Shown: piece by piece, positions 1 to 64,000 of the stretch
Numbering within the stretch: position 1 is the stretch's first letter
Layout of the letters: each line of letters starts with the position of its first letter
DNA from: Abditibacterium sp.
GTDB lineage: Bacteria > Armatimonadota > Abditibacteriia > Abditibacteriales > Abditibacteriaceae
Length of the DNA: 64,000 bases
Assembly (NCBI GenBank): GCA_965199495.1
Contig: CBDASK010000003.1
Coordinates: 2,208,001 to 2,272,000 of the forward strand
Reading direction: 5' to 3'
The notes under the pieces: model-generated
Told to the model about the DNA's origin: nothing
Seen by the model: only the letters and a program-made list of their open reading frames with translations
Databases searched by the model: none
Program-made: the position numbers and the translations under genes

Positions 1-1
1 C

Positions 2-163
2 AACATCGCGCGCAACGTGATGGGCTTGATGCCGCATCCCGAAGCCGCATCCGAAGCGATTTTGGGTAATGTGGATGGATTATTGATTTTTCAGGGTATG
101 GTCACAGCGATGGATCCGACGCGCGCCCGCACGGCAGATTTGAATCCGACGATGGCGCTTTAA
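2..163 (+). CDS. purQ: FGAM synthase glutaminase subunit, C-terminal fragment (5' end outside window)
   Basis: Frame 2 reads NIARNVMGLMPHPEAASEAILGNVDG...*; contains the GLMPHPE motif and lies upstream of purL. Confidence 0.9.
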   Translation, partial: NIARNVMGLMPHPEAASEAILGNVDGLLIFQGMVTAMDPTRARTADLNPTMAL

Positions 164-195
164 ATTTGTAAATTGGCTCATTTGAATAACGTTTG

Positions 196-283
196 AACAG
201 AACCCAGAGCGGAAGCGACGCGGCTAACTATGACTCGCTGGAGTGTGCAAGTTAGCCGTGTCGCTTCCGCTCTGGGTTCTGTT
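196..283. repeat. Inverted-repeat element, family A (34-bp arms)
   Basis: aacagaacccagagcggaagcgacgcggctaact at 196-229 matches the reverse complement at 250-283 with 1 mismatch; second copy at 21634-21720. Confidence 0.9.
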
Positions 284-305
284 GTTTCTCGACTTAATTT
301 ATTTG

Positions 306-710
306 ATGATTTACCTGCTCAAAACCGAACCTTTGGTTTATTCCTACGACGATTTGGAACGCGACGGCCAAACGATGTGGGATGGCGTCACCAACAATCT
401 GGCGCTGAAATATCTGCGCGAGGTGAAAACTGGCGATACGGCGCTGATTTATCATACGGGCGATGAACGCCGCATCGTCGGCGTGGCTGCTGTTGTGCGC
501 GGCTTTTACGTCAATCCTGAATTGGACGACGACAAGCTCGCGGTTTGCGATGTGAAAGCGCAAAAGCGTTTGAAAACACCCGTTACATTAGCGCGAATCA
601 AAACCGAGCCGAAGTTGAAAGATTGGGCGTTGGTGCGCAATTCGCGGTTGTCGGTCGTGCCGGTTTCGGATGAAGAATGGCAAACTGTGCAGCAGTTAAT
701 GGAAGAATAA
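306..710 (+). CDS. EVE domain protein (PUA-like)
   Basis: MIYLLKTEP..YS..DL..DG.T.WDGV.N..A...L...K.GD...IYH pattern; ATG at 306. Confidence 0.88.
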   Translation: MIYLLKTEPLVYSYDDLERDGQTMWDGVTNNLALKYLREVKTGDTALIYHTGDERRIVGVAAVVRGFYVNPELDDDKLAVCDVKAQKRLKTPVTLARIKTEPKLKDWALVRNSRLSVVPVSDEEWQTVQQLMEE

Positions 711-800
711 TATGGCTGCGGTTATCCCCGACATTGTGGGTTTGAAGCCAAAGGTGCCCCGCGTGTGTTAAACCAAGATGCACAACGGTAAACCTAACTC

Positions 801-3059
801 ATGCTCGAAAAAGCCCTTGCCCTCGGAATGACTGAGGCCGAATACAAACGCGTCACCGAAATTCTCGACCGCGAACCGACAACGACCGAACTCGCGATGT
901 ATTCGGTCGAGTGGAGCGAACACTGCGGCTATCCGCGCTCTAAAAACCTGCTTTCGCTCTTGCCCAAAGACGGCCATTACGCGTCCGTGGCTGGTGCCGA
1001 TACGGGCGGCGTCGAAGTCGAGCCGGGACTGTATGTCGTCTTCAAGATGGAATCGCATAATCACCCGTCGCAAATCGAGCCGCGACAGGGAGCAGCCACC
1101 GGCATCGGCGGCATTTTGCGCGATATTTTTACGGTTGGCGCGCGTCCGATTTGCAACCTCAATTCTCTGCGCTTTGGCGATTTGACCGATGCGCAGCATG
1201 GCGCCAAAGCCCGTTATTTGTTGTCGGGCGTTGTCGAAGGCATTTCTTGGTATGGCAACTCGATGGGTGTGCCAACTGTCGGCGGCGAAGTCGGGTTTAA
1301 TTCGAGTTATCGTGGCAACTGTCTGGTCGGCGCGATGTCGGTTGGCGTTGTGAAGTCGGACGCGATTGCGTCGTCGGCGGCGCGTGGCGCGGGCAATACC
1401 GTGATGTATTATGGCAATTCGACCGGGCGCGATGGCATCGGCGGCTGTTCGGTTCTGGCATCGCACGAAATGTCCGATTTGACTCAACGCCCGACGGTAC
1501 AGGTCGGCGATCCGTATGCCGAGAAATGCTTGATGGAAGCGACCATCGAAGTTTTGCGCACGGGCGCCGTCGTTTCGATGAAAGATATGGGCGCGGCGGG
1601 TTTGACCTGCACTTCGTGCGAACAAGCCGCCGATGGCATCGCGCAAACCGGCGGGAACGTCGGCATGGACATTGACTTGGACAAAGTGCCTTTGCGCGAG
1701 GCCGATATGGAAGCGTTCGAGATCATGATGAGCGAGTCGCAGGAACGTATGCTCGGCGTTGTGGTAAAAGGGCGCGAGCAGGAAGTCATTGATATTTTCC
1801 AGAAGTGGAACACGCGCGCGGTGCCGGTCGGCGTTGTGACCGATGACGGCAATATCACGATTCGGCGGCACGGCGAAATCGTCGGCAAAATGTCGGCGCT
1901 TTCGCTCGCCGATGCGCCGCGCTACGATTTGCCTTCGACGCAGCCGGAATATATCGCGCAGAAACACGCGTTCGATTTCGGCACAATTCCGCTTCCGTCC
2001 GATTGGGGCGAGGTTATGATGCGTTTGCTTCAAGCGCCCAATATCGCGTCGAAAGAGTGGATTTACCGGCAATACGATCATCTGGTCGGCACCAATACCG
2101 TCGTGCGGCCCGGCGAAGGCGACGCGGCGGTGTTGCGTTTGAAAGATTCTAAGTCGGGCAAAGGCATCGCGGTTAAAGCCGATTGCAACTCGCGCTACGT
2201 CTATTTGGATCCGTTTATGGGCGCGCAGATCGCCGTGGCTGAGTGCGCGCGCAACCTGATTTGTGCGGGCGCCGAACCGGCGGGCGTGACGGATTGTTTG
2301 TGCTTTGGCAATCCCGAAAAGCCCGACCGTTTCTGGGGTTTTAAAAATGCCATCGAAGGCATCGCGGCGGCGTGCCAGCATTTTCGCGTGCCGGTGGTTT
2401 CAGGCAACGTTTCGCTTTATAATGAGACGCCCGAAAGCGCGATTCATCCGTCGCCGCTCATCGGCATGATTGGCGTGTTGCAGGACGTGACCAAAAGCAT
2501 GGGCATGGGTTTTCGTGATAGCGGCGATGTCGTGGTTTTGTTGGGCGAAAGTCGGGATGAACTGGGCGGCAGCGAGTATCTTTATGTCGAACACGGTTTG
2601 GAAGAAGGCGCGCCGCCGCAACTCGATTTGCAGCGCGAACTCAATGTGCATCGTTTGACGTTGGCTTCGATTCGGCGCGGCTTGGTCAAATCGGCGCACG
2701 ATTGCAGCGATGGCGGACTGGCCGTCGCGCTCGCCGAAAGTTGTATCGTCGGCGAAATCGGCGCCTCGATTGAATTGCCGCCCGAAGTGGAAGCCACGGC
2801 GAACACGCGTTTGGACGCGGTGTTGTGGGGCGAATCGCAAAGTCGCGTCGTGGTGAGTTGCACGCGCGAGAACTTGGCGGAACTGCGGCGCATGGCGAAA
2901 ATCGCGCGTGTGCCGCTTAGTGAGTTAGGCATCGTCGGCGGCGAAAATTTCATCGTCGGCGATAACCGTGCCGGAGTTTTGCATCCGCTCTTTTCGCTTC
3001 CGGTTGCCGACATCATCAGCGCCTATCGCGGCGCAATCGGGCGCATCATGAGCAAATAG
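801..3059 (+). CDS. purL: FGAM synthase subunit PurL (small form)
   Basis: WSEHCGY, KMESHNHPS, GGILRDIF, DMGAAGL, SESQERM, SGNVSLYNE and HDCSDGGL motifs. Confidence 0.97.
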   Translation: MLEKALALGMTEAEYKRVTEILDREPTTTELAMYSVEWSEHCGYPRSKNLLSLLPKDGHYASVAGADTGGVEVEPGLYVVFKMESHNHPSQIEPRQGAATGIGGILRDIFTVGARPICNLNSLRFGDLTDAQHGAKARYLLSGVVEGISWYGNSMGVPTVGGEVGFNSSYRGNCLVGAMSVGVVKSDAIASSAARGAGNTVMYYGNSTGRDGIGGCSVLASHEMSDLTQRPTVQVGDPYAEKCLMEATIEVLRTGAVVSMKDMGAAGLTCTSCEQAADGIAQTGGNVGMDIDLDKVPLREADMEAFEIMMSESQERMLGVVVKGREQEVIDIFQKWNTRAVPVGVVTDDGNITIRRHGEIVGKMSALSLADAPRYDLPSTQPEYIAQKHAFDFGTIPLPSDWGEVMMRLLQAPNIASKEWIYRQYDHLVGTNTVVRPGEGDAAVLRLKDSKSGKGIAVKADCNSRYVYLDPFMGAQIAVAECARNLICAGAEPAGVTDCLCFGNPEKPDRFWGFKNAIEGIAAACQHFRVPVVSGNVSLYNETPESAIHPSPLIGMIGVLQDVTKSMGMGFRDSGDVVVLLGESRDELGGSEYLYVEHGLEEGAPPQLDLQRELNVHRLTLASIRRGLVKSAHDCSDGGLAVALAESCIVGEIGASIELPPEVEATANTRLDAVLWGESQSRVVVSCTRENLAELRRMAKIARVPLSELGIVGGENFIVGDNRAGVLHPLFSLPVADIISAYRGAIGRIMSK

Positions 3060-3090
3060 GTTGCGGATGTCGGAAATCCAATAATCCTTT

Positions 3091-3117
3091 GAACTTTGTG
3101 TTTTGCCGTCCGTCCAA
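3091..3117 (+). promoter_or_regulatory. Putative ECF-sigma promoter (GAACTT-N14-CGTC)
   Basis: gaactt tgtgttttgccgtc cgtc caa; same pattern at 32286 and 33772. Confidence 0.5.
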
Positions 3118-3160
3118 TCCCTATTGAATACGCGATGTGTAACGCGTATTGGGAAAAGAA

Positions 3161-3460
3161 ATGATGTTAACTCGATTTATTATTCTGGCTGGCGTGTTGC
3201 TCGTCATCGGCGTTTACGCTCCGGCGCGCGCGATGGTGGTCGGCGCCGTGGCTGCCTCGGCGCCGACCGTGTTGGACGCGGGCGTGGCTGACAAGAAAGA
3301 TGGCGGCGACGTGCCGCGCCCGCGCCCGACGCCCGGCCCCAAAGATCAGGTCATGACTTTAATCGGTTTCAACTTCGGCGCGAGCGAACAGAAGAAAGCC
3401 GATACGCCGCCGCGTCCGCGCCCCAAACCCGGCCCTAAAGAGGGCGGCGAAGACGAGTAG
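3161..3460 (+). CDS. Small secreted proline-rich protein with two PRPRPxPGPK repeats
   Basis: Signal-peptide-like N-terminus ending ARA; DVPRPRPTPGPKD and DTPPRPRPKPGPKE; has its own terminator. Confidence 0.75.
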   Translation: MMLTRFIILAGVLLVIGVYAPARAMVVGAVAASAPTVLDAGVADKKDGGDVPRPRPTPGPKDQVMTLIGFNFGASEQKKADTPPRPRPKPGPKEGGEDE

Positions 3461-3479
3461 CCCGATTTTTAGCAACACC

Positions 3480-3512
3480 AAAGCCGTCGCATATTTTATG
3501 CGACGGCTTTTT
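3480..3512 (+). terminator. Intrinsic terminator
   Basis: aaagccgtcgcata...tatgcgacggc followed by T-run. Confidence 0.8.
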
Positions 3513-3667
3513 GTCGTTCATCGGGATGCTCAGTGACCGCTCACGGTGTTTGCAGTTATCCTGCTTTTCGGTGCGCGTTTTCAATTGCGTGAGGGTGCCA
3601 AAAATGAGATAATTAGAAGAACGAATTCTTCGTGTCTGAAAAGCGAAGAATTTTACTTTTTCTTTTC

Positions 3668-5584
3668 ATGTCACGTTTTTCTCTGCGTCCGATGGGACTT
3701 TTTCTGGTTGCGGGCGCGCTGTTGGTGCCCGGTTTTAGTCGTCATGCTCAAGCGCAAAATAAACTGCCACGCATGGCGGCGGTAGCGAATAACCTAATCA
3801 GGGTGGGCGTATCAGAGCGCGTGACGTTGCCGTTTGCGGCGGTCTCGCGCATTATTATCGAGGACGACGAAACCGCGCGCGCCTATTTTGCCGGTGGAAA
3901 CGTCATTGTCGAAGGTTTGCGTCAGGGCAGCACCACGGTCGAGGTTTACCAATCCGACGGCACGCCCAAATTGTTGACGATTCAAGTTGGAGAATCCAAT
4001 TCGGGCGGTCAAAAGCCCATCACGCCCGTCCCGCTTTCTATGGGCGCCTCTTCCTTGCCCGCGCCAACGGTGAACAACACACCGGGCGCCGCTTTGCCTA
4101 CATCGCCCGCGCCGACGGCAGCAGCCACGCCGGTGCCCTACGCGTTGGCGGCGATTACGCCGTCGCAATCGCAATTGGGCGTCACGCTGGCTGCGGGGCC
4201 GGTTGTGGGCACCTCGCAGACGCAGTTCACCGTGCGTTATTCCAATCCCGGCACCGACGCCGCCAACAACGCCATCGTGCGCTATGCGCTCGATGACCGG
4301 GTTTCCTACGTCACCGATTCGGCCTCCAACGGCGGCGTTTACGATGCGTCGCGCCGCGAAGTCTCCTGGAATCTGGGCGCGGTCAAAGCGGGCGAATCGG
4401 GCAAAGTGACGCTTCGCATCGAACCCATTGATAGTGGGCGCAGTTTGAGTTTCGATTCGGTCGCCACCATCGAGGATGGCGGTGGCGGCCCGGTGACTTC
4501 GGCGACGCTGGCTTACTCGACGGCGGTGACGCCGCTTTTGACGATCTTCGCCCTCCCCGACCGTTTTTTAGCGGGCAAAAATGGGACGCCTCTGACCGAT
4601 GTGCGCGGCTCCGAATTTCAGATGGCGGTTGATCGGCTCGCGCATATCGGCATCGTGCAGGGCGATCCGAGCGGATTATACCGCCCCAAAGACCCGACGC
4701 AGCGCGCCGAATATGCAGTCATGACGCTACGCGGGCTGAACCTGAACAATCTGCGCGACCTCACTCAGCTCAAGTTCGTTTTGGGGCGCGCCTCGACCGT
4801 AAATTTGAGTATTGCTGATGAATCCGGGCGCACCGTGGCGACTCTGACGCGCAACACTTCGCTTGAGGCGGGCGAGCATACCGTGATGTGGGACGGGCGC
4901 TCCGATGACGGAAAGTTCGTGGCGCCGGGACGCTATATCTATACCTGCACCGCGCGCGACGAGCGAGGCGAAGCGACCACGCTCAAGAGTAGTGTGACGC
5001 TGGTTTCGCCCGATCCGATTAAGGCCGATGGCAAGCCGAGTTTCGTGGATGTCAAGGCGACCGATTGGTATGCCGGGTATCTGGCGCTGGGCGAAAATCA
5101 GGGGTTGTTGCAGGGCTTTCCCGATAACACATTTCGACCGCGTAAACCGATTTCGCGCGTCGAAGCGGCGGCGATTGTGGTGCGCGCGCTGGGGCTTGCG
5201 GGCGCCGCCAAAGAATGGGCCGACAAAAACGTCGGTTTCGCCGATTACGACAAAATTCCCGATTGGGGCAAAGGCGTCGTCAACGCCACTACGATGCTGA
5301 CCAAAACTTCCAACGGCCAGCCGATTATGCGCGGCACCAAAGAGAATAACTTCGAGCCAAACGTCGCGCTGCGCCGCGATCAGGCGGCGTTGGTAGTGCA
5401 GCGCATCATTGACCGCGAAACCACGCGTAGCGTCTCGGTTTCGGGCGCCATCACGCCCGGCGCCATCGTCAGCATCAACTCCAAACCCGTCGAAGCCGAC
5501 GATCAGGGCCGCTTCGGTTTCTCGTTCGATTTGAATACGTCATTGCCCACGACAGTCGCCGTGGTTGATACGCGTAGTCGGTAA
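3668..5584 (+). CDS. Exported multidomain surface protein (pilus-secretin N-terminal-like, DUF11-like, SLH, FlgD-Ig-like, SLH)
   Basis: Signal peptide AQA; VIVEGLRQGSTTVEV segment; Pro/Thr linker; SLH motifs (G..Y/FRP..P..RAE/RVE); GEHTVMWDGR...GKFVAPGRYIY Ig-like segment. Confidence 0.75.
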   Translation: MSRFSLRPMGLFLVAGALLVPGFSRHAQAQNKLPRMAAVANNLIRVGVSERVTLPFAAVSRIIIEDDETARAYFAGGNVIVEGLRQGSTTVEVYQSDGTPKLLTIQVGESNSGGQKPITPVPLSMGASSLPAPTVNNTPGAALPTSPAPTAAATPVPYALAAITPSQSQLGVTLAAGPVVGTSQTQFTVRYSNPGTDAANNAIVRYALDDRVSYVTDSASNGGVYDASRREVSWNLGAVKAGESGKVTLRIEPIDSGRSLSFDSVATIEDGGGGPVTSATLAYSTAVTPLLTIFALPDRFLAGKNGTPLTDVRGSEFQMAVDRLAHIGIVQGDPSGLYRPKDPTQRAEYAVMTLRGLNLNNLRDLTQLKFVLGRASTVNLSIADESGRTVATLTRNTSLEAGEHTVMWDGRSDDGKFVAPGRYIYTCTARDERGEATTLKSSVTLVSPDPIKADGKPSFVDVKATDWYAGYLALGENQGLLQGFPDNTFRPRKPISRVEAAAIVVRALGLAGAAKEWADKNVGFADYDKIPDWGKGVVNATTMLTKTSNGQPIMRGTKENNFEPNVALRRDQAALVVQRIIDRETTRSVSVSGAITPGAIVSINSKPVEADDQGRFGFSFDLNTSLPTTVAVVDTRSR

Positions 5585-5659
5585 GAGACTACCGAAAATA
5601 AAATTGAGAAGAGGTTCTAAATGGGCAACGAACCCAAAGAGCTGACCGCCTTCTGGCGG

Positions 5660-6631
5660 TCAGCTCTTTGGGTTTTCGGCTTCAGTACTCGCAATCTTCT
5701 CCTCGCGTTTCCGAATAAACAAAACGCCCGGCAAGCTCGCCAGCCACACCGTCGCTTGCCACAACAACGACCAACCGACGACCGCGCCGACGGAAACCGG
5801 CCAGTCGCGTAGCAGAGCCACGGCGGCGGCCTCACGCACGCCCAAGCCGCCGATGCCCGCTGGAATCAGGCCCGACAGCGATAAAAGCGGCCCCAACCAC
5901 CAGAAGATGCGCGCGGGCAAATCCAATCCGCTCGCCCACGCCAAAGCGATGTTGAGCAATACCTGCGACACCTGAAACAAAAGCGAAAGCGCCATCGCCT
6001 GCGCCATGACCGCGCGATGTTGTGAGCGCGCGTAAAACGCGAGCGCGCTTTGCAAACGCGCGATTTTCGGATGGTTGATGCGGCTTAAAATCCAGCACAA
6101 AGCGCCCAGCACGACGAAAATCGCGAGCGCAATCGCCAGCGTTTGCCAGCCCTGTGCTGAGGCGCCGCGCAGCAAAAGCGCGCCCGCCGCGATAATTAAC
6201 AACGCCGCGAAACCGGTTAATCGTTCGACGGCGATTGAAGCGAGCGCGTCGGCGCGGCCCAAGTTGGGAGCGCTTTTAATGACTAATGTCGCGCGCAAAG
6301 CGTCGCCGCCGACGTTGGTTGGGAGCCACAAATTGCCGAACATGCCCGCCGCGTAAATGCGACAACACTGCGCCAGCGAAACATCGGTGCCGCGCGCGCG
6401 CAGCAAAAGTTGCCATTTGTAGGCGCTCAGAATTTGTCCGGCCCAGTAGAAAGCGACGGCGCCCAAAATGACCCAGAACGGAATGGAGCGCAGCGTGTGC
6501 GCGACCTGCGTCGCGGCGTCGCGGCGACCCAGCAACAGCGCGACAATCGCGGCGCCGATGACGACTCGGAGCGCCCATTTCCACGGCGCGGCGCGTCCGG
6601 CTGGGGCGGACTGAGAGGATTTGTCCGTCAT
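5660..6631 (-). CDS. Lysylphosphatidylglycerol synthase TM-domain / UPF0104 flippase-like membrane protein
   Basis: FGNLWLPTNVGGDALR, VERLTG and GIGGLGVREAA motifs; ATGA overlap with upstream gene. Confidence 0.85.
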   Translation of the reverse strand: MTDKSSQSAPAGRAAPWKWALRVVIGAAIVALLLGRRDAATQVAHTLRSIPFWVILGAVAFYWAGQILSAYKWQLLLRARGTDVSLAQCCRIYAAGMFGNLWLPTNVGGDALRATLVIKSAPNLGRADALASIAVERLTGFAALLIIAAGALLLRGASAQGWQTLAIALAIFVVLGALCWILSRINHPKIARLQSALAFYARSQHRAVMAQAMALSLLFQVSQVLLNIALAWASGLDLPARIFWWLGPLLSLSGLIPAGIGGLGVREAAAVALLRDWPVSVGAVVGWSLLWQATVWLASLPGVLFIRKREEKIASTEAENPKS

Positions 6632-8415
6632 TTTTTCGGTTGGGGCGGTGGTTCCAGTAGCGTTTTTTTGCCACGGTAGGGCGCGACGAATTCGAGCGGA
6701 ACGTTTAGATTGGCCGGGCGTGGCTGGTTGCAAAGCAGCCACTCATCGTTGTTGCGGCCCCACACGTAGAACTGCTTTTCCAGAGCGGTCGCGCCCGTGC
6801 GCAAATGTTCGGTAATCACGAAAGCCCGGCCCGGTTTTTGGAGCCACTGGCGCAACGGCCCATCACTTTTTTCCGTTGAATAATAAGGCGAAGCCGCGAC
6901 ATCGGCATCGTTTAAACCCGACGAGTTATCGAACTCGAAAAAGTGCATCGGGCGTTTGATGTAGGGAATCGTGGCGGGCACAAACGCGCGATACGACGCC
7001 ACGCGGTCGCCCGGTTGAAGTAACGTCGCCAGGTTGCGCGCCATCAAACCAGAGTTTTCGTAGTTCGCAATTGTGCCCGCCAAACTCAAAATCGCCACAA
7101 CTATCGCGCTCGCCCCAGCGCTTTGCACCGCCAACATTGTGCGCTCGTCGCGGCGCGCGGCCCAAATTATCGCGCCGCAAAATAGTGTTAATAAGCCAAC
7201 CAAAGCCCACGTCCACGGCTCGCCGACGGTGCGCGGAATAATATGATCGTCGAGCAAAACACCGGGCTTAAAGCCCCAGCTTTTGCTGACTTTATCGCGC
7301 GCCGGAATCGCGATTAGAGCGAGGATCAACGCGAAGTTCAAGAACAGATTCACGCCGACAATCGCGCGTTTCCAGCCTTGGCCCAATAGATCCCAGCGCG
7401 CGACGGCGACGCCCGCCAACAGCGAAAACGCGGGCAGGGCGGGCAAAGCGTAGGAGATGAGTTTGGTTTTCGAGACCGAAAAGAACGCGATTAAAACCAG
7501 CGCCCACACAGCCAGAAACATCTGCGCGCGCCAATTTCTATCGGCGCTTTTGTCGGCGGAGCGGCGATTCCAAAAAGCCAACCCCGGAATGAGAAACCCC
7601 GTCCACGGCATCAAACCGACGAGGATGACCGGCAAATAATAAAGCGGCGAAGTCGGATGATGATAATCTTGTTTGCCGGAAAAACGACCGAGATTTTCCT
7701 CGAAAATAAAGGTGTGCAAAAAGCCGGGGCGCTGCGCTTCGACCAACAAAAACCACGGCGCGCCCAGCAATAGAGCCACGCCCAAAGCCAACGCGAGGGC
7801 GCTCCACGGCGCGCGTTTCCATCCGCCGACGAACGTGAGGTAAACCGCCGCGAACAAGAGCGGCAACGCCACGCCAACCGGGCCTTTGGAGAGCAACGCC
7901 ATCGCCATGCCGACACCAGCCACGGCGCCCATGAGCAGACGTTTGCGGCCTCCTAACTCGCTCGCCCAGAAAATGCCGAACATCGTCAGCGCGATGGCAC
8001 TGCACAGCAACATATCGGTGTTGGCGGTGCGTCCCATCGCGATGGCGCCGATGCCGCTCGCCCACACCATCGCGCCCGCCCAACCGGTGCGCGCGTTCCA
8101 AACGCGCGTGCCCCAAATCGAAAGCAACGCCATCACCAACAACGACGCCAGCGCCGGAACCAGACGCGCGCTCCACTCGGAAACGCCAAACGCGCGAAAC
8201 GAGAGCGCCGTCGCCCAGTAAATCAATGGCGGTTTGTTCAGGCGCGCCACCGTATTGAGATGCGGCACCAACCAGTCGGACGCGCCCGCGAACGGATGGG
8301 CCATTTCGTAAGACGCCGCGACGTAGCGGCCCTCGTCGGGATTCCAAAAACCGGCGTAACCCAAATTCCAGAAAAGTAGGGCAACTGGCACCAACCACAA
8401 CAATCGTCGAAGCAT
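6628..8415 (-). CDS. ArnT-like GT-C glycosyltransferase (PMT_2/GT83)
   Basis: PDEGRY..A.YEM, NKPPLIYW, FGVSEWSARL, LSKGPVG and KTKLISYALP motifs; multi-TM. Confidence 0.88.
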   Translation of the reverse strand: MLRRLLWLVPVALLFWNLGYAGFWNPDEGRYVAASYEMAHPFAGASDWLVPHLNTVARLNKPPLIYWATALSFRAFGVSEWSARLVPALASLLVMALLSIWGTRVWNARTGWAGAMVWASGIGAIAMGRTANTDMLLCSAIALTMFGIFWASELGGRKRLLMGAVAGVGMAMALLSKGPVGVALPLLFAAVYLTFVGGWKRAPWSALALALGVALLLGAPWFLLVEAQRPGFLHTFIFEENLGRFSGKQDYHHPTSPLYYLPVILVGLMPWTGFLIPGLAFWNRRSADKSADRNWRAQMFLAVWALVLIAFFSVSKTKLISYALPALPAFSLLAGVAVARWDLLGQGWKRAIVGVNLFLNFALILALIAIPARDKVSKSWGFKPGVLLDDHIIPRTVGEPWTWALVGLLTLFCGAIIWAARRDERTMLAVQSAGASAIVVAILSLAGTIANYENSGLMARNLATLLQPGDRVASYRAFVPATIPYIKRPMHFFEFDNSSGLNDADVAASPYYSTEKSDGPLRQWLQKPGRAFVITEHLRTGATALEKQFYVWGRNNDEWLLCNQPRPANLNVPLEFVAPYRGKKTLLEPPPQPKK

Positions 8416-8502
8416 AAATGAGCTTTACAGCTTAGGGCGCCCGCGCCCGCGCTTCAAGCGCGCCCCGCCAAGTTCGGTCTTGGCGCGTTCTAAAAAATGC
8501 GT

Positions 8503-9267
8503 TCACCGCGCCAAAAATTTAACGGGATTGACCAACGGCTCGAAATCGCCGATGCGCGTCTCGACGCGGTCGCCATCGCGCAGGGCGCTCACGCCCGCCG
8601 GGGTGCCAGTCAAAATCACGTCGCCCGCTTCCAAAGTTATCGCCTGCGAAACGAACGCGATAATGCGCGCCACGCTAAACATCAGGTCACGCGTGTGGCC
8701 GTCCTGCCTCAATTCGCCGTTGACCAGACATTGCACACTCAAATTGTTGGAGTCCACATCGGTATAAATATAAGGGCCGAGCGGCGTATAAGTGTCCAAC
8801 GATTTGGCGCGCGCCCACTGCGATTCGCCGCGCTGAATCACCCGATCCGAAATGTCCTGCGCTGCCGTGAAACCCAACACGTAATCGAGAGCTTCGTCCT
8901 CTGAAATCGCTTTGCCGCGTTGGCCGATGACGACAGCCAGTTCCGATTCGTGGTCGGTGCGATGAGCGGGAAACGCGACTTCGATGGTGCCGCCGTGCGC
9001 CAACAGCGACGAGGGCGCTTTGAGCCACATTAACGGTTGCGGCGGCACTGCGTTGCCGTGTTCGGCGGCGTGATCGGCGTAGTTCAGGCCAATCGCGACG
9101 AGTTTGGAGGGAAACACCGGCGGCAGAATTTCGGCGTCATGAAGCGCGATGCTGTGCCCCGTGCGCCGGGGATTGTGGAACAAATGTTCGATGAAATGAA
9201 CCTTATCGCCTTCGATTTCGGCGTGTGCGGGCGCGTTGTCGTGCCAGAATTGTCCGTAAATGGGCAT
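8503..9267 (-). CDS. Fumarylacetoacetate hydrolase family protein
   Basis: GLNYADHAAE, DHESELAVVIG, AKSLDTYTPLGP and GDVILTGTPAGV motifs. Confidence 0.92.
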   Translation of the reverse strand: MPIYGQFWHDNAPAHAEIEGDKVHFIEHLFHNPRRTGHSIALHDAEILPPVFPSKLVAIGLNYADHAAEHGNAVPPQPLMWLKAPSSLLAHGGTIEVAFPAHRTDHESELAVVIGQRGKAISEDEALDYVLGFTAAQDISDRVIQRGESQWARAKSLDTYTPLGPYIYTDVDSNNLSVQCLVNGELRQDGHTRDLMFSVARIIAFVSQAITLEAGDVILTGTPAGVSALRDGDRVETRIGDFEPLVNPVKFLAR

Positions 9268-9414
9268 AGAAATAAATTTTACGTTAAAACTTCGAGCGCG
9301 ATGAAATTTCCCTTTCAAGATTCGGCCAACAGCCAGTGCGGTGTATGGAGGCGCGCGTTTGCGAGAGCCACGGTGTCTCCCCTATTATAATGAATTGTGG
9401 TTTTGGGAGAAAAT

Positions 9415-10326
9415 ATGCAATTTCGGGTGGGCATAGACGGCGGCGGCACCACGACGCGCGCCGTTGTGATTGACGAAGCAAACCGCGTTTTGGGGCGCGG
9501 GCAGGGCGATGCGAGTAATCTCTATAATGTGGGATTGCAGGGGGCGCTGCAAAGCATAGACACCGCCGTCGCGGAGGCGTTGGGCGCGGCCAATATCGCG
9601 CGCGACGCGGTGAGTTCGTGGGGTTTTGGTTTGGCTGGCATTTCCGGCCCCGCCGAAAATGCGCGTTGGCGCGCGGCGCTGGAGCCGATTTACGCGGGCG
9701 ATTTGGCCATTGACGAGGACGTGGCTGCGGCTTGGGCGGGCGCGTTGGGGCCGGAGAATTTGAGCGCGGGCGGCGCGGTTTTGATCGCGGGCACGGGCGC
9801 CAACTGCTTTGGACGTAACGCCAATGGCGAGCGCCGTCGCGTGGATGGTTGGGGGCCACTTTTGGGCGACCGGGGTAGCGGTTATTGGCTGGGCGAAAAC
9901 GCGATTCGCGCGGCGATTGCGGGCTTCGATGGAGCCACGGCGCCGACTGCGTTGCAAAGCGCGTTGTTAAAGCATTTTGAAGTCGAGAACGTGGAAGATT
10001 TAGTTGGCGTGGTTTACGCCGCCGATTTCCGTCGTGACCGCATCGCCGCGTTTGTGCCACACGTCATCGCCCATGCGCGCGCGGGCGATGCCGTCGCCGC
10101 CGATTTGTTGAAGGGATGCGGACATCAACTGGCCCAAACCGCGCGCGCCGTTTTGGAGCCGCTCGACTTGAAAAAATTAGCGCTAACTGGCGGATTATTA
10201 CAAAATTCGCCCGAAATCCGCGCCGCGTTGCAAACCGCGCTGGGCGGCGAAATCGAATTGGTGGAGCCGCGCTTTGAAGCCGTCGTGGGCGCCGCGTTTT
10301 TGCCCGCGTTGGAAACGAAAGCATAA
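9415..10326 (+). CDS. BadF/BadG/BcrA/BcrD-type N-acetylglucosamine kinase
   Basis: GIDGGGTTT, IAGTGA and GWGPLLGDRGSGYWLG motifs; adjacent to nagB. Confidence 0.88.
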   Translation: MQFRVGIDGGGTTTRAVVIDEANRVLGRGQGDASNLYNVGLQGALQSIDTAVAEALGAANIARDAVSSWGFGLAGISGPAENARWRAALEPIYAGDLAIDEDVAAAWAGALGPENLSAGGAVLIAGTGANCFGRNANGERRRVDGWGPLLGDRGSGYWLGENAIRAAIAGFDGATAPTALQSALLKHFEVENVEDLVGVVYAADFRRDRIAAFVPHVIAHARAGDAVAADLLKGCGHQLAQTARAVLEPLDLKKLALTGGLLQNSPEIRAALQTALGGEIELVEPRFEAVVGAAFLPALETKA

Positions 10327-10332
10327 TTGTGA

Positions 10333-10369
10333 TTTTGTAGAAACGCCGATTACTCGCGTCTCTACAAAA
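10333..10369. repeat. Solo GTAG-type REP-like palindrome (family D)
   Basis: ttttGTAGaaacgccgattactcgcgtctCTACaaaa; similar to the arms at 14982-15076. Confidence 0.7.
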
Positions 10370-10395
10370 ACTCGCGAAAATCCATAAACCGAAAT

Positions 10396-12159
10396 ATGAA
10401 TATCCAAATTCGCAGCGACTACGACGCGATTTGTGGCGAAGTCGCCCGACAAATCGCCGATTTAGTGCGCACGAAACCCGACGCCGTTTTGGGATTGGCG
10501 ACGGGCGGCACGCCGCTTGGCGTTTATCAGGAATTAATTCGTCTGCATCGCGAAACCGGGCTTTCGTTCGCGAATGTGCGCACTTTTAATCTCGACGAAT
10601 ACGTGCCGATGGCGCCCGATGCGCCGCAATCTTACCGGCGTTTCATGCAGAATCAGTTGTTCGATCACATTGATATCGCGTTCGAGAACACTCATGTTCC
10701 CAGTGGTCTGGCGCGTCCGGTCGAGCAAATCGAGGCCGATTGCGCGGCCTACGAAGCGAATATCGAAGCGGCGGGCGGTTTGGATTTGCAGATTTTGGGC
10801 ATCGGGCGCACCGGACATATCGGCTTCAACGAGCCGGGCAGTGGCGCCCAAACGCGAACTCGCCTGGTCGTGCTCGATTCGGTGACGCGCGGCGACGCGG
10901 CGGGCGCGTTTTTCGGATTGGAAAACGTGCCCGCGCGCGCTATCACGATGGGCGTCGGCACGATTTTGGGCGCGCGCCGGTTGATTATGATGGCATCGGG
11001 CGCGCGCAAAGCGGCGATTGTCGCGCAGGCTTTGGAAGGCAAAATCACCTCGAAAGTGCCCGCGAGTTTCGTGCGCGAACATCCCGATGCGACGATTTGG
11101 CTCGACGAAGCCGCCGCCGAAAACTTGTCGGGACACGGCGCGCTCGATGAGCCACGGCGCCGCCTGATTCGCACCGCTTTGGATCGTGGCGTGCGTTTGT
11201 CGGCATTGGAAGGTTTCGCCGCCGAAGAAAAACTGGCCGTCGAATCCGATTTGCGCGCGCGCGGGTGCGACGATAATTTGTTGCCACGCGGCCAAACGAT
11301 TTTGTGTTTGTCGCCGCACCCCGACGACGACGTGATTTGTTGTGGCGCCACGTTAATGAAAATGGCGGCGCGTGGCAACCGGATTTTCGTGGCCTACGGC
11401 GTTTCGGGCGCCAACGCCGTGCGCGACAAAGACGTTTTGGTGCTTTTGCGCACGCGCCATCCGCGTTTGATTTCGTATCTCGAAGCGACGCTGGAGCCGG
11501 GCAAATCGCTGGAAAACGCGATGGATGAAGTGCGCTTTAGCATCTTCGAGCGCGAGCCGGGCGCGCCCGATGCGCCGTTGCTGCGCGAGATGAAACGCTT
11601 GGTGCGCGAAGGCGAAGCCGCCGATGCCTGCCGAAAAATGGGCGCCAAACCGATTTTTTTGAAGTTGCCGTTTTACGGCGACGGCGCACACAGTCTGCCG
11701 ATCGGAGCCGCCGACGTTGAAATTATGAGCGAAATGTTGGTTCATGTCGCGCCCGATTTGGTTTTGCTGACCGGCGAATTGTCCGACCCTCACGGCACGC
11801 ACGAACTGTGCGAGCGCATCTTCGAGCGCGCGGCGGCGCCCATCGAAGAGGCCAACGGCGCGAACTTTGAGCGTTGGCTCTATCGCGGTGGCTACCTCGA
11901 ATGGCCCATCGAAGAGGCGAGCTATTTTTCGGTTTTTGGCAAAGCCGCAATGGACGCCAAAATCAGTTTGATTTTAGATCACATCTCGCAGATGGATCCG
12001 CTTTTTCCCGGCGGCGATACCCGCGAATTTTGGGAGCGCGCCCGCGACCGCAACCGCCAATCCGCGCGCGAACTGCAAACGTTGGGATTATTGCCGCCGA
12101 CGCGCTCGTTCGATCCGCTTTTTGTCGAGATTTTCCGGCGCAAGGGCGGCGACGGTTAA
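10396..12159 (+). CDS. nagB: Glucosamine-6-phosphate deaminase fused to a PIG-L-type deacetylase domain
   Basis: LGLATGGTP, FNLDEY and GIGRTGHIGFNEPG; C-terminal SPHPDDDVI and DPHGTH. Confidence 0.92.
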   Translation: MNIQIRSDYDAICGEVARQIADLVRTKPDAVLGLATGGTPLGVYQELIRLHRETGLSFANVRTFNLDEYVPMAPDAPQSYRRFMQNQLFDHIDIAFENTHVPSGLARPVEQIEADCAAYEANIEAAGGLDLQILGIGRTGHIGFNEPGSGAQTRTRLVVLDSVTRGDAAGAFFGLENVPARAITMGVGTILGARRLIMMASGARKAAIVAQALEGKITSKVPASFVREHPDATIWLDEAAAENLSGHGALDEPRRRLIRTALDRGVRLSALEGFAAEEKLAVESDLRARGCDDNLLPRGQTILCLSPHPDDDVICCGATLMKMAARGNRIFVAYGVSGANAVRDKDVLVLLRTRHPRLISYLEATLEPGKSLENAMDEVRFSIFEREPGAPDAPLLREMKRLVREGEAADACRKMGAKPIFLKLPFYGDGAHSLPIGAADVEIMSEMLVHVAPDLVLLTGELSDPHGTHELCERIFERAAAPIEEANGANFERWLYRGGYLEWPIEEASYFSVFGKAAMDAKISLILDHISQMDPLFPGGDTREFWERARDRNRQSARELQTLGLLPPTRSFDPLFVEIFRRKGGDG

Positions 12160-12256
12160 AAAAGTCGGAATTTGAGCAGAGAACAAAACCCGAAGCGTAT
12201 CAGCCGCGCCGTTTGTTTGGGTAGAGTTTTCTAATGCAGAGGCCACAACTTTGAGT

Positions 12257-12333
12257 GCGGAGCTGACGCACCCTTCCAATCGGTTATGAGTCCGAGAAAA
12301 GACCGCCAGATTGGAAGGGTGCGTCAGCCCCGC
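12257..12333. repeat. Inverted-repeat element, family B (25-bp arms) inside decayed outer arms
   Basis: gcggagctgacgcacccttccaatc / gattggaagggtgcgtcagccccgc, 1 mismatch. Confidence 0.85.
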
Positions 12334-12443
12334 TCGTGTAATCTCTGCACTATGGAATCGCTCTATCTCTTACGTCGCACTTTTCTCGTCGCCAAGCGCG
12401 CATCTGGTTTGACTTCGACTTCCCGGAAAACTAAACGCGCGAT

Positions 12444-13430
12444 TTAACCTTCAAATCCCATCTGTTCCAATTCCTCGCGCGCCATCGCAATACTCAAGCG
12501 ACTGCCTTGCGGCGTGATGCGATGGGGCGCGCGATTTTGGTCAATGCACTCCAGAAAATAATCGATTTCGGCCTGATACGCCATCGGGCCGTCAACCTCA
12601 ATTTCCTGCGCTTTGCCGTCGCGATACAGTTGCATCGCTTCGCCCTTGGACGAATCCCAATACAAACTCGCTTTACTGCCGACGATTTCAAACGCCATCG
12701 CGAAATTGCTGCTGTTTTTGTCCCAGCCGCCGTGCAAATGAACTTGCGGGCCGCCGTCGTAATTCCACGTCGAATCCACTTTGAGCGGCAAACCGTCGCG
12801 AATCAAACCGGTCGTTTCGATAGATTTGGGCTGCCCAAACCACCACAGCGCGGTGTCCACATCGTGAACGTGCATATCCAAAACGGCGCCGCCGCTTTGC
12901 GCGCCGTCCATCAGCCACCGGCTCCAACTGGGCGCGCCGCCCGCGCGCATGAAACGCGCGTAAATGATGTCGCCCAGTTCGCCGCTCGCGATGCGCTGGT
13001 GCGCTTCGACGTATTGCGGCCAAAAACGCAAGCAATGCCCGACCAGCAGAAATTTGCCGCTTTTTCGTTGCGCTTCGATTACCGCGTCGCACTCTTCCAC
13101 CGTCCATGCCAAAGGCTTTTCGCACAAAACGTGTTTGCCCGCGTTCAGAGCGGCGATGGTAAATTGCGCGTGCTGGCGCGTGGGCAAACAAAAATCAATC
13201 AAGTCAATATCGGGATTCTCAATTAGCGCCTGAATATCGCTTGTGGTTTCGACGCCGCTCAAATCGAGCGCCGAATTCGCTTCGATATTGCCCGCGATTT
13301 TGGCGCCCGAAACCAGACGGTCGGGATTGCTGTCGCCCGCCGCGACGACAAGGGCGAGTGGGTTGTTTTTGTAACAGTTGAAATGGGTTTGGCCCATAAA
13401 TCCCAGACCGACGACGGCAGTTTTAATCAT
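12444..13430 (-). CDS. Gfo/Idh/MocA family oxidoreductase
   Basis: GLGFMG, GKHVLCEKP and GGAVLDMHVHDVD motifs. Confidence 0.93.
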   Translation of the reverse strand: MIKTAVVGLGFMGQTHFNCYKNNPLALVVAAGDSNPDRLVSGAKIAGNIEANSALDLSGVETTSDIQALIENPDIDLIDFCLPTRQHAQFTIAALNAGKHVLCEKPLAWTVEECDAVIEAQRKSGKFLLVGHCLRFWPQYVEAHQRIASGELGDIIYARFMRAGGAPSWSRWLMDGAQSGGAVLDMHVHDVDTALWWFGQPKSIETTGLIRDGLPLKVDSTWNYDGGPQVHLHGGWDKNSSNFAMAFEIVGSKASLYWDSSKGEAMQLYRDGKAQEIEVDGPMAYQAEIDYFLECIDQNRAPHRITPQGSRLSIAMAREELEQMGFEG

Positions 13431-13490
13431 AATTTTTCACTTCCACTCAACTTACGCCCTCACGCAGTGGGATTGATACGGCTCTTGGAT

Positions 13491-13624
13491 TGTCATTCTG
13501 AGCGGAGAGAGGCACGAACGAAGTCGAAGAATTCAGTGCGTTGGAGTTCATGCTTACGCTTGTCGACGCCGTTACGTCATGAATTCTTCGACTTCGTTCG
13601 TGCCTCTCTCCGCTCAGAATGACA
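13491..13624. repeat. Inverted-repeat element, family C (TGTCATTCTGAGC..., perfect 45-bp arms)
   Basis: 13491-13535 is the exact reverse complement of 13580-13624; further copies at 24187 and 47681. Confidence 0.95.
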
Positions 13625-13686
13625 GGCATGGGGCCACCACACTTGGTTGAGTAAGGTGAGTTACGCCGTTGGTTCGCTTCGTCACT

Positions 13687-14958
13687 TCACGACGGTTGAC
13701 CGACCGGCATATTCGCCGGTTTGCGATCTTCAACGCCGCTAATCAAATTTCCCTTGTCACCCGGCGTGGCTGCTTCGTCCAGCAACGGCTTGACGTTGGC
13801 GAAGGCTTGCAGCGCGGCTTCCAAGTCGGCGCGCGAATGGGCCGCCGAAATCTGCACGCGAATGCGCGCCTTTCCCTGCGGCACGACCGGATACGAAAAG
13901 CCCGTCACATAAACGCCCTGATTCAGTAACGCTTCGGCCAAGCGTCCGGCCAGCGCCGCGTCGCCCAGCATGATCGGCACAATCGGGTGCGTGCTTTCGA
14001 TGATGTCATAGCCCAATTCGGCGATGCCAGCGCGGAAAAATTGGGTGTTGTCTTCCAATTTGTCGCGCAAATCGGTCGAACTTTCCAATTTTTCCAAAAC
14101 GCGGAGCGACGTAGCTGCGATGACGGGCGCGAGCGAATTGGAAAACAGATAGGGCCGCGAACGTTGGCGCAACAATTCGACGATTTCGCGGCGCGCCGCC
14201 GTGTAGCCGCCGCTTGCGCCGCCCAGCGCTTTGCCCAGCGTGCCCGTGATAATGTCCACGCGGCCCATAACGTCGCAAAATTCGGAAGTGCCGCGTCCCT
14301 TGTCGCCCAAAAAACCGACAGCGTGCGAATCGTCAACCATCACGAGGGCATCGTATTTGTCGGCCAAATCGCAGATGCTTTTGAGGTCGGCGATAATGCC
14401 GTCCATCGAAAACACGCCGTCGGTCGCGATCAATCGAAAGCGCGCGTCTTTGGCTTTGACAAGTTGCGCTTCCAAATCGGCCATGTCGTTGTTGGCGTAG
14501 CGAAAGCGCTGGGCTTTGCAAAGCCGCACGCCGTCAATAATCGAAGCGTGGTTGAGCGCATCCGAAATTATGGCGTCGTCCGGCCCCAGCAAAGTCTCGA
14601 ACAGGCCGCCGTTGGCGTCGAAACACGAGCCATACAAAATCGTGTCATCTGTCCCCAGAAATTCGGATAATTTCGCTTCGAGTTGCTGATGAATGTCCTG
14701 CGTCCCGCAAATAAAGCGCACGCTGGCCAAACCATAACCGCGCTGATCCAACGCGTCGTGCGCGGCTTCGAGCAGTTGAGCATCGTCGGCCAAGCCGAGA
14801 TAATTGTTGGCGCACATATTCAGCACTTGGCGCCCGCCGACTTCGATATGCGCGTTTTGCGCCGAGGTGATGCGGCGCTCGTTTTTATAGGTGCCCGCCG
14901 CGCGCACTTCGTCGAGCTGCGCGCTGAGATGATTTTGGAATCGCGTGTAAGTTGACAT
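13687..14958 (-). CDS. kbl: 2-amino-3-ketobutyrate CoA ligase
   Basis: [38 protein letters not shown] and [11 protein letters not shown] motifs; next to tdh. Confidence 0.96.
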
Positions 14959-14981
14959 AATTTGATTTCCCTTGTGCTTTG

Positions 14982-15076
14982 GCAGAGACGCCGATTCATC
15001 GCGTCTAAAACTTAAATGAACTTGCGGACAAGGGCGAGACTTCGACGTTTTAGACGCGATAAATCTGCGTCTCTAC
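14982..15076. repeat. REPIN-like doublet of GTAG REPs (family D)
   Basis: gcagagacgccgattcatcgcgtctaaaac / gttttagacgcgataaatctgcgtctctac; each arm is itself a small hairpin. Confidence 0.85.
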
Positions 15077-15088
15077 GAGCGTTGAAAG

Positions 15089-16114
15089 TCAGCTCCAATC
15101 GAGCACGACTTTGCCGCACGCGCCGCTCTTCATCGCGGCAAAGCCCGCCTCGAATTCGGTGTAGGGCAAACGGTGCGTAATGACCGGCGAAATATCCAGC
15201 CCGCTTTGCAGCATCACGCTCATTTTATACCAAGTCTCATACATTTCGCGCCCGTAAATGCCTTTGATCGTCAGCATATTGAAAATCACCGTATTCCAGT
15301 CAATCGGCATCGCATCGCTGGGAATGCCGAGCATCGCGATTTTGCCGCCGTGACACATCGCGCCGATCATTTCGGCGAACGCCTGCGGGTTGCCCGACAT
15401 TTCCAAACCGACATCGAAACCTTCCTGCATCCCCAATTCGCGTTGCACCTCCGCGATGCGCGTTTGGCTGACATCAACAGCCACGTCGGCGCCCAGCTTT
15501 TTCGCCAACTCCAAACGATGCGCATTGACATCGGTCACCACGACGTAACGCGCTCCGGCGTGTTTAACGACGGCGGCGGCCATGCAGCCAATCGGCCCGG
15601 CGCCCGTAATCAGCACGTCTTCGCCTAAAACCGGAAACGATAAAGCCGTATGAACCGCATTGCCAAACGGATCGAAAATCGAGGCGACATCCAGATCAAC
15701 ATCGGCGCGGTGATGCCAAACGTTGGTCATTGGAACCGCGATCAGTTCGGCGAAGGCGCCGGGCCGATTGACGCCGATGCCCTGCGTGTCCTTGCACAAA
15801 TGCCGCCGCCCCGCCAGACAATTGCGACAGCGCCCGCACACGACGTGGCCTTCGGCGGAAACGATTTCGCCCGCGAAAAAGTCGGTGACGTTGGAGCCGA
15901 CTTCGACAACTTCGCCCACAAACTCGTGCCCGACGATCATCGGAACGGGAATCGTCTTTTGCGCCCAGCTATCCCAGTTGTAGATGTGCAAATCCGTCCC
16001 GCAAATCCCGGTTTTCAACACGCGAATCAACACGTCGTTGATGCCAACTTTGGGTTCGGGCCTCTCTTGCAACCACAGACCCTCGCGAGCCTGACTTTTT
16101 ACCAGTGCTTTCAT
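15089..16114 (-). CDS. tdh: L-threonine 3-dehydrogenase
   Basis: [22 protein letters not shown]...RRHLC and [14 protein letters not shown] motifs. Confidence 0.96.
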
Positions 16115-16181
16115 GATGTTTAGATTAGTCTGACAAAAACTCGGTCAGAATATGTTGCAAATTACTTTTGCGATGAATCTA

Positions 16182-17834
16182 TTATCCGCGTTTTTCCAGC
16201 CATTGCTTCAATTGCGCCGCGCTCTGGCAATTGAAAATATCGCCTTTTTCGCACCACGCGCGGCGCGCGACGGAAATGCCGAATTCGATATTGCCCAACA
16301 TTTTGGGCGAATGCGCGTCGGTATCAATGCAGAGTTTGACGCCCGCTTCTCGCGCGGCAAACGCGTGTTCGTCCTTCAAATCCAAACGTTCCGAAGCGTT
16401 GATTTCCAACACCGTCCCACTTTTGTGGGCGGCGGCGATTAAAGCAGCCACGTCCACGTCGTAGGGCGCGCGGGCGCCCAGAACGCGGCCCGTCGGGTGG
16501 CCGATCATGTCAACGTGCGGGTTTTGGATGGCTTTAATCATGCGCGCGGTTTGCTCTTCGATGGGCAGGTTAAACGCCGAGTGAACCGAGCCGACGACCC
16601 AATCGAGTTCGCTCAAGATGTCGTCGTCCAAGTCCATCGAGCCGTCGCGCAGGATGTCGCATTCGACGCCGCGCAAAATCAATAATTCGGGAAACTGCGC
16701 GCGCGCCGCTTCGATTTCCTGCGCCTGTTCGCGCAGACGCGCCGCGTTCAAACCGTTGGCCATCGCCAGCGCTTTGGAATGATCGGTGACGGCGAAATAC
16801 TCGTAGCCATGCTCAGTCATCGCGCCCGCCATCTGCGCGATAGTCGCCACACCGTCGCTCCATGTCGAATGCGTGTGCAAATCGCCGCGAATATCGCGGA
16901 CTTCGACCAAATTCGGCAGTTCACCCGCGCGCGCCGCCGCCCATTCGCCCCGGTTTTCGCGCAGTTCTGGCGCGATATATTGCGCTTTGGCCGCCGCATA
17001 TAACGCGTTTTCATCGGCATATTTTTCTTCAAAGATCTGCCCGCTCAAGTGCGCAGAACTGCCGGTTTGTTGCCACAAAACTGTGCCGAATTCGGCGGGC
17101 ACTGCGACGATTAACTCGACTTCCATGCCGGTCAAAGTGCGCGCTTTGAGCCTGTTTTCGTCGCGCTCACTGACTTCGCCAATAATTGGCAACGCGGCGA
17201 AAGCATCGAGAACCACCGCGAAATCGTCCGAGCGCGCGACGAAATTCAGGTTGCCGATGGTCTCGCAGCCACGCCGCACGCTTCCGGCGATTCGCAGTTC
17301 GACTTTGGGCATCATTTCGGCGAAAGCGTGTTCGATTTTATCGGCCAAAACCGTGGCGCGCGTCAAAGGCATACGCGCCGAAAGTTCGGCCATGCGGCGC
17401 AACGAAATTTTCAAGTTCTCGATAGTTTTTGGCCCAAATCCGCTCACGCCTTTGAGTTCGCCATTATCGAGCGCCGTCGCGAATTTTTCCAGCGAATCGA
17501 TATTTTTCTCTTGGTAAAGCAGCTTGACTTTTTTGGGGCCGAGGCCGGGCACGCGCAAAACTTCTAAAAGTCCGGGTGGGTTTTCGCGGCGCAGGTGTTC
17601 CAATAATCGAATTTGTCCGGTCGCGCCCCACTCGCGCGTTTTGGCGATAGTCGCGGCGCCCAGACCTTCGAGTTTTTCCAAATCTTCGTCGGTCGCGTCT
17701 TCGATGGCGCCGGGATAATCGGCGACGGCTTCGGCGGCGCGGCGGTAAGCGCGAATTTTGAACGGGTTATCGCCGCCGAGTTCGAGGTAATCGGCGATCT
17801 CTTCAAAGGCATTGGCCAGAGCGACGTTTTGCAT
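16182..17834 (-). CDS. polX: Family X DNA polymerase-PHP protein with substituted polymerase carboxylates
   Basis: NPFKIRAYRRAA, HhH GLGPKK, GSVRR..ETIGNLN; intact PHP motifs DLHTHS..SDG, TDHS, GHPTGR, DTDAH. Confidence 0.92.
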   Translation of the reverse strand: MQNVALANAFEEIADYLELGGDNPFKIRAYRRAAEAVADYPGAIEDATDEDLEKLEGLGAATIAKTREWGATGQIRLLEHLRRENPPGLLEVLRVPGLGPKKVKLLYQEKNIDSLEKFATALDNGELKGVSGFGPKTIENLKISLRRMAELSARMPLTRATVLADKIEHAFAEMMPKVELRIAGSVRRGCETIGNLNFVARSDDFAVVLDAFAALPIIGEVSERDENRLKARTLTGMEVELIVAVPAEFGTVLWQQTGSSAHLSGQIFEEKYADENALYAAAKAQYIAPELRENRGEWAAARAGELPNLVEVRDIRGDLHTHSTWSDGVATIAQMAGAMTEHGYEYFAVTDHSKALAMANGLNAARLREQAQEIEAARAQFPELLILRGVECDILRDGSMDLDDDILSELDWVVGSVHSAFNLPIEEQTARMIKAIQNPHVDMIGHPTGRVLGARAPYDVDVAALIAAAHKSGTVLEINASERLDLKDEHAFAAREAGVKLCIDTDAHSPKMLGNIEFGISVARRAWCEKGDIFNCQSAAQLKQWLEKRG

Positions 17835-17909
17835 ATTCTCAGTTTAAACCGCGACTTTGGGGCCAGCATTTTGCAAGTTGATATTGTCACCTCAAAAGGA
17901 GAAATCACC

Positions 17910-18143
17910 ATGAAAAATCATATTTTGGAGTTGTTTGCCATCGGTCTCATTGGCGACGGCGTTTTGGGCGTATTGTTCCCCAAAGGCCACGCGCGCCTGT
18001 GGAAAATTGGGCCATCGGCTTTGCAGGATGCCACCGAGAAATTCGCCGAAAACCCCGACGCCACGCGCATTCTCAGCCTCGCCGAAATCATTATCGGCGT
18101 CGTGCTGGCGTTCGCGCAACACGAAAGTTGGGAAGAAAGTTAA
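17910..18143 (+). CDS. Small two-TM membrane protein (DUF2065/YjeT-like)
   Basis: SD AAGGAG then ATG 17910; IGDGVLGVLFP...W and a C-terminal hydrophobic helix. Confidence 0.7.
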   Translation: MKNHILELFAIGLIGDGVLGVLFPKGHARLWKIGPSALQDATEKFAENPDATRILSLAEIIIGVVLAFAQHESWEES

Positions 18144-18257
18144 TCTGAGGGAACAGGAGACAGAATACAAGGGAGACAGGAAGATTTGGGGCGACAATTT
18201 GAGTTGTCTTCAATATACCTGTCTCCCTTGTATTCTGTCTCCTGTTCCCTCAGATTA
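18141..18257. repeat. Inverted-repeat element, family E (perfect 40-bp purine-rich arms with ~7-nt subrepeats)
   Basis: taatctgagggaacaggagacagaatacaagggagacagg is the exact reverse complement of 18218-18257. Confidence 0.92.
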
Positions 18258-18273
18258 TACTTTCCTCCCGATT

Positions 18274-19302
18274 ATGCCCGCTTCCGCCACTTCAACTCCC
18301 TCTGCCACTCCACTTTTTGGGCGCGCCCGACGCTTGTTGGGTTGGCAGGGCTACATCGCGCATTTGCCCGATGATTGGAATCCCGGCAAGTTCGCGGGCA
18401 AGCGCACCAACGGCGATATTCGCGTAGACGATGAAGACGGCATTCGTATGGAATTGCGCTGGGAAGAAACTAACAAGACGCCCGACGTGGATAAGAGCGT
18501 CGGCAACTTCTTGAGTCAGTTGGAAAAGGGTGCCAAAAAACGCGACGAAGCGTTCGCGATTGATGAAAACGCGCATACGGTTTCCAAAGGCCGCAAGCGC
18601 AAAGAACAAGTCACCAGTTTCGGTTGGATCGGCGCGCCGGGCGCGCAATCGTCGTGCGGTTATGGCGCGGCGTGGAGTTGCCCCGTTTGCAAACGCGTGA
18701 CTTTCGCGCATATCATCGGGCACGCGGGCGAAAAACCCGCCAAAATTATGCGTCTGGCGGGCGAAATCCTAACCGATATGGAATGCCACGGCGAAGGCGG
18801 CTGGGACACTTGGGGCGCCTTCGACTTGCAGCTCGAAGTGCCGACCGAATTCGAGTTGAAAAGCGCACAACTGTTGCTCAACAAAATTGACATCGAATGG
18901 ACGCGCGCGCGTCCCAACGGGCTTTACGGTTGGGGTCGCCGCGCCGAACGCGTGCGGATTCAGCGCTTTCCGGTCGCCAACGTTTTGCTCGATGGCAAAG
19001 ATTTAAAAGAGTGGAGCGATTGGAATATTCAAAGCAAGAACAAACAATTGGATTTGCGAGAAGCCACGCCGGACGAGTTCAATGGGCACGAAGGTTTGTT
19101 TTATCGCGGCCCGGTCAAAGATTTGAAGCAGCGATTGGGCGTGTGGTTTTTCGATATTCTGCTGCGCCGCCGCACGCCGCAAGGCGAAGTGCGCGTGTGG
19201 GATTGCCCGGATTCCAACCGAATTTACGTGTTGGAAAGCGAAGTTTCGCCAGTCAATGCTCATGTGCCCGCCGACGTTCTGGACGCGATGGCGTGTCATT
19301 GA
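18274..19302 (+). CDS. Hypothetical protein with internal two-fold repeat (WxCP...R...MxCH)
   Basis: Long ORF; the upstream extension in the ORF track runs through the repeat and another gene, so ATG 18274 was chosen. Confidence 0.75.
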   Translation: MPASATSTPSATPLFGRARRLLGWQGYIAHLPDDWNPGKFAGKRTNGDIRVDDEDGIRMELRWEETNKTPDVDKSVGNFLSQLEKGAKKRDEAFAIDENAHTVSKGRKRKEQVTSFGWIGAPGAQSSCGYGAAWSCPVCKRVTFAHIIGHAGEKPAKIMRLAGEILTDMECHGEGGWDTWGAFDLQLEVPTEFELKSAQLLLNKIDIEWTRARPNGLYGWGRRAERVRIQRFPVANVLLDGKDLKEWSDWNIQSKNKQLDLREATPDEFNGHEGLFYRGPVKDLKQRLGVWFFDILLRRRTPQGEVRVWDCPDSNRIYVLESEVSPVNAHVPADVLDAMACH

Positions 19303-19509
19303 TTTTTTCTTTGCCGTCGGTCAGCCTGTCAGGATGCGATAGTCACGTATCTGCCGAAATGTATGGAATAAACGGAAGACCTCGCGATAATTGCGGTATT
19401 CAGTGAAGATTTCATTTTCATTCCATGCGTCCGTTGGTAGGTTTGGCGCGTTTATATTGGCGATGTGCCCTCGCGATTTGTCGCGTCAAATTTTCCATTT
19501 TTCCCGATT

Positions 19510-21609
19510 ATGAATTCCCGTTACGTTCGGCCCACCGTTTTTCTCTGTGGAGCGTTGTTGGTCGGCGCGCAATCGGCGCCCTTTGTTCGCGCGCAAGCTC
19601 TTCCTGTTAATGCGCCGACGGGCGCGGATTTGGCCAGCCGCATGAGTGGCGATTTGCGCGCGCGTTTGGAAAAAGGCACCGATTTGCTCAACGAGGGCGA
19701 TGCGAGCAGTGCGGGCGAACTGCGCGACATCGCGCAAAGCGCGTTGAAGACGTTGCAAAGCACCACCAAAACCGATGTTTTGAGCGCCAAACCCGGCAGT
19801 TTGCCGGGCGATGCCGTCACCGCCGGGCTGGCCGAACAGACCGCGCGCGCCCACTATCTGTGGGGCGTGGCTGCCACGCGCTTCGCGAAACGCGACGAAG
19901 CGATTACAGCGCTGGCGCGCGCGCGCCGTTTGGTTGGTGCCTCGGCGGGCGCCGACCAAAACAGCACTTTGCTGCGCGACATCAACCTCGAACTGAACAA
20001 AGTTTTGGGCGACGGCTTGCCCTTGATTGCGCCGACCGATGTTTTGGCCGACATCGCGCAATTGGTTCACGGCGATTCGTGGACGCCGCGCTCGTTCGAG
20101 TTTGCCGAAAGAAATCAGGCAATCGGCGGCCCTTCCGTTCAAAGTGCGGATGGCGAACAATTGTTGGTGACCGACGGCCAGCTTTTCCCGCCGCCTTTGC
20201 CCGGCGCGAACGACATCGCGCCGCGCACACCCGCGCTTTATAGTTCGCTCGATGCCACACAGTTGCCCGCTTCGCTCAAACTCAACAAAATGGTCGCCGG
20301 TTATGCGCGCCAAGCGGATGGCCCCAACCAAGGCCAATGGCGCCAAGTCGTGCGCGTTTTTTACGCCTCGGAGCGCCTGACGCAAGAAAAGCGTGCCGAC
20401 TTGCCGCGCGCGCGCGCTTTGGCCGAACAATTCCTCAAAGTTCACCAATATTACGAGAATGAACTGGGTCTTTCCAACTTGTATGCGCAGGGCGACCGCG
20501 ACGCTGGCGTGACAACTTTGTGGCTGCTGGAAGTTTCGGCGTTGTGGCCGCAAGACGATAAAGACCCGCGCGTTCTGGCGCAATTGGGGCCGCTGATGCC
20601 CTCGGTTAACACCGGCAAAACCACGCTCAACTCCGCGCCCGAAACCACAGCGCTGATGCGTCCGTGGACGCCGATTGCGGGCAACGTGGACAGCGCGCCC
20701 GGCGAAATCCTGTTTTGGAAAGCCGGATTGGAGCGCCCCGAAGCCGAGTGGCTGCGCGAGCTGTTCCACGAATACGGTCACGTCGCGCTGCCGCCCATCG
20801 GCGGTTTTCGCCCGCCGCTCGAAGCCTACGCCAACGGCTTCATGGGCGAAACGCTGGGCATGATGTGGGCCGCCCAATCGCCCGCCGAATTCGCGCTGTG
20901 GGTGCAGGATAACTCGGCCCTGTCGGATTTCGCGCCGCGTGCCATCGCAACAGCAGCTACGGCGAACGCTGCGATTAAAACCGACGCGATGCAAACCGAT
21001 TTGCGCGCGGGTTTCGCCGAGCATCTGCAAACTCACGCCATTCCCGCGCGCGCGTTGTTCGTGGCCAACGGCCCCAACTCGCCCATCGCCGAAGCGGGCG
21101 ATGAGCGCGCCTTGCTTTACGTCAGCGGCCTCGCCGTGATGCTGGAGCGCGTTTATGGTGCGCCCATGCTGGGCCGCGCGTTCCAGCCGTTGGCCCAAAG
21201 CGCCAGCCAAACGGTGGGCGCCGCCGCCCGCCGTGGCTTGTTGCGTCCGGGCAACTTATTTAGTTCCATCGAAACAACATGGCAATCGCCGTGGCAAGCC
21301 GATAAAACGTTGCCGATTTGGTTGCCGGGCGCGATGAACGTCAAATTAGAAGCGCAAACTTTGGTCAATCGCGGCGCGGTTACTTTGCCCAAAGGCGCGC
21401 GCGCTAACGTCTGGCTGTGGGTGCCGCCGGGCACCGCCGAACTGCGCATCGAAGGCAAAGGCGCCGGAAATTTGAGCGCCTTGGGCACGCCCTTCGCCGC
21501 CAAAGGCGACTTGGCGCGCGTTTATTTCGCGGGTAATGGCTGGCAGAAATTTACTCTGGTCGCGCAAGATAACGCGACAATTAGCGCGTCGAAGTTTTTG
21601 CGCAAGTAA
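19510..21609 (+). CDS. Exported protein with TPR-like N-region and HExxH motif (possible zinc metallopeptidase)
   Basis: Signal peptide ..FVRA; AHYLWG..A...AKRDEAI.AL.RA; ELFHEYGH. Confidence 0.7.
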   Translation: MNSRYVRPTVFLCGALLVGAQSAPFVRAQALPVNAPTGADLASRMSGDLRARLEKGTDLLNEGDASSAGELRDIAQSALKTLQSTTKTDVLSAKPGSLPGDAVTAGLAEQTARAHYLWGVAATRFAKRDEAITALARARRLVGASAGADQNSTLLRDINLELNKVLGDGLPLIAPTDVLADIAQLVHGDSWTPRSFEFAERNQAIGGPSVQSADGEQLLVTDGQLFPPPLPGANDIAPRTPALYSSLDATQLPASLKLNKMVAGYARQADGPNQGQWRQVVRVFYASERLTQEKRADLPRARALAEQFLKVHQYYENELGLSNLYAQGDRDAGVTTLWLLEVSALWPQDDKDPRVLAQLGPLMPSVNTGKTTLNSAPETTALMRPWTPIAGNVDSAPGEILFWKAGLERPEAEWLRELFHEYGHVALPPIGGFRPPLEAYANGFMGETLGMMWAAQSPAEFALWVQDNSALSDFAPRAIATAATANAAIKTDAMQTDLRAGFAEHLQTHAIPARALFVANGPNSPIAEAGDERALLYVSGLAVMLERVYGAPMLGRAFQPLAQSASQTVGAAARRGLLRPGNLFSSIETTWQSPWQADKTLPIWLPGAMNVKLEAQTLVNRGAVTLPKGARANVWLWVPPGTAELRIEGKGAGNLSALGTPFAAKGDLARVYFAGNGWQKFTLVAQDNATISASKFLRK

Positions 21610-21633
21610 AAGTTGAATGTCGCATCTGTGAAA

Positions 21634-21720
21634 ACGCAAAAACAGAACCCGGAGCGGAAGCGACGTGGCCAAAGTTACATTTAAGCCACGTCGCTTCCGC
21701 TCTGGGTTCTGTTTTTGCGT
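21634..21720. repeat. Inverted-repeat element, family A copy 2 (36-bp arms)
   Basis: acgcaaaaacagaacccggagcggaagcgacgtggc / gccacgtcgcttccgctctgggttctgtttttgcgt; between convergent genes. Confidence 0.9.
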
Positions 21721-21745
21721 AAGTCCTTACTAAAACTGGCCTTCA

Positions 21746-22075
21746 TCAATCCGCCGCGATTTCATCGGCGATTTGGCTCATCGCGATTTCGTTCGTCAAA
21801 ATTTTGTCCACGCCCGCCGTTCTCGCCGTGCGCCATAATTCGACTTCGCGATGACCGCAAAACGCCCAAATTTTCGCTCCATCAAACCGTTCGCGTAGCG
21901 TCGCGATTTGCGAGGCTCCGTCGAGCGAGCGCGAACCCAAATTGAAAACGACGAAATCAAATTTGCCGGATTCAGGCGCCAAACGGCCCGATTTAACGGT
22001 GTGCCCGGCGGCGCGCAAATTGTTTTCGATGCGCATGGCGCTCATCAAATTGTCATCTAAAAGCAGGATGTTCAT
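21746..22075 (-). CDS. Stand-alone atypical receiver-domain protein
   Basis: MNILLLDDN, FDFVVFNL (Asn at the phospho-Asp position), ARTAGVDKIL. Confidence 0.7.
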   Translation of the reverse strand: MNILLLDDNLMSAMRIENNLRAAGHTVKSGRLAPESGKFDFVVFNLGSRSLDGASQIATLRERFDGAKIWAFCGHREVELWRTARTAGVDKILTNEIAMSQIADEIAAD

Positions 22076-22086
22076 GGGAAATTTGA

Positions 22087-23034
22087 TTAATCCGCGCGCA
22101 AAACGTTGATTGTGGCGACGACGCTTTCGCCCAGCGCATCCAAATTGTAACCGCCTTCCAAAATTGCGACTAACTTGCCGTCGCACAACTCGTCGGCCCA
22201 ATTTTTCGTAGCGGCGACCAAATCGGCGAAATCGGCGGCTTCAAGCTGCATCGAAGCCAGTGGGTCTTGCGCGTGCGCATCGAAGCCCGCCGAAAGCAGA
22301 ATCAGTTGCGGCTGGAAAGCGCGCACCTGTCCGCCGACCTGTTGCCAGATTTGCCGGTAGATTTCGCCGTCGCTACCCGGCGAGAGCGGATAATTGATCG
22401 TCGCGCCTTCGCCCGCTCTGCTGCCGGTTTCGCCGCGCGAACCGGTGCTGGGAAAGAGCGGCGATTGGTGCAGCGACACGAAAAGCACGCTTGGATCGTC
22501 ATAAAAGATTTGCTGCGTGCCGTTGCCGTGATGCACATCGAAATCGAGAATCGCCACGCGTTCGATATTGGCTTCGCTTTGCGCCCAACGAGCAGCCACG
22601 GCGATGTGATCGAACAGGCAAAAGCCCCACGGCGAATCGGAATCGGCGCCGCTTTCGGCGTGATGGCCGGGCGGACGCGCCGCCACAAACGCGTTGTCGA
22701 ACTCGCCATTCAGCACCGCGCGCGTCGCGGCGATGGCGGCGCCGCTCGCCAGTTTCGCGACTTCAAACGAATGCGGCCCCACGTTCGTATCGCCGTCGAG
22801 CCAACCGTCGCCCGCGCGCGCCAGCTCTTTGACGCGCTCGATGTGCATCCGCGTGTGGCAGCGCGCCAAGTCGTTTTCGCTCGCGCTCTCGAACGTCGGA
22901 TGCGCCAATTCGTCCCACAAACCGGCTTCGCGCAGAGCGGAGTTGATGGCTTCCAAACGCTCCGGGCGTTCGGGATGGCCCGCGCCGTTGAAGTGCAGCG
23001 CGAAATCGGGATGCGTGTAAAATGCGGTCTTCAT
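22087..23034 (-). CDS. Histone deacetylase family protein
   Basis: GHPERPERL, RPPGHHA, DFDVHHGNGT, SAGFDAH and LEGGY motifs. Confidence 0.95.
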   Translation of the reverse strand: MKTAFYTHPDFALHFNGAGHPERPERLEAINSALREAGLWDELAHPTFESASENDLARCHTRMHIERVKELARAGDGWLDGDTNVGPHSFEVAKLASGAAIAATRAVLNGEFDNAFVAARPPGHHAESGADSDSPWGFCLFDHIAVAARWAQSEANIERVAILDFDVHHGNGTQQIFYDDPSVLFVSLHQSPLFPSTGSRGETGSRAGEGATINYPLSPGSDGEIYRQIWQQVGGQVRAFQPQLILLSAGFDAHAQDPLASMQLEAADFADLVAATKNWADELCDGKLVAILEGGYNLDALGESVVATINVLRAD

Positions 23035-23051
23035 CGGGGAGTTTGCAATAT

Positions 23052-23270
23052 GTTTAAAGAGGGCGAATTTTTGAGGCACTGGTGGCCCCCTCCCCAGCCC
23101 TCCCCCGTTCCGGGAGAGGGAGCTACTTGCAAGAGAGTAAAAATCACTCTAACTAACTTTGAACAAAGTTGAACGAACATTATAATTTTCTCGAATGTGC
23201 TCCCTCTCCCGGAACGGGGGAGGACTGGGGAGGGGGCCACCAGTGCCTCAAAAATTCGCCCTCTTTAAAC
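23052..23270. repeat. Inverted-repeat element, family F (72-bp arms containing CCCTCCCCC-GGGAGAGGG hairpins)
   Basis: 23052-23123 vs 23199-23270, 1 mismatch; AT-rich 75-bp spacer. Confidence 0.93.
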
Positions 23271-23289
23271 CCAAAACTCAATCGCTGCC

Positions 23290-24156
23290 CTAACCAATCG
23301 CGAGGTTATCAATCAAGCGCGTTTTGCCGACGAAGACCGCCGCCAATAAGCGCGCTGGTTCGTCGCCCAACGTTTCCAGCGAATTGAGCGTTTGCGCGTC
23401 CACGACCGCGATATATTGTGGGCGCAAGAGCGGTTGCGTTTCCAAAACGGCGCCGACGGCTTCGCCGATTTTGGACACGTCGCGCTCGCCATTTTTGGCC
23501 CATTGCACGCCGGTTTGCAGCGCCTGATAAATCGTGGCGGCGGCGGCGCGTTCTGGGGGCGAAAGATAGGCGTTGCGGCTCGACATCGCCAGCCCATCGG
23601 CTTCGCGCAACGTCGGAACGGGCACGATTTCCAGATCGAAATTGAGGTCGCGCACCATCGTTTGCACGACGCGTAGTTGCTGGAAATCTTTCTCGCCGAA
23701 ATACGCTCGGTGTGGATTCGTGATATTGAACAATTTGGCGACGACCGTCGCCATGCCGCGAACGTGGCCGGGGCGCGTGACGCCTTCCCACATCTCGTCG
23801 AACGGCGAAACCTCGACATAACAACCGTGCCCATTCTCGCGCCCTTCGCTCGAATCGCCATACATCGCGCTGGCGTCGGGCGCAAAAATCGCGTCGCAAC
23901 CGGCCTCGCGCAGCAAGTCGCAATCGCGCTCGAAAGGGCGCGGGTAGGCGTCCAAATCTTCGTTTGGCCCAAACTGTTTGGGATTGACGAAAATCGAAGC
24001 GATAAAGCGCTCGTTTTCGGCGCGCGCGCGACGGCACAGTTCGAGATGGCCTTCGTGCAACGCGCCCATCGTCGGCACGAAACCGATGCTTTGTCCGGCA
24101 CAGCGCCAATGGCAAATCATCTGCTGCATCGCTTTGGGTTGAGTCAAAATTTCCAT
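23290..24156 (-). CDS. panC: Pantoate-beta-alanine ligase
   Basis: VPTMGALHEGH, SIFVNPKQF, YFGEKDFQQ, DGLAMSSRN and TRLIDN motifs. Confidence 0.96.
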   Translation of the reverse strand: MEILTQPKAMQQMICHWRCAGQSIGFVPTMGALHEGHLELCRRARAENERFIASIFVNPKQFGPNEDLDAYPRPFERDCDLLREAGCDAIFAPDASAMYGDSSEGRENGHGCYVEVSPFDEMWEGVTRPGHVRGMATVVAKLFNITNPHRAYFGEKDFQQLRVVQTMVRDLNFDLEIVPVPTLREADGLAMSSRNAYLSPPERAAAATIYQALQTGVQWAKNGERDVSKIGEAVGAVLETQPLLRPQYIAVVDAQTLNSLETLGDEPARLLAAVFVGKTRLIDNLAIG

Positions 24157-24186
24157 GATTTTATCCGAGAATCCCCACATTTTTAA

Positions 24187-24321
24187 TTGTCATTCTGAGC
24201 GTAGAGAGGAACGAACGAAGTCGAAGAATCCATAAAGTGAAAGTTGCTTTAAATTTTTGCGGCGCCTCAAACGCATGAATTCTTCGACTTCGTTCGTTCC
24301 TCTCTACGCTCAGAATGACAA
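24187..24321. repeat. Inverted-repeat element, family C copy 2
   Basis: ttgtcattctgagcgtagagaggaacgaacgaagtcgaagaat and its reverse complement, between panB and panC. Confidence 0.95.
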
Positions 24322-24336
24322 CATTGGACATAAAAA

Positions 24337-25200
24337 TTAAAACGGTTGTTCGTCCAACGGCTGCGTTTGGGCGGCTTCGTCCCACAATTGCAACTCTTCG
24401 TCGCTCATTTCCCAGCCGTGTTGCGGTTCGGGAAATGAGCGCGTTTGCACTTGCGTGACATAGGCGCCAATCGCTTCATTCCACAGATGCGCGGTGTCAA
24501 CAAAACTTTTGGCGAAACGAAAATTACGCGGCGTCAAACCCATCGCGTCGTTCCACACCAAAATTTGGCCGTCGCAACTCGCGCCCGCGCCAATTCCAAT
24601 TGTCGCAATCGTCGCGGCGCCGGTAATGCGCGCCGCGACAACCGTCGTCATCGCTTCCAAAACAAGGGCAAACGCGCCGCGATTTTCGATCCACTGCGCT
24701 TGCTCCAACAACTGCGCGCCCTCCATCGCGGTGCGGCCCTGCACGACGTTATCGAATTTTAACACCGATTGCGGCGTGAAGCCGATGTGTCCCATGACCG
24801 GCACGCCGATTTCGCTCAATTTCTCGAAAACTCCGGCGGGCGTGCCCTCGACTTTGACGGCGTGCGCGCCCGCTTGTAGCAACCTTACCGCGCCCGTGGC
24901 TGCTAATTCGGGCGTGGCCGCGCTGCCAAAGGGCATATCGGCGATGATAGCCACGTCGGGTCGTTGCGACGCGCGCACGCCGCGCGCGACGGCGCCCGTA
25001 TGAAGCGCGATGTCGTCGAGCGTGACCGGCAACGTCGAATCGTAACCGAGCAGAGTATTGCCCATCGAGTCGCCGACCAAAATCGCGTCGAGTCCGGCGT
25101 TGCAAGCGATGCGCGCGCTGGGCGCGTCGTAGAGCGCGAGCATGGACAGGGGAACGGAATCGCGTTTCTTGCGCGCGAAAATTTGCAGCGGTGATAACAT
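24337..25200 (-). CDS. panB: 3-methyl-2-oxobutanoate hydroxymethyltransferase
   Basis: LVGDS, ADMPFGS, VKVEG, MGHIGFTPQ and IGIGAG..CDGQILV motifs. Confidence 0.95.
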   Translation of the reverse strand: MLSPLQIFARKKRDSVPLSMLALYDAPSARIACNAGLDAILVGDSMGNTLLGYDSTLPVTLDDIALHTGAVARGVRASQRPDVAIIADMPFGSAATPELAATGAVRLLQAGAHAVKVEGTPAGVFEKLSEIGVPVMGHIGFTPQSVLKFDNVVQGRTAMEGAQLLEQAQWIENRGAFALVLEAMTTVVAARITGAATIATIGIGAGASCDGQILVWNDAMGLTPRNFRFAKSFVDTAHLWNEAIGAYVTQVQTRSFPEPQHGWEMSDEELQLWDEAAQTQPLDEQPF

Positions 25201-25337
25201 GAAGCGCCACGCAGTTTAACGCGCGTAGGCCAAGAGGCCCGACAAATTTTGCGGCTCGATAATCAATCGATCTTGGAAAACTACGGCAAAACTGAATTGA
25301 TGAATGAGACTATTGAAGACAAAATTTATCAAATATT

Positions 25338-26297
25338 TCACAAACCAATGCGAAACGCATGGATGACGCGGCCCCAAAAACTGGAGTTTTCGGTTGCGGT
25401 GAGCGGTTGCGATTGCGCTTCGGCGTGATTCAAGGGCGAACGCTCTTGCATCGTGTAAGAGTAGGGATCGTGAGGATGGAGCGCGTTCAATTTGCGGCGC
25501 ACTGCCGCGTTGCCGGGTTGCAGAGCCAGCGCTTGCTCCCACATCGGAAAGGCGCGGTCTTCGCGGCCCAACTGAAGATAAAAATCGCCCAGCAGTTCGC
25601 GGGCGGGCACGTTGCGAAAATCAACGCGCAACACGTCGTGGCAAATCGCGATGGCTTCGCTCGTGCGGCCTTCCCGATGGAACAGGCGCGCGGCCTCGGA
25701 CAATTGGCGGCGGGCCGACGGAGTGGCACTGCGCTTTTTGTCTTCGCGCCGCATCCGGCGCAATTGGGCGCGCTCCTGACGGCTCGTTTTCTTCTCCTGC
25801 GCCGTCAGATGCTTGCGCGTTGGTCGCGTCCAAATCTGTTGGGCGCGCTCGCGACGATCTCGCTCCAACGCTTGCTGCTCCATTCGCTTCAACTGGTGCG
25901 CTCGTTGTTCGGGCGTGAGCGGCGGCGTGGCTCTTTGCTTCGTCGCTTTGGTTTTTGTTCCCTTGCGCTGCGCCTGCGCTCTCAAAACATCGCTCATATG
26001 CGCCTGCTGCCCGCGCGCGGCTTGCGCCTGTATCTGTGCGCGCAGTGCCTCTTGCTGGCGTCGCGCGAATTCGATCTGCTCGATTTGCAGGCGCGCATCG
26101 AGAACGGCGCGCCGCTCGGCATCGCTCACGATATGCCACGCCCAGTTGATTTTTACCATGCGCTCGCTCGCCAATGCGCGCGCGGCCTCATCGGGCGCGC
26201 AGTCGGGATGATGAACGCGCACCAAACGACGATAGGAAGCCCGAATCTTCGCCAACTCGGCGTTCGCTGGCACTTCCAAAACGTGGTAAGGGTTCAT
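25338..26297 (-). CDS. J-domain protein with C-terminal TPR
   Basis: NPYHVLEV..., HPD motif, INWAW; TPR helices near the C-terminus. Confidence 0.85.
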   Translation of the reverse strand: MNPYHVLEVPANAELAKIRASYRRLVRVHHPDCAPDEAARALASERMVKINWAWHIVSDAERRAVLDARLQIEQIEFARRQQEALRAQIQAQAARGQQAHMSDVLRAQAQRKGTKTKATKQRATPPLTPEQRAHQLKRMEQQALERDRRERAQQIWTRPTRKHLTAQEKKTSRQERAQLRRMRREDKKRSATPSARRQLSEAARLFHREGRTSEAIAICHDVLRVDFRNVPARELLGDFYLQLGREDRAFPMWEQALALQPGNAAVRRKLNALHPHDPYSYTMQERSPLNHAEAQSQPLTATENSSFWGRVIHAFRIGL

Positions 26298-26416
26298 GGG
26301 AAAAGGATGAAATTGGGGCTTTTCTCAAAGGTCTATTTTAGCAGGGCTTGCGTTTTCTTCCAATCGGTTATTTTCTTCGTTTCCCGATTGGACGCGATGT
26401 GGACTGTGCGCAAAGT

Positions 26417-27895
26417 TTATTGTTTCATTAGATCGTCCAACTGGCGTCCGTAATCGCCCACGACACCCATCGCCAGCGAGCCGACGTAGAGGGCGACGCA
26501 CAAAAACGCGATGATTCCCAAAACGGGAACCGCCTGTTTTATCGTGGTTTCGGCGTTAGTTTCCAGGAAATCGGCGGCTTTATCGAGTTGCGTATCCAAG
26601 TCGCCGCTTTCCTCGCCGATGCGCATCATCTGCAAGGCGAGCGGATTGAAAACGCGCGTTTCCTTCATGCACTGCGTCAGGGGGGCGCCCGCGTTGAGTT
26701 GAGGAATCGTGGCGAGTGCGCGCTCAGCCACGGCGCGGTTGCCGCAGGCTTGCGCGCCCAATCGCACGGCTTCGCTTGGCCCGACGCCCGCGCTATAAAG
26801 CGCGCCCAGCGCGCGGCAAAACTTCGCCGAAGCCAACGCGCGCGCGGTTTTGCCGACGATGGGCACCAGCAATTTGATTTCGTCGTAAGTTTTGGCGGGC
26901 GAAAAACCGCCGACTTTGTAATCGTTAATGCGCGAGGTAAACGCCGGTTTGACATAGTGCCAAACTTTGATCGCGATGTAAAGCAGCGCGAGGACGATAA
27001 GGGGCGGCAAGACTTGGCGCAAAAACGCTTGAAAACCGACCAGCACCCAAGGCACGACGCCGGGAATCAAAATCGAGCAAAAAACGATGAGTTTGGGATA
27101 CCATGTTTCGCGTTTGATGGCCTGTTGCAACTGGTAATCTCGCTCGGCGTAGTCGGCCAATCGGGTAAACGAACGCTCCAAAAATCCGCCGCGCTCGCCC
27201 GCTCTGGTGATGCCGATCATGAGCGGGCTGAACAGGCCGGGAAACGCTTCCATGCTTTCCGAAACCGGCCCGCCGGTCAGCGCGCGCCGCGACATTTCCA
27301 CGCTCGCCGTGCGCAGACTGTTGTTGGCCGCGTTTTCCGACATCGTTTGCAACGCGCCGCCGATGCCCGTGCCCGCGTGCATCAGCGCGGCGAGTTGGCG
27401 AAAAAAGTTGGATAAATCTTGAGCGGACGCGTGCAAAAACGGCTGATTGACAAGGGGCGCCGCCGCCGATTGTCCCATCGGTCGCGCAGAGTTCGGATGC
27501 GTCATCGGATGCGCGGGCGGAGCGGGCGCCGCCGTGACCGGATCGAAGCGCGGCGCCGGGTGGAGCGGTTTATGGATGTTCAACGGCGCGCCACTGACCG
27601 GATTGGCCGCCGAATTTATCGGTGGCCCGGTCGGCGTGGCTGCTCTTTCGACGTTGATACTTTCGGCGGGCGAATTTAATGTCGCAACGCCGCCGTTTTG
27701 CGCCGAATTATTAATCGGTGCGCGCGGGCGCAACGGCGCGGCACTTTGGGCGCGCGCCGTGCGCGCTTCGAGCCGGTTGATGAAAAGCCCTTCCGCGCGC
27801 AACGCGTCGAGCGCCGAACTGCGGTCGGCGGCATCGCGGGTGCCGCGCACAATGCGCCCATCAACGGTGCGCGCTTCGTAATTCCAAGTCGCCAT
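26417..27895 (-). CDS. Type II secretion F / PilC-family inner-membrane platform protein
   Basis: FFRQLA..AG, AGERGGFL..F.RLADY, YP and IGEESGDLD..L.KAADF motifs; Pro-rich linker. Confidence 0.9.
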   Translation of the reverse strand: MATWNYEARTVDGRIVRGTRDAADRSSALDALRAEGLFINRLEARTARAQSAAPLRPRAPINNSAQNGGVATLNSPAESINVERAATPTGPPINSAANPVSGAPLNIHKPLHPAPRFDPVTAAPAPPAHPMTHPNSARPMGQSAAAPLVNQPFLHASAQDLSNFFRQLAALMHAGTGIGGALQTMSENAANNSLRTASVEMSRRALTGGPVSESMEAFPGLFSPLMIGITRAGERGGFLERSFTRLADYAERDYQLQQAIKRETWYPKLIVFCSILIPGVVPWVLVGFQAFLRQVLPPLIVLALLYIAIKVWHYVKPAFTSRINDYKVGGFSPAKTYDEIKLLVPIVGKTARALASAKFCRALGALYSAGVGPSEAVRLGAQACGNRAVAERALATIPQLNAGAPLTQCMKETRVFNPLALQMMRIGEESGDLDTQLDKAADFLETNAETTIKQAVPVLGIIAFLCVALYVGSLAMGVVGDYGRQLDDLMKQ

Positions 27896-28098
27896 AAGCG
27901 AAGTTTAAATGTTTTACCGCGCGCGAGTTGCAAAAATTATGGCAATTTCATCAAAAATTTCGTTTGACGCGCTCCATCGCCACTCGCGCTGTCTTTCGCG
28001 AAGGCGCTCATCCAAAGCGGCACGAGTTTTCCTCCGCTTCAACGGCGCAACACGCGCGAGAACAGAAAAAATCTGTTTGACACGGCGAAATCATCACT

Positions 28099-29085
<987 letters not shown>

Positions 29086-29099
29086 AATCTTTAAATCCC

Positions 29100-29690
29100 A
29101 TGCAAACTAACGTCATCATTCCCGACCGTCTGCTTACTATCGAAGGTTTTTTCTCGCCCGATGAATGCGCCCAACACATCGCGCGCAGTGAGGGCGAAGG
29201 CTACGAAGCCGCCACGATTTCGACGCGCGGCGGCGCCGTAATGAACACCGCGATTCGCAATAACGACCGCCTTATAGCCGACGATCCCGAACTGGCGCAG
29301 ACGTTGTGGCAACGCGTCCAACCTTTCGTGCCGTCGCCGTTGTTCGAGCGCGAAGCCATTGGCCTCAACGAGCGGTTGCGTTATTATCGCTATGAACCGG
29401 GCCAAACTTTCAAGCCGCATCAAGACGGCAGTTTCAAGCGCGAAAATGGCGAAAAAAGTCAGGTCACTTTCATGGTCTATCTCAACGATGGCTTTGGCGG
29501 CGGCTCGACCAACTTCGATTTGCGCTATCCCCACGGCGAAGTCGAAGTCGTGCCGCGCGCGGGCATGGCGCTGTTGTTCGTTCATTCGTTTCGCCATGAA
29601 GGCGCCGTCGTGACGAGCGGCGCCAAATACGTTTTAAGATCGGACGTGATGTATAGCGCGGCAGAGGATGACTCGGCGGACGAGGATTAA
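29100..29690 (+). CDS. 2OG-Fe(II) oxygenase (prolyl-hydroxylase-like)
   Basis: GLNERLRYYRY, HQD, YLND..GGST, HEG and KYVLRSD motifs. Confidence 0.9.
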   Translation: MQTNVIIPDRLLTIEGFFSPDECAQHIARSEGEGYEAATISTRGGAVMNTAIRNNDRLIADDPELAQTLWQRVQPFVPSPLFEREAIGLNERLRYYRYEPGQTFKPHQDGSFKRENGEKSQVTFMVYLNDGFGGGSTNFDLRYPHGEVEVVPRAGMALLFVHSFRHEGAVVTSGAKYVLRSDVMYSAAEDDSADED

Positions 29691-29693
29691 ACT

Positions 29694-29731
29694 TCACGAG
29701 AGGTTCACGGTTGGCTCACGCGTAATTCACG
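29694..29731 (+). promoter_or_regulatory. Four TCACG direct repeats at exact 11-bp spacing (OmpR/PhoB-type binding array)
   Basis: TCACG at 29694, 29705, 29716 and 29727, directly upstream of msrA. Confidence 0.6.
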
Positions 29732-29766
29732 GCACGAAAAGCGGTTTGGAACGTCTTTTTTGTCCT

Positions 29767-30306
29767 ATGTCAAATATACAAACCGCGACTTTGGCCGCTG
29801 GCTGTTTCTGGTGTGTCGAAGCCGTTTTCGACCAATTGCAAGGCGCCACCGATGTCGTTTCGGGCTACTCCGGCGGGCACACGGCCAATCCGACGTATAA
29901 ACAGGTCTGCTCCGAAACCACCGGCCACGCCGAGGCCGTGCAAATCCAGTTCGACGCCGATGTAATTTCGTTCGCTGATATTTTGCGCGTTTATTTCACC
30001 GTTCACGACCCGACGCAACTCAATCGTCAGGGCAACGATGTCGGCGAATCGTATCGTAGCGCGATTTTCTTTCACGACGCCGAGCAGGAAAAAACCGCGC
30101 GCGAAATCATTCAAGAAGTCGAGGACGAAGGTTTGTATGCGGGGAAAATCGTGACCGAAGTCACGGCGTTTACCAACTTTTATCCCGCCGAAGATTATCA
30201 TCAGGAATATTTCGCCAACAATCCGTATCAAGGCTATTGTATGGCCATCGTCGCGCCCAAAGTGCGCAAATTTCGCCAGAAATATACCGACCGCTTAAAA
30301 AAATAA
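29767..30306 (+). CDS. msrA: Peptide methionine sulfoxide reductase A
   Basis: GCFWC, GHAEAV, HDPTQLNRQGND and AEDYHQ..Y...YC motifs. Confidence 0.96.
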   Translation: MSNIQTATLAAGCFWCVEAVFDQLQGATDVVSGYSGGHTANPTYKQVCSETTGHAEAVQIQFDADVISFADILRVYFTVHDPTQLNRQGNDVGESYRSAIFFHDAEQEKTAREIIQEVEDEGLYAGKIVTEVTAFTNFYPAEDYHQEYFANNPYQGYCMAIVAPKVRKFRQKYTDRLKK

Positions 30307-30387
30307 AAGCGATTTTTACGCGTGATTTAACGGGATTCGCGGCAAAATTATCCCGGCAAACTTTGCGAAATCAAAATAATTTCTCTG

Positions 30388-30403
30388 CGGCAACTTCGTT
30401 GCT
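30388..30403 (+). promoter_or_regulatory. Putative sigma54 (-24/-12) promoter of flp copy 1
   Basis: cGGcaacttcgttGCt, GG-N10-GC spacing. Confidence 0.55.
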
Positions 30404-30485
30404 ACATAAAGTTTCGTGGCGGCGAGGAAAGCTGAAATAGCTAACCCAGAGTGACTGCCTCAAAATTTAGGAGAACACAAATACC

Positions 30486-30650
30486 ATGATGAAACAATTT
30501 TTGCAGGAAGAAGAGGGCCAGACCCTCGTTGAATACGGCCTTTTGATCTCGCTCATCGCGCTCGTTGTTATCGCTGTGCTGACGCTGTTGGGCGGCAAAA
30601 TCAAAGGTGTCTTCGGCACCGCGTCGAACTCGATTGTCACCACCACCTAA
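30486..30650 (+). CDS. flp: Flp (type IVc/Tad) pilin, copy 1 (54 aa; not in ORF track)
   Basis: MMKQFLQEEEG^QTLVEYGLLISLIALVVIAVLTLLGGKIKGVFGTASNSIVTTT; SD AGGAG. Confidence 0.93.
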   Translation: MMKQFLQEEEGQTLVEYGLLISLIALVVIAVLTLLGGKIKGVFGTASNSIVTTT

Positions 30651-30672
30651 TTCCGCTTCCCAGCCGAATTGC

Positions 30673-30704
30673 AAAAAGCCGCTCAAAATTCGAGCGGCTT
30701 TTTT
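30673..30704 (+). terminator. Intrinsic terminator after flp copy 1
   Basis: aaaaagccgctc...gagcggc followed by T-run. Confidence 0.85.
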
Positions 30705-30849
30705 GTTTTTGTGGCCATCTTTTTCCTCAACTTTAAAATGTAAAGTTATCCATATTCAACGCATGGCGAGGAAAATTGGCTGTGTTATATTTTCCCCCTA
30801 TGACATTGAATTAACGGCGCCGGAAAGAAATTCGAGAGAATTTTAGATT

Positions 30850-30866
30850 TGGCAGTTTCGATGTTA
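30850..30866 (+). promoter_or_regulatory. Sigma54-like promoter of flp copy 2 (GT at -12)
   Basis: tGGcagtttcgatGTta, homologous to the copy-1 promoter. Confidence 0.4.
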
Positions 30867-30962
30867 GATATTCTTCAGCGAAGCCGAGTTTGAAAGAATT
30901 TGGTGATAGCGCTGGTTTTGAATCTTAGAATAATTTGTAATTGCGGGAGGTGAAAAATTACC

Positions 30963-31127
30963 ATGATGAAACAATTTTTGCAGGAAGAGGAGGGCCAGAC
31001 CCTCGTTGAATACGGCTTGTTGATCTCTTTGATCGCTTTGGTCGTCATCGCCGTTTTGACGCTGTTGGGCGGCAAAATCAAAGGCGTGTTCGGAACCGCG
31101 TCCAACTCGATTGTCACCACCACCTAA
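30963..31127 (+). CDS. flp: Flp pilin, copy 2 (identical protein)
   Basis: Same 54-aa sequence, 15 synonymous codon differences; SD GGAGG. Confidence 0.93.
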   Translation: MMKQFLQEEEGQTLVEYGLLISLIALVVIAVLTLLGGKIKGVFGTASNSIVTTT

Positions 31128-31140
31128 TCGGTTTGACACG

Positions 31141-31180
31141 AAAAAGCGTCCGCTCGAAACATTCGAGCGGACGCTTTTTT
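31141..31180. terminator. Bidirectional intrinsic terminator (flp2/corA)
   Basis: aaaaagcgtccgctcgaa...ttcgagcggacgctttttt. Confidence 0.85.
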
Positions 31181-31202
31181 GTGCCTGTTGACAACCTGCC
31201 GC

Positions 31203-32216
31203 CTATAACCAGCCACGGCGCTTGAAGAAAACCAATAAGCCCACAGCGATAAGCGTCATCGCGCCAAGCGAGCCGTAAAAGCCGTGATTTTTGGGCATAT
31301 CATCGAAGTTCATGCCGTAAATGCCCGCGATTAAAGTCGGCAATAGTAAAATAATCGAATACGAAGTCAGCCGTTTCATCACGGCGTTCATGCGGTTGCT
31401 TTCGATGGCGAGATAAACGTCCAAGGCGCCCGTCAAAACTTCGCGATAAGTATCAATGGTGCCGACGATGCGCGAGACGTGATCGTGCAAATCCTGAAAC
31501 GCCGCCGATTGGCGCCCACCCGCATCTTGGTCGCGGCGCTGCAAAACCGTGACGACATCGCGCGTCGGGTCGGCGATATGGCGCATTTGCAGCAAACCGC
31601 GTTTGAGCGCGAAAATCTCGCTCGACAACGGTTGATCGGTATCTTTGCCCGACGTGGCTTCATAAAGCGTGTCCTCGAATTCGTCAATGCGTTCGTTGAT
31701 GCGCTCCAAAACCGGGAAATAAGCATCCAAAACCGAGTCCATCAATTCGTAGAGCAGATGCCCAGCGCCGCTTTTCATCCAGTCGGGCCGCTTTTCCCAG
31801 CGCACGATCAAGTCCTCGAACGAAGCCACCGGCTGCGGATGAACCGTCACGATCCAATCCGGCCCGACCAGACAATCGATTTCGAGCGTGTCCACTTCCA
31901 AATGCTGATGCTCGTCGTAATCCAATTCGACGGAATGGAAAATGAGGTAAATATAGCCGTTGTAATCGTGGATTTTGGGGCGCCCTTCCTGCGAGCGCAA
32001 ATCTTCCATAATCTGCGGATCGAGCGCGAAACGCTGGGCCAACGCGTCCAATTCGTGCTTGGTCGGCGCCGAAATATCGAGCCACACGAACGATTTGGAT
32101 TTGCCCAACGGCACCCGATTTTTGGTGTCCGAAGTTAAGGCCGTGTCCTGCAAACCCTGCTCATCTAATTTTTGTAACGTATTATCGGTCGCGTTGTAAT
32201 GAAAAGCTCTCAGCAC
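31203..32216 (-). CDS. corA: CorA Mg2+/Co2+ transporter
   Basis: WLDI..P and PTLIAGIYGMNF motifs; two C-terminal TMs. Confidence 0.93.
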   Translation of the reverse strand: MLRAFHYNATDNTLQKLDEQGLQDTALTSDTKNRVPLGKSKSFVWLDISAPTKHELDALAQRFALDPQIMEDLRSQEGRPKIHDYNGYIYLIFHSVELDYDEHQHLEVDTLEIDCLVGPDWIVTVHPQPVASFEDLIVRWEKRPDWMKSGAGHLLYELMDSVLDAYFPVLERINERIDEFEDTLYEATSGKDTDQPLSSEIFALKRGLLQMRHIADPTRDVVTVLQRRDQDAGGRQSAAFQDLHDHVSRIVGTIDTYREVLTGALDVYLAIESNRMNAVMKRLTSYSIILLLPTLIAGIYGMNFDDMPKNHGFYGSLGAMTLIAVGLLVFFKRRGWL

Positions 32217-32285
32217 GGGAAGATATTTTAACGCGTTACCAACGCCAAAAATTTAAAATTGTTGGGCGCAAAGTTCTGGCGAACT

Positions 32286-32312
32286 GAACTTCTTATAACT
32301 CTCTGCGTCTAT
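32286..32312 (+). promoter_or_regulatory. Putative ECF-type promoter of nadA
   Basis: GAACTT-cttataactctctg-CGTC-tat. Confidence 0.5.
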
Positions 32313-32315
32313 ACC

Positions 32316-32333
32316 TTGTGAAAAAGTTCACAA
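32316..32333. promoter_or_regulatory. Rex (NADH/NAD+ sensor) operator
   Basis: TTGTGAA-aaag-TTCACAA, an exact match to the Rex consensus, upstream of nadA. Confidence 0.8.
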
Positions 32334-32415
32334 AGTGATAAATTGTGGACGGGAATTGGACAGAACGTTTCATTAGGAACTTTCATTCCCATTTTCAATA
32401 GCGAGGTTTTCATCC

Positions 32416-33669
32416 ATGACAACAACAGCACAGGGCGAGTACGCTCCTACTTTACAGAAAGTCCGGTTGGCCGAGAAGGTCTTTAACGCGCCGGGCGGCG
32501 GTTGGATTGGGCACATTACGATGAGCAGTGGCGCGCAGTTGCAGGCGCCGCTCCCCGCCAAATATACCAAGATGTCGCCCGAAGAGATCGCCGAAAAAAT
32601 CGCCATCGCGCGCGAAAAATTGGGCGACAAACTGGTGATCCTGGGCCATCATTACCAGCGCGAAGAAGTCATTCGCTGGGCCGATTTGCGCGGCGACAGC
32701 TATAAGCTGTGCGTGGACGCGGCGGCGCGTCCCAACGCGGAGTGGCTGATCTTTTGTGGCGTTCATTTTATGGCCGAAAGCGCCGATATTTTGAGCGCGC
32801 CGCACCAAAAAGTGATTTTGCCCGACCTGCACGCCGGTTGCTCGATGGCCGACATGGCCGATATTGACCAGGTCGAAGAAGCGTGGGACGCGCTGACGCA
32901 GGCGTGCGAAGGCCAGAAAATTATCCCGATTACCTACATGAACAGCGCGGCCAATCTCAAGGCGTTCGTGGGGCGTAATGGCGGCGCGGTTTGCACTTCG
33001 GGCAACGCGCAGAAAATCATGGATTGGGCTTTGACGCCCGAAAAAGACGGCGGCGCGGGCGGCACCAAACTGTTGTTTTTTCCCGATCAACATCTGGGCC
33101 GCAACACCGCCGTTTTGGAGATGGGTTTCGCGCTCGACGATTGTCTGGTGTGGGATCCGAATCAGGACATGGGCGGCTTGAGCGAAGACGCGTTGCGGCG
33201 CGCGCCGATTCTGTTGTGGAAAGGCCATTGCAGCGTTCACGGCACGTTTCTGCCGATTCACGTTGACAATATGCGCAAGGCCCATCCCGGCGTGCATATT
33301 GTGGTGCATCCCGAATGCACTTACGATGTCGTGGTCAAAGCCGACAGTTATGGTTCGACCGAGAAAATTCGCAAGATTATTGAGGCGGGCAAAGCGGGCG
33401 ATGTGTTCGCGGTTGGAACCGAGATTAATCTGGTTTCGCGTCTGGCCGAGGAGTATCCCGACCGCACGGTTTTGAGCCTCAATCCCAATGTTTGCGTCTG
33501 CTCGACGATGTATCGCATTGATGGCCCGCATATGTTGTGGGTGATGGATAACCTGCTTGAAGGCCGTGTCGTCAACCAAATCGTGGTGCCCGAAGACATC
33601 GCGCGCGAAGCAAAGTTGGCGTTGCAACGCATGATGGATATTCACGAGCATGGCGTAACCGACGTTTAA
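32416..33669 (+). CDS. nadA: Quinolinate synthase
   Basis: LGHHYQ, FCGVHFMAE, AGCSMAD, YMNS, CTS, GHCSVH, HPEC and C.C.TM motifs. Confidence 0.96.
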   Translation: MTTTAQGEYAPTLQKVRLAEKVFNAPGGGWIGHITMSSGAQLQAPLPAKYTKMSPEEIAEKIAIAREKLGDKLVILGHHYQREEVIRWADLRGDSYKLCVDAAARPNAEWLIFCGVHFMAESADILSAPHQKVILPDLHAGCSMADMADIDQVEEAWDALTQACEGQKIIPITYMNSAANLKAFVGRNGGAVCTSGNAQKIMDWALTPEKDGGAGGTKLLFFPDQHLGRNTAVLEMGFALDDCLVWDPNQDMGGLSEDALRRAPILLWKGHCSVHGTFLPIHVDNMRKAHPGVHIVVHPECTYDVVVKADSYGSTEKIRKIIEAGKAGDVFAVGTEINLVSRLAEEYPDRTVLSLNPNVCVCSTMYRIDGPHMLWVMDNLLEGRVVNQIVVPEDIAREAKLALQRMMDIHEHGVTDV

Positions 33670-33683
33670 AAATCGGAATATCG

Positions 33684-33722
33684 AAAAGGCGCGCGCAACT
33701 GATTTTGCGCGCGCCTTTTTTT
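33684..33722 (+). terminator. Intrinsic terminator after nadA
   Basis: aaaaggcgcgcgcaa...ttgcgcgcgcc followed by T-run. Confidence 0.85.
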
Positions 33723-33947
33723 CGGATTTGAAATATTCAATCGCGTGAAATAGCTGTATTACGATTCGGCGGAACTCTAAAACATTCTGGCGCGTCCTTC
33801 AATTGAGTTAAGAAAAGAAAAGTAGTGCGTCTAATCTTTGGTTCTTGCTTCCTTATAGCGGAAGTCGAAAACAGGCGAATCGAAGAAGCGCTTTTGGGAA
33901 CCTTGAGGCGCGTTTCTGCTTCTTTTCTGCTGGTTAATAGGTTGTTT

Positions 33948-34559
33948 ATGAAGCCCGATTGTTCACAAGTTCTCACGCAATTTGCGTCGTTTAGCGTCGA
34001 AGAGTTATCCGACTCTGAGGCGGCCTTACTGCTTCACCATCTCGAAGAGTGCGAGCCGTGCAAGGGCCAGTGGTTGCTCTTTGAAAAGACTTTGACCGTT
34101 GTCACGCAAAGCGGCCCGCGCGATGAGGATGTCGAGCAGGTGCGCTCTCAGCAGATGTGGCTGGTTTGCATGGAACACGCGCGCCAGAACCTCACTAAAA
34201 AACATTCGTTGACCGCCGCGCACAACTGCAAAGCCATTGCGGGAAAATCGGGCGTGCGCGCCGACGAAAACTCGGAAAATTCGTCCGCTTTAACAACGTC
34301 GCGCGTGAGCCTGACAATTGTGGGTGGCGCGCTTTTGATGCTGGCTTCGTCGCCGTGGCTGGCTCCGCGTCCCGCCGCCGCTCAGGACATCGTGACGCCC
34401 GCGAAACTACAAGTCGTCGCCGTCAAGACGACGGCTCTCACGGTTAAACCCTTGGTAGATTACGGCGCGACGTTGGGTTTTAAATCTTTATCAGCCACGG
34501 CGCCGATGTCCGCGAAAGTGAAATATTCGGGCGCGACGGCTAAATTTGGATTTCGCTAA
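33948..34559 (+). CDS. Putative zinc-finger (zf-HC2) membrane anti-sigma factor
   Basis: N-terminal MKPDC...ELS......HLEECEPC (HxxxCxxC); one TM segment; ECF-like promoter at 33772-33796. Confidence 0.65.
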   Translation: MKPDCSQVLTQFASFSVEELSDSEAALLLHHLEECEPCKGQWLLFEKTLTVVTQSGPRDEDVEQVRSQQMWLVCMEHARQNLTKKHSLTAAHNCKAIAGKSGVRADENSENSSALTTSRVSLTIVGGALLMLASSPWLAPRPAAAQDIVTPAKLQVVAVKTTALTVKPLVDYGATLGFKSLSATAPMSAKVKYSGATAKFGFR

Positions 34560-34573
34560 AAATTAGGCAATTG

Positions 34574-34611
34574 AAAAGCGAGCGAACTTGTTTAGGTTCG
34601 CTCGCTTTTTT
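34574..34611. terminator. Bidirectional terminator
   Basis: aaaagcgagcgaac...gttcgctcgctttttt between convergent genes. Confidence 0.85.
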
Positions 34612-34622
34612 GTTTGATGATT

Positions 34623-36014
34623 TTACGGTCGCTTGTCGCCTGCGGCCAGACGTTTGAGCGCCGCAGTCACGTTCATCATGGAACGGCCTTCGTGATAGCT
34701 TTCCGTCCAACGGTCGCTTTTGACCTGCGCGTCTGGCGGCGGCGAGCCGTCGGGGTTGACATAGGAGAACCAGCCGCCATTGACTGGATCAATTTGGTAT
34801 TGGCGAATGAAATTCCACTGTTTCACGAACGCCAGCCAATAGCGTGGATCGGCGTTGCGGCCCGTGCCGTAAAGCTCGTGCATCAACAGCAAGGCGTTGA
34901 GCGCTTCGGCCTGCGTCCACCAGACTTTATCGGGCTTGACGATGCCACCAAAAACGCCGCCCGCATCAGCCACGCCGCCGATGGTTTGGTCGAAGGCCAC
35001 ATCGAGCGTATGATCAACCAATGCGCGCGCCGCGCGCTTGGTTTTGACATCGCCCCCGCGTCCCAAAATGTGCGCGGCCTCGGTCAAAAGATAGGCGGTT
35101 TCGATGTCGTGGCCATAAGAATCTTCGGCGGGCACGGCGCGCCAATCGGGCGTGAAATATTGATTGAGCGCGCCCGGCTCAACGTAAATTACATCGCGCA
35201 CCAACTCGAATAATTCGTTCAAGCGATTTTTGAGTTGCGGTTCGGGCCAGACTTCGTAGAGCGCGCCGTAGGCTTCGAGCAGATGAATATGCGTATTCAT
35301 GCTTTTGTAGCCGTAGCGCGTGCCGATGAAATCCGATTCTTGATCGTCCGAAACTGGCGCTAAAATCGGCGTGCCATCGCGTTTTAACGCCTCGAAGTAA
35401 CCTTTGTTTTTGTTATCGTGCGCGTGCTTTTCGAGCCAGAAGAAATCTTGCTGCGCCAAACGCAGCGCGTCGGGGTTTTTGGTGGCCTTATAAGCCGCGC
35501 TCAGCGCGTAAATAGCGAAGGCGTTGCCGTAAACGTGCTTCTCGCCATTGCGGTCGGCGACGCCTTTATCCACTTGCCAATAAAAGCCGCCGTTTTGCGC
35601 GTCCCACATCTCGCGGCTCAACTCGGCCACGCCGTGGCTGGCATAATTGCGGTAAATAAATTCTTCGGAAGGCAAGCGCAGCGCGGCCTGCGCCGCCGTC
35701 CACGTCAGGCGCGATTGATAGACGATGGAGCGTTCCGTTCCCGGCAGTTTCGTCCAATCATAAGCGAAGTTTTGGTCGAAACCGCCCTGCTGGAGATTGA
35801 CGGCGGCGGGAAACCATTTTGCCAAAATCTGCGTTTGCAAATTATCCTGCGTCTGTTTGGCGATGGCGTTATATTCAATGGCCGTCGGCGGAAAATACGA
35901 TTTGACGGTATTAGCCGCCACGGCGGCAGTATTGGGCGGTGCGTTTTGCGCCAATGCAATGGTTGGCAAAACGAGCGTCGCAAGAAAAGCGGCAAGCCGC
36001 AATGAATGTTTCAT
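34623..36014 (-). CDS. AGE-family cellobiose/mannobiose 2-epimerase with signal peptide
   Basis: EKHVYGNAFAIY, KSMNTHIHLLEAY, SYGHDIE, KVWWTQAE and YHEGR motifs; N-terminal MKHSLRLAAFLATLVLPTIALA. Confidence 0.88.
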   Translation of the reverse strand: MKHSLRLAAFLATLVLPTIALAQNAPPNTAAVAANTVKSYFPPTAIEYNAIAKQTQDNLQTQILAKWFPAAVNLQQGGFDQNFAYDWTKLPGTERSIVYQSRLTWTAAQAALRLPSEEFIYRNYASHGVAELSREMWDAQNGGFYWQVDKGVADRNGEKHVYGNAFAIYALSAAYKATKNPDALRLAQQDFFWLEKHAHDNKNKGYFEALKRDGTPILAPVSDDQESDFIGTRYGYKSMNTHIHLLEAYGALYEVWPEPQLKNRLNELFELVRDVIYVEPGALNQYFTPDWRAVPAEDSYGHDIETAYLLTEAAHILGRGGDVKTKRAARALVDHTLDVAFDQTIGGVADAGGVFGGIVKPDKVWWTQAEALNALLLMHELYGTGRNADPRYWLAFVKQWNFIRQYQIDPVNGGWFSYVNPDGSPPPDAQVKSDRWTESYHEGRSMMNVTAALKRLAAGDKRP

Positions 36015-36058
36015 ATTTTTTGTGGTATCGCTCACACTCTTCATTAGAAGATGTTGAC

Positions 36059-37552
36059 TTACCCACTAATGCCCGCCGGCAAATCCGATTTATTCAGCAC
36101 GTCGGGCGCGTTGTAAAGCGCTTTGACTTTGGCATCCGATTTCATTTTCTGCGGCCCTTGCGCGCCCGACCACGAAACGAAATACGACCAACGCACGCCG
36201 AATTGTGTCATCTTTTCGATGTCGGGCACGCCACCGACTTCGTTTAACGCGATGAGCTTTTTGCCGCCGTGCTTTTCGTTGAGCATCTCCCATGTCGCAC
36301 TCAGCGGATCGGAAAGATCGCTGGGATATTCGTCGGCGCCCACGACATCCACGACATCGTCGCCGGGATACCAATCGTCTTTGCCTTCGGTCGTGTAAAC
36401 CCAGATAAGGTTGTGCAGATTGTGCTTGACCGTGAGCCGATTATACAGGATGCGCCACAACTTTTTCGAGGCTTCCGGCCCTTTGGCGCCCCACCAAAAC
36501 CAACCGCCTTCGGCTTCGTGGAGCGGGCGCCACAACACGGGAATGCCCGCGTCATCGAACTTTTTCAGTTGAACCGCAATCGCGTCAATGTCGCGCATCA
36601 ACAATTTGTAATCGTCGCCATCGGGATTATCGAGCGCCGCCTGCAAATCGAAAGTCGTGGCGCGCGTATAAAAACCGCTCCACCACAGCGCCTGAACTTC
36701 TTCGCCGTTTTTGTCTTTGTAGTTTTTATCGATCAAGTGCGACGGCGCGTTCCAGTGCCACGACAGCGTGACGATTTGGCCGTTTTGCGCGCGCTTAATA
36801 TACGATTCGCTGGTGCCTTCGGGCTGGGTGCCGTGTTCGAGGCGCGAGGGCGAATAATCTATCAAATCGCCGCCGAAAATCGCGGGTGTAACGCCGAATT
36901 TCTGAGTCAGATCATCGTTGTCGGCTTTTTCATATTGGCCCGACAGCGTTTTCTCTCCGTATTGGCCCACCAAATATTTCATCAACGCGCGCGCGGCGGG
37001 CGTGGCTTTGGCGTTGGTCAACGTCGCGGGCGGCTTGGCCAGAGCAGCCACGCCGGTAGCGGCCACGAAATCGAGCGCGTCAACCTCGTAATAACCCCAA
37101 CCTTTATTGATGGCGATTTGGTTGTCGCCCGCTTTGAGTGCAATTTTGCCCAGCGAAGTCGTGGCAAAAACGTCTTCTGTTTGGGGCAATTTGCCCGCAG
37201 TCTTGACGCCGTTGATGACGAGTTCGGTGCCCTTGTCGCCGCTGGGCGAGCTATAACGCACGCGCGCTTCATAGATTCCGGCTTTGGTGACGGGCAAAGT
37301 CCATTGGATATGGTCGCCATCTTTGGTGAAACCCGAAACGTAACCTGTGCCCGAAAACCCCGCGCGTTTGGTTTCGATTTGCGCACCCATCAGTTGGGCG
37401 TCTTCGGCTTCGAGATGAAGTTTGTCTCCGGTGGACTGTGGCGCCGTGGCTGCATCGGCGACGGCTGCATCGGCGGCGTGTGCTTGTGTGGCGCAACCGC
37501 CGTACGCGACCAGGGTAGAAAGAAAAGCGGCAAGGCGCAGAGTGTGATTCAT
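36059..37552 (-). CDS. GH26 beta-mannanase with CBM35-like module
   Basis: LEAED..GFSGTGYV CBM segment; WHWNAP, WRPLHEAEGGWFWWG, WYPGDD.VD and ALNEVG motifs. Confidence 0.92.
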   Translation of the reverse strand: MNHTLRLAAFLSTLVAYGGCATQAHAADAAVADAATAPQSTGDKLHLEAEDAQLMGAQIETKRAGFSGTGYVSGFTKDGDHIQWTLPVTKAGIYEARVRYSSPSGDKGTELVINGVKTAGKLPQTEDVFATTSLGKIALKAGDNQIAINKGWGYYEVDALDFVAATGVAALAKPPATLTNAKATPAARALMKYLVGQYGEKTLSGQYEKADNDDLTQKFGVTPAIFGGDLIDYSPSRLEHGTQPEGTSESYIKRAQNGQIVTLSWHWNAPSHLIDKNYKDKNGEEVQALWWSGFYTRATTFDLQAALDNPDGDDYKLLMRDIDAIAVQLKKFDDAGIPVLWRPLHEAEGGWFWWGAKGPEASKKLWRILYNRLTVKHNLHNLIWVYTTEGKDDWYPGDDVVDVVGADEYPSDLSDPLSATWEMLNEKHGGKKLIALNEVGGVPDIEKMTQFGVRWSYFVSWSGAQGPQKMKSDAKVKALYNAPDVLNKSDLPAGISG

Positions 37553-37569
37553 GGAAGAATTGGGAAAAG

Positions 37570-37600
37570 AAAAAGGCCGCTAATTGCTTAGCGGCCTTTT
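37570..37600 (-). terminator. Intra-locus hairpin/terminator between lipoprotein and GH26
   Basis: aaaaggccgctaa-ttgc-ttagcggcctttt. Confidence 0.75.
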
Positions 37601-37698
37601 GAATTGAAATTTAACTACTTTGGAAGGTGTTTAAATTTTCAACTCGCCAGAGTGAACAGGGAGAAGGAGTGAGCCAACGTTTGCACTCCCAAGCAGTT

Positions 37699-37962
37699 TT
37701 ATTGTTCTGCTTTAGCGTGCTGTTGAGCGACCGCTGCTGCTCCCTGTTGCGCCGCTTGTGCGCGCGCTTGTTCTGAAGCTGCGCTTTCGGCGGCGCCTTT
37801 GGCAGAGGCAGCCGCAGCCGTTGCAGGATCAACAGCCACATTGGCTACAGTATTTTCGTTGGATTTGCTGCAACCACTCAGAGCGCTGACGCTCGTCAAA
37901 ATTGCAGCTAACGCAAGGTAGTAAAGTGAAGACTTTATGGAACGAAAAACGTTGTTTTGCAT
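37699..37962 (-). CDS. Small Ala/Gln-rich lipoprotein (87 aa)
   Basis: Hydrophobic stretch ending in lipobox LSGC; starts 7 bp after the DUF1559 stop. Confidence 0.75.
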   Translation of the reverse strand: MQNNVFRSIKSSLYYLALAAILTSVSALSGCSKSNENTVANVAVDPATAAAASAKGAAESAASEQARAQAAQQGAAAVAQQHAKAEQ

Positions 37963-37969
37963 GGATGGT

Positions 37970-38785
37970 TTAATAATCGTAGAGTCTGAACGTGGGAGAC
38001 TGTCCCGAAACATCGAACGGGGTGCCAGCTCCATAAATCTGAGTGACCTTCTGGAATTTGACGTGTCCGTCGGCAAACAAGTAATTCGCCCCATCCAAAT
38101 GGCGTTTGGCAGCTCCATCGCGGTCAACCGTGTTCAAATCCTGACAACCGTAACGGCCATCAGCGCTACCGCCGATGATGCCATAGCAGTAAGCACCATC
38201 CTGTCCCGTGTCGTTGGTGTAATTAGCCGTCAAGGCATAACGCTGCTGACCCTTGAATCGCCCATCTTCAATCGGGGTCGTCGGGTTTTGATCTCCGCAC
38301 ATGATACCGATAGATGGACTTTGCAATCTGGCCAGTTTTGCCCCGGTAAAACCTCCGCCGGGAGGATTGGCGATCAGGCCACTGATGAAGTAGTCGGTGA
38401 CATCCGAAACTCCGGCTGAACCGCCGGGGTTATACGCGTCGTAGGGAGTAGCGCCCGATGTCTGCTCACTCGGACACTGAAAGATTTGGTAGCTCTTGAT
38501 ATACGGATTGATGATTTGCACCCAACCAGAGTAGGGCGGCCCGCCATGAGCGACTTGAGGATAAGTCTCATCGTAATCCTGCACATATTGCAGGATGCCG
38601 ATACCGATCTGCTTGAGGTTGCTCTGGCACGACGAGCGACGCGCGTTTTCGCGCGCGCGGGCGAAAACAGGGAACAGAATCGACGCGAGGATCGCGATGA
38701 TGGCGATAACCACGAGAAGCTCGATCAAAGTGAAGGCTGAGCGCGTTTTTGACTGTTGCAGTCCGTTTGCTTTGGTTGAAGACAT
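37970..38785 (-). CDS. DUF1559 prepilin-type N-terminal methylation / H-X9-DG domain protein
   Basis: [46 protein letters not shown]-terminal [16 protein letters not shown]. Confidence 0.93.
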
Positions 38786-38892
38786 AATTTTCTCCGGGCG
38801 CTGAATGCGCCTCAAGTGAAGTTGATGCCATTGGCATCGGTCGGTGGCTCGTGTGAGGAGCGCATCAAGATGGGAAATTTAGCTATCGTTTT

Positions 38893-38948
38893 TGCTAAAT
38901 CCATTTAGCATGGATATGATTATACCCATTTTCGTCAAGTTTCAAACA
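38893..38948 (-). promoter_or_regulatory. LacI-type operator plus extended -10 promoter of the DUF1559 gene
   Basis: TGCTAAATCCATTTAGCA at 38893-38910; TGGGTATAAT on minus strand; near-identical module at 40064-40118. Confidence 0.75.
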
Positions 38949-38973
38949 TTTTAAAGGGGAATTTTTTGAAACT

Positions 38974-40035
38974 TTAAATTCTTTGTTTGGAGGGAGGCCC
39001 ACAAGTGCCGCGCACGATGAGTTGCGTTGGCACTTCGATACAAGAATCGAACTGCAACGAAGCCCCGCCTTTTTCGCTTTGCCCACAGAGTTGCAGAATC
39101 TGGCGAGCAGCCACGCGGCCCATTTGGGTGAAGTCTTGGCGCACCGTAGTCAGCGGCGGATTGGCGAATTGGGCCATCGCGAAATCGGCGAAACCGATGA
39201 TGGACAAATCTTGCGGCACCTTCAATCCCAGTTCGTTGGCGATTTGCAAAGCTGCCATTGCGATGAAATCGCCCATGCAAAAGAGCGCCGTCGGACGCTC
39301 GTCCGCAGACAAACTCAATAGCGTGCGCGCGGCATCAACGCTGGGAGCGAGCAGAGTAAAGTCGCCGTTACGCACGTAATTGTCGGGCAAACTCAGGCCG
39401 TGTAATTCAAGCGCCGCACGAAAAGCCGATTCACGCAGAGGAACAATGGCATCGGGGGCCGCGCCCGCAACCAGCGCGATGCGGCGATGGCCCAGACCGA
39501 ACAAATATTCCACCGCATCGGCGATGCCGCACGCGTCCTCCGAGACGACGGAAGGCAAAGCGCTGTCGCGCGCGCGCGTGTCGAGCAGCAACAACGGATA
39601 TTTGTAGCGCTTGGCCTCGGCCTCAAATAGGGCGACGGCTGGCTCCGACAGGTGCAGTCCGATGGCGCCCTGCAAGCGCAATTCTGAACTGCGCCGCACC
39701 GCGCTCTCCACCATATCCGCGCTACCGCCCAACGGCGTCGGCAGCAGTTTGAGCGTGTAATCGTGCGACTCGATTTCTTCGAGGGCGCCCGCGACCATCG
39801 CGCCGACCTGCTCCCACGCCAAGTCGCCGCCCAAAACGCCGATCATGCGCGTGTTGCCGGTGCGCATCGCGCGCGCGCCGTGGTTGGCGCGATAGCCCAT
39901 CTCTTCCGCCGCCGCCAACACTTTTTGGCGCGTCGCCTCGCTGATGCGCGCTTCTTCGTGGCGGTCGTTGAGAACAAACGAAACCGTCGAAGAAGAAACC
40001 CCGGTGCGCTGCGCGATGTCACTTATTTTTAACAT
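38974..40035 (-). CDS. LacI-family transcriptional regulator
   Basis: ISDIAQRTGVSSSTVSFVLN HTH; VPQDLSIIGF and PPLTTVRQ; SD AAGGAG. Confidence 0.95.
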   Translation of the reverse strand: MLKISDIAQRTGVSSSTVSFVLNDRHEEARISEATRQKVLAAAEEMGYRANHGARAMRTGNTRMIGVLGGDLAWEQVGAMVAGALEEIESHDYTLKLLPTPLGGSADMVESAVRRSSELRLQGAIGLHLSEPAVALFEAEAKRYKYPLLLLDTRARDSALPSVVSEDACGIADAVEYLFGLGHRRIALVAGAAPDAIVPLRESAFRAALELHGLSLPDNYVRNGDFTLLAPSVDAARTLLSLSADERPTALFCMGDFIAMAALQIANELGLKVPQDLSIIGFADFAMAQFANPPLTTVRQDFTQMGRVAARQILQLCGQSEKGGASLQFDSCIEVPTQLIVRGTCGPPSKQRI

Positions 40036-40063
40036 GACGAAAATCTCCTTCACTCCCTTTAGG

Positions 40064-40118
40064 TGCTAAAACGATTTAGCCGAATATGATTATACCCAAT
40101 TCGCCTATTTTTCAAACA
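40064..40118 (-). promoter_or_regulatory. LacI-type operator plus promoter of the lacI-family gene (autoregulation)
   Basis: GCTAAAACGATTTAGC palindrome with central CG; atatgattataccca and ttcaaaca at the same spacing as the 38893 module. Confidence 0.75.
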
Positions 40119-40383
40119 GGAAATCCCAATTTTTCATTTGTCGCGAGCGGTTTGCTTTGGGAAAATTCGGTTTTGTCACGGTGATTTCTTCGAGCAGCTT
40201 TGAATTATATTACCTTTGCGCGCGCATTGGAGCGAGCAATTGAGTGATGCGTTTACTAAACTGCCCAAACGTCGTTGGTGATGAGATTTTGGTAGCGAGG
40301 GTTTTCGCTACCGGCAACAATTCGTTGCAACAACTCGCGACGAACTGGCTCAAATTCGATGTCGGAATTTTCGCGCAAGCTCT

Positions 40384-41724
40384 TTGCGCCCGGAGTTTCA
40401 TTTGGCAACTGCTAACAATCAACAAGTTTTGGAACCGCAACCCCAACCCACGCCGCCTTCCGCGCCGATGCTTTCCGAGCAGCCACCGGCGCCGCGCAAG
40501 AGAAAATTTTGGCGGGGATTGGGTATCGTCACGTTGCTCATCGTGGGCGGCGGGGCGGCCTTTGTCACGTTTACGGCCCAGGGACGCCTGATGAAGCAGG
40601 AAGTGACGCACGCTACCAACACTATTATAGAAGTGCAGCAAAATCCCAATTTGCTCTTCGATCACGTCGGCGGTGACCACGTCAATCTTTTGTTGATTGG
40701 CGAAGATCGCAACTGGAAGCAGGGCAGCGTTTTCAACCGCAGAACCGGTAAATTCGCGCCAATGCAAGTCGTGGACAACGATACGCCGCCGCGCTCTGAT
40801 ACCATGATCGTGGTTTCGCTCGATAAAGCGGGCAAAGTTATGCGCCTGGTGTCGTTTCCGCGCGATGCCCGCGTGCGCTATGGTGACATGAACAGGCGTC
40901 AGCATAAAAAAATGAACTCGGTTTATGCGAGCGGTGGCACCGATCCGCAAATGCGCGAAGAAGCATTGAAAAACTTCTTCCGCGATGAAATGGGCCTGCG
41001 CATCGACCGCGTGGCTCGTATTCGCATCGAGGGTTTCACCGGACTTATTGATAAAGTCGGCGGTTTGGAAATCAACGTGGATGGCGCGCTCAAAAAAGAC
41101 CCGAACACCGGCAAGTTATATCGCGGACATATAGATCGCACCGATAACTGGGGCCAGTGGAAGGTGGATTTGGAACCGGGTATGCAGCATCTCAACGGCA
41201 CGCAGGCCGTCGGTTACGCGCGTTTTCGCTATGACCGCGAAGGCGATCCAGGCCGCATTCGTCGCCAGCAGCAAGTCATGCGCGCCTTGGCCAAGAAAAT
41301 TACCAGCGTGCCGCTGATGCAGTTGCCCGGCGTCGTCGGCGAAGCCAAACAACAGTTTCAGAGCGACATGACGGATGCCGAGATGGCTTCAATGGCGCTG
41401 TTCGTGAAAAATATCGGCGCCGACGCCAAGATTTCGCCGCTCACGGTTTTCGGCATCGGCGCCGACGATGGCAGCGATATTATTTTGAATAAGCCGGAAA
41501 ATATCAAGCTGTTTTCCTACGTTTTCGGCGATTCGTTCAACGCACAAAATTTCCTCAATCGTTCGCCCGAAACCGATAAAGACGAACTGGGCATCGCCAA
41601 CAATCGCAACCCGGCGGCCATCGAAGTTTTGCGCGAAGCGGGCATTTTGGCGCCCGACGAGAAAGTGGATCCCAGTCCGGTCACTGAAGTTCCGGTGCGT
41701 CCGCATGAAGAAAAATCAGAATAA
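40384..41724 (+). CDS. LytR-CpsA-Psr (LCP) family protein (start uncertain)
   Basis: One TM; NLLLIGED, RSDTMIV, SFPRD, YARFR and GD.GRIRRQQ motifs. Confidence 0.9.
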   Translation: MRPEFHLATANNQQVLEPQPQPTPPSAPMLSEQPPAPRKRKFWRGLGIVTLLIVGGGAAFVTFTAQGRLMKQEVTHATNTIIEVQQNPNLLFDHVGGDHVNLLLIGEDRNWKQGSVFNRRTGKFAPMQVVDNDTPPRSDTMIVVSLDKAGKVMRLVSFPRDARVRYGDMNRRQHKKMNSVYASGGTDPQMREEALKNFFRDEMGLRIDRVARIRIEGFTGLIDKVGGLEINVDGALKKDPNTGKLYRGHIDRTDNWGQWKVDLEPGMQHLNGTQAVGYARFRYDREGDPGRIRRQQQVMRALAKKITSVPLMQLPGVVGEAKQQFQSDMTDAEMASMALFVKNIGADAKISPLTVFGIGADDGSDIILNKPENIKLFSYVFGDSFNAQNFLNRSPETDKDELGIANNRNPAAIEVLREAGILAPDEKVDPSPVTEVPVRPHEEKSE

Positions 41725-41742
41725 AATTGGTTTGACCTTTGC

Positions 41743-41776
41743 AAAAGAGCCACCGCGTGCGCGGTGGCTCTTTTTT
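41743..41776 (+). terminator. Intrinsic terminator
   Basis: aaaagagccaccgcg-t-gcgcggtggctc followed by T-run. Confidence 0.8.
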
Positions 41777-41870
41777 GTTTAGGTGTTTTCCCTCGAATTT
41801 CAAATTCGCGCGTTTCCGGCGTCACGCTTGCATTTTTGCGGCACATTCCACTGGAGGAAAATCAAACATT

Positions 41871-43109
41871 ATGAAAGCAGTGCGCTGGCATGGCAAACAT
41901 CACGTAAGCGTTGACACCGTTCCCGATCCGACGATTCAGGAACCGACCGACGCCATCATCAAAATCACTTCGACCGCGATTTGCGGTTCCGACTTGCATC
42001 TTTACGACGGTCTGGTGCAAACAATGGAGGACGGAGACATTTTGGGCCACGAGTTCATGGGCGAAGTCGTCGAAGTCGGTTCGGAAGTCAAAAAGCTCAA
42101 AGTCGGCGACCGCGTTGTGGTGCCCTTCACGATTTCGTGCGGGCACTGCTTTTTCTGCGAGCGAGATTTGTTCGGTTTATGCGATGAATCGAATCCCAAC
42201 GGCGAAATCACCGAAGATTTGTATGGCGCTCCGGCGGGCGGGATTTACGGTTACTCGCACATGTATGGCGGTTTCGCGGGCGGTCAGGCGCAGTATGCGC
42301 GCGTGCCCTACGCCGATGTCGGCCCGATTAAAGTGCCGGACAATCTGACGGACGAACAGGTTTTGTTCTTGTCAGATATTTATCCGACGGGCTATCAGGC
42401 CGCCGTCAATTGCAGCCTCAGAGGCGGCGAAACCGTCGCGATCTGGGGTGCCGGGCCGGTCGGCCAAATGGCGATTCGCAGTGCGTTCTTGTTGGGCGCC
42501 GAGCGCGTGATTTCGATTGATAATATTCCCGAACGGTTGCTGATGGCGCAGCAAGCGGGCGCCGAAATCATCAATTTTCAGAACGATGACGAGCGCAATC
42601 TGTTCGACCAACTCAAGGACAAAACGAGCGGACGTGGGCCGGATGCGTGCGTGGATGCCGTCGGCATGGAAGCACACGGCACCAGTCCCGGCGAGCTTTA
42701 TGATTGGGTGAAAATGGGCCTGAGATTGGCAACGGATAGGCCCAACGTTTTGCGTCAGGCGATTCAGGCGTGCCGCAAGGGCGGCGTCGTTTCGGTGCCC
42801 GGAGTTTATGCGGGGTTGCTCGATAAAATCCCTTACGGCGCGTTTTTTGGCAAGGGTTTATCTATGCACGCGGGCCAAACCCACGTTCAGAAGTTTTTGC
42901 CGCCCCTGCTCGAAACCATCGCGCAGGGGAAAATTGATCCGAGTTTCGTGATTACCCATCGCCTGACTTTGGATGAAGCGCCCGACGCTTACGAGACGTT
43001 CAAACACAAAAAGGATGGTTGCATCAAAGTCGTGTTGAAACCGTGGGAAGAGACGCCCGACGGCAAAATTCGCGCTTACGACGACCAAGTCGAGCAGATG
43101 CAAGAATAA
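41871..43109 (+). CDS. Zinc-dependent alcohol/formaldehyde dehydrogenase (YbdR-like)
   Basis: ICGSDLH, GHEFMG, C..CFFC....C, GGFAGGQA and GAGPVG motifs; SD GGAGG. Confidence 0.93.
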
Positions 43110-43112
43110 ATC

Positions 43113-43307
43113 ATGAAATCAACCACTGGACAAGAAATGGCGGGTATTCCCGCCCCCGCTCCCGGCAGCGCCGAGGGTATGGAAGACATCAACAAACAAT
43201 CGGATGTGCCATTGGCCTCGCACACGCCCGGCAGCGCCGAAGGCGAGGACGACCCGGAATTGCTCGAAGAGGGCGACCCCAGCAAAACGCCCGAAAAATC
43301 GGAGTAG
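43113..43307 (+). CDS. Small acidic protein with duplicated PGSAEG motif
   Basis: Starts 3 bp after the dehydrogenase and ends before a terminator; APGSAEGMED and TPGSAEGEDD. Confidence 0.7.
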   Translation: MKSTTGQEMAGIPAPAPGSAEGMEDINKQSDVPLASHTPGSAEGEDDPELLEEGDPSKTPEKSE

Positions 43308-43346
43308 AAAAAACGGACGCTGACTTAAAGTCAGCGTCCGTTTTTT
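43308..43346 (+). terminator. Intrinsic terminator
   Basis: aaaaaacggacgctgact-taa-agtcagcgtccgtttttt. Confidence 0.85.
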
Positions 43347-43394
43347 GTCGAAAGCCGCGTCTTGATTGCGCGCTTTATGCGATAATTAAGCCGT

Positions 43395-44300
43395 GTGAAT
43401 CAACCTTCTCCCGCGCGCTCCGGCACCCCTCGTAGCGATGAAACGCGCGGTCTCATTTATGGTTTTATCGGCGTCGCGTGTTTCAGCCTGACGCTACCAG
43501 CCACGCGCGCCGCCGTCGCCGATCTTGACCCGATCATCGTTGGTTTGGGCCGCGCTTTAGTCGGCGCTGTTTTGGCGGCAATTTATCTGCTGATTATCCG
43601 CCAACCGTTGCCATCGCGGGCGCAGTTCAAAAGTTTGTCAGTCATCGGAATCGGCATGGTCATCGGGTTTCCGCTCTGTTTGTCGTGGGCCATCCAACGC
43701 GTGCCCGCTTCGCACGGCGCGATTGTGCTGGGACTTTTGCCGCTCGCAACCGCCGTTGTCGGCGCACTGCGCGGAGGCGAACGGCCTTCGCCCGCGTTCT
43801 GGGCGGCGAGTATCGTCGGTAGCGTTCTGGTCGTCGCGTTTACGCTCGTAATGGGCGGTGGTTCGATTCAACGGGCGGATTTGGCGTTGCTTGGCACTGT
43901 GATTACCGGCGGCATCGGCTATGCCGAAGGCGGGCGATTGGCGCGCGAAATGAGCGGCGCGCGCGTTATCAGTTGGTCGCTGTTAATCGCCGTGCCATTT
44001 TTAATAATTCCCGTGGCCCTCGCGGTTCACCGGCACGGCGTGGCTGCATCGCCCGCCGCGTGGTTGGGATTCGCTTACATCAGTGCGGTGAGCGCGTTTG
44101 GCGGATTCTTCGCGTGGTATCGCGGTTTGGCGCTGGGCGGCATCGCGCGCGTGAGCCAGTTGCAATTGCTGCAACCGTTTCTGACGTTACTCGCTTCGGC
44201 GCTGTTGTTGGGCGAGCAAATCACCATCGTCGCCATCGTTTTCGCTCTGGCGATTGTGGCATGCGTGGCAATCGGACGCAAAGCCGCGATTGCCTATTAA
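43395..44300 (+). CDS. DMT/EamA family transporter
   Basis: FSLTLPATR and GIARVSQLQLLQPF motifs; about 10 TMs. Confidence 0.9.
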   Translation: MNQPSPARSGTPRSDETRGLIYGFIGVACFSLTLPATRAAVADLDPIIVGLGRALVGAVLAAIYLLIIRQPLPSRAQFKSLSVIGIGMVIGFPLCLSWAIQRVPASHGAIVLGLLPLATAVVGALRGGERPSPAFWAASIVGSVLVVAFTLVMGGGSIQRADLALLGTVITGGIGYAEGGRLAREMSGARVISWSLLIAVPFLIIPVALAVHRHGVAASPAAWLGFAYISAVSAFGGFFAWYRGLALGGIARVSQLQLLQPFLTLLASALLLGEQITIVAIVFALAIVACVAIGRKAAIAY

Positions 44301-44426
44301 AAAGATTTTTACCACAAAAACACAGAGGGCACAAGAAATTCAAAAATAGAACGAAGAACTTGCTTTGGTAAAAGATTGTTCTTCAGAATCTTTTGTGATT
44401 TCTGTGTTTTTGTGGTAAAAATCTTT
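44301..44426. repeat. Inverted-repeat element, family G (ACCACAAAAACACAGA, ~9-nt subrepeats)
   Basis: aaagatttttaccacaaaaacacaga is the exact reverse complement of 44401-44426. Confidence 0.85.
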
Positions 44427-44448
44427 CCCACTTGAATGGCTTCTAAAT

Positions 44449-45099
44449 CTACGCCCGCGCGACCAAACCGGCAATCGTGACGAAATGGCAGACGCTGCCG
44501 CCGATGACGAAGATATGCCAAAGATCGTGCGCCGAAAATTTGCCCGGCACCAAATGCGGTTTGTCGAGCGCGAAAATCACCGTGCCAATTGAATAAACCG
44601 CGCCGCCCGCCAGCAGGAAAAACCAGCCCGCAGGGGACAGAGAATCGCGTAATGGCGATAACGCGACCACGACTAACCAGCCCATCACGACGTAAAGAGC
44701 CACGCGCAACCAATCGGGCATCGTTTTCCACAGCAAACTTCCGCTCACACCCAAAATGGCGAGCGTCCACACGATGCCCAGCAAAATCCAGCCGCGTTCG
44801 CCGCGCAGTGCCAAAAGACAAATCGGTGTGTAACTTCCGGCGATAAGCAGAAAAATCGCGCTGTGATCTAAGCGTTGCAACAACGCTTCGATGCGCGGCG
44901 TCGAACGCCACGAATGATAGGTCGCGCTCGCGGCGTAGAGCAGAATTAAAGTCGCGCCATAAATCGCGGCGGCGGTCGTGTTCCACGCGCGCCCATCGGC
45001 CAACCACAACAATGTGAGTAAAGCCACAACCGATAACAGTGCGCCCAGGCCGTGGGAGAGACCGCAAAACGGCTCTTTGATTTTTTGCAAAAGTTTCAT
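44449..45099 (-). CDS. Hemolysin III / PAQR family membrane protein
   Basis: EP...SH, SATYH, LDHSAIFLLIAGSYTP and HDLWHIFV motifs. Confidence 0.93.
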   Translation of the reverse strand: MKLLQKIKEPFCGLSHGLGALLSVVALLTLLWLADGRAWNTTAAAIYGATLILLYAASATYHSWRSTPRIEALLQRLDHSAIFLLIAGSYTPICLLALRGERGWILLGIVWTLAILGVSGSLLWKTMPDWLRVALYVVMGWLVVVALSPLRDSLSPAGWFFLLAGGAVYSIGTVIFALDKPHLVPGKFSAHDLWHIFVIGGSVCHFVTIAGLVARA

Positions 45100-45218
45100 G
45101 TGTCGCCAGTTTTTCGCCGCGACTCAAACGACGCGCGTGGCCAAATTCCGTCAATGTAGACGCCCTATTTTGTCCAAAAGTCGCGCGCGTTGCGATAATA
45201 AAGCATTCGATTCGCTGC

Positions 45219-45848
45219 TCAACTGATTAAAGAAAGCAACGCTTGCATCGCCTTCGATGCGGCTTCTTCGTCGGCGCAACGCAACGAGAGCGGACTACCA
45301 AGATAAGGCGAAATATGAACGATGGATAAACTTGGGTCTAACGAAAAGGACGAAGCGTTTGGCGTGATGCTATCTATTTCGGACGCCAAAATGCCAATAT
45401 CAGCGATGAATCGAATTTGGCAGACGAGGCCGCCCGGATAAACCGCGACGCGGAGAAACCAAATGTTGATCGAACGAAATTTGCCGGAGCAATCGAGCTC
45501 GATTTGCCGTCTTCCCGAACCTTGAATCTGCCGCACGATTTGCGCGCGTTCGTCGGCGCTCCACAGAATGGGTTTGGGAAAAGCGTCTCTGAAAATCGCC
45601 AGCAAAATCGAACAGAGTCCGAGAGTGCTGGTGATCCACAGGCTCACCGCGTGCCAGCGCATATAATACCACTGCGACTTTGTCACTTCGGTTTCGTGTC
45701 CATGATCTGAGACATAAAAATGCCTGTGCGTTCGGTGCCCATTAATCGCGTCACCGCCCAATGTTTCGTAGTGGAACCCATAAGCGATGAAATTAATCGG
45801 CGCGATGACGATGAATAAAAAGCAAAGAATTCCGGTGAGGTCTTTCAT
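45219..45848 (-). CDS. Hypothetical membrane protein
   Basis: Two TM segments flanking LGGDAING...EVT..W.Y; divergent from rtcB. Confidence 0.65.
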   Translation of the reverse strand: MKDLTGILCFLFIVIAPINFIAYGFHYETLGGDAINGHRTHRHFYVSDHGHETEVTKSQWYYMRWHAVSLWITSTLGLCSILLAIFRDAFPKPILWSADERAQIVRQIQGSGRRQIELDCSGKFRSINIWFLRVAVYPGGLVCQIRFIADIGILASEIDSITPNASSFSLDPSLSIVHISPYLGSPLSLRCADEEAASKAMQALLSLIS

Positions 45849-45899
45849 GATATTGAGCGCGCAAAATCCTGTGGCCAAAGAAAATTTTACTCCCATAAC

Positions 45900-45929
45900 T
45901 TGACAGCCATTGTCGAATTCACTTATAAT
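45900..45929 (+). promoter_or_regulatory. Consensus sigma70 promoter of the rtcB leader
   Basis: TTGACA-N18-TATAAT. Confidence 0.8.
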
Positions 45930-45978
45930 TCCATTTCGTCCGCGAACCCCGATCCATCTTTGTTCGCCGGAGGCCATT

Positions 45979-46101
45979 ATGTTAGCGTTGCGCACCCTTT
46001 GCCCGATAAACCATCCGAGTTTTAACGATAAAACTCGCGGCGGTTCGCGCGCGCTCGGCCTTCGGAGCGCACGCCATATTTCCTCCTGTTCGCCCGTTTA
46101 G
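45979..46101 (+). CDS. Putative leader peptide (uORF, 40 aa) of rtcB
   Basis: SD GGAGG at 45969-45973, ATG 45979; MLALRTLCPINHPSFNDKTRGGSRALGLRSARHISSCSPV*. Confidence 0.55.
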   Translation: MLALRTLCPINHPSFNDKTRGGSRALGLRSARHISSCSPV

Positions 46102-46119
46102 CGGCGAACCGATTTCCTC

Positions 46120-46164
46120 AAAGGGCGCGAAGGCTTTTATAGCTTTCGCGCCCTTTTTGTTTTT
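46120..46164 (+). terminator. Leader terminator (attenuator) upstream of rtcB
   Basis: aaagggcgcgaaggc-ttttata-gctttcgcgccc followed by T-run, about 40 bp before the rtcB ATG. Confidence 0.8.
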
Positions 46165-46205
46165 CAAGTTAAGCCCCCGGTGAATGGGACAATTCGCTAA
46201 ACCTA

Positions 46206-47630
46206 ATGATTACTGGAAAAGTTTTGAAAGCTCGCGGCTGGAAAGAGGGCCGCACGATTGGGCTGGCCAAAAAAGCCGCTCATGCACTGGCCGAAATTGG
46301 TCAGGACGAAAATACGATTCTGGAGCGGCTCGACGCGGTTTTGGCCGACCCGGATAAATGGACGGGCGACCCGATTTTCTTCGAGGTCGCGTCCGAGATT
46401 CTGTCGCGCGAGCGCAATGACGCCTCGAAATGGGCCGACGCGCTGCGCGAAACCGCGTTGCCCTACGAAGTTTGGGGCGCCGACGGTATTGACGCCGCCG
46501 CCAACAAACAGATGGAAAACGCGTTGCGTTTGCCCGTGGCTGTTGCTGGCGCGCTGATGCCCGACGCGCACGTTGGTTACGGTTTGCCAATCGGCGGCGT
46601 GTTGGCCACGCAGGGCACGGTCATCCCGTATGCGATTGGGGTTGATATTGCTTGTCGTATGAAATTATCAATTTACGATGTTTCGCCCAATATTATAGGG
46701 CAACACAAAGCCAAATTTGAGAAATCGTTGGTCGAACAGACGCGTTTTGGCGCGGGTTGTAAGTTCGATGCACGCGAGCGCCGCGAACACGAAGTTTTGG
46801 ATGACGACGATTGGCGCGCCACAAGATTTCTGCACGGATTGCGCGCCAAGGCCATCGAGCAGTTGGGCACGTCGGGCGGCGGCAACCATTTCGTCGAATG
46901 GGGCGAGTTCACCTTGGACGAAGATTCGTCCGAGTGGGGCTTGAAGGCAGGCACGTATTTGTCGCTGCTCTCGCATTCGGGTTCGCGCGGCGTGGGTTTT
47001 AAAATCGCCAATGAATACTCACGTTTGGCGCGCGGTTTACATCCGAATTTGCCCGATGCAGTCAAGTATTTGGCGTGGCTCGACATGGACAGCGATGCCG
47101 GGCGCGAGTATTGGATCGGGATGGAATTGGCGGGCCGTTTCGCCAGCGCGTGCCACGAAGTGATTCATCGCGAAGTCGCCAAAGCGGTGGGTTTCAAGCA
47201 AGTCGCTTCGATTGAAAATCATCACAATTTCGCGTGGCGCGAGACGATGGCCGATGGCAGCGAAGCGATTGTGCATCGCAAGGGCGCGACTCCGGCGGGC
47301 GCGGGCGTGTTGGGAATTATTCCCGGCTCGATGGCCGATCCGGGTTATGTCGTGCGCGGCAAAGGCGTGATGTCGAGTTTGAACTCGGCCTCGCACGGCG
47401 CCGGGCGCGCCATGAGCCGCAAGGCCGCCAAAGATTCGATTACGTCGGGCCAGATGCGCAAGTATCTGGAATATCGCGGCGTGAAACTGCTGGGCGGCGG
47501 CTTGGACGAGGCACCGATGGCCTATAAAAATATCGAGGAGGTGATCGGCGCGCAACGCGATTTGGTGGATGTTCTGGGAAGTTTCGCGCCCAAAATCGTG
47601 ATGATGGCCAACGATTCGAGCGACGTTTAA
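46206..47630 (+). CDS. rtcB: RtcB RNA ligase (3'-phosphate/5'-OH)
   Basis: MPDAHVG, DIAC, GGGNHF, HSGSR, HHNF, HRKGAT, SHGAGR and DEAPMAYK motifs. Confidence 0.96.
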   Translation: MITGKVLKARGWKEGRTIGLAKKAAHALAEIGQDENTILERLDAVLADPDKWTGDPIFFEVASEILSRERNDASKWADALRETALPYEVWGADGIDAAANKQMENALRLPVAVAGALMPDAHVGYGLPIGGVLATQGTVIPYAIGVDIACRMKLSIYDVSPNIIGQHKAKFEKSLVEQTRFGAGCKFDARERREHEVLDDDDWRATRFLHGLRAKAIEQLGTSGGGNHFVEWGEFTLDEDSSEWGLKAGTYLSLLSHSGSRGVGFKIANEYSRLARGLHPNLPDAVKYLAWLDMDSDAGREYWIGMELAGRFASACHEVIHREVAKAVGFKQVASIENHHNFAWRETMADGSEAIVHRKGATPAGAGVLGIIPGSMADPGYVVRGKGVMSSLNSASHGAGRAMSRKAAKDSITSGQMRKYLEYRGVKLLGGGLDEAPMAYKNIEEVIGAQRDLVDVLGSFAPKIVMMANDSSDV

Positions 47631-47637
47631 CGTTCTG

Positions 47638-47893
47638 TAGCCACCAAGAAGGACATAGGAGTTACGCAGTTGCCTTTGCTTGTCATTCTGAGCGCAGTGA
47701 GGCACGAACGCAGTCGAAGAATGAAGAATCCACCGGTTGCGACGAAATTTGACGTTCGTCGGCGAATTCACGGTCATGGATTCTTCGACTGCGTTCGTGC
47801 CTCACTGCGCTCAGAATGACAAGCAAAGGCAACTGCGTAACTCCTACGTCCTTCTTTGTCTTCTGGGTGTGTTCTCCGTGTCCTTGGTGGCTA
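47638..47893. repeat. Nested inverted repeat: family C copy 3 with extended arms inside a family-G-like element
   Basis: Family C at 47681-47821; arms extend to about 47646/47856; outer tagccaccaag / cttggtggcta. Confidence 0.88.
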
Positions 47894-49861
47894 ATTTTTG
47901 CGCCAGCCGACGGTCGCTTGCACGCTGCTCCATTCGCCTTTGCCCGCCAAAATTGAGGTTTTCCACTGCGATTGCGGTTTGCCGCGTTCGTCGAGGGGAA
48001 AAGTATCGCGCGTCCAGAACCATTTCCAGTAGCGCGCGGGTTCGAGCGCGGCCCAACTGGCGCGCGGCCAAATCAGAAAATCGGTGGTATTGGTTTTCCA
48101 ACCGGCGCGCGTCATAGCGCCGACGTTGGGCAAATCGTCGGGCGTGGTGACGCCCACGCGCGAATTCACGATGTTGAGCGTGTTGCCGATGCCATTGTTG
48201 GATGCGCCGACATTGGGCGCCGATTTGCGGAAATACCAGACCGTCGGCCACTGGCGATCTTTGCCGTTTTTGCCGTCATTATTGAACCACAGCGCGCGTA
48301 TATCGCCGCACGTTTCGGCCTTGGCGGTTTCGACGGCATCGCGAAAAGCGTCGGGCGATTGCGCATACAAAATCGGCTCGGCGTTGTCGCCCGCGCGCTG
48401 GAAAATCATCGCGTAGTCGCCGCGCAGCGAGAAGAACGCGCCCAGCACCAAACCAAGCAGCCACGCCGGGCGACTCAACCGAATTTGGCTCAGCCAAACG
48501 CCGCCCAAAAGCGCGAGCGGCAGACAAATATGAACGATGAGCCACGGCACTTTTTCGTTGGCGACGGCATAAACCGTCCATGAACTAAAGCTCCACCACA
48601 ACAATAAATCGGTGAATTGGGTGCGGTTTTTGGCGGCGTAATAAACGCCGCCCGCCGCCGCGACCAAAATCGGCACTTCGTATAAAAGCGCCAAAACCAC
48701 ATAATAATCGTGGCGCCCCGGCAGACGCGGCGTGGCCTGTTGGCCGCCCCAGTAATCCCACATTTGCCTAATCGCCGTGAGCGCGCTTGTTGCACCGCCC
48801 GCCGCCGTGACTGTCGGAAACTGTTTGGTTTGCGCCCACTGCGCCAAAATTTGCGCGACGCCGCCAAACAGAAAAATGTAGAGCAACAAAGCCGTGAGCG
48901 CCACCCAAAAATAAGTCAGCCATTGCTCTTTTGAATTGGCGACTCGCAGTTCAATTGGCGCGATTTTCTTTTTCGCTTTCTTGCTGACTTCGCTTTCTTT
49001 CGGTTCGCGCCACGACATCAGCCACAGCCAGAAGACGCCACACGCCGCGACAGCGACGATTTGGAATATTTTGTGTTGGTGCGCCTGAATTGCCGGAACG
49101 AAGGTGTTGTCGCGCGGAAAGAGAATCGCGAAGGCGGTGACGACGACGAAACAGAGCGCGGGCGTCCAGCGTTCGATGAGAACGGGCAGACGGAGCCAAC
49201 CGCTAAAGCGCCACGCCAGCCAGAACGCCAGCAGCATGACGGCGATGAAAAAGAAGTTGGCTTTGGTCGCCAGAAATAAAGTCAAAAACGCCGCCAGTCC
49301 GACGCGCGCGTTGCGCCCGCTTTGCGAATCGGACGGGTGGCTCAGCGTCCACATAAAGCACAAAACCGCGCCCATCGTCAGAAATAAGACCAGCGAATCG
49401 TGCAGCAAATGGCGCGAGTAAGTGACAATCGAAGGCGAAATCGCGACGAGGGCCGCGCCCGCAATCGCCGCGCGATTGGAGACGAAACTGCGCATCGGAA
49501 ACAATATCAGCGCCAACAAGCCGATGCCCAAAATTGACGGGACGAGGCGCGCGGTGAAATCGAAATCGCCCGTCGTTTTGGTGAAAAGCCCGACCAACCC
49601 AAATAGGCCCGCGACCAAATGATAGAGCAACGGCCCATGATAAACCGGATCGTAATGGTAAGTGCCGAAACTCTGCGCGAAAAACGCGTGAATCGCTTCG
49701 TCGGGATGAAACGGCGCTTCCCCCAACAACAGTTGGCGCGCCGCGATGCCGACGATCAAAACGACCATCGCGCTAACCCAGAATCGGTCGGAATTGGTGG
49801 GAGCGGGAACAGCAACGGGCGCGGTTTTGCGGGCGGTTTCTGAAGCGACGGGAGAACGCAT
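47891..49861 (-). CDS. TIGR03663/Agl23-like GT-C membrane protein
   Basis: FHPDEAIHA, YHYDPVYHGPLLYH, FTARL, EKVPWL.VH and EP..YAQ motifs. Confidence 0.8.
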   Translation of the reverse strand: MRSPVASETARKTAPVAVPAPTNSDRFWVSAMVVLIVGIAARQLLLGEAPFHPDEAIHAFFAQSFGTYHYDPVYHGPLLYHLVAGLFGLVGLFTKTTGDFDFTARLVPSILGIGLLALILFPMRSFVSNRAAIAGAALVAISPSIVTYSRHLLHDSLVLFLTMGAVLCFMWTLSHPSDSQSGRNARVGLAAFLTLFLATKANFFFIAVMLLAFWLAWRFSGWLRLPVLIERWTPALCFVVVTAFAILFPRDNTFVPAIQAHQHKIFQIVAVAACGVFWLWLMSWREPKESEVSKKAKKKIAPIELRVANSKEQWLTYFWVALTALLLYIFLFGGVAQILAQWAQTKQFPTVTAAGGATSALTAIRQMWDYWGGQQATPRLPGRHDYYVVLALLYEVPILVAAAGGVYYAAKNRTQFTDLLLWWSFSSWTVYAVANEKVPWLIVHICLPLALLGGVWLSQIRLSRPAWLLGLVLGAFFSLRGDYAMIFQRAGDNAEPILYAQSPDAFRDAVETAKAETCGDIRALWFNNDGKNGKDRQWPTVWYFRKSAPNVGASNNGIGNTLNIVNSRVGVTTPDDLPNVGAMTRAGWKTNTTDFLIWPRASWAALEPARYWKWFWTRDTFPLDERGKPQSQWKTSILAGKGEWSSVQATVGWRKN

Positions 49862-49912
49862 AACGGGAAAAAGGACAGCGGTCAGTTTAATCGCGCCCGA
49901 ATGGATGCTGTT

Positions 49913-52177
49913 TCAGTCCACGCGAAAAATCGTGACGCGATGCGGATCGTCGGGCGCGCCGAACTGCGCGGCGACGGGCAACGCCGCCACATCGGCGGAG
50001 ATTTGCTCGCCATATTCGCGGCGTTCGAGTTCGCCCTCTATCAAATATTTGACGCCGTAATTTTTGAGAATTTGCCTGCGGTTGAGGTTGTTAATCGGCC
50101 CATAAACGTGTCGCACATCGGCTTTGCGCCGAAAAACTTCGGCCCACTCGGCGGCGGCTTTGGCGTCGCGCCCGGCCTTGTCGCGCCCCATCGGCGCGTT
50201 GGCCGGACTCCACTGGTAAGAATGCGCTTGCGGCCCGATAACTGTCGCGATGCCGGTCGCGTCGGCGTAGCGCGTGAAATCGGAGTAATCGCCGCCTTCT
50301 TTCTGCTCGGCCTCGACAAGGTTGTCGTTAGGCCCGACATTGCCAAGCAGCCACGCCGCCGCCGCTTTTTCGGGCGGCGCCAAATGCGCCCAGCCGTCCC
50401 AGCCATCGAAACGCAGCCAATCGGGCTGGCCCGCGCGTTGGGCGCTCGCCATTTCGAGGAAGCGCACGCGCAAAAATGTGAACGATAGATTGCCCGCCAA
50501 CATCACCAAAGCGAGCGGAATAATCACCAGGCGCGCCGCGATTTTCAGGGCGCGCGAACCCTGCGCGACGACCAGCCACAACCCCGCCGCGCCCGCAGTG
50601 CCCCACAACATCCAGACTTGCAAACCGAACTTGAAGGCGGTGTCTTGACGCTTGTAATCGTCGAAACCAGCGTGTTCGGCGCTGCCCAGAAAACCGGCCC
50701 ATGTCGTTTCGCCCCACGCGAGCGCGCAAATTCCGCACAACGCCAGCAGACACAAATAACGCGCCGTCCCACGATTGATGACGGCGCCCGCGATGGCCAA
50801 ACCCGCGCTCGCGCCGATGATTGGCAGCACCAAAACCGACGGCGTTTGCCACGCGCTCCCAACCGCGCCAACCGCGATGCCAGCGATTATGAGCGCCAGC
50901 GTGACGCGCCAGATTATGTTCTCGCGAAAGGTTTGATAAAACGAGAAAATCCACCAACACCCCGCGATTGGCCCCCATAATAGCAGCCATTCGCGGAGCG
51001 GCGAGGCCGGTTGCTGTAACGGTTGCGGCGGGCTGGCCGCGCTTTGCACGCGCAAAAGAAACGGCGTGGCCAGCAACAGCGCGCCGGTGGCGACTCCCAA
51101 CGCAAGGGCGATACGCAATCCCAAGTGGATTTGTCGCACGCGCGGCTTTTCGTCGCTGATTTGTCCGACTTCGCTATTTGTCGCGACAATCGCCAGCCCA
51201 ATTAGAAGCGCGAACGCCGGAAAATCCCACGTATTGGTGACGAGCATCGCGCCCAAAATTAAGGCGGCGAACAGGGCGCGCCCGGCGTTTTTGGCGCGGT
51301 ATAAACACCAGCCCAGCGTCATCAACGCGATTTCGTTGGGGAAGTCGAAGTAGTGCCCGTGCAAATCGGCTTGATTGAAGGTGAACCACGGAAACTCGTT
51401 GATGGTGAAGGGAATCACCCGTGAAATCGAGAACGGGTCGAGCGCAAAGGCGCGGCCTGCCGAATAGATATCGAGGTGCGTCCATTGATAAATCGGTTGC
51501 AAGGTGCCGCCCGCCAAAACCGCGCCCGCTACCCAAGCGCCGCCCCGGTGGCTCTTCGTCAGCCCAACGCCCAGCGAAAAAAGCGCGCCAAAGCATAAGG
51601 CGGGCAAAGTCGCGCACATCAGGTTATAACTCCAACGCACGCTCGTCCCACTGGCGCGCGTCAAAAGCGCGGTTTCGAGATGTCCGAAATAATAATACGA
51701 TTGCAAACGTGCGCCCGCCGCGTAGGGATTGGCGGGCGGCAACTGTTGCGCGCGCGCCAGAGCGCCGATGAGCGCCGAATCCATCGCTTTCTCGCCATTG
51801 TTGACACCGTTAGTATCGCTCCAAAATCCGCGCAACACGAAGAAAACCGCGAATACCATCACAAATAAAAGTTCGGTAGCGACAATGGTTTTGCGATGCT
51901 GGCGCCAATATGTTCGGAGTTGTGCGCGCTGTCGCCAGCCGAAAGCGAGGCCAATGAACGCTAACGGCAAGTAGAGCCACGCCGACATCGCGACCGAAAC
52001 GCCGAACTGGCCGAGCCAGAAAGCGAGCATCGTCCACGCGCTTAAAAATAGGATGCGTCCGACGGCCAACCCACAGTCGGGCAACGATTCGCCCAGCGCG
52101 CGCGCGGCGAGCGGCCACGCCGTCCAGCCAGCGCCCAGAACGAGAAGAAGCCAGAGCAAATAAGTGAATGCGGACAC
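49913..52177 (-). CDS. DUF2298 (Chlor_Arch_YYY-type) membrane protein
   Basis: GEKAMD, PP.NPY.AG....YYYFG, TINEFP..TF...DLHGH, NTWDFP and DTAFKFGLQVW motifs. Confidence 0.85.
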   Translation of the reverse strand: MSAFTYLLWLLLVLGAGWTAWPLAARALGESLPDCGLAVGRILFLSAWTMLAFWLGQFGVSVAMSAWLYLPLAFIGLAFGWRQRAQLRTYWRQHRKTIVATELLFVMVFAVFFVLRGFWSDTNGVNNGEKAMDSALIGALARAQQLPPANPYAAGARLQSYYYFGHLETALLTRASGTSVRWSYNLMCATLPALCFGALFSLGVGLTKSHRGGAWVAGAVLAGGTLQPIYQWTHLDIYSAGRAFALDPFSISRVIPFTINEFPWFTFNQADLHGHYFDFPNEIALMTLGWCLYRAKNAGRALFAALILGAMLVTNTWDFPAFALLIGLAIVATNSEVGQISDEKPRVRQIHLGLRIALALGVATGALLLATPFLLRVQSAASPPQPLQQPASPLREWLLLWGPIAGCWWIFSFYQTFRENIIWRVTLALIIAGIAVGAVGSAWQTPSVLVLPIIGASAGLAIAGAVINRGTARYLCLLALCGICALAWGETTWAGFLGSAEHAGFDDYKRQDTAFKFGLQVWMLWGTAGAAGLWLVVAQGSRALKIAARLVIIPLALVMLAGNLSFTFLRVRFLEMASAQRAGQPDWLRFDGWDGWAHLAPPEKAAAAWLLGNVGPNDNLVEAEQKEGGDYSDFTRYADATGIATVIGPQAHSYQWSPANAPMGRDKAGRDAKAAAEWAEVFRRKADVRHVYGPINNLNRRQILKNYGVKYLIEGELERREYGEQISADVAALPVAAQFGAPDDPHRVTIFRVD

Positions 52178-52543
52178 GAGCCATTTAGTTTGAATCGTTG
52201 ACGCGGGTTTGTGTTTGGTTTGCTGGCTTTGTTTGTGTTCATAGCGAGTTTCGCACGAATGTCATCCGCGTGGTGCGCGCCCCAAAAATTTGCTGACTCC
52301 CGTCGGCACGTCTGCCGATTACGCGTTTTCCACGGATATTTCCAGTTACGACCACGACGATTAAAATACGCCGGAATTGGCGAGATGCCCGTCGCCATTA
52401 AGGAGGGCGGCGGCGATTATGTCGCTTACACTGACGGCGCCTTTGAAAACATTCGCCAAATATCGTGGTTTAGCGGGCCTGATTTTGCGCGCCCGCGTCA
52501 TCATTTGGTAAAAACTACCGGCGCCCGTAATTTCTTCCATGCC

Positions 52544-53359
52544 ATGTTCAATCCTTTCAAAAAACGCGAACCCGAACCCGCCGAATCGCCCGCCGTTTCG
52601 ATGCCCGATAACGCGCCGTTGGTCGAACTCATTCACCAGATGAAACTCGACACGCTTTTTGGCGATATGCGCCCGATGCACCGCGCGATTCTCGATGCCG
52701 AATTTTTGTTGCCTCTGCATGAGCCACCGCAGCAGACGCCGCAGGGATTGCGGATGCGTTACCTGACTTTCAGTAACGATCATTTCGGCCCCGATTCGAC
52801 TTTGGCATTGTTCACCGATGCCAGTCGGATGCGCGCTTTTCTCGGCGATACGTCCTCTTTGGGCGCGCGCGTCTGCGCCGGATTTTGGAATGGCAAAACC
52901 GCGTGCGAGGCGGCGATGAACGCGCAATTGCCGTTGCTGGCGATTAACCCCGGCGGCGATGCGCACTATGCGATGCCATCGCACGTTTATCGCGTTTTGG
53001 CGTTTGGCTATGTGCCATCGAGCGTGGCCGATGAAGAAATCAAAAGCGCGCAAATCACCATCGCGCGCCCGCTTTCGGGCTTGCCTTCCAATCAGGAATT
53101 AGACGCGTGGCGCGCGGTTTTGCAAAAGCACGGCGCCGACAAAGCCTACTGGTTCAATGTGTTATTAGATGATATTAATGAACTGCGTTACGCCATCGGC
53201 GTCGAGTGCGAGGCCGAAAAATTCAGGGCCGTTCAAAGCGATTTGGCGGGCGCGTGGCTGGGCATTTGGCCGGTGAACTCGCCGCTGTGGGTGCAACAGT
53301 TGGGCGACGACGAACAATCCCAAGCCATCCGCGAAGGCGGCGACTTGATCTATGGTTGA
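52544..53359 (+). CDS. SseB family protein
   Basis: AILDAEFLLP, LALFTD and LAINPG motifs; ATG 52544 preferred. Confidence 0.7.
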   Translation: MFNPFKKREPEPAESPAVSMPDNAPLVELIHQMKLDTLFGDMRPMHRAILDAEFLLPLHEPPQQTPQGLRMRYLTFSNDHFGPDSTLALFTDASRMRAFLGDTSSLGARVCAGFWNGKTACEAAMNAQLPLLAINPGGDAHYAMPSHVYRVLAFGYVPSSVADEEIKSAQITIARPLSGLPSNQELDAWRAVLQKHGADKAYWFNVLLDDINELRYAIGVECEAEKFRAVQSDLAGAWLGIWPVNSPLWVQQLGDDEQSQAIREGGDLIYG

Positions 53360-53635
53360 TAATGACGGGCCAATCTCGCCTTATGCTGTCTCCCTTACTG
53401 AAAGTTTCTGCGTTGAACCTCATTTCTCCTCTTTGAGGGTAGGAAATTTTGATGTAATAGGCAGCCTTCGATAAAGTTCGCCGAATAGATGAAACTGAGC
53501 CTCTAAAACTGCGATGCCAGTGAAGACAAGTAAAGAAGGACGCTATTCGTGACTTTTGTTGGAATGTCAATAGTTGGTGTGCGTTAAGATAACTGGGGGA
53601 TATTTTTGGTGAACATCATTTTCCCCAGAGCTGTC

Positions 53636-55606
53636 ATGTTTAAATTTTTCATTCATCGTCGCGCCCGGTTTAGTTTCTCGAACTCAAGAAACAAGGCATT
53701 GGCGCTTCTTTTGGTGTTGTCCGCCACTGCATCGGGGGCGAGCGATGTGTATGCGCAGACCAAATCCACGGCGCGTTACGTCGCTGGCTCCGATGACGTG
53801 TTGACCATCACGGTTCTGCGTCACCCCGAATTTAGCGCTGCTAACGTGCTAATTCCCCAAAATGGATTGATTACTCTGCCCGTTGTCGGCACTATCCGCG
53901 CCAGCGGCAAGACGCTGGAACAGTTGGATATCGCCATCACTCAGGGGTTGAAAGTGAAACTTCGCAGTCCCGAAGTGACGGTGACTTTGGAGAAGCCACG
54001 GCCCCGCCCGCTTTATGTGGTTGGTCAGGTCAATAAGCCGGGCATCTACGAAGCGAAGAACGGTTGGCGCATCACGCAGGCTCTGGCGGCGGCGGGCGGC
54101 CTCTCGGTAGATGCCGACTTATCGGCGGTTATCGTCAATCGCGACAACCAAAAGTTAGTGGATACCTCTTTGCTTCCCCTGCTGAAAGACCCGACAAATC
54201 CCGGCAATATCGCGCTGGAAAGCGGCGATTCGGTGCGCTTCTACGAGCGCAAAGTGACTGTTAGCGTCACGGGCGCCGTGACGCACCCCGGCATTTATGC
54301 CGTTCCCACGGGAAGCGGCATCGTTCAGGCCATCGGATTTGCCGGGGGTTCCACGCCCGACGCCGCTTTGACGCGCGCCACGGTGCGACGGGCCGATGGC
54401 AAAATCGTGCCGGTTGATTTGTTCAAGGCTCTATTGGAGGGCGATACCAAAAGCAATCTTGACCTGATCGAAGGCGATGTTATCGTCGTGCCGGAACAGA
54501 ACAATCGGATTTCGGTTTTGGGCGCCGTTCCCAAACCCGGATTCTTTCCGATGCAAGACGGGCGCGACTTGAAAGTCGCGGACGCCATCGCTCTGGCGGG
54601 CGGCCCAAAACCAAACGCCGCCCTGACGCGCGCTGTGCTGCGCCATTCCGATGGCACAACTCAACCGATCAATCTTTATAGTCTGCTCATCGAAGGCGTG
54701 CAAAATAATAACGTCGTGCTGCGACCGGACGATATTATCTCGATTCCCGAAGCCAAGGGCGTGACCGTGATCGGCGAGGTCACAGCGCCGGGTTCTTATC
54801 CGTTGGAAGAGGGCAAAGACCCGCACGTTTCTGATGCGCTGGCCGCCGCCGGAGGCTTGAAAGTCAAGCCCGAATTGGCGCGTATTTCGGTGTCGCGTGG
54901 CGTCGAAGGCGGCAGCAACGTTTCGATGGAAATTAATCCAGTGGGGTTGCTGGAACTGAGCGATCTGTCGCAAAATGCCCGTCTGCGCGATGGCGATATC
55001 GTCAGCGTAACGGCGGTTAAACGCAATAGCATCTCTATTTCTGGCGAGGTCAAAACGCCGGGGACTTACGAATTATCCGACGGCGACAGCGTGACCGAAT
55101 TAATTTCGCGTGCCGGTGGCTCTACGGAGGACGCGGCGCTGGGACAGGTTTCTATCAAACGGCGCAATGGCACGATGTCGGTTGTTGACACCTCGGCGGC
55201 TTTGCTTGAAGGCGGCGCGTTGGTCGGTGGTGCGCTCAAAGACGGCGATTTCGTCGTTGTGCCGCGCTCGAAACAACGCGTGCTCATTGTTGGCGCGGTC
55301 AGCAAACCCGGTTCGTATGCCATGCCCGAAGATAGAGTCTTAAACGTTGGCGATGCCTTGAGTTTGGCTGGTGGCACGCTCAACACGGCGCGCGTCAAAA
55401 CGGTCACGTTGCTGCGCCCGCAAAGCGCCGACAAAGCCGTGACAACCACGGTTCTATCGTTGGACAAACCAGATAAAGACGGGCGTTTGGCCGTGAATGT
55501 TACCCTGATGAGTGGCGATGTTCTTTACGTGCCCGAAGGTAAGATACGCCAATCAACCTTGAGTACTATTTCGAGCTTCTTGCCCTTTGCTTATTACTTG
55601 AGATAA
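53636..55606 (+). CDS. wza: Polysaccharide export (OPX/Wza-like) protein with six SLBB-like repeats
   Basis: Y...DD.L.I.V...PE, G.I.LP.VG PES motif; six V.G.V..PG.Y/F repeats. Confidence 0.88.
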   Translation: MFKFFIHRRARFSFSNSRNKALALLLVLSATASGASDVYAQTKSTARYVAGSDDVLTITVLRHPEFSAANVLIPQNGLITLPVVGTIRASGKTLEQLDIAITQGLKVKLRSPEVTVTLEKPRPRPLYVVGQVNKPGIYEAKNGWRITQALAAAGGLSVDADLSAVIVNRDNQKLVDTSLLPLLKDPTNPGNIALESGDSVRFYERKVTVSVTGAVTHPGIYAVPTGSGIVQAIGFAGGSTPDAALTRATVRRADGKIVPVDLFKALLEGDTKSNLDLIEGDVIVVPEQNNRISVLGAVPKPGFFPMQDGRDLKVADAIALAGGPKPNAALTRAVLRHSDGTTQPINLYSLLIEGVQNNNVVLRPDDIISIPEAKGVTVIGEVTAPGSYPLEEGKDPHVSDALAAAGGLKVKPELARISVSRGVEGGSNVSMEINPVGLLELSDLSQNARLRDGDIVSVTAVKRNSISISGEVKTPGTYELSDGDSVTELISRAGGSTEDAALGQVSIKRRNGTMSVVDTSAALLEGGALVGGALKDGDFVVVPRSKQRVLIVGAVSKPGSYAMPEDRVLNVGDALSLAGGTLNTARVKTVTLLRPQSADKAVTTTVLSLDKPDKDGRLAVNVTLMSGDVLYVPEGKIRQSTLSTISSFLPFAYYLR

Positions 55607-55782
55607 GTGGCGCCACAGTTTTAGAGTCGCGATTAGAGAGAATATCAAAACATGATGTTCCATCTAAATCGCTGTTTTAAAATTCTCGCGAGGAGTGGGG
55701 GGCAGCTTTTTGTCTCTCTCCTTATATACTCTCGTTAAAGAATTTCACCGCGCTTTTTTCGGATTGCGCGTCGGAGAACACA

Positions 55783-58032
55783 TTGAATCAGAATCCAGAT
55801 CTTCCCAATAATGGCGCGCGTCCAGCGTCCATTGAATCTTCGCGGGCACTTAACACTCTGCTCGAAGAACGGCCTTACAATACGGTTGCGGATCATTCTA
55901 ACATCTACGCGCAAGATGTTGACGAAGACAGTTTCGATTGGAAACGCCTGTTTTCGGTGGTCAAGCGACGCAAAAAAGTGATTGGTACCACCTTATTGTC
56001 GGTGCTCACGCTGGCCGGAGTTTATCTGGCGCTTTCTCCCAAAATCTACAAAGCGTCCGCTGATCTTTTGATCAATACCCAGAAAAATTCAAATAACAAC
56101 TCTTTGTCGGCCTCATTGCCTGCAATCACCGACTTGTTGGGAGCCACGGGCACTCGTTCGCAAGACACGGAAGCGGAAATACTGCGGAGTTCCACCGTTC
56201 AAGACACCGCAGATTCGCTAATGCCACAGTCGTTACATGCGGCTTTGGGGTCTGAGACACAGCGCAAAAAATTGGTGCAGGTTGATATTCAGCCCAAACG
56301 CTCGACTGATATTATCACGGTCAATGTGCAAAGCCGCGATCCCAAGATTGCCATTGAGTATTCCAATGCGCTTTGCGAAGCCTATCGCATACAGAATCAA
56401 AATAATAATACAGCCCAGTACAAAGAGACTGCCGATTATATTGGCGGACAATTGGAAAAAGTGCGCAAGAACTTGGACGAAAAGCGCGATGAATTGAGGA
56501 AGTTCAAAGAAGCGAATAAGCTCGTGGATTTGCCGACTGAAAGTCAGGCGCGTGTGGCGCGTCTGGCCGAGCTTCAGGGCGCGCTTCAAGAGGCCGAAGC
56601 TGATATTACTTCGGGCGAAGCACAGTTGAAGAATTTGCGGGAGCAAGCCAACAAAATGGCGCCCGCAGAGACGATGCCTTCGACAATTGTCGTGCGCCCC
56701 GTTGTGCAACAGTTGAGACAACAATTAACCGATCTCGAATCGCAACGCTCGGCCTTGCTCCAGGAGTTCGTGCCGGGAGCCAGCGAAGTAAGAACGGTGG
56801 ACGATCAAATTGCGGCTTTGCGCAGCCGCTTGAAGACTGAGGCAACCACAGAAGTCGGAACTTACACGCGCAACATCAATCCCGTGCGCCAGTCCGTGTT
56901 GGAAGACATTTCCAAAACTCTGGCTGGCATCTGGTCGGCTCAGGCGCGCGCAGACGCTCTGCGGGGAAATATCGCGACCGCGCGTGAAAGCGTGGAGAAG
57001 TTGCCGCAACGCGAATATCAGTTGAGCCAATTGCAGGGCGATTTGGTGACCTACCAAGAAACCTTTCAATCCTTGAGCGACAAATATCAAACTCTCTTAA
57101 TCAGTCAAAAGACGCCCGTTTCTAACGCTCGTGTTATTACGCCAGCCGATGAAGCCACGAAAGTCAGCCCGCGCGTGGCTTCCACATTAGTGTTGGCTTT
57201 GTTTGGTGGTTTGATCTTGTCTATGGCTCTTGCGGCGGCTATTGACTCGATGGACAACAAAATTTACACCGAGGAAGACGCCGTTCAAGCCACCGGTTTG
57301 CCGGTATTGACTCACGTTCCCATGCTGCCCTCGAACGGCCAGAACACGCCGCTCATTCACCGAGACGAGGAATCTTTCTTTTTGGAAAGTTTTCGAATGC
57401 TACGCACTCAACTCTCGTTCATCAGTTCTTATGGGAATTTGAAGACGTTGGTTTTGACCAGCAGCCAGCCCAACGAAGGCAAGTCTATGGTTTCGGCCAA
57501 TCTGGCCATCTCGCTGGCTCTTAACAACAAGAAGGTTGTGTTGGTTGATACCGATCTGCGCCGTCCCACCATTCATCAAATTTTTGATCTGGCAAATGCC
57601 ACCGGTTTTACCAGCGTTGTGGCGGGCACCAGCGCTCTGGAAGACGCCCTGCAAACGACCGATGTCGAAAAGTTGTCCGTTCTCACTTCTGGCCCCAAGC
57701 CACCCAACCCCGCCGAACTTTTGGACTCGCGCGTGGCGCGCGGTCTTATCGAGGATTTGAAAGAACAATTCGACTACGTGATTATTGACGCGCCACCTGC
57801 GCTCGTCATCGCCGACGCGCAAATTGTCGCTTCAATGGCTGATGGCGTTTTGCTGGTGGTTTCCTGCCAAGAGGCCAATCGCGGCGCCGTGGAACGCACC
57901 TACGAAATCATGGCGCAAGCCGGAATTCGTATCATTGGAATGGTGCTCAACAAATTTACTCACGATCAGGGCAATTACCATAGTTACTACGGCTCCTACA
58001 TCGAACGCTCCAAAGAACTGAAATTAAAATAA
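55783..58032 (+). CDS. wzc: Polysaccharide co-polymerase / BY-kinase
   Basis: Two TMs and coiled coil; ESFRMLRT, NEGKS, DTDLRRP and IIDAPP motifs; C-terminal Tyr cluster. Confidence 0.92.
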   Translation: MNQNPDLPNNGARPASIESSRALNTLLEERPYNTVADHSNIYAQDVDEDSFDWKRLFSVVKRRKKVIGTTLLSVLTLAGVYLALSPKIYKASADLLINTQKNSNNNSLSASLPAITDLLGATGTRSQDTEAEILRSSTVQDTADSLMPQSLHAALGSETQRKKLVQVDIQPKRSTDIITVNVQSRDPKIAIEYSNALCEAYRIQNQNNNTAQYKETADYIGGQLEKVRKNLDEKRDELRKFKEANKLVDLPTESQARVARLAELQGALQEAEADITSGEAQLKNLREQANKMAPAETMPSTIVVRPVVQQLRQQLTDLESQRSALLQEFVPGASEVRTVDDQIAALRSRLKTEATTEVGTYTRNINPVRQSVLEDISKTLAGIWSAQARADALRGNIATARESVEKLPQREYQLSQLQGDLVTYQETFQSLSDKYQTLLISQKTPVSNARVITPADEATKVSPRVASTLVLALFGGLILSMALAAAIDSMDNKIYTEEDAVQATGLPVLTHVPMLPSNGQNTPLIHRDEESFFLESFRMLRTQLSFISSYGNLKTLVLTSSQPNEGKSMVSANLAISLALNNKKVVLVDTDLRRPTIHQIFDLANATGFTSVVAGTSALEDALQTTDVEKLSVLTSGPKPPNPAELLDSRVARGLIEDLKEQFDYVIIDAPPALVIADAQIVASMADGVLLVVSCQEANRGAVERTYEIMAQAGIRIIGMVLNKFTHDQGNYHSYYGSYIERSKELKLK

Positions 58033-58136
58033 TTTTTAGAAGTAAAATGTTAATCTTACTGCAATTTTGATAAAATTCAACTCTGGTCGGGATGTAAAAC
58101 TTTATGCTCTGTTGAATATCTACACCAGATGATCGT

Positions 58137-60116
58137 ATGAAAAGCCCCGTCCCTTTTATTCGGAATTTCTTTCGACCTCAATCGAAGGATTCCGTGGTTC
58201 ACGCGAGTCATATCGTTGACGTTGTGTTGGGCCTGCGTCGTCTCGATTTGATAAAGCCCGGCATTGACTTGTGCCTAATTCTCATCGCGGCGGCCTGGGC
58301 GTGGCTGGTCTCTTTTGGCCAGGTCAAAAATCCGGGGGCGATTTGGCCGTTTCTGGTCGCGGTTTTGATCGCGCGTGGAGCCATCTACTTCGGACTTTCG
58401 CTTTATCGCACGTCGTGGCTTCATGTGTCGCGCTTTGAAGTGCTGTGGCTGTTTGTGAGCGCTCTGATGGGGCCACCGGCCATCGCCTTTGTTTTGTGGG
58501 TGTTGCCGGATCCGTTCACCCTGAAATCGTTGGTGCGCCCGGTGCTGTTGCTGACCACCGAACCCGCGTTTTACCTGCTCATTTTATGCGCTTGCCGCAT
58601 GACGGCGCGTGCCATCGCCTATAGCAAAAAGCCGAAAAGCACGAGCCGGATTTTGATCGTCGGCGCGGGCAGCGCTGGGCGAGCTTTGGCGCTTCAGGTT
58701 CAAGAGATTCCTTCCACTTATCACATCGTGGGCTTTCTGGACGACGATCCCTCGAAACGGCGCGTTCGCTATCGCGGCCTCAAAATTCTGGGCGACCTCG
58801 ACGATTTATCGCAAGTCGCTAAAACCAGCGAGGTGCAGGAAGTAATTATCGCCATCACGCATTTGTCGCCGGAACGTCTGCGTGAAATCATGAATCTTTG
58901 CGCGGAAGATGACATTCCCGTGCGCATTCTGCCGCCGTTGGAAGAGGTTATGGGCGGGCGTCCCAACCTCAAGGCCGTGCGCGAAGTGCGCATGGAAGAT
59001 TTGCTGCCCCGCCCCGAAGTTGATGTAGATCGGGCCTCGATTTCCAGTTATGTCAGCCAGCGCACGGTTTTGGTGACGGGCGGCGGTGGCTCCATCGGCG
59101 GCGAGTTGTGCCGTCAGGTCGTCAATTCCAACGCACGCCGCTTGATTGTGCTGGGGCGCGGCGAAAACAGCGTTTTCGAGATGGTGCAGGAATTGTTGCA
59201 ACTGGAAAGTGCCTGCGAGATTATTCCCGCGATTTGCGATGTGCGCGACCGCCCGGCTTTGGGCAAAATTTTTGAGAAGTTCCAGCCCGAAGTCGTCTTT
59301 CACGCCGCCGCCCACAAGCACGTCCCCCTCATGGAACAGTATCCGTGCGAAGCCATCAAAAATAACGTGGGAGGCACGCTTAATCTGGTGCAACTGGCGG
59401 TGCGCCATCGCACCGAACATTTCGTGATGGTCTCGACCGACAAAGCCGTTGATCCGGCCAATGTCATGGGCGCCAGCAAGCGCACCTGCGAAATGATCGT
59501 CAAGGGCTATGCCCAGCAGAGCGGTTTGAATATGGTATGCGTGCGTTTTGGCAACGTTCTGGGCAGTCGCGGCAGCGTGGTGCCCACGATGGCCCGCCAA
59601 ATCCGGCGCGGTCTGCCAGTTACGGTGACCGATCCAGAGATGGTGCGTTATTTTATGACGATTCCCGAAGCGGTTCAACTCATTTTGCAGGCGGGTTCAG
59701 TCGGCGGTTGCGGCGAAGTTTTTGTCCTCGACATGGGACGCCCGGTGCGCATTCTCGATTTAGCCCACGACCTGATTCGTTTATCGGGATTATTGCCGGG
59801 TGAGGATATTCCCATCATAATCATCGGCAAGCGGCCCGGCGAGAAAATGTATGAAGATATGTTGATGCACACAGAGCTATCCTCGGTCGAGAAGAAAGGC
59901 CCATTTTTCATGGCAATGATCAAGCCGCTCGATTTTTCGCATTTTTCTGCTCAACTGGAATCGCTTATTGCAGCAGGCGAATCGGGCGATAGCGAAAAAA
60001 CACTCAAAATTTTGCGCCAAATAGTGCCGGAATTTAAATCGCCAACTTCCGATTTATCGGTTGTTCCTCAGACACTAATGCCGACCGAAATGATACATAC
60101 AACGAGCCGCAGTTAA
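58137..60116 (+). CDS. Membrane-bound UDP-sugar 4,6-dehydratase (CapD/PglF/WbpM-like)
   Basis: TGGGGSIG, HAAAHKHVP, STDKAV, RFGNVLGSRGSV and RPGEK motifs. Confidence 0.93.
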   Translation: MKSPVPFIRNFFRPQSKDSVVHASHIVDVVLGLRRLDLIKPGIDLCLILIAAAWAWLVSFGQVKNPGAIWPFLVAVLIARGAIYFGLSLYRTSWLHVSRFEVLWLFVSALMGPPAIAFVLWVLPDPFTLKSLVRPVLLLTTEPAFYLLILCACRMTARAIAYSKKPKSTSRILIVGAGSAGRALALQVQEIPSTYHIVGFLDDDPSKRRVRYRGLKILGDLDDLSQVAKTSEVQEVIIAITHLSPERLREIMNLCAEDDIPVRILPPLEEVMGGRPNLKAVREVRMEDLLPRPEVDVDRASISSYVSQRTVLVTGGGGSIGGELCRQVVNSNARRLIVLGRGENSVFEMVQELLQLESACEIIPAICDVRDRPALGKIFEKFQPEVVFHAAAHKHVPLMEQYPCEAIKNNVGGTLNLVQLAVRHRTEHFVMVSTDKAVDPANVMGASKRTCEMIVKGYAQQSGLNMVCVRFGNVLGSRGSVVPTMARQIRRGLPVTVTDPEMVRYFMTIPEAVQLILQAGSVGGCGEVFVLDMGRPVRILDLAHDLIRLSGLLPGEDIPIIIIGKRPGEKMYEDMLMHTELSSVEKKGPFFMAMIKPLDFSHFSAQLESLIAAGESGDSEKTLKILRQIVPEFKSPTSDLSVVPQTLMPTEMIHTTSRS

Positions 60117-60217
60117 TGCACGGAACACTGAAAAAATAGAGCAAGACACGGGCTAAACTTCTAACCTTTGCGTTGCGTCCTTGTTTCTCAAAAGACAAAG
60201 ACGCAACGCATCTCACA

Positions 60218-61141
60218 ATGAAAATATTAATTACTGGTGGGGCCGGGTTCATCGGCTCCAATATCGCCGATTCCTATATCGAAGCCGGCCACGAAGTCGC
60301 CGTTGTTGACAACTTAGCCACTGGCTTCAAACGCAATATCCATTCAGACGCTAAATTCTACGAATGCGATATTTGTGACAGAGAGAAGTTGAGCCAGATT
60401 TTTACTGACTTTGCGCCCGATGTTATCTCTCATCATGCGGCCCAACTCGATGTCCGCAAATCTGTGGCGGATCCTTCTTATGACGCCAATATCAACATTA
60501 ATGGCGCACTCAACATTTTGATGGAGGCCGTGCGCGTTGGCAGCCACCGCGTCCTGTTCGCGTCATCGGGCGGTGCCGTTTATGGTGAACCCCAATTTAT
60601 CCCTGTGACAGAGGATCATCCCATCAACCCAGAATCGCCTTATGGATTGACCAAATTCACTTTTGAACATTATCTGCGCATCTGGAGTAATTTACACGCT
60701 ATCACTCCCGTCGTATTGCGCTACGCCAATGTCTATGGCCCGCGCCAAACAGCCGATGGAGAAGGTGGAGTTGTGGCAATTTTTTCACAGTTACTATTAA
60801 ACGATAAACCCTGCACCATTTTTGGCGATGGCACCATGACGCGAGATTATGTCTATGTTGGAGACGTAGTTAACGCGAATTTGTTGGCGTTGGAAAAAGG
60901 TGACAACAAAGCGATAAATATTGGAACAGGCATCGAAACTTCCACAGATGAAGTGTTCGAGACTATTCTCACCTGTGTCGGTTCTGGCCCTTCGGAGCCA
61001 CAATATCTTCCCGAACGGCCCGGCGAAGTTCGCCGCATCTATCTGGAAAATAGCTATGCCAAACAAGTGTTGGGTTGGCAGCCGCAAACCGAGTTTCCGC
61101 AGGGCGTGGCTCATACTGTTGATGCGTTGAAAAAAGTTTGA
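60218..61141 (+). CDS. NAD-dependent epimerase (UDP-glucose 4-epimerase-like)
   Basis: TGGAGFIG, YGLTK and RYANVYGPRQ motifs. Confidence 0.92.
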   Translation: MKILITGGAGFIGSNIADSYIEAGHEVAVVDNLATGFKRNIHSDAKFYECDICDREKLSQIFTDFAPDVISHHAAQLDVRKSVADPSYDANININGALNILMEAVRVGSHRVLFASSGGAVYGEPQFIPVTEDHPINPESPYGLTKFTFEHYLRIWSNLHAITPVVLRYANVYGPRQTADGEGGVVAIFSQLLLNDKPCTIFGDGTMTRDYVYVGDVVNANLLALEKGDNKAINIGTGIETSTDEVFETILTCVGSGPSEPQYLPERPGEVRRIYLENSYAKQVLGWQPQTEFPQGVAHTVDALKKV

Positions 61142-61180
61142 AATTCTAAAACTCAACAGGTGACTCGAAAGAAATTATTT

Positions 61181-62545
61181 ATGCCGAAGAATGAATCAAC
61201 AACTGAGGAAACGCCTGTTGTTTCTCCTGCTGTTATCGCCCCAATCATAACGTCCGGCGGCGGATTATCATTGAAGTCCAACTTTATCTGGACTTTCTTC
61301 AGCAATGTTATCTATGCGGGTTGCCAATGGCTGATGTTAATTGCCCTGGCAAAATTGGGGACGCCAGAAACTGTTGGTGCTTTTGCGTTGGGTCTGGCGG
61401 TCACTGGGCCGATTCTCATGTTCACCAATATGCAATTGCGCGGAGTGCAAGTGACGGACGCCAAAAGGGAATACGAATTTGGCGATTATTTAGGTTTGCG
61501 ATTGATCTCAATCGTTTTATCCTTAGTTGTATTTGGTATTATTGTCCTCGTTTCAAATTACTCTCCGACAACAGCAATCGTAGTTTTTATTATTGGAATT
61601 ACAAAGCTCTTTGATTCGTTGAGCGACATTATCTATGGACTGTTACAACAACGCGAAAAAATGGATCGCATTGCGATTTCGCGTATGTTGCAAGGCACTT
61701 TACAGCTTAGTGTTCTCAGCCTCATTCTGTGGTTGACGCATAACCTCATCTTCGCAGTATTAGGAATGGCGATTATTTCGGGGTTTATCACGTTAATTTA
61801 CGATATACCTAATGCCATCCATATATTGAAGATGGAAACGAATAATAGTGATTCTATTCGGCGTTCTGGCATTCAGTTGTTACATCCGAACTGGTGTAAG
61901 AAGAACTTATTTAAATTGATAAAAATATGTTTTCCATTAGGTTTGGTTATGTTGGCTGTCTCGCTCAATGTTAATACTCCTCAATATTTTATTGAGAATA
62001 AATTAGGCGTTTATGAATTAGGTGTTTTTGCTGCACTGATGTCGCTAACTATGATTGATACCCAGGTTATTAGTGCGTTAGGACAAGTCGCCAGCTCACG
62101 ACTCTCTCAATATTTTGCAAATGGAGAAATAAAATCGTTTCAAGTATTAATGCTACAATTAGTGGCTATTGGAGCTTTTATTGGTGGATTGGTGATGTTA
62201 ATATCCTTATATTTTGGGAAAAAAATTATTACAAGTTTTTTTGGAGTTGAATATGCGCGATATTTTACAACCTTTATTTGGCTTATGATAGGATCATGGA
62301 TCGCTAACGTTACAATGATTCTTGGTTATGGAATAACATCGGCTCGACGATTTAATGTTCAATTGACGATAGCAGTGGTCGTGTTATTGGTAACCGTTAT
62401 TTTATGTTACGCTTTGATTAAACCCATGGGTGTCTTGGGAGTCGCTATTGGTTCCACGGTTGGGATGGCCGTTTGTGGAATAAGTAATTTTTACGTTTTA
62501 TTCAGAATCATCCAGTTCGCCAAGAATTCTGACTCCGTGATCTGA
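61181..62545 (+). CDS. wzx: Polysaccharide flippase
   Basis: Multi-TM Polysacc_synt pattern (LKSNFIWT...LAKLG.PE.VG.F) in a wza-wzc cluster. Confidence 0.85.
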   Translation: MPKNESTTEETPVVSPAVIAPIITSGGGLSLKSNFIWTFFSNVIYAGCQWLMLIALAKLGTPETVGAFALGLAVTGPILMFTNMQLRGVQVTDAKREYEFGDYLGLRLISIVLSLVVFGIIVLVSNYSPTTAIVVFIIGITKLFDSLSDIIYGLLQQREKMDRIAISRMLQGTLQLSVLSLILWLTHNLIFAVLGMAIISGFITLIYDIPNAIHILKMETNNSDSIRRSGIQLLHPNWCKKNLFKLIKICFPLGLVMLAVSLNVNTPQYFIENKLGVYELGVFAALMSLTMIDTQVISALGQVASSRLSQYFANGEIKSFQVLMLQLVAIGAFIGGLVMLISLYFGKKIITSFFGVEYARYFTTFIWLMIGSWIANVTMILGYGITSARRFNVQLTIAVVVLLVTVILCYALIKPMGVLGVAIGSTVGMAVCGISNFYVLFRIIQFAKNSDSVI

Positions 62546-62937
62546 ATATTTTTCAAAAACTCTTGTTTCCAAAGTAAATTTTCCTTTTCGCGATAGCTTT
62601 CATTCTTTGGTTAGTTGAACTCATTATATGAGCGTATAATACCGATTCTTTCTGATGCACTGGAATAACCCTGGTTGTCCTTAGGCGTGGCTGACAAGAA
62701 ACGCAGGTGAATTGCATGTTTTCGATGGATAAATTTGGTTGTTCTGGACGAAGGGGTCAACGTAATTCGATAACGATGACTGTTATGTGGTCTGCTACAC
62801 TGCTCTCCATCGCATTCGGAAGCATCTATAAACGAAGATTCTCATCAAGCGAATAAAGACATCTTAACTCATTGCTTTTAAGCGGAAGATTCTTTGCCAG
62901 TAGAGAATTTTAGTAAGAATTGAATTTTAATGAAATA

Positions 62938-63600
62938 ATGGCCATTAAAGACTATATTCCAGAAACCCTAAAAGAATATATTAAGTTGATGCAGGTAAGG
63001 CGGCGTTATCCTGACGCTAAAATACATACTCCCCATGTGGCGTCTACGGCAAAGATTAACCACGAATGTTTGTTATCTTCCAGAGTTTACATCGGTGATG
63101 ATGTAGAAATTGGCGAATACTCCTATGTTAATATGGGGACATATATTGCTTCTGGTAAAGTAGGTAAATTTTGTTCCATTGGTTATTCCGTGCAAATAGG
63201 AATGCCAGAGCATCCTACTAATTACTTATCTACATCTCCTCGTCTCTTTGGCGGTAAAAACATATTTGGTTTTCCCACTGCTTGGGATGATTATCAAAGT
63301 CCTCCTTATATAGGTAATGACGTTTGGATCGGCAGTAATGCCGTCCTCCTGCAAGGAGTGAACATTGGAGATGGCGCCGTCGTGGCTGCTGGAGCCGTCG
63401 TCACGAAAGACGTTCCTCCCTATGCCATCGTCGCGGGCGTGCCCGCTAAGGTCATCAAAAGCAGATTCGATCCAGAAACCATCGCATTTCTCTTGAAATG
63501 GAAATGGTGGAATCTCCCCGCAGATGAGTTAAAAACACAGGCGATGCTTTTCCAGTCCAAGGTGACATCATTAAAATCAGTAAACCGCTCGCATGAATAA
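62938..63600 (+). CDS. Hexapeptide-repeat O-acetyltransferase (CatB/Vat-like fold)
   Basis: [41 protein letters not shown] and KWW motifs. Confidence 0.9.
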
Positions 63601-63634
63601 ATCGTTTGAAAGTAGAGAGTGGTGAAAAGTGAAA

Positions 63635-64000
63635 ATGCGAATTCTTCAAGTTGTGGGGACAATGGACCGTGCCGGGGCCGAGACGTGGCTCATGCACGTT
63701 TTACGTAACATAGACCGTGAGCGATTTCAGGTGGATTTTTTAGTTCACAGCGACGCCGCTGGCGATTACGACGATGAGATTAGGGCACTGGGCTCTAAAG
63801 TCATTCCCTGTTTATCCCCGTCAAAGCCTTGGCTCTATGCCCGTAATTTTCGGCGCATTCTGCGACAGCATGGCCCCTACGATGTTGTTCACAGCCACGT
63901 CCATCATTTCAGTGGTTACTTGCTTTGGTTGGCGTCACAATACGGTGTGAAAAACCGAGTGGTGCATAGTCACAGTGACACATCGCTGACCGAGGCGAAT
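63635..64000 (+). CDS. GT4 glycosyltransferase, N-terminal part (runs off window; not in ORF track)
   Basis: MRILQVVGTMDRAGAETWLMHVLRNIDRERFQVDF...YDVVHSH. Confidence 0.88.
   Translation, partial: MRILQVVGTMDRAGAETWLMHVLRNIDRERFQVDFLVHSDAAGDYDDEIRALGSKVIPCLSPSKPWLYARNFRRILRQHGPYDVVHSHVHHFSGYLLWLASQYGVKNRVVHSHSDTSLTEAN

Follow-up and report, generated by a model that had tools for sequence, protein, structure and literature searches.

A probable LacI-controlled mannan cassette in Armatimonadota with a pilin-like DUF1559 protein, a candidate glycan-capture unit with exchangeable heads

How polysaccharides cross the outer membrane of glycan degraders that lack SusC/D is an open question. The SusC/SusD loci of Bacteroidota group a regulator with a surface component and exported mannan enzymes. 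Type IV filaments have also been tied to glycans: in Akkermansia, the mucin locus MUL2 connects a type IV-like pilus with glycan attachment and selfish uptake, and is a single machinery locus with an archaeal-type pilin (PMC13174399); the Sulfolobus bindosome combines pilin-type signal peptides, sugar uptake and dependence on a type IV filament machine, and is made of the ABC solute-binding proteins of an archaeon with a single membrane (PMC4471445). For mannan, a report on Cellvibrio describes a GH26-CE-GH130 pathway (EpiA/Mgp130A) in which the cellobiose 2-epimerase (CE) is predicted to be cytoplasmic (PMC12871903). DUF1559 (PF07596, "SBP_bac_10"; TIGR04294) is a very large family, and none of the papers found in our literature search gives it a function; in planctomycetes, DUF1559 genes often have genes for signal-peptide proteins or lipoproteins beside them (PMC8567305).

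Our analysis concerns five ORFs, all on the minus strand, at 34623..40118 of the 64,000-nt window (the whole stretch of DNA analysed). A 353-aa LacI-family repressor (38974..40035; PF00356, 1e-14; PF13377, 1.5e-34) comes first, as its orthologues do in the cassettes of relatives. It is followed by a 271-aa DUF1559/H-X9-DG prepilin-like protein (37970..38785) whose head belongs to a clade that we call Y; an 87-aa lipobox protein with an Ala/Gln-rich mature part (37699..37962), which has no Pfam or NCBIfam matches and is described here from its sequence, its relatives and a complex model; a 497-aa exported CBM35-GH26 beta-mannanase (36059..37552; PF02156, 6.5e-72; PF16990, 8.6e-27); and an exported CE-like AGE-family epimerase of 463 aa from its likely start (34623..36014; alternative start 36044). 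These coordinates and domains agree with the sequence-only reading, which was also right that the pilin gene lies under a LacI-type operator (38894) with the small lipoprotein gene next to it, and that the locus holds neither a transporter nor a GH130 gene. The clustering of regulator, putative surface component and exported mannan enzymes recalls the Bacteroidota loci, but the locus has no TonB receptor and no SusC/SusD pair. Folding predicts a terminator-like hairpin of 13 pairs followed by a T-run in the gap between the lipoprotein and GH26 genes (37571..37600, minus strand), found at the same position in five of the seven relatives folded; its presence makes a single transcript with even expression of all genes improbable. 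Another terminator-like hairpin lies at the cassette end (34573..34610). We propose, with a probability somewhat below one half (about 0.45), that the cassette is the head of a LacI regulon induced by beta-mannan or glucomannan, and that the pilin and its predicted lipoprotein partner form an exchangeable glycan-capture unit on a type IV pilus machine.

The DUF1559 protein passes the cut-offs for PF07963, PF07596, TIGR02532 and, at its C-terminal H-X9-DG motif, TIGR04294. It thus has the methylation motif, the PF07596 domain, the H-X9-DG motif and the large paralogue family typical of DUF1559. Here, in Armatimonadota, it comes with a defined operator, a partner lipoprotein and a mannan regulon, which sets it apart from the family as described. 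Its N-terminus is a hydrophobic helix with the Phe1 and Glu5 of pilins, and the model (pLDDT 90.5; helix 20-70) predicts that it folds like a type IV pilin and carries large, variable loops; the fold is not that of a solute-binding protein. When the model was compared with 48,161 chains, ranks 1-27 were all pilins or pseudopilins. The best match is middling (Z 5.5, rmsd 3.5, 119 aligned), and second place, at Z 5.0, is shared by the pseudopilin EpsG and PilA4. In the model the globular head has its helix packed on a pilin beta-sheet. Foldseek and sequence searches of solved structures matched the pilin helix alone. Position -1 of the prepilin peptidase site is Ala rather than Gly, and Ala is found in 35 of 47 paralogues; a review terms Gly-1 critical for prepilin processing (PMC4471445). 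This substitution would fit an unlikely alternative, in which the pilin remains unpolymerised, is anchored by its helix in the inner membrane and acts with the lipoprotein as a bindosome-like periplasmic binding or sensing protein that passes oligosaccharides to an OPT-fold transporter. Such an arrangement would also accommodate the dozens of paralogues, which exceed the needs of one filament, the modelled lipoprotein partner, and an operator-like site shared with a candidate transporter (see below). It sits less well with a protein that has kept Glu5, its whole hydrophobic helix and the sheet of a pilin, or with the lack of any lectin or substrate-binding-protein fold among the matches listed, although the pilin head may still bind glycan; and it leaves outer-membrane passage unexplained, given only three TonB receptors in the genome.

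That the locus belongs to a mannan regulon is well supported. A palindromic LacI-type operator, GCTAAA-N4-TTTAGC, lies upstream of lacI (40065..40080, minus strand), is kept in relatives and is immediately preceded by a conserved extended -10-like element (40089-40098). The pilin gene has a duplicated promoter block of its own (38878..38928, minus strand), with a -10-like element at 38919-38928, an operator at 38894-38909 and a degenerate second site at 38878-38895. The perfect operator occurs only twice in the 4.81 Mb genome, at 40065 and 38894, each time after the common promoter-like block. Close variants occupy the equivalent position in G002, G012, G003, G011, G008 and L077, and a search for the pattern gave no match ahead of lacI in three more distant copies, those of G020 and G014 and the second one of G008. 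The pilin-gene block is also present in the sister genome G011; G002, G012, G003 and L077 lack it, and in them lacI is followed directly by the pilin gene. A palindromic operator that apparently overlies promoters and is conserved along with its repressor is what would be expected of a LacI regulon. Scanning the genome with a matrix trained on the six cassette sites only gave five matches of at least 20 bits, against 0.8 expected. Three of these lie outside the cassette, at a GH5 mannanase-like gene, a DUF5060/GH5-like gene and a GH2 beta-mannosidase gene; two of the three are inside coding sequence, and the DUF5060 gene is itself a cassette member in G003 and G020. We rejected as evidence an IUPAC pattern devised after the hits in this genome (G000), which occurred twice in each relative and 1, 2, 0 and 4 times in the reversed control; since these counts do not exceed the control, only the matrix scan is used here. 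A generic promoter scan showed no excess over shuffled sequence (5 versus 3.4).

The enzymes suggest a mannan route that bypasses the usual phosphorylase. The closest solved relatives of the epimerase are cellobiose 2-epimerases (E 5e-54), and four motifs, the active-site Arg and three His motifs, which we take to be catalytic, are all present. As in Cellvibrio, GH26 and a 2-epimerase occur together, but the CE here has a signal peptide: a signal-like N-terminus is found in 12 of the 12 CE orthologues examined, and on every cassette enzyme examined. In G011 and G022 the CE and GH26 are fused. The one strong GH130 match resembles glycosidase-type structures, not phosphorylases. The operator-like site before the GH5 mannanase-like gene is followed, after that gene, by a DUF6785 gene outside the window. 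The DUF6785/DUF6784 protein has no sequence matches among solved structures; its model (pLDDT 91.8) predicts an OPT fold, matching the Yellow stripe 1 transporter (Foldseek E 2e-8, TM 0.63/0.71), and its atlas cluster includes 11% PF03169. DUF6785 thereby gains a predicted transporter fold, the same as that of the OPT/YSL family (barley YS1, PDB 7wsr/7wst), at 14% identity. Four of the eight DUF6785 genes adjoin glycoside hydrolase genes, and these neighbours suggest an oligosaccharide cargo. The known cargo of OPT/YSL transporters is a metal chelate or peptide. The sequence-only reading had held that a conventional transporter bearing the same operator elsewhere would count against capture by the pilin; the DUF6785 gene is such a candidate in part, and would serve the inner-membrane step only.

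Comparison with relatives shows a conserved core of LacI, pilin, lipoprotein and CE in 9 of 13 CE-bearing genomes (two inferred across contig breaks); in the other 4, no pilin adjoins the CE. The pilin heads of these cassettes fall into two unrelated types, X and Y, which are 29-36% identical and each have a separate lipoprotein type; a single clade of X and Y is rejected (p 1e-80). The heads have been swapped at least twice in the cassette, judging from a quick tree, with the switch point in the conserved pilin helix. By blastn and pairwise alignment to G011, we place the exchange at approximately 38540..38580: DNA identity, 82.6% from lacI on, stops at about 38559, where the conserved pilin helix ends, and the CE of the two genomes is 90% identical while the head differs. 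Clade Y proper is found with the mannan cassette only. Clade X, which substitutes for it, also flanks GH74-like/GH31, GH9 and deacetylase genes, so the strictly mannan-specific SusD analogue that had been suggested is doubtful; GH26 itself is optional, being present in 2 of 9 cassettes. The rest of that suggestion, capture by a pilin in a SusD-like position, is in keeping with the pilin fold, the retractile pilus machine, the lack of SusC-like receptors, the linkage of LacI and DUF1559 genes and the conserved cassette and operator. Free exchange of heads at one locus would also be expected if the pair took no part in import and were a sugar-induced adhesin for plant particles, attachment being the role proposed for MUL2 in Akkermansiaceae (PMC13174399), or a largely neutral passenger. 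Recombination within the almost identical helix, which phages might favour, would then exchange the heads. We consider this unlikely: a passenger should be lost, yet all nine LacI-CE cassettes have an intact pilin gene, though its type varies, and a second promoter-operator is dedicated to that gene in G000 and G011.

Modelling supports binding of the lipoprotein to the pilin head. The complex scored 0.61, against 0.14 for the best control; the mark for such scores is reached by 116 of 157 solved pairs and 2 of 215 mismatched pairs. Across runs at least 37% of contacts agree and partner pLDDT is at least 55, and one of the three runs scored only 0.13. A general pairing of pilins with small lipoproteins was rejected for this genome, where our detector finds 1 of 47 paralogues versus 21 of 3,045 control genes.

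Besides a pilB-pilT-pilC-pilD operon, the genome has another ATPase, another pilC-like gene and eight secretin matches; its TonB receptors are B12/siderophore-like and none is near the SusC cut-off. Instead, the pair could belong to a type II-like machine for the export of the co-regulated enzymes through the outer membrane, and serve it as a cargo adaptor or dedicated pseudopilin; in favour are the rank of EpsG, the signal-like N-termini of the cassette enzymes, and the presence of several secretins, of two ATPases of the PilB/GspE kind and of two PilC/GspF-like genes. We consider this unlikely, since the head differs between G000 and G011 beside a CE that is 90% identical, eight other fetched GH26 loci have no such cassette, and known type II systems each use a single common pseudopilin set. 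Genome-wide, DUF1559 genes were expected to be enriched beside both LacI and CAZyme genes. The first holds: 10 of 18 LacI-domain matches have a DUF1559 gene no more than 2 kb away, compared with a background of 3% (random draws: 0 of 20,000). Enrichment beside CAZymes in 13-kb windows is not significant (25/47 versus 5-6/18, p 0.10-0.18), and 22 of the 47 paralogues lie more than 6.5 kb from any glycan-degrading gene, as would suit an adhesin or passenger. So would expression in Fervidibacter, where most paralogues are broadly expressed: only 6 of 30 DUF1559 transcripts peak at least 4-fold above their own median on one substrate, there is no clear transcript peak on locust bean gum, and protein peaks are often unlike transcript peaks.

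If the pilin and lipoprotein are a capture unit, a manno-oligosaccharide would free the common operator from LacI, and the pilin and lipoprotein would outproduce the enzymes because of the internal hairpin. The lipoprotein may act as a chaperone or docking partner of the pilin head; the head would enter the PilB/PilC/PilT filament, bind beta-1,4-glycan and hold it at, or draw it through, the secretin. The exported GH26 and GH5 enzymes would cleave the chains and the exported epimerase would convert reducing-end mannose to glucose, as is general for these families. The OPT/YSL-fold protein might then import oligosaccharides for the GH2 beta-mannosidase, making mannosylglucose phosphorylase dispensable. 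Unlike MUL2, many regulator-linked paralogues, each with its own sugar repressor, would share one machine; unlike the bindosome, the binding part would be a pilin head, with no operator-bearing ABC system. A less probable extension is that Armatimonadota import polysaccharides without SusC/D in this way: a regulator-controlled bank of pilin heads, chaperoned by lipoproteins and recombined at the helix, would sit on one retractile pilus that pulls glycan through a secretin, the exported epimerase and other periplasmic enzymes would trim it, and DUF6785 carriers would bring in the oligosaccharides. In the literature searched, which included few subscription papers or bioRxiv supplements, neither regulator-DUF1559-CAZyme modules nor a DUF6785 function is described; new here are the conserved LacI-pilin-lipoprotein-CE core, the swapped heads, the pilin-lipoprotein model and the recurrence of the operator at mannanase and mannosidase genes. 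The cassette is a small, testable case, with a substrate class, an operator, two natural heads, a predicted partner with interface residues and a candidate carrier.

We also considered GH26 as a conserved cassette partner and rejected it: eight of nine fetched GH26 loci are without the cassette, and the ninth begins at a contig end. The GH26 gene has 69% DNA identity to its G011 copy, versus 83-89% in the flanks.

The sequence-only reading had placed lacI, a DUF1559 prepilin-like (pilin) gene, a small lipoprotein gene, a GH26 mannanase gene and an exported epimerase gene in one cassette at window positions 34623-40118; these positions were confirmed, with all five genes on the minus strand, the lipoprotein measuring 87 aa and the mannanase carrying a CBM35 domain. 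Homologues bearing organism names suggest that the genome belongs to Abditibacteriaceae, phylum Armatimonadota. A common block of ~75 bases, in which an extended -10-like element is followed by the palindrome GCTAAA-N4-TTTAGC, lies upstream of both lacI and the DUF1559 gene, and the only two perfect copies of this operator in the 4.81-Mb genome are in these two blocks. A matrix trained on six cassette operators gave five genomic matches of at least 20 bits, where 0.8 were expected. Two of these are the cassette operators themselves; a third immediately precedes a secreted GH5 mannanase-like gene (C3:3802874, C3 being a contig of this genome) and is retained in the relative G011; the remaining two fall inside genes, in the 5' portions of one encoding a DUF5060/GH5-like enzyme and one encoding a GH2 beta-mannosidase. 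We consider it well supported (probability about 0.85) that the cassette belongs to a LacI regulon for beta-mannan with the pilin-lipoprotein pair at its head. Between the lipoprotein gene and GH26 lies a 13-pair hairpin with a T-run, and a similar hairpin precedes the first enzyme gene in five of the seven relatives folded; because a hairpin precedes the enzyme genes both here and in relatives, expression of the pilin and lipoprotein probably exceeds that of the cassette enzymes. The cassette would function like a utilisation locus, but it is not one of the SusC/D type.

GH26 was rejected as the stable cassette partner: among nine of the 11 GH26 loci found in relatives, eight lack the cassette and the ninth starts at a contig end. 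Two of the nine, from two genera, encode secreted CBM35-GH26-cellobiose 2-epimerase fusions (L052:44-2854, 937 aa; L050:7135-9906, 924 aa). Of the 31 genomes, 13 encode an epimerase orthologue; the LacI-pilin-lipoprotein-epimerase arrangement is on a single contig in seven (G000, which contains the window, G002, G003, G010, G012, G014 and G020), probably continues across contig breaks in G008 and G011, and was not seen in the other four. GH26 is inside two of these nine cassettes and a DUF5060/GH5-like enzyme inside two; the stable partner is the epimerase. All 12 epimerases examined have signal-peptide-like N-termini, judged by hydropathy only, whereas the Cellvibrio epimerase is predicted to be cytoplasmic in the available part of PMC12871903. 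The single strong GH130 match in the genome is closer to glycosidase-type structures than to phosphorylases.

The DUF1559 protein is a member of that family, scoring above the cut-offs for PF07963, PF07596, TIGR02532 and TIGR04294. Its predicted structure (pLDDT 90.5, pTM 0.85; built from 83 sequences) matched through the helix alone in Foldseek; in a wide structural search, ranks 1-27 were pilins and pseudopilins, led by Thermus PilA4 (Z 5.5, rmsd 3.5, 119 residues aligned, covering helix and sheet), a match list that is coherent despite the middling Z. A review terms Gly before Phe1 critical for processing (PMC4471445). Here, and in 35 of 47 paralogues, Ala occupies that position, so prepilin-type processing is not assured, nor is the protein's status as a processed type IV pilin. 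The pair might instead serve as a membrane-anchored binding protein, which we consider rather unlikely. A tandem array of short DUF1559-like prepilin genes elsewhere (C3 2,965,500-2,968,400; L026) has degenerate N-termini.

Glycan capture by the pair on a type IV filament is, tentatively, the most likely mechanism. Pilus machinery is represented in the genome by a pilB-pilT-pilC-pilD operon, an additional ATPase and a second, stand-alone PilC/GspF-like platform gene (window 26417-27895, minus strand; two PF00482 domains), 6.7 kb from the cassette. Tad genes are also present, and tandem Flp/Fap pilin genes (window 30486-30650 and 30963-31127, plus strand) are identical at 147 of 165 bases. Eight secretin matches were found, and a role for the pair as a secretion adaptor is slightly less probable than one as an anchored binding protein. 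Three tandem secretin genes (C3 931,419-936,789; L063) are distant from the pilus operons. Only three TonB receptors are encoded, of B12- or siderophore-like type. Separately, a partial ORF (L006:3-899) matches a thiol-activated cytolysin domain (PF01289, 1e-16).

Cassette pilins carry heads of two unrelated clades, Y (G000, G002, G003, G012 and locus L077) and X (G008, G010, G011, G014 and G020), which are 29-36% identical, no more similar than typical paralogues; a single cassette-pilin clade was rejected (AU p 1e-80; quick tree, 37 rows). In the LacI tree, with which the epimerase tree agrees, G000 (Y) joins G011 (X) at 100 and G010 (X) is nested within Y carriers at 99. Because these trees group X with Y carriers, at least two head exchanges have taken place. 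Between G000 and G011, the stretch running from lacI across the promoter and ending at window position 38559, where the pilin helix ends, has 82.6% DNA identity; similarity then disappears across head and lipoprotein, is 69% over GH26 and climbs back to 88% over the epimerase; the signal-peptide region of the G000 epimerase matches that of the G011 fusion. By eye, lipoprotein type switches together with head type. A head-lipoprotein complex model scored 0.61 (best control 0.14), a mark that 116 of 157 solved pairs and two of 215 mismatched ones attain; runs showed at least 37% contact agreement and partner pLDDT of at least 55, and one of three scored 0.13. The modelled interface would involve residues 194-201 and 211-213 of the variable loops. 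At L073:9148-10202 in G004, a LacI gene located ahead of a Y-related pilin is itself broken into two frames.

Strict mannan specificity, as first proposed for the pilin, is doubtful, since clade X pilins also adjoin GH74-like/GH31, GH9 and deacetylase genes, although the enzymes of these families mostly act on beta-1,4-linked backbones. That the pair is an adhesin or passenger is the least probable alternative, and an unlikely one; in Akkermansiaceae a type IV-like pilus is linked to both glycan attachment and uptake (PMC13174399).

Genome-wide, enrichment of DUF1559 genes was strong beside LacI genes and not significant beside CAZyme genes. Ten of 18 PF13377 matches (nine of the 15 strong ones) lie within 2 kb of one of 47 PF07596 matches, versus 3% of genes, a value equalled in none of 20,000 random draws; AraC regulators adjoin four further DUF1559 genes. 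Counted by hand, 25 of the 47 DUF1559 genes lie no more than 6.5 kb from a gene for a glycoside hydrolase, lyase, esterase or sulfatase, which is not significant against 5-6 of 18 random windows scanned for proteins >250 aa (p 0.10-0.18), and one island holds ten of the 25. With this weaker enzyme link, the family's role is therefore not confined to glycans. In that large glycan island (C3 about 4,355,000-4,497,000), most of the ten DUF1559 genes are behind LacI/AraC genes and beside GH2, GH28, GH78, GH92, GH97, GH106 or GH127 genes. Two LacI-DUF1559 cassettes at C3 2,419,000-2,441,000 (L022, L023) are followed by at least six sulfatases.

Expression evidence from Fervidibacter sacchari, of the same phylum, is mixed. 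Available data of PMC11535203 show expression of DUF1559 genes, at very high levels for some; six of 30 transcripts labelled DUF1559 (rows labelled only "prepilin" excluded) peak at least 4-fold over their own median on one polysaccharide, with a range of up to 43-fold (supplementary file 3; no genome-wide control), none has a clear locust bean gum peak, and protein peaks often differ from transcript peaks. Accessible text of PMC8567305 describes DUF1559 family expansion and flanking signal-peptide genes, and that of PMC11685898 leaves pili unmentioned. Our literature search found no published account of a regulator-DUF1559-CAZyme module.

After the GH5 mannanase-like gene comes a DUF6785/DUF6784 gene; the model of its protein (pLDDT 91.8) matches Yellow stripe 1, a transporter of the OPT family (E 2e-8, TM 0.63/0.71), and the protein is a candidate for inner-membrane transport, which would leave the outer-membrane step unsupplied. 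Another DUF6785 gene and a GH26-like gene flank a weaker operator-like site (15.5 bits). The genome carries eight DUF6785/DUF6784 genes whose products are predicted to have an OPT/YSL transporter fold (C3 537230, 1829793, 2059393, 2867800, 3360470, 3780463, 3799498 and 4493298). Four of them are beside glycoside hydrolase genes and one comes after the arabinose operon, and their products are candidate oligosaccharide importers of the phylum. In G002 (L183), a DUF6785/DUF6784 gene and a LacI paralogue are arranged divergently, and a pilin gene and GH43 genes are alongside.
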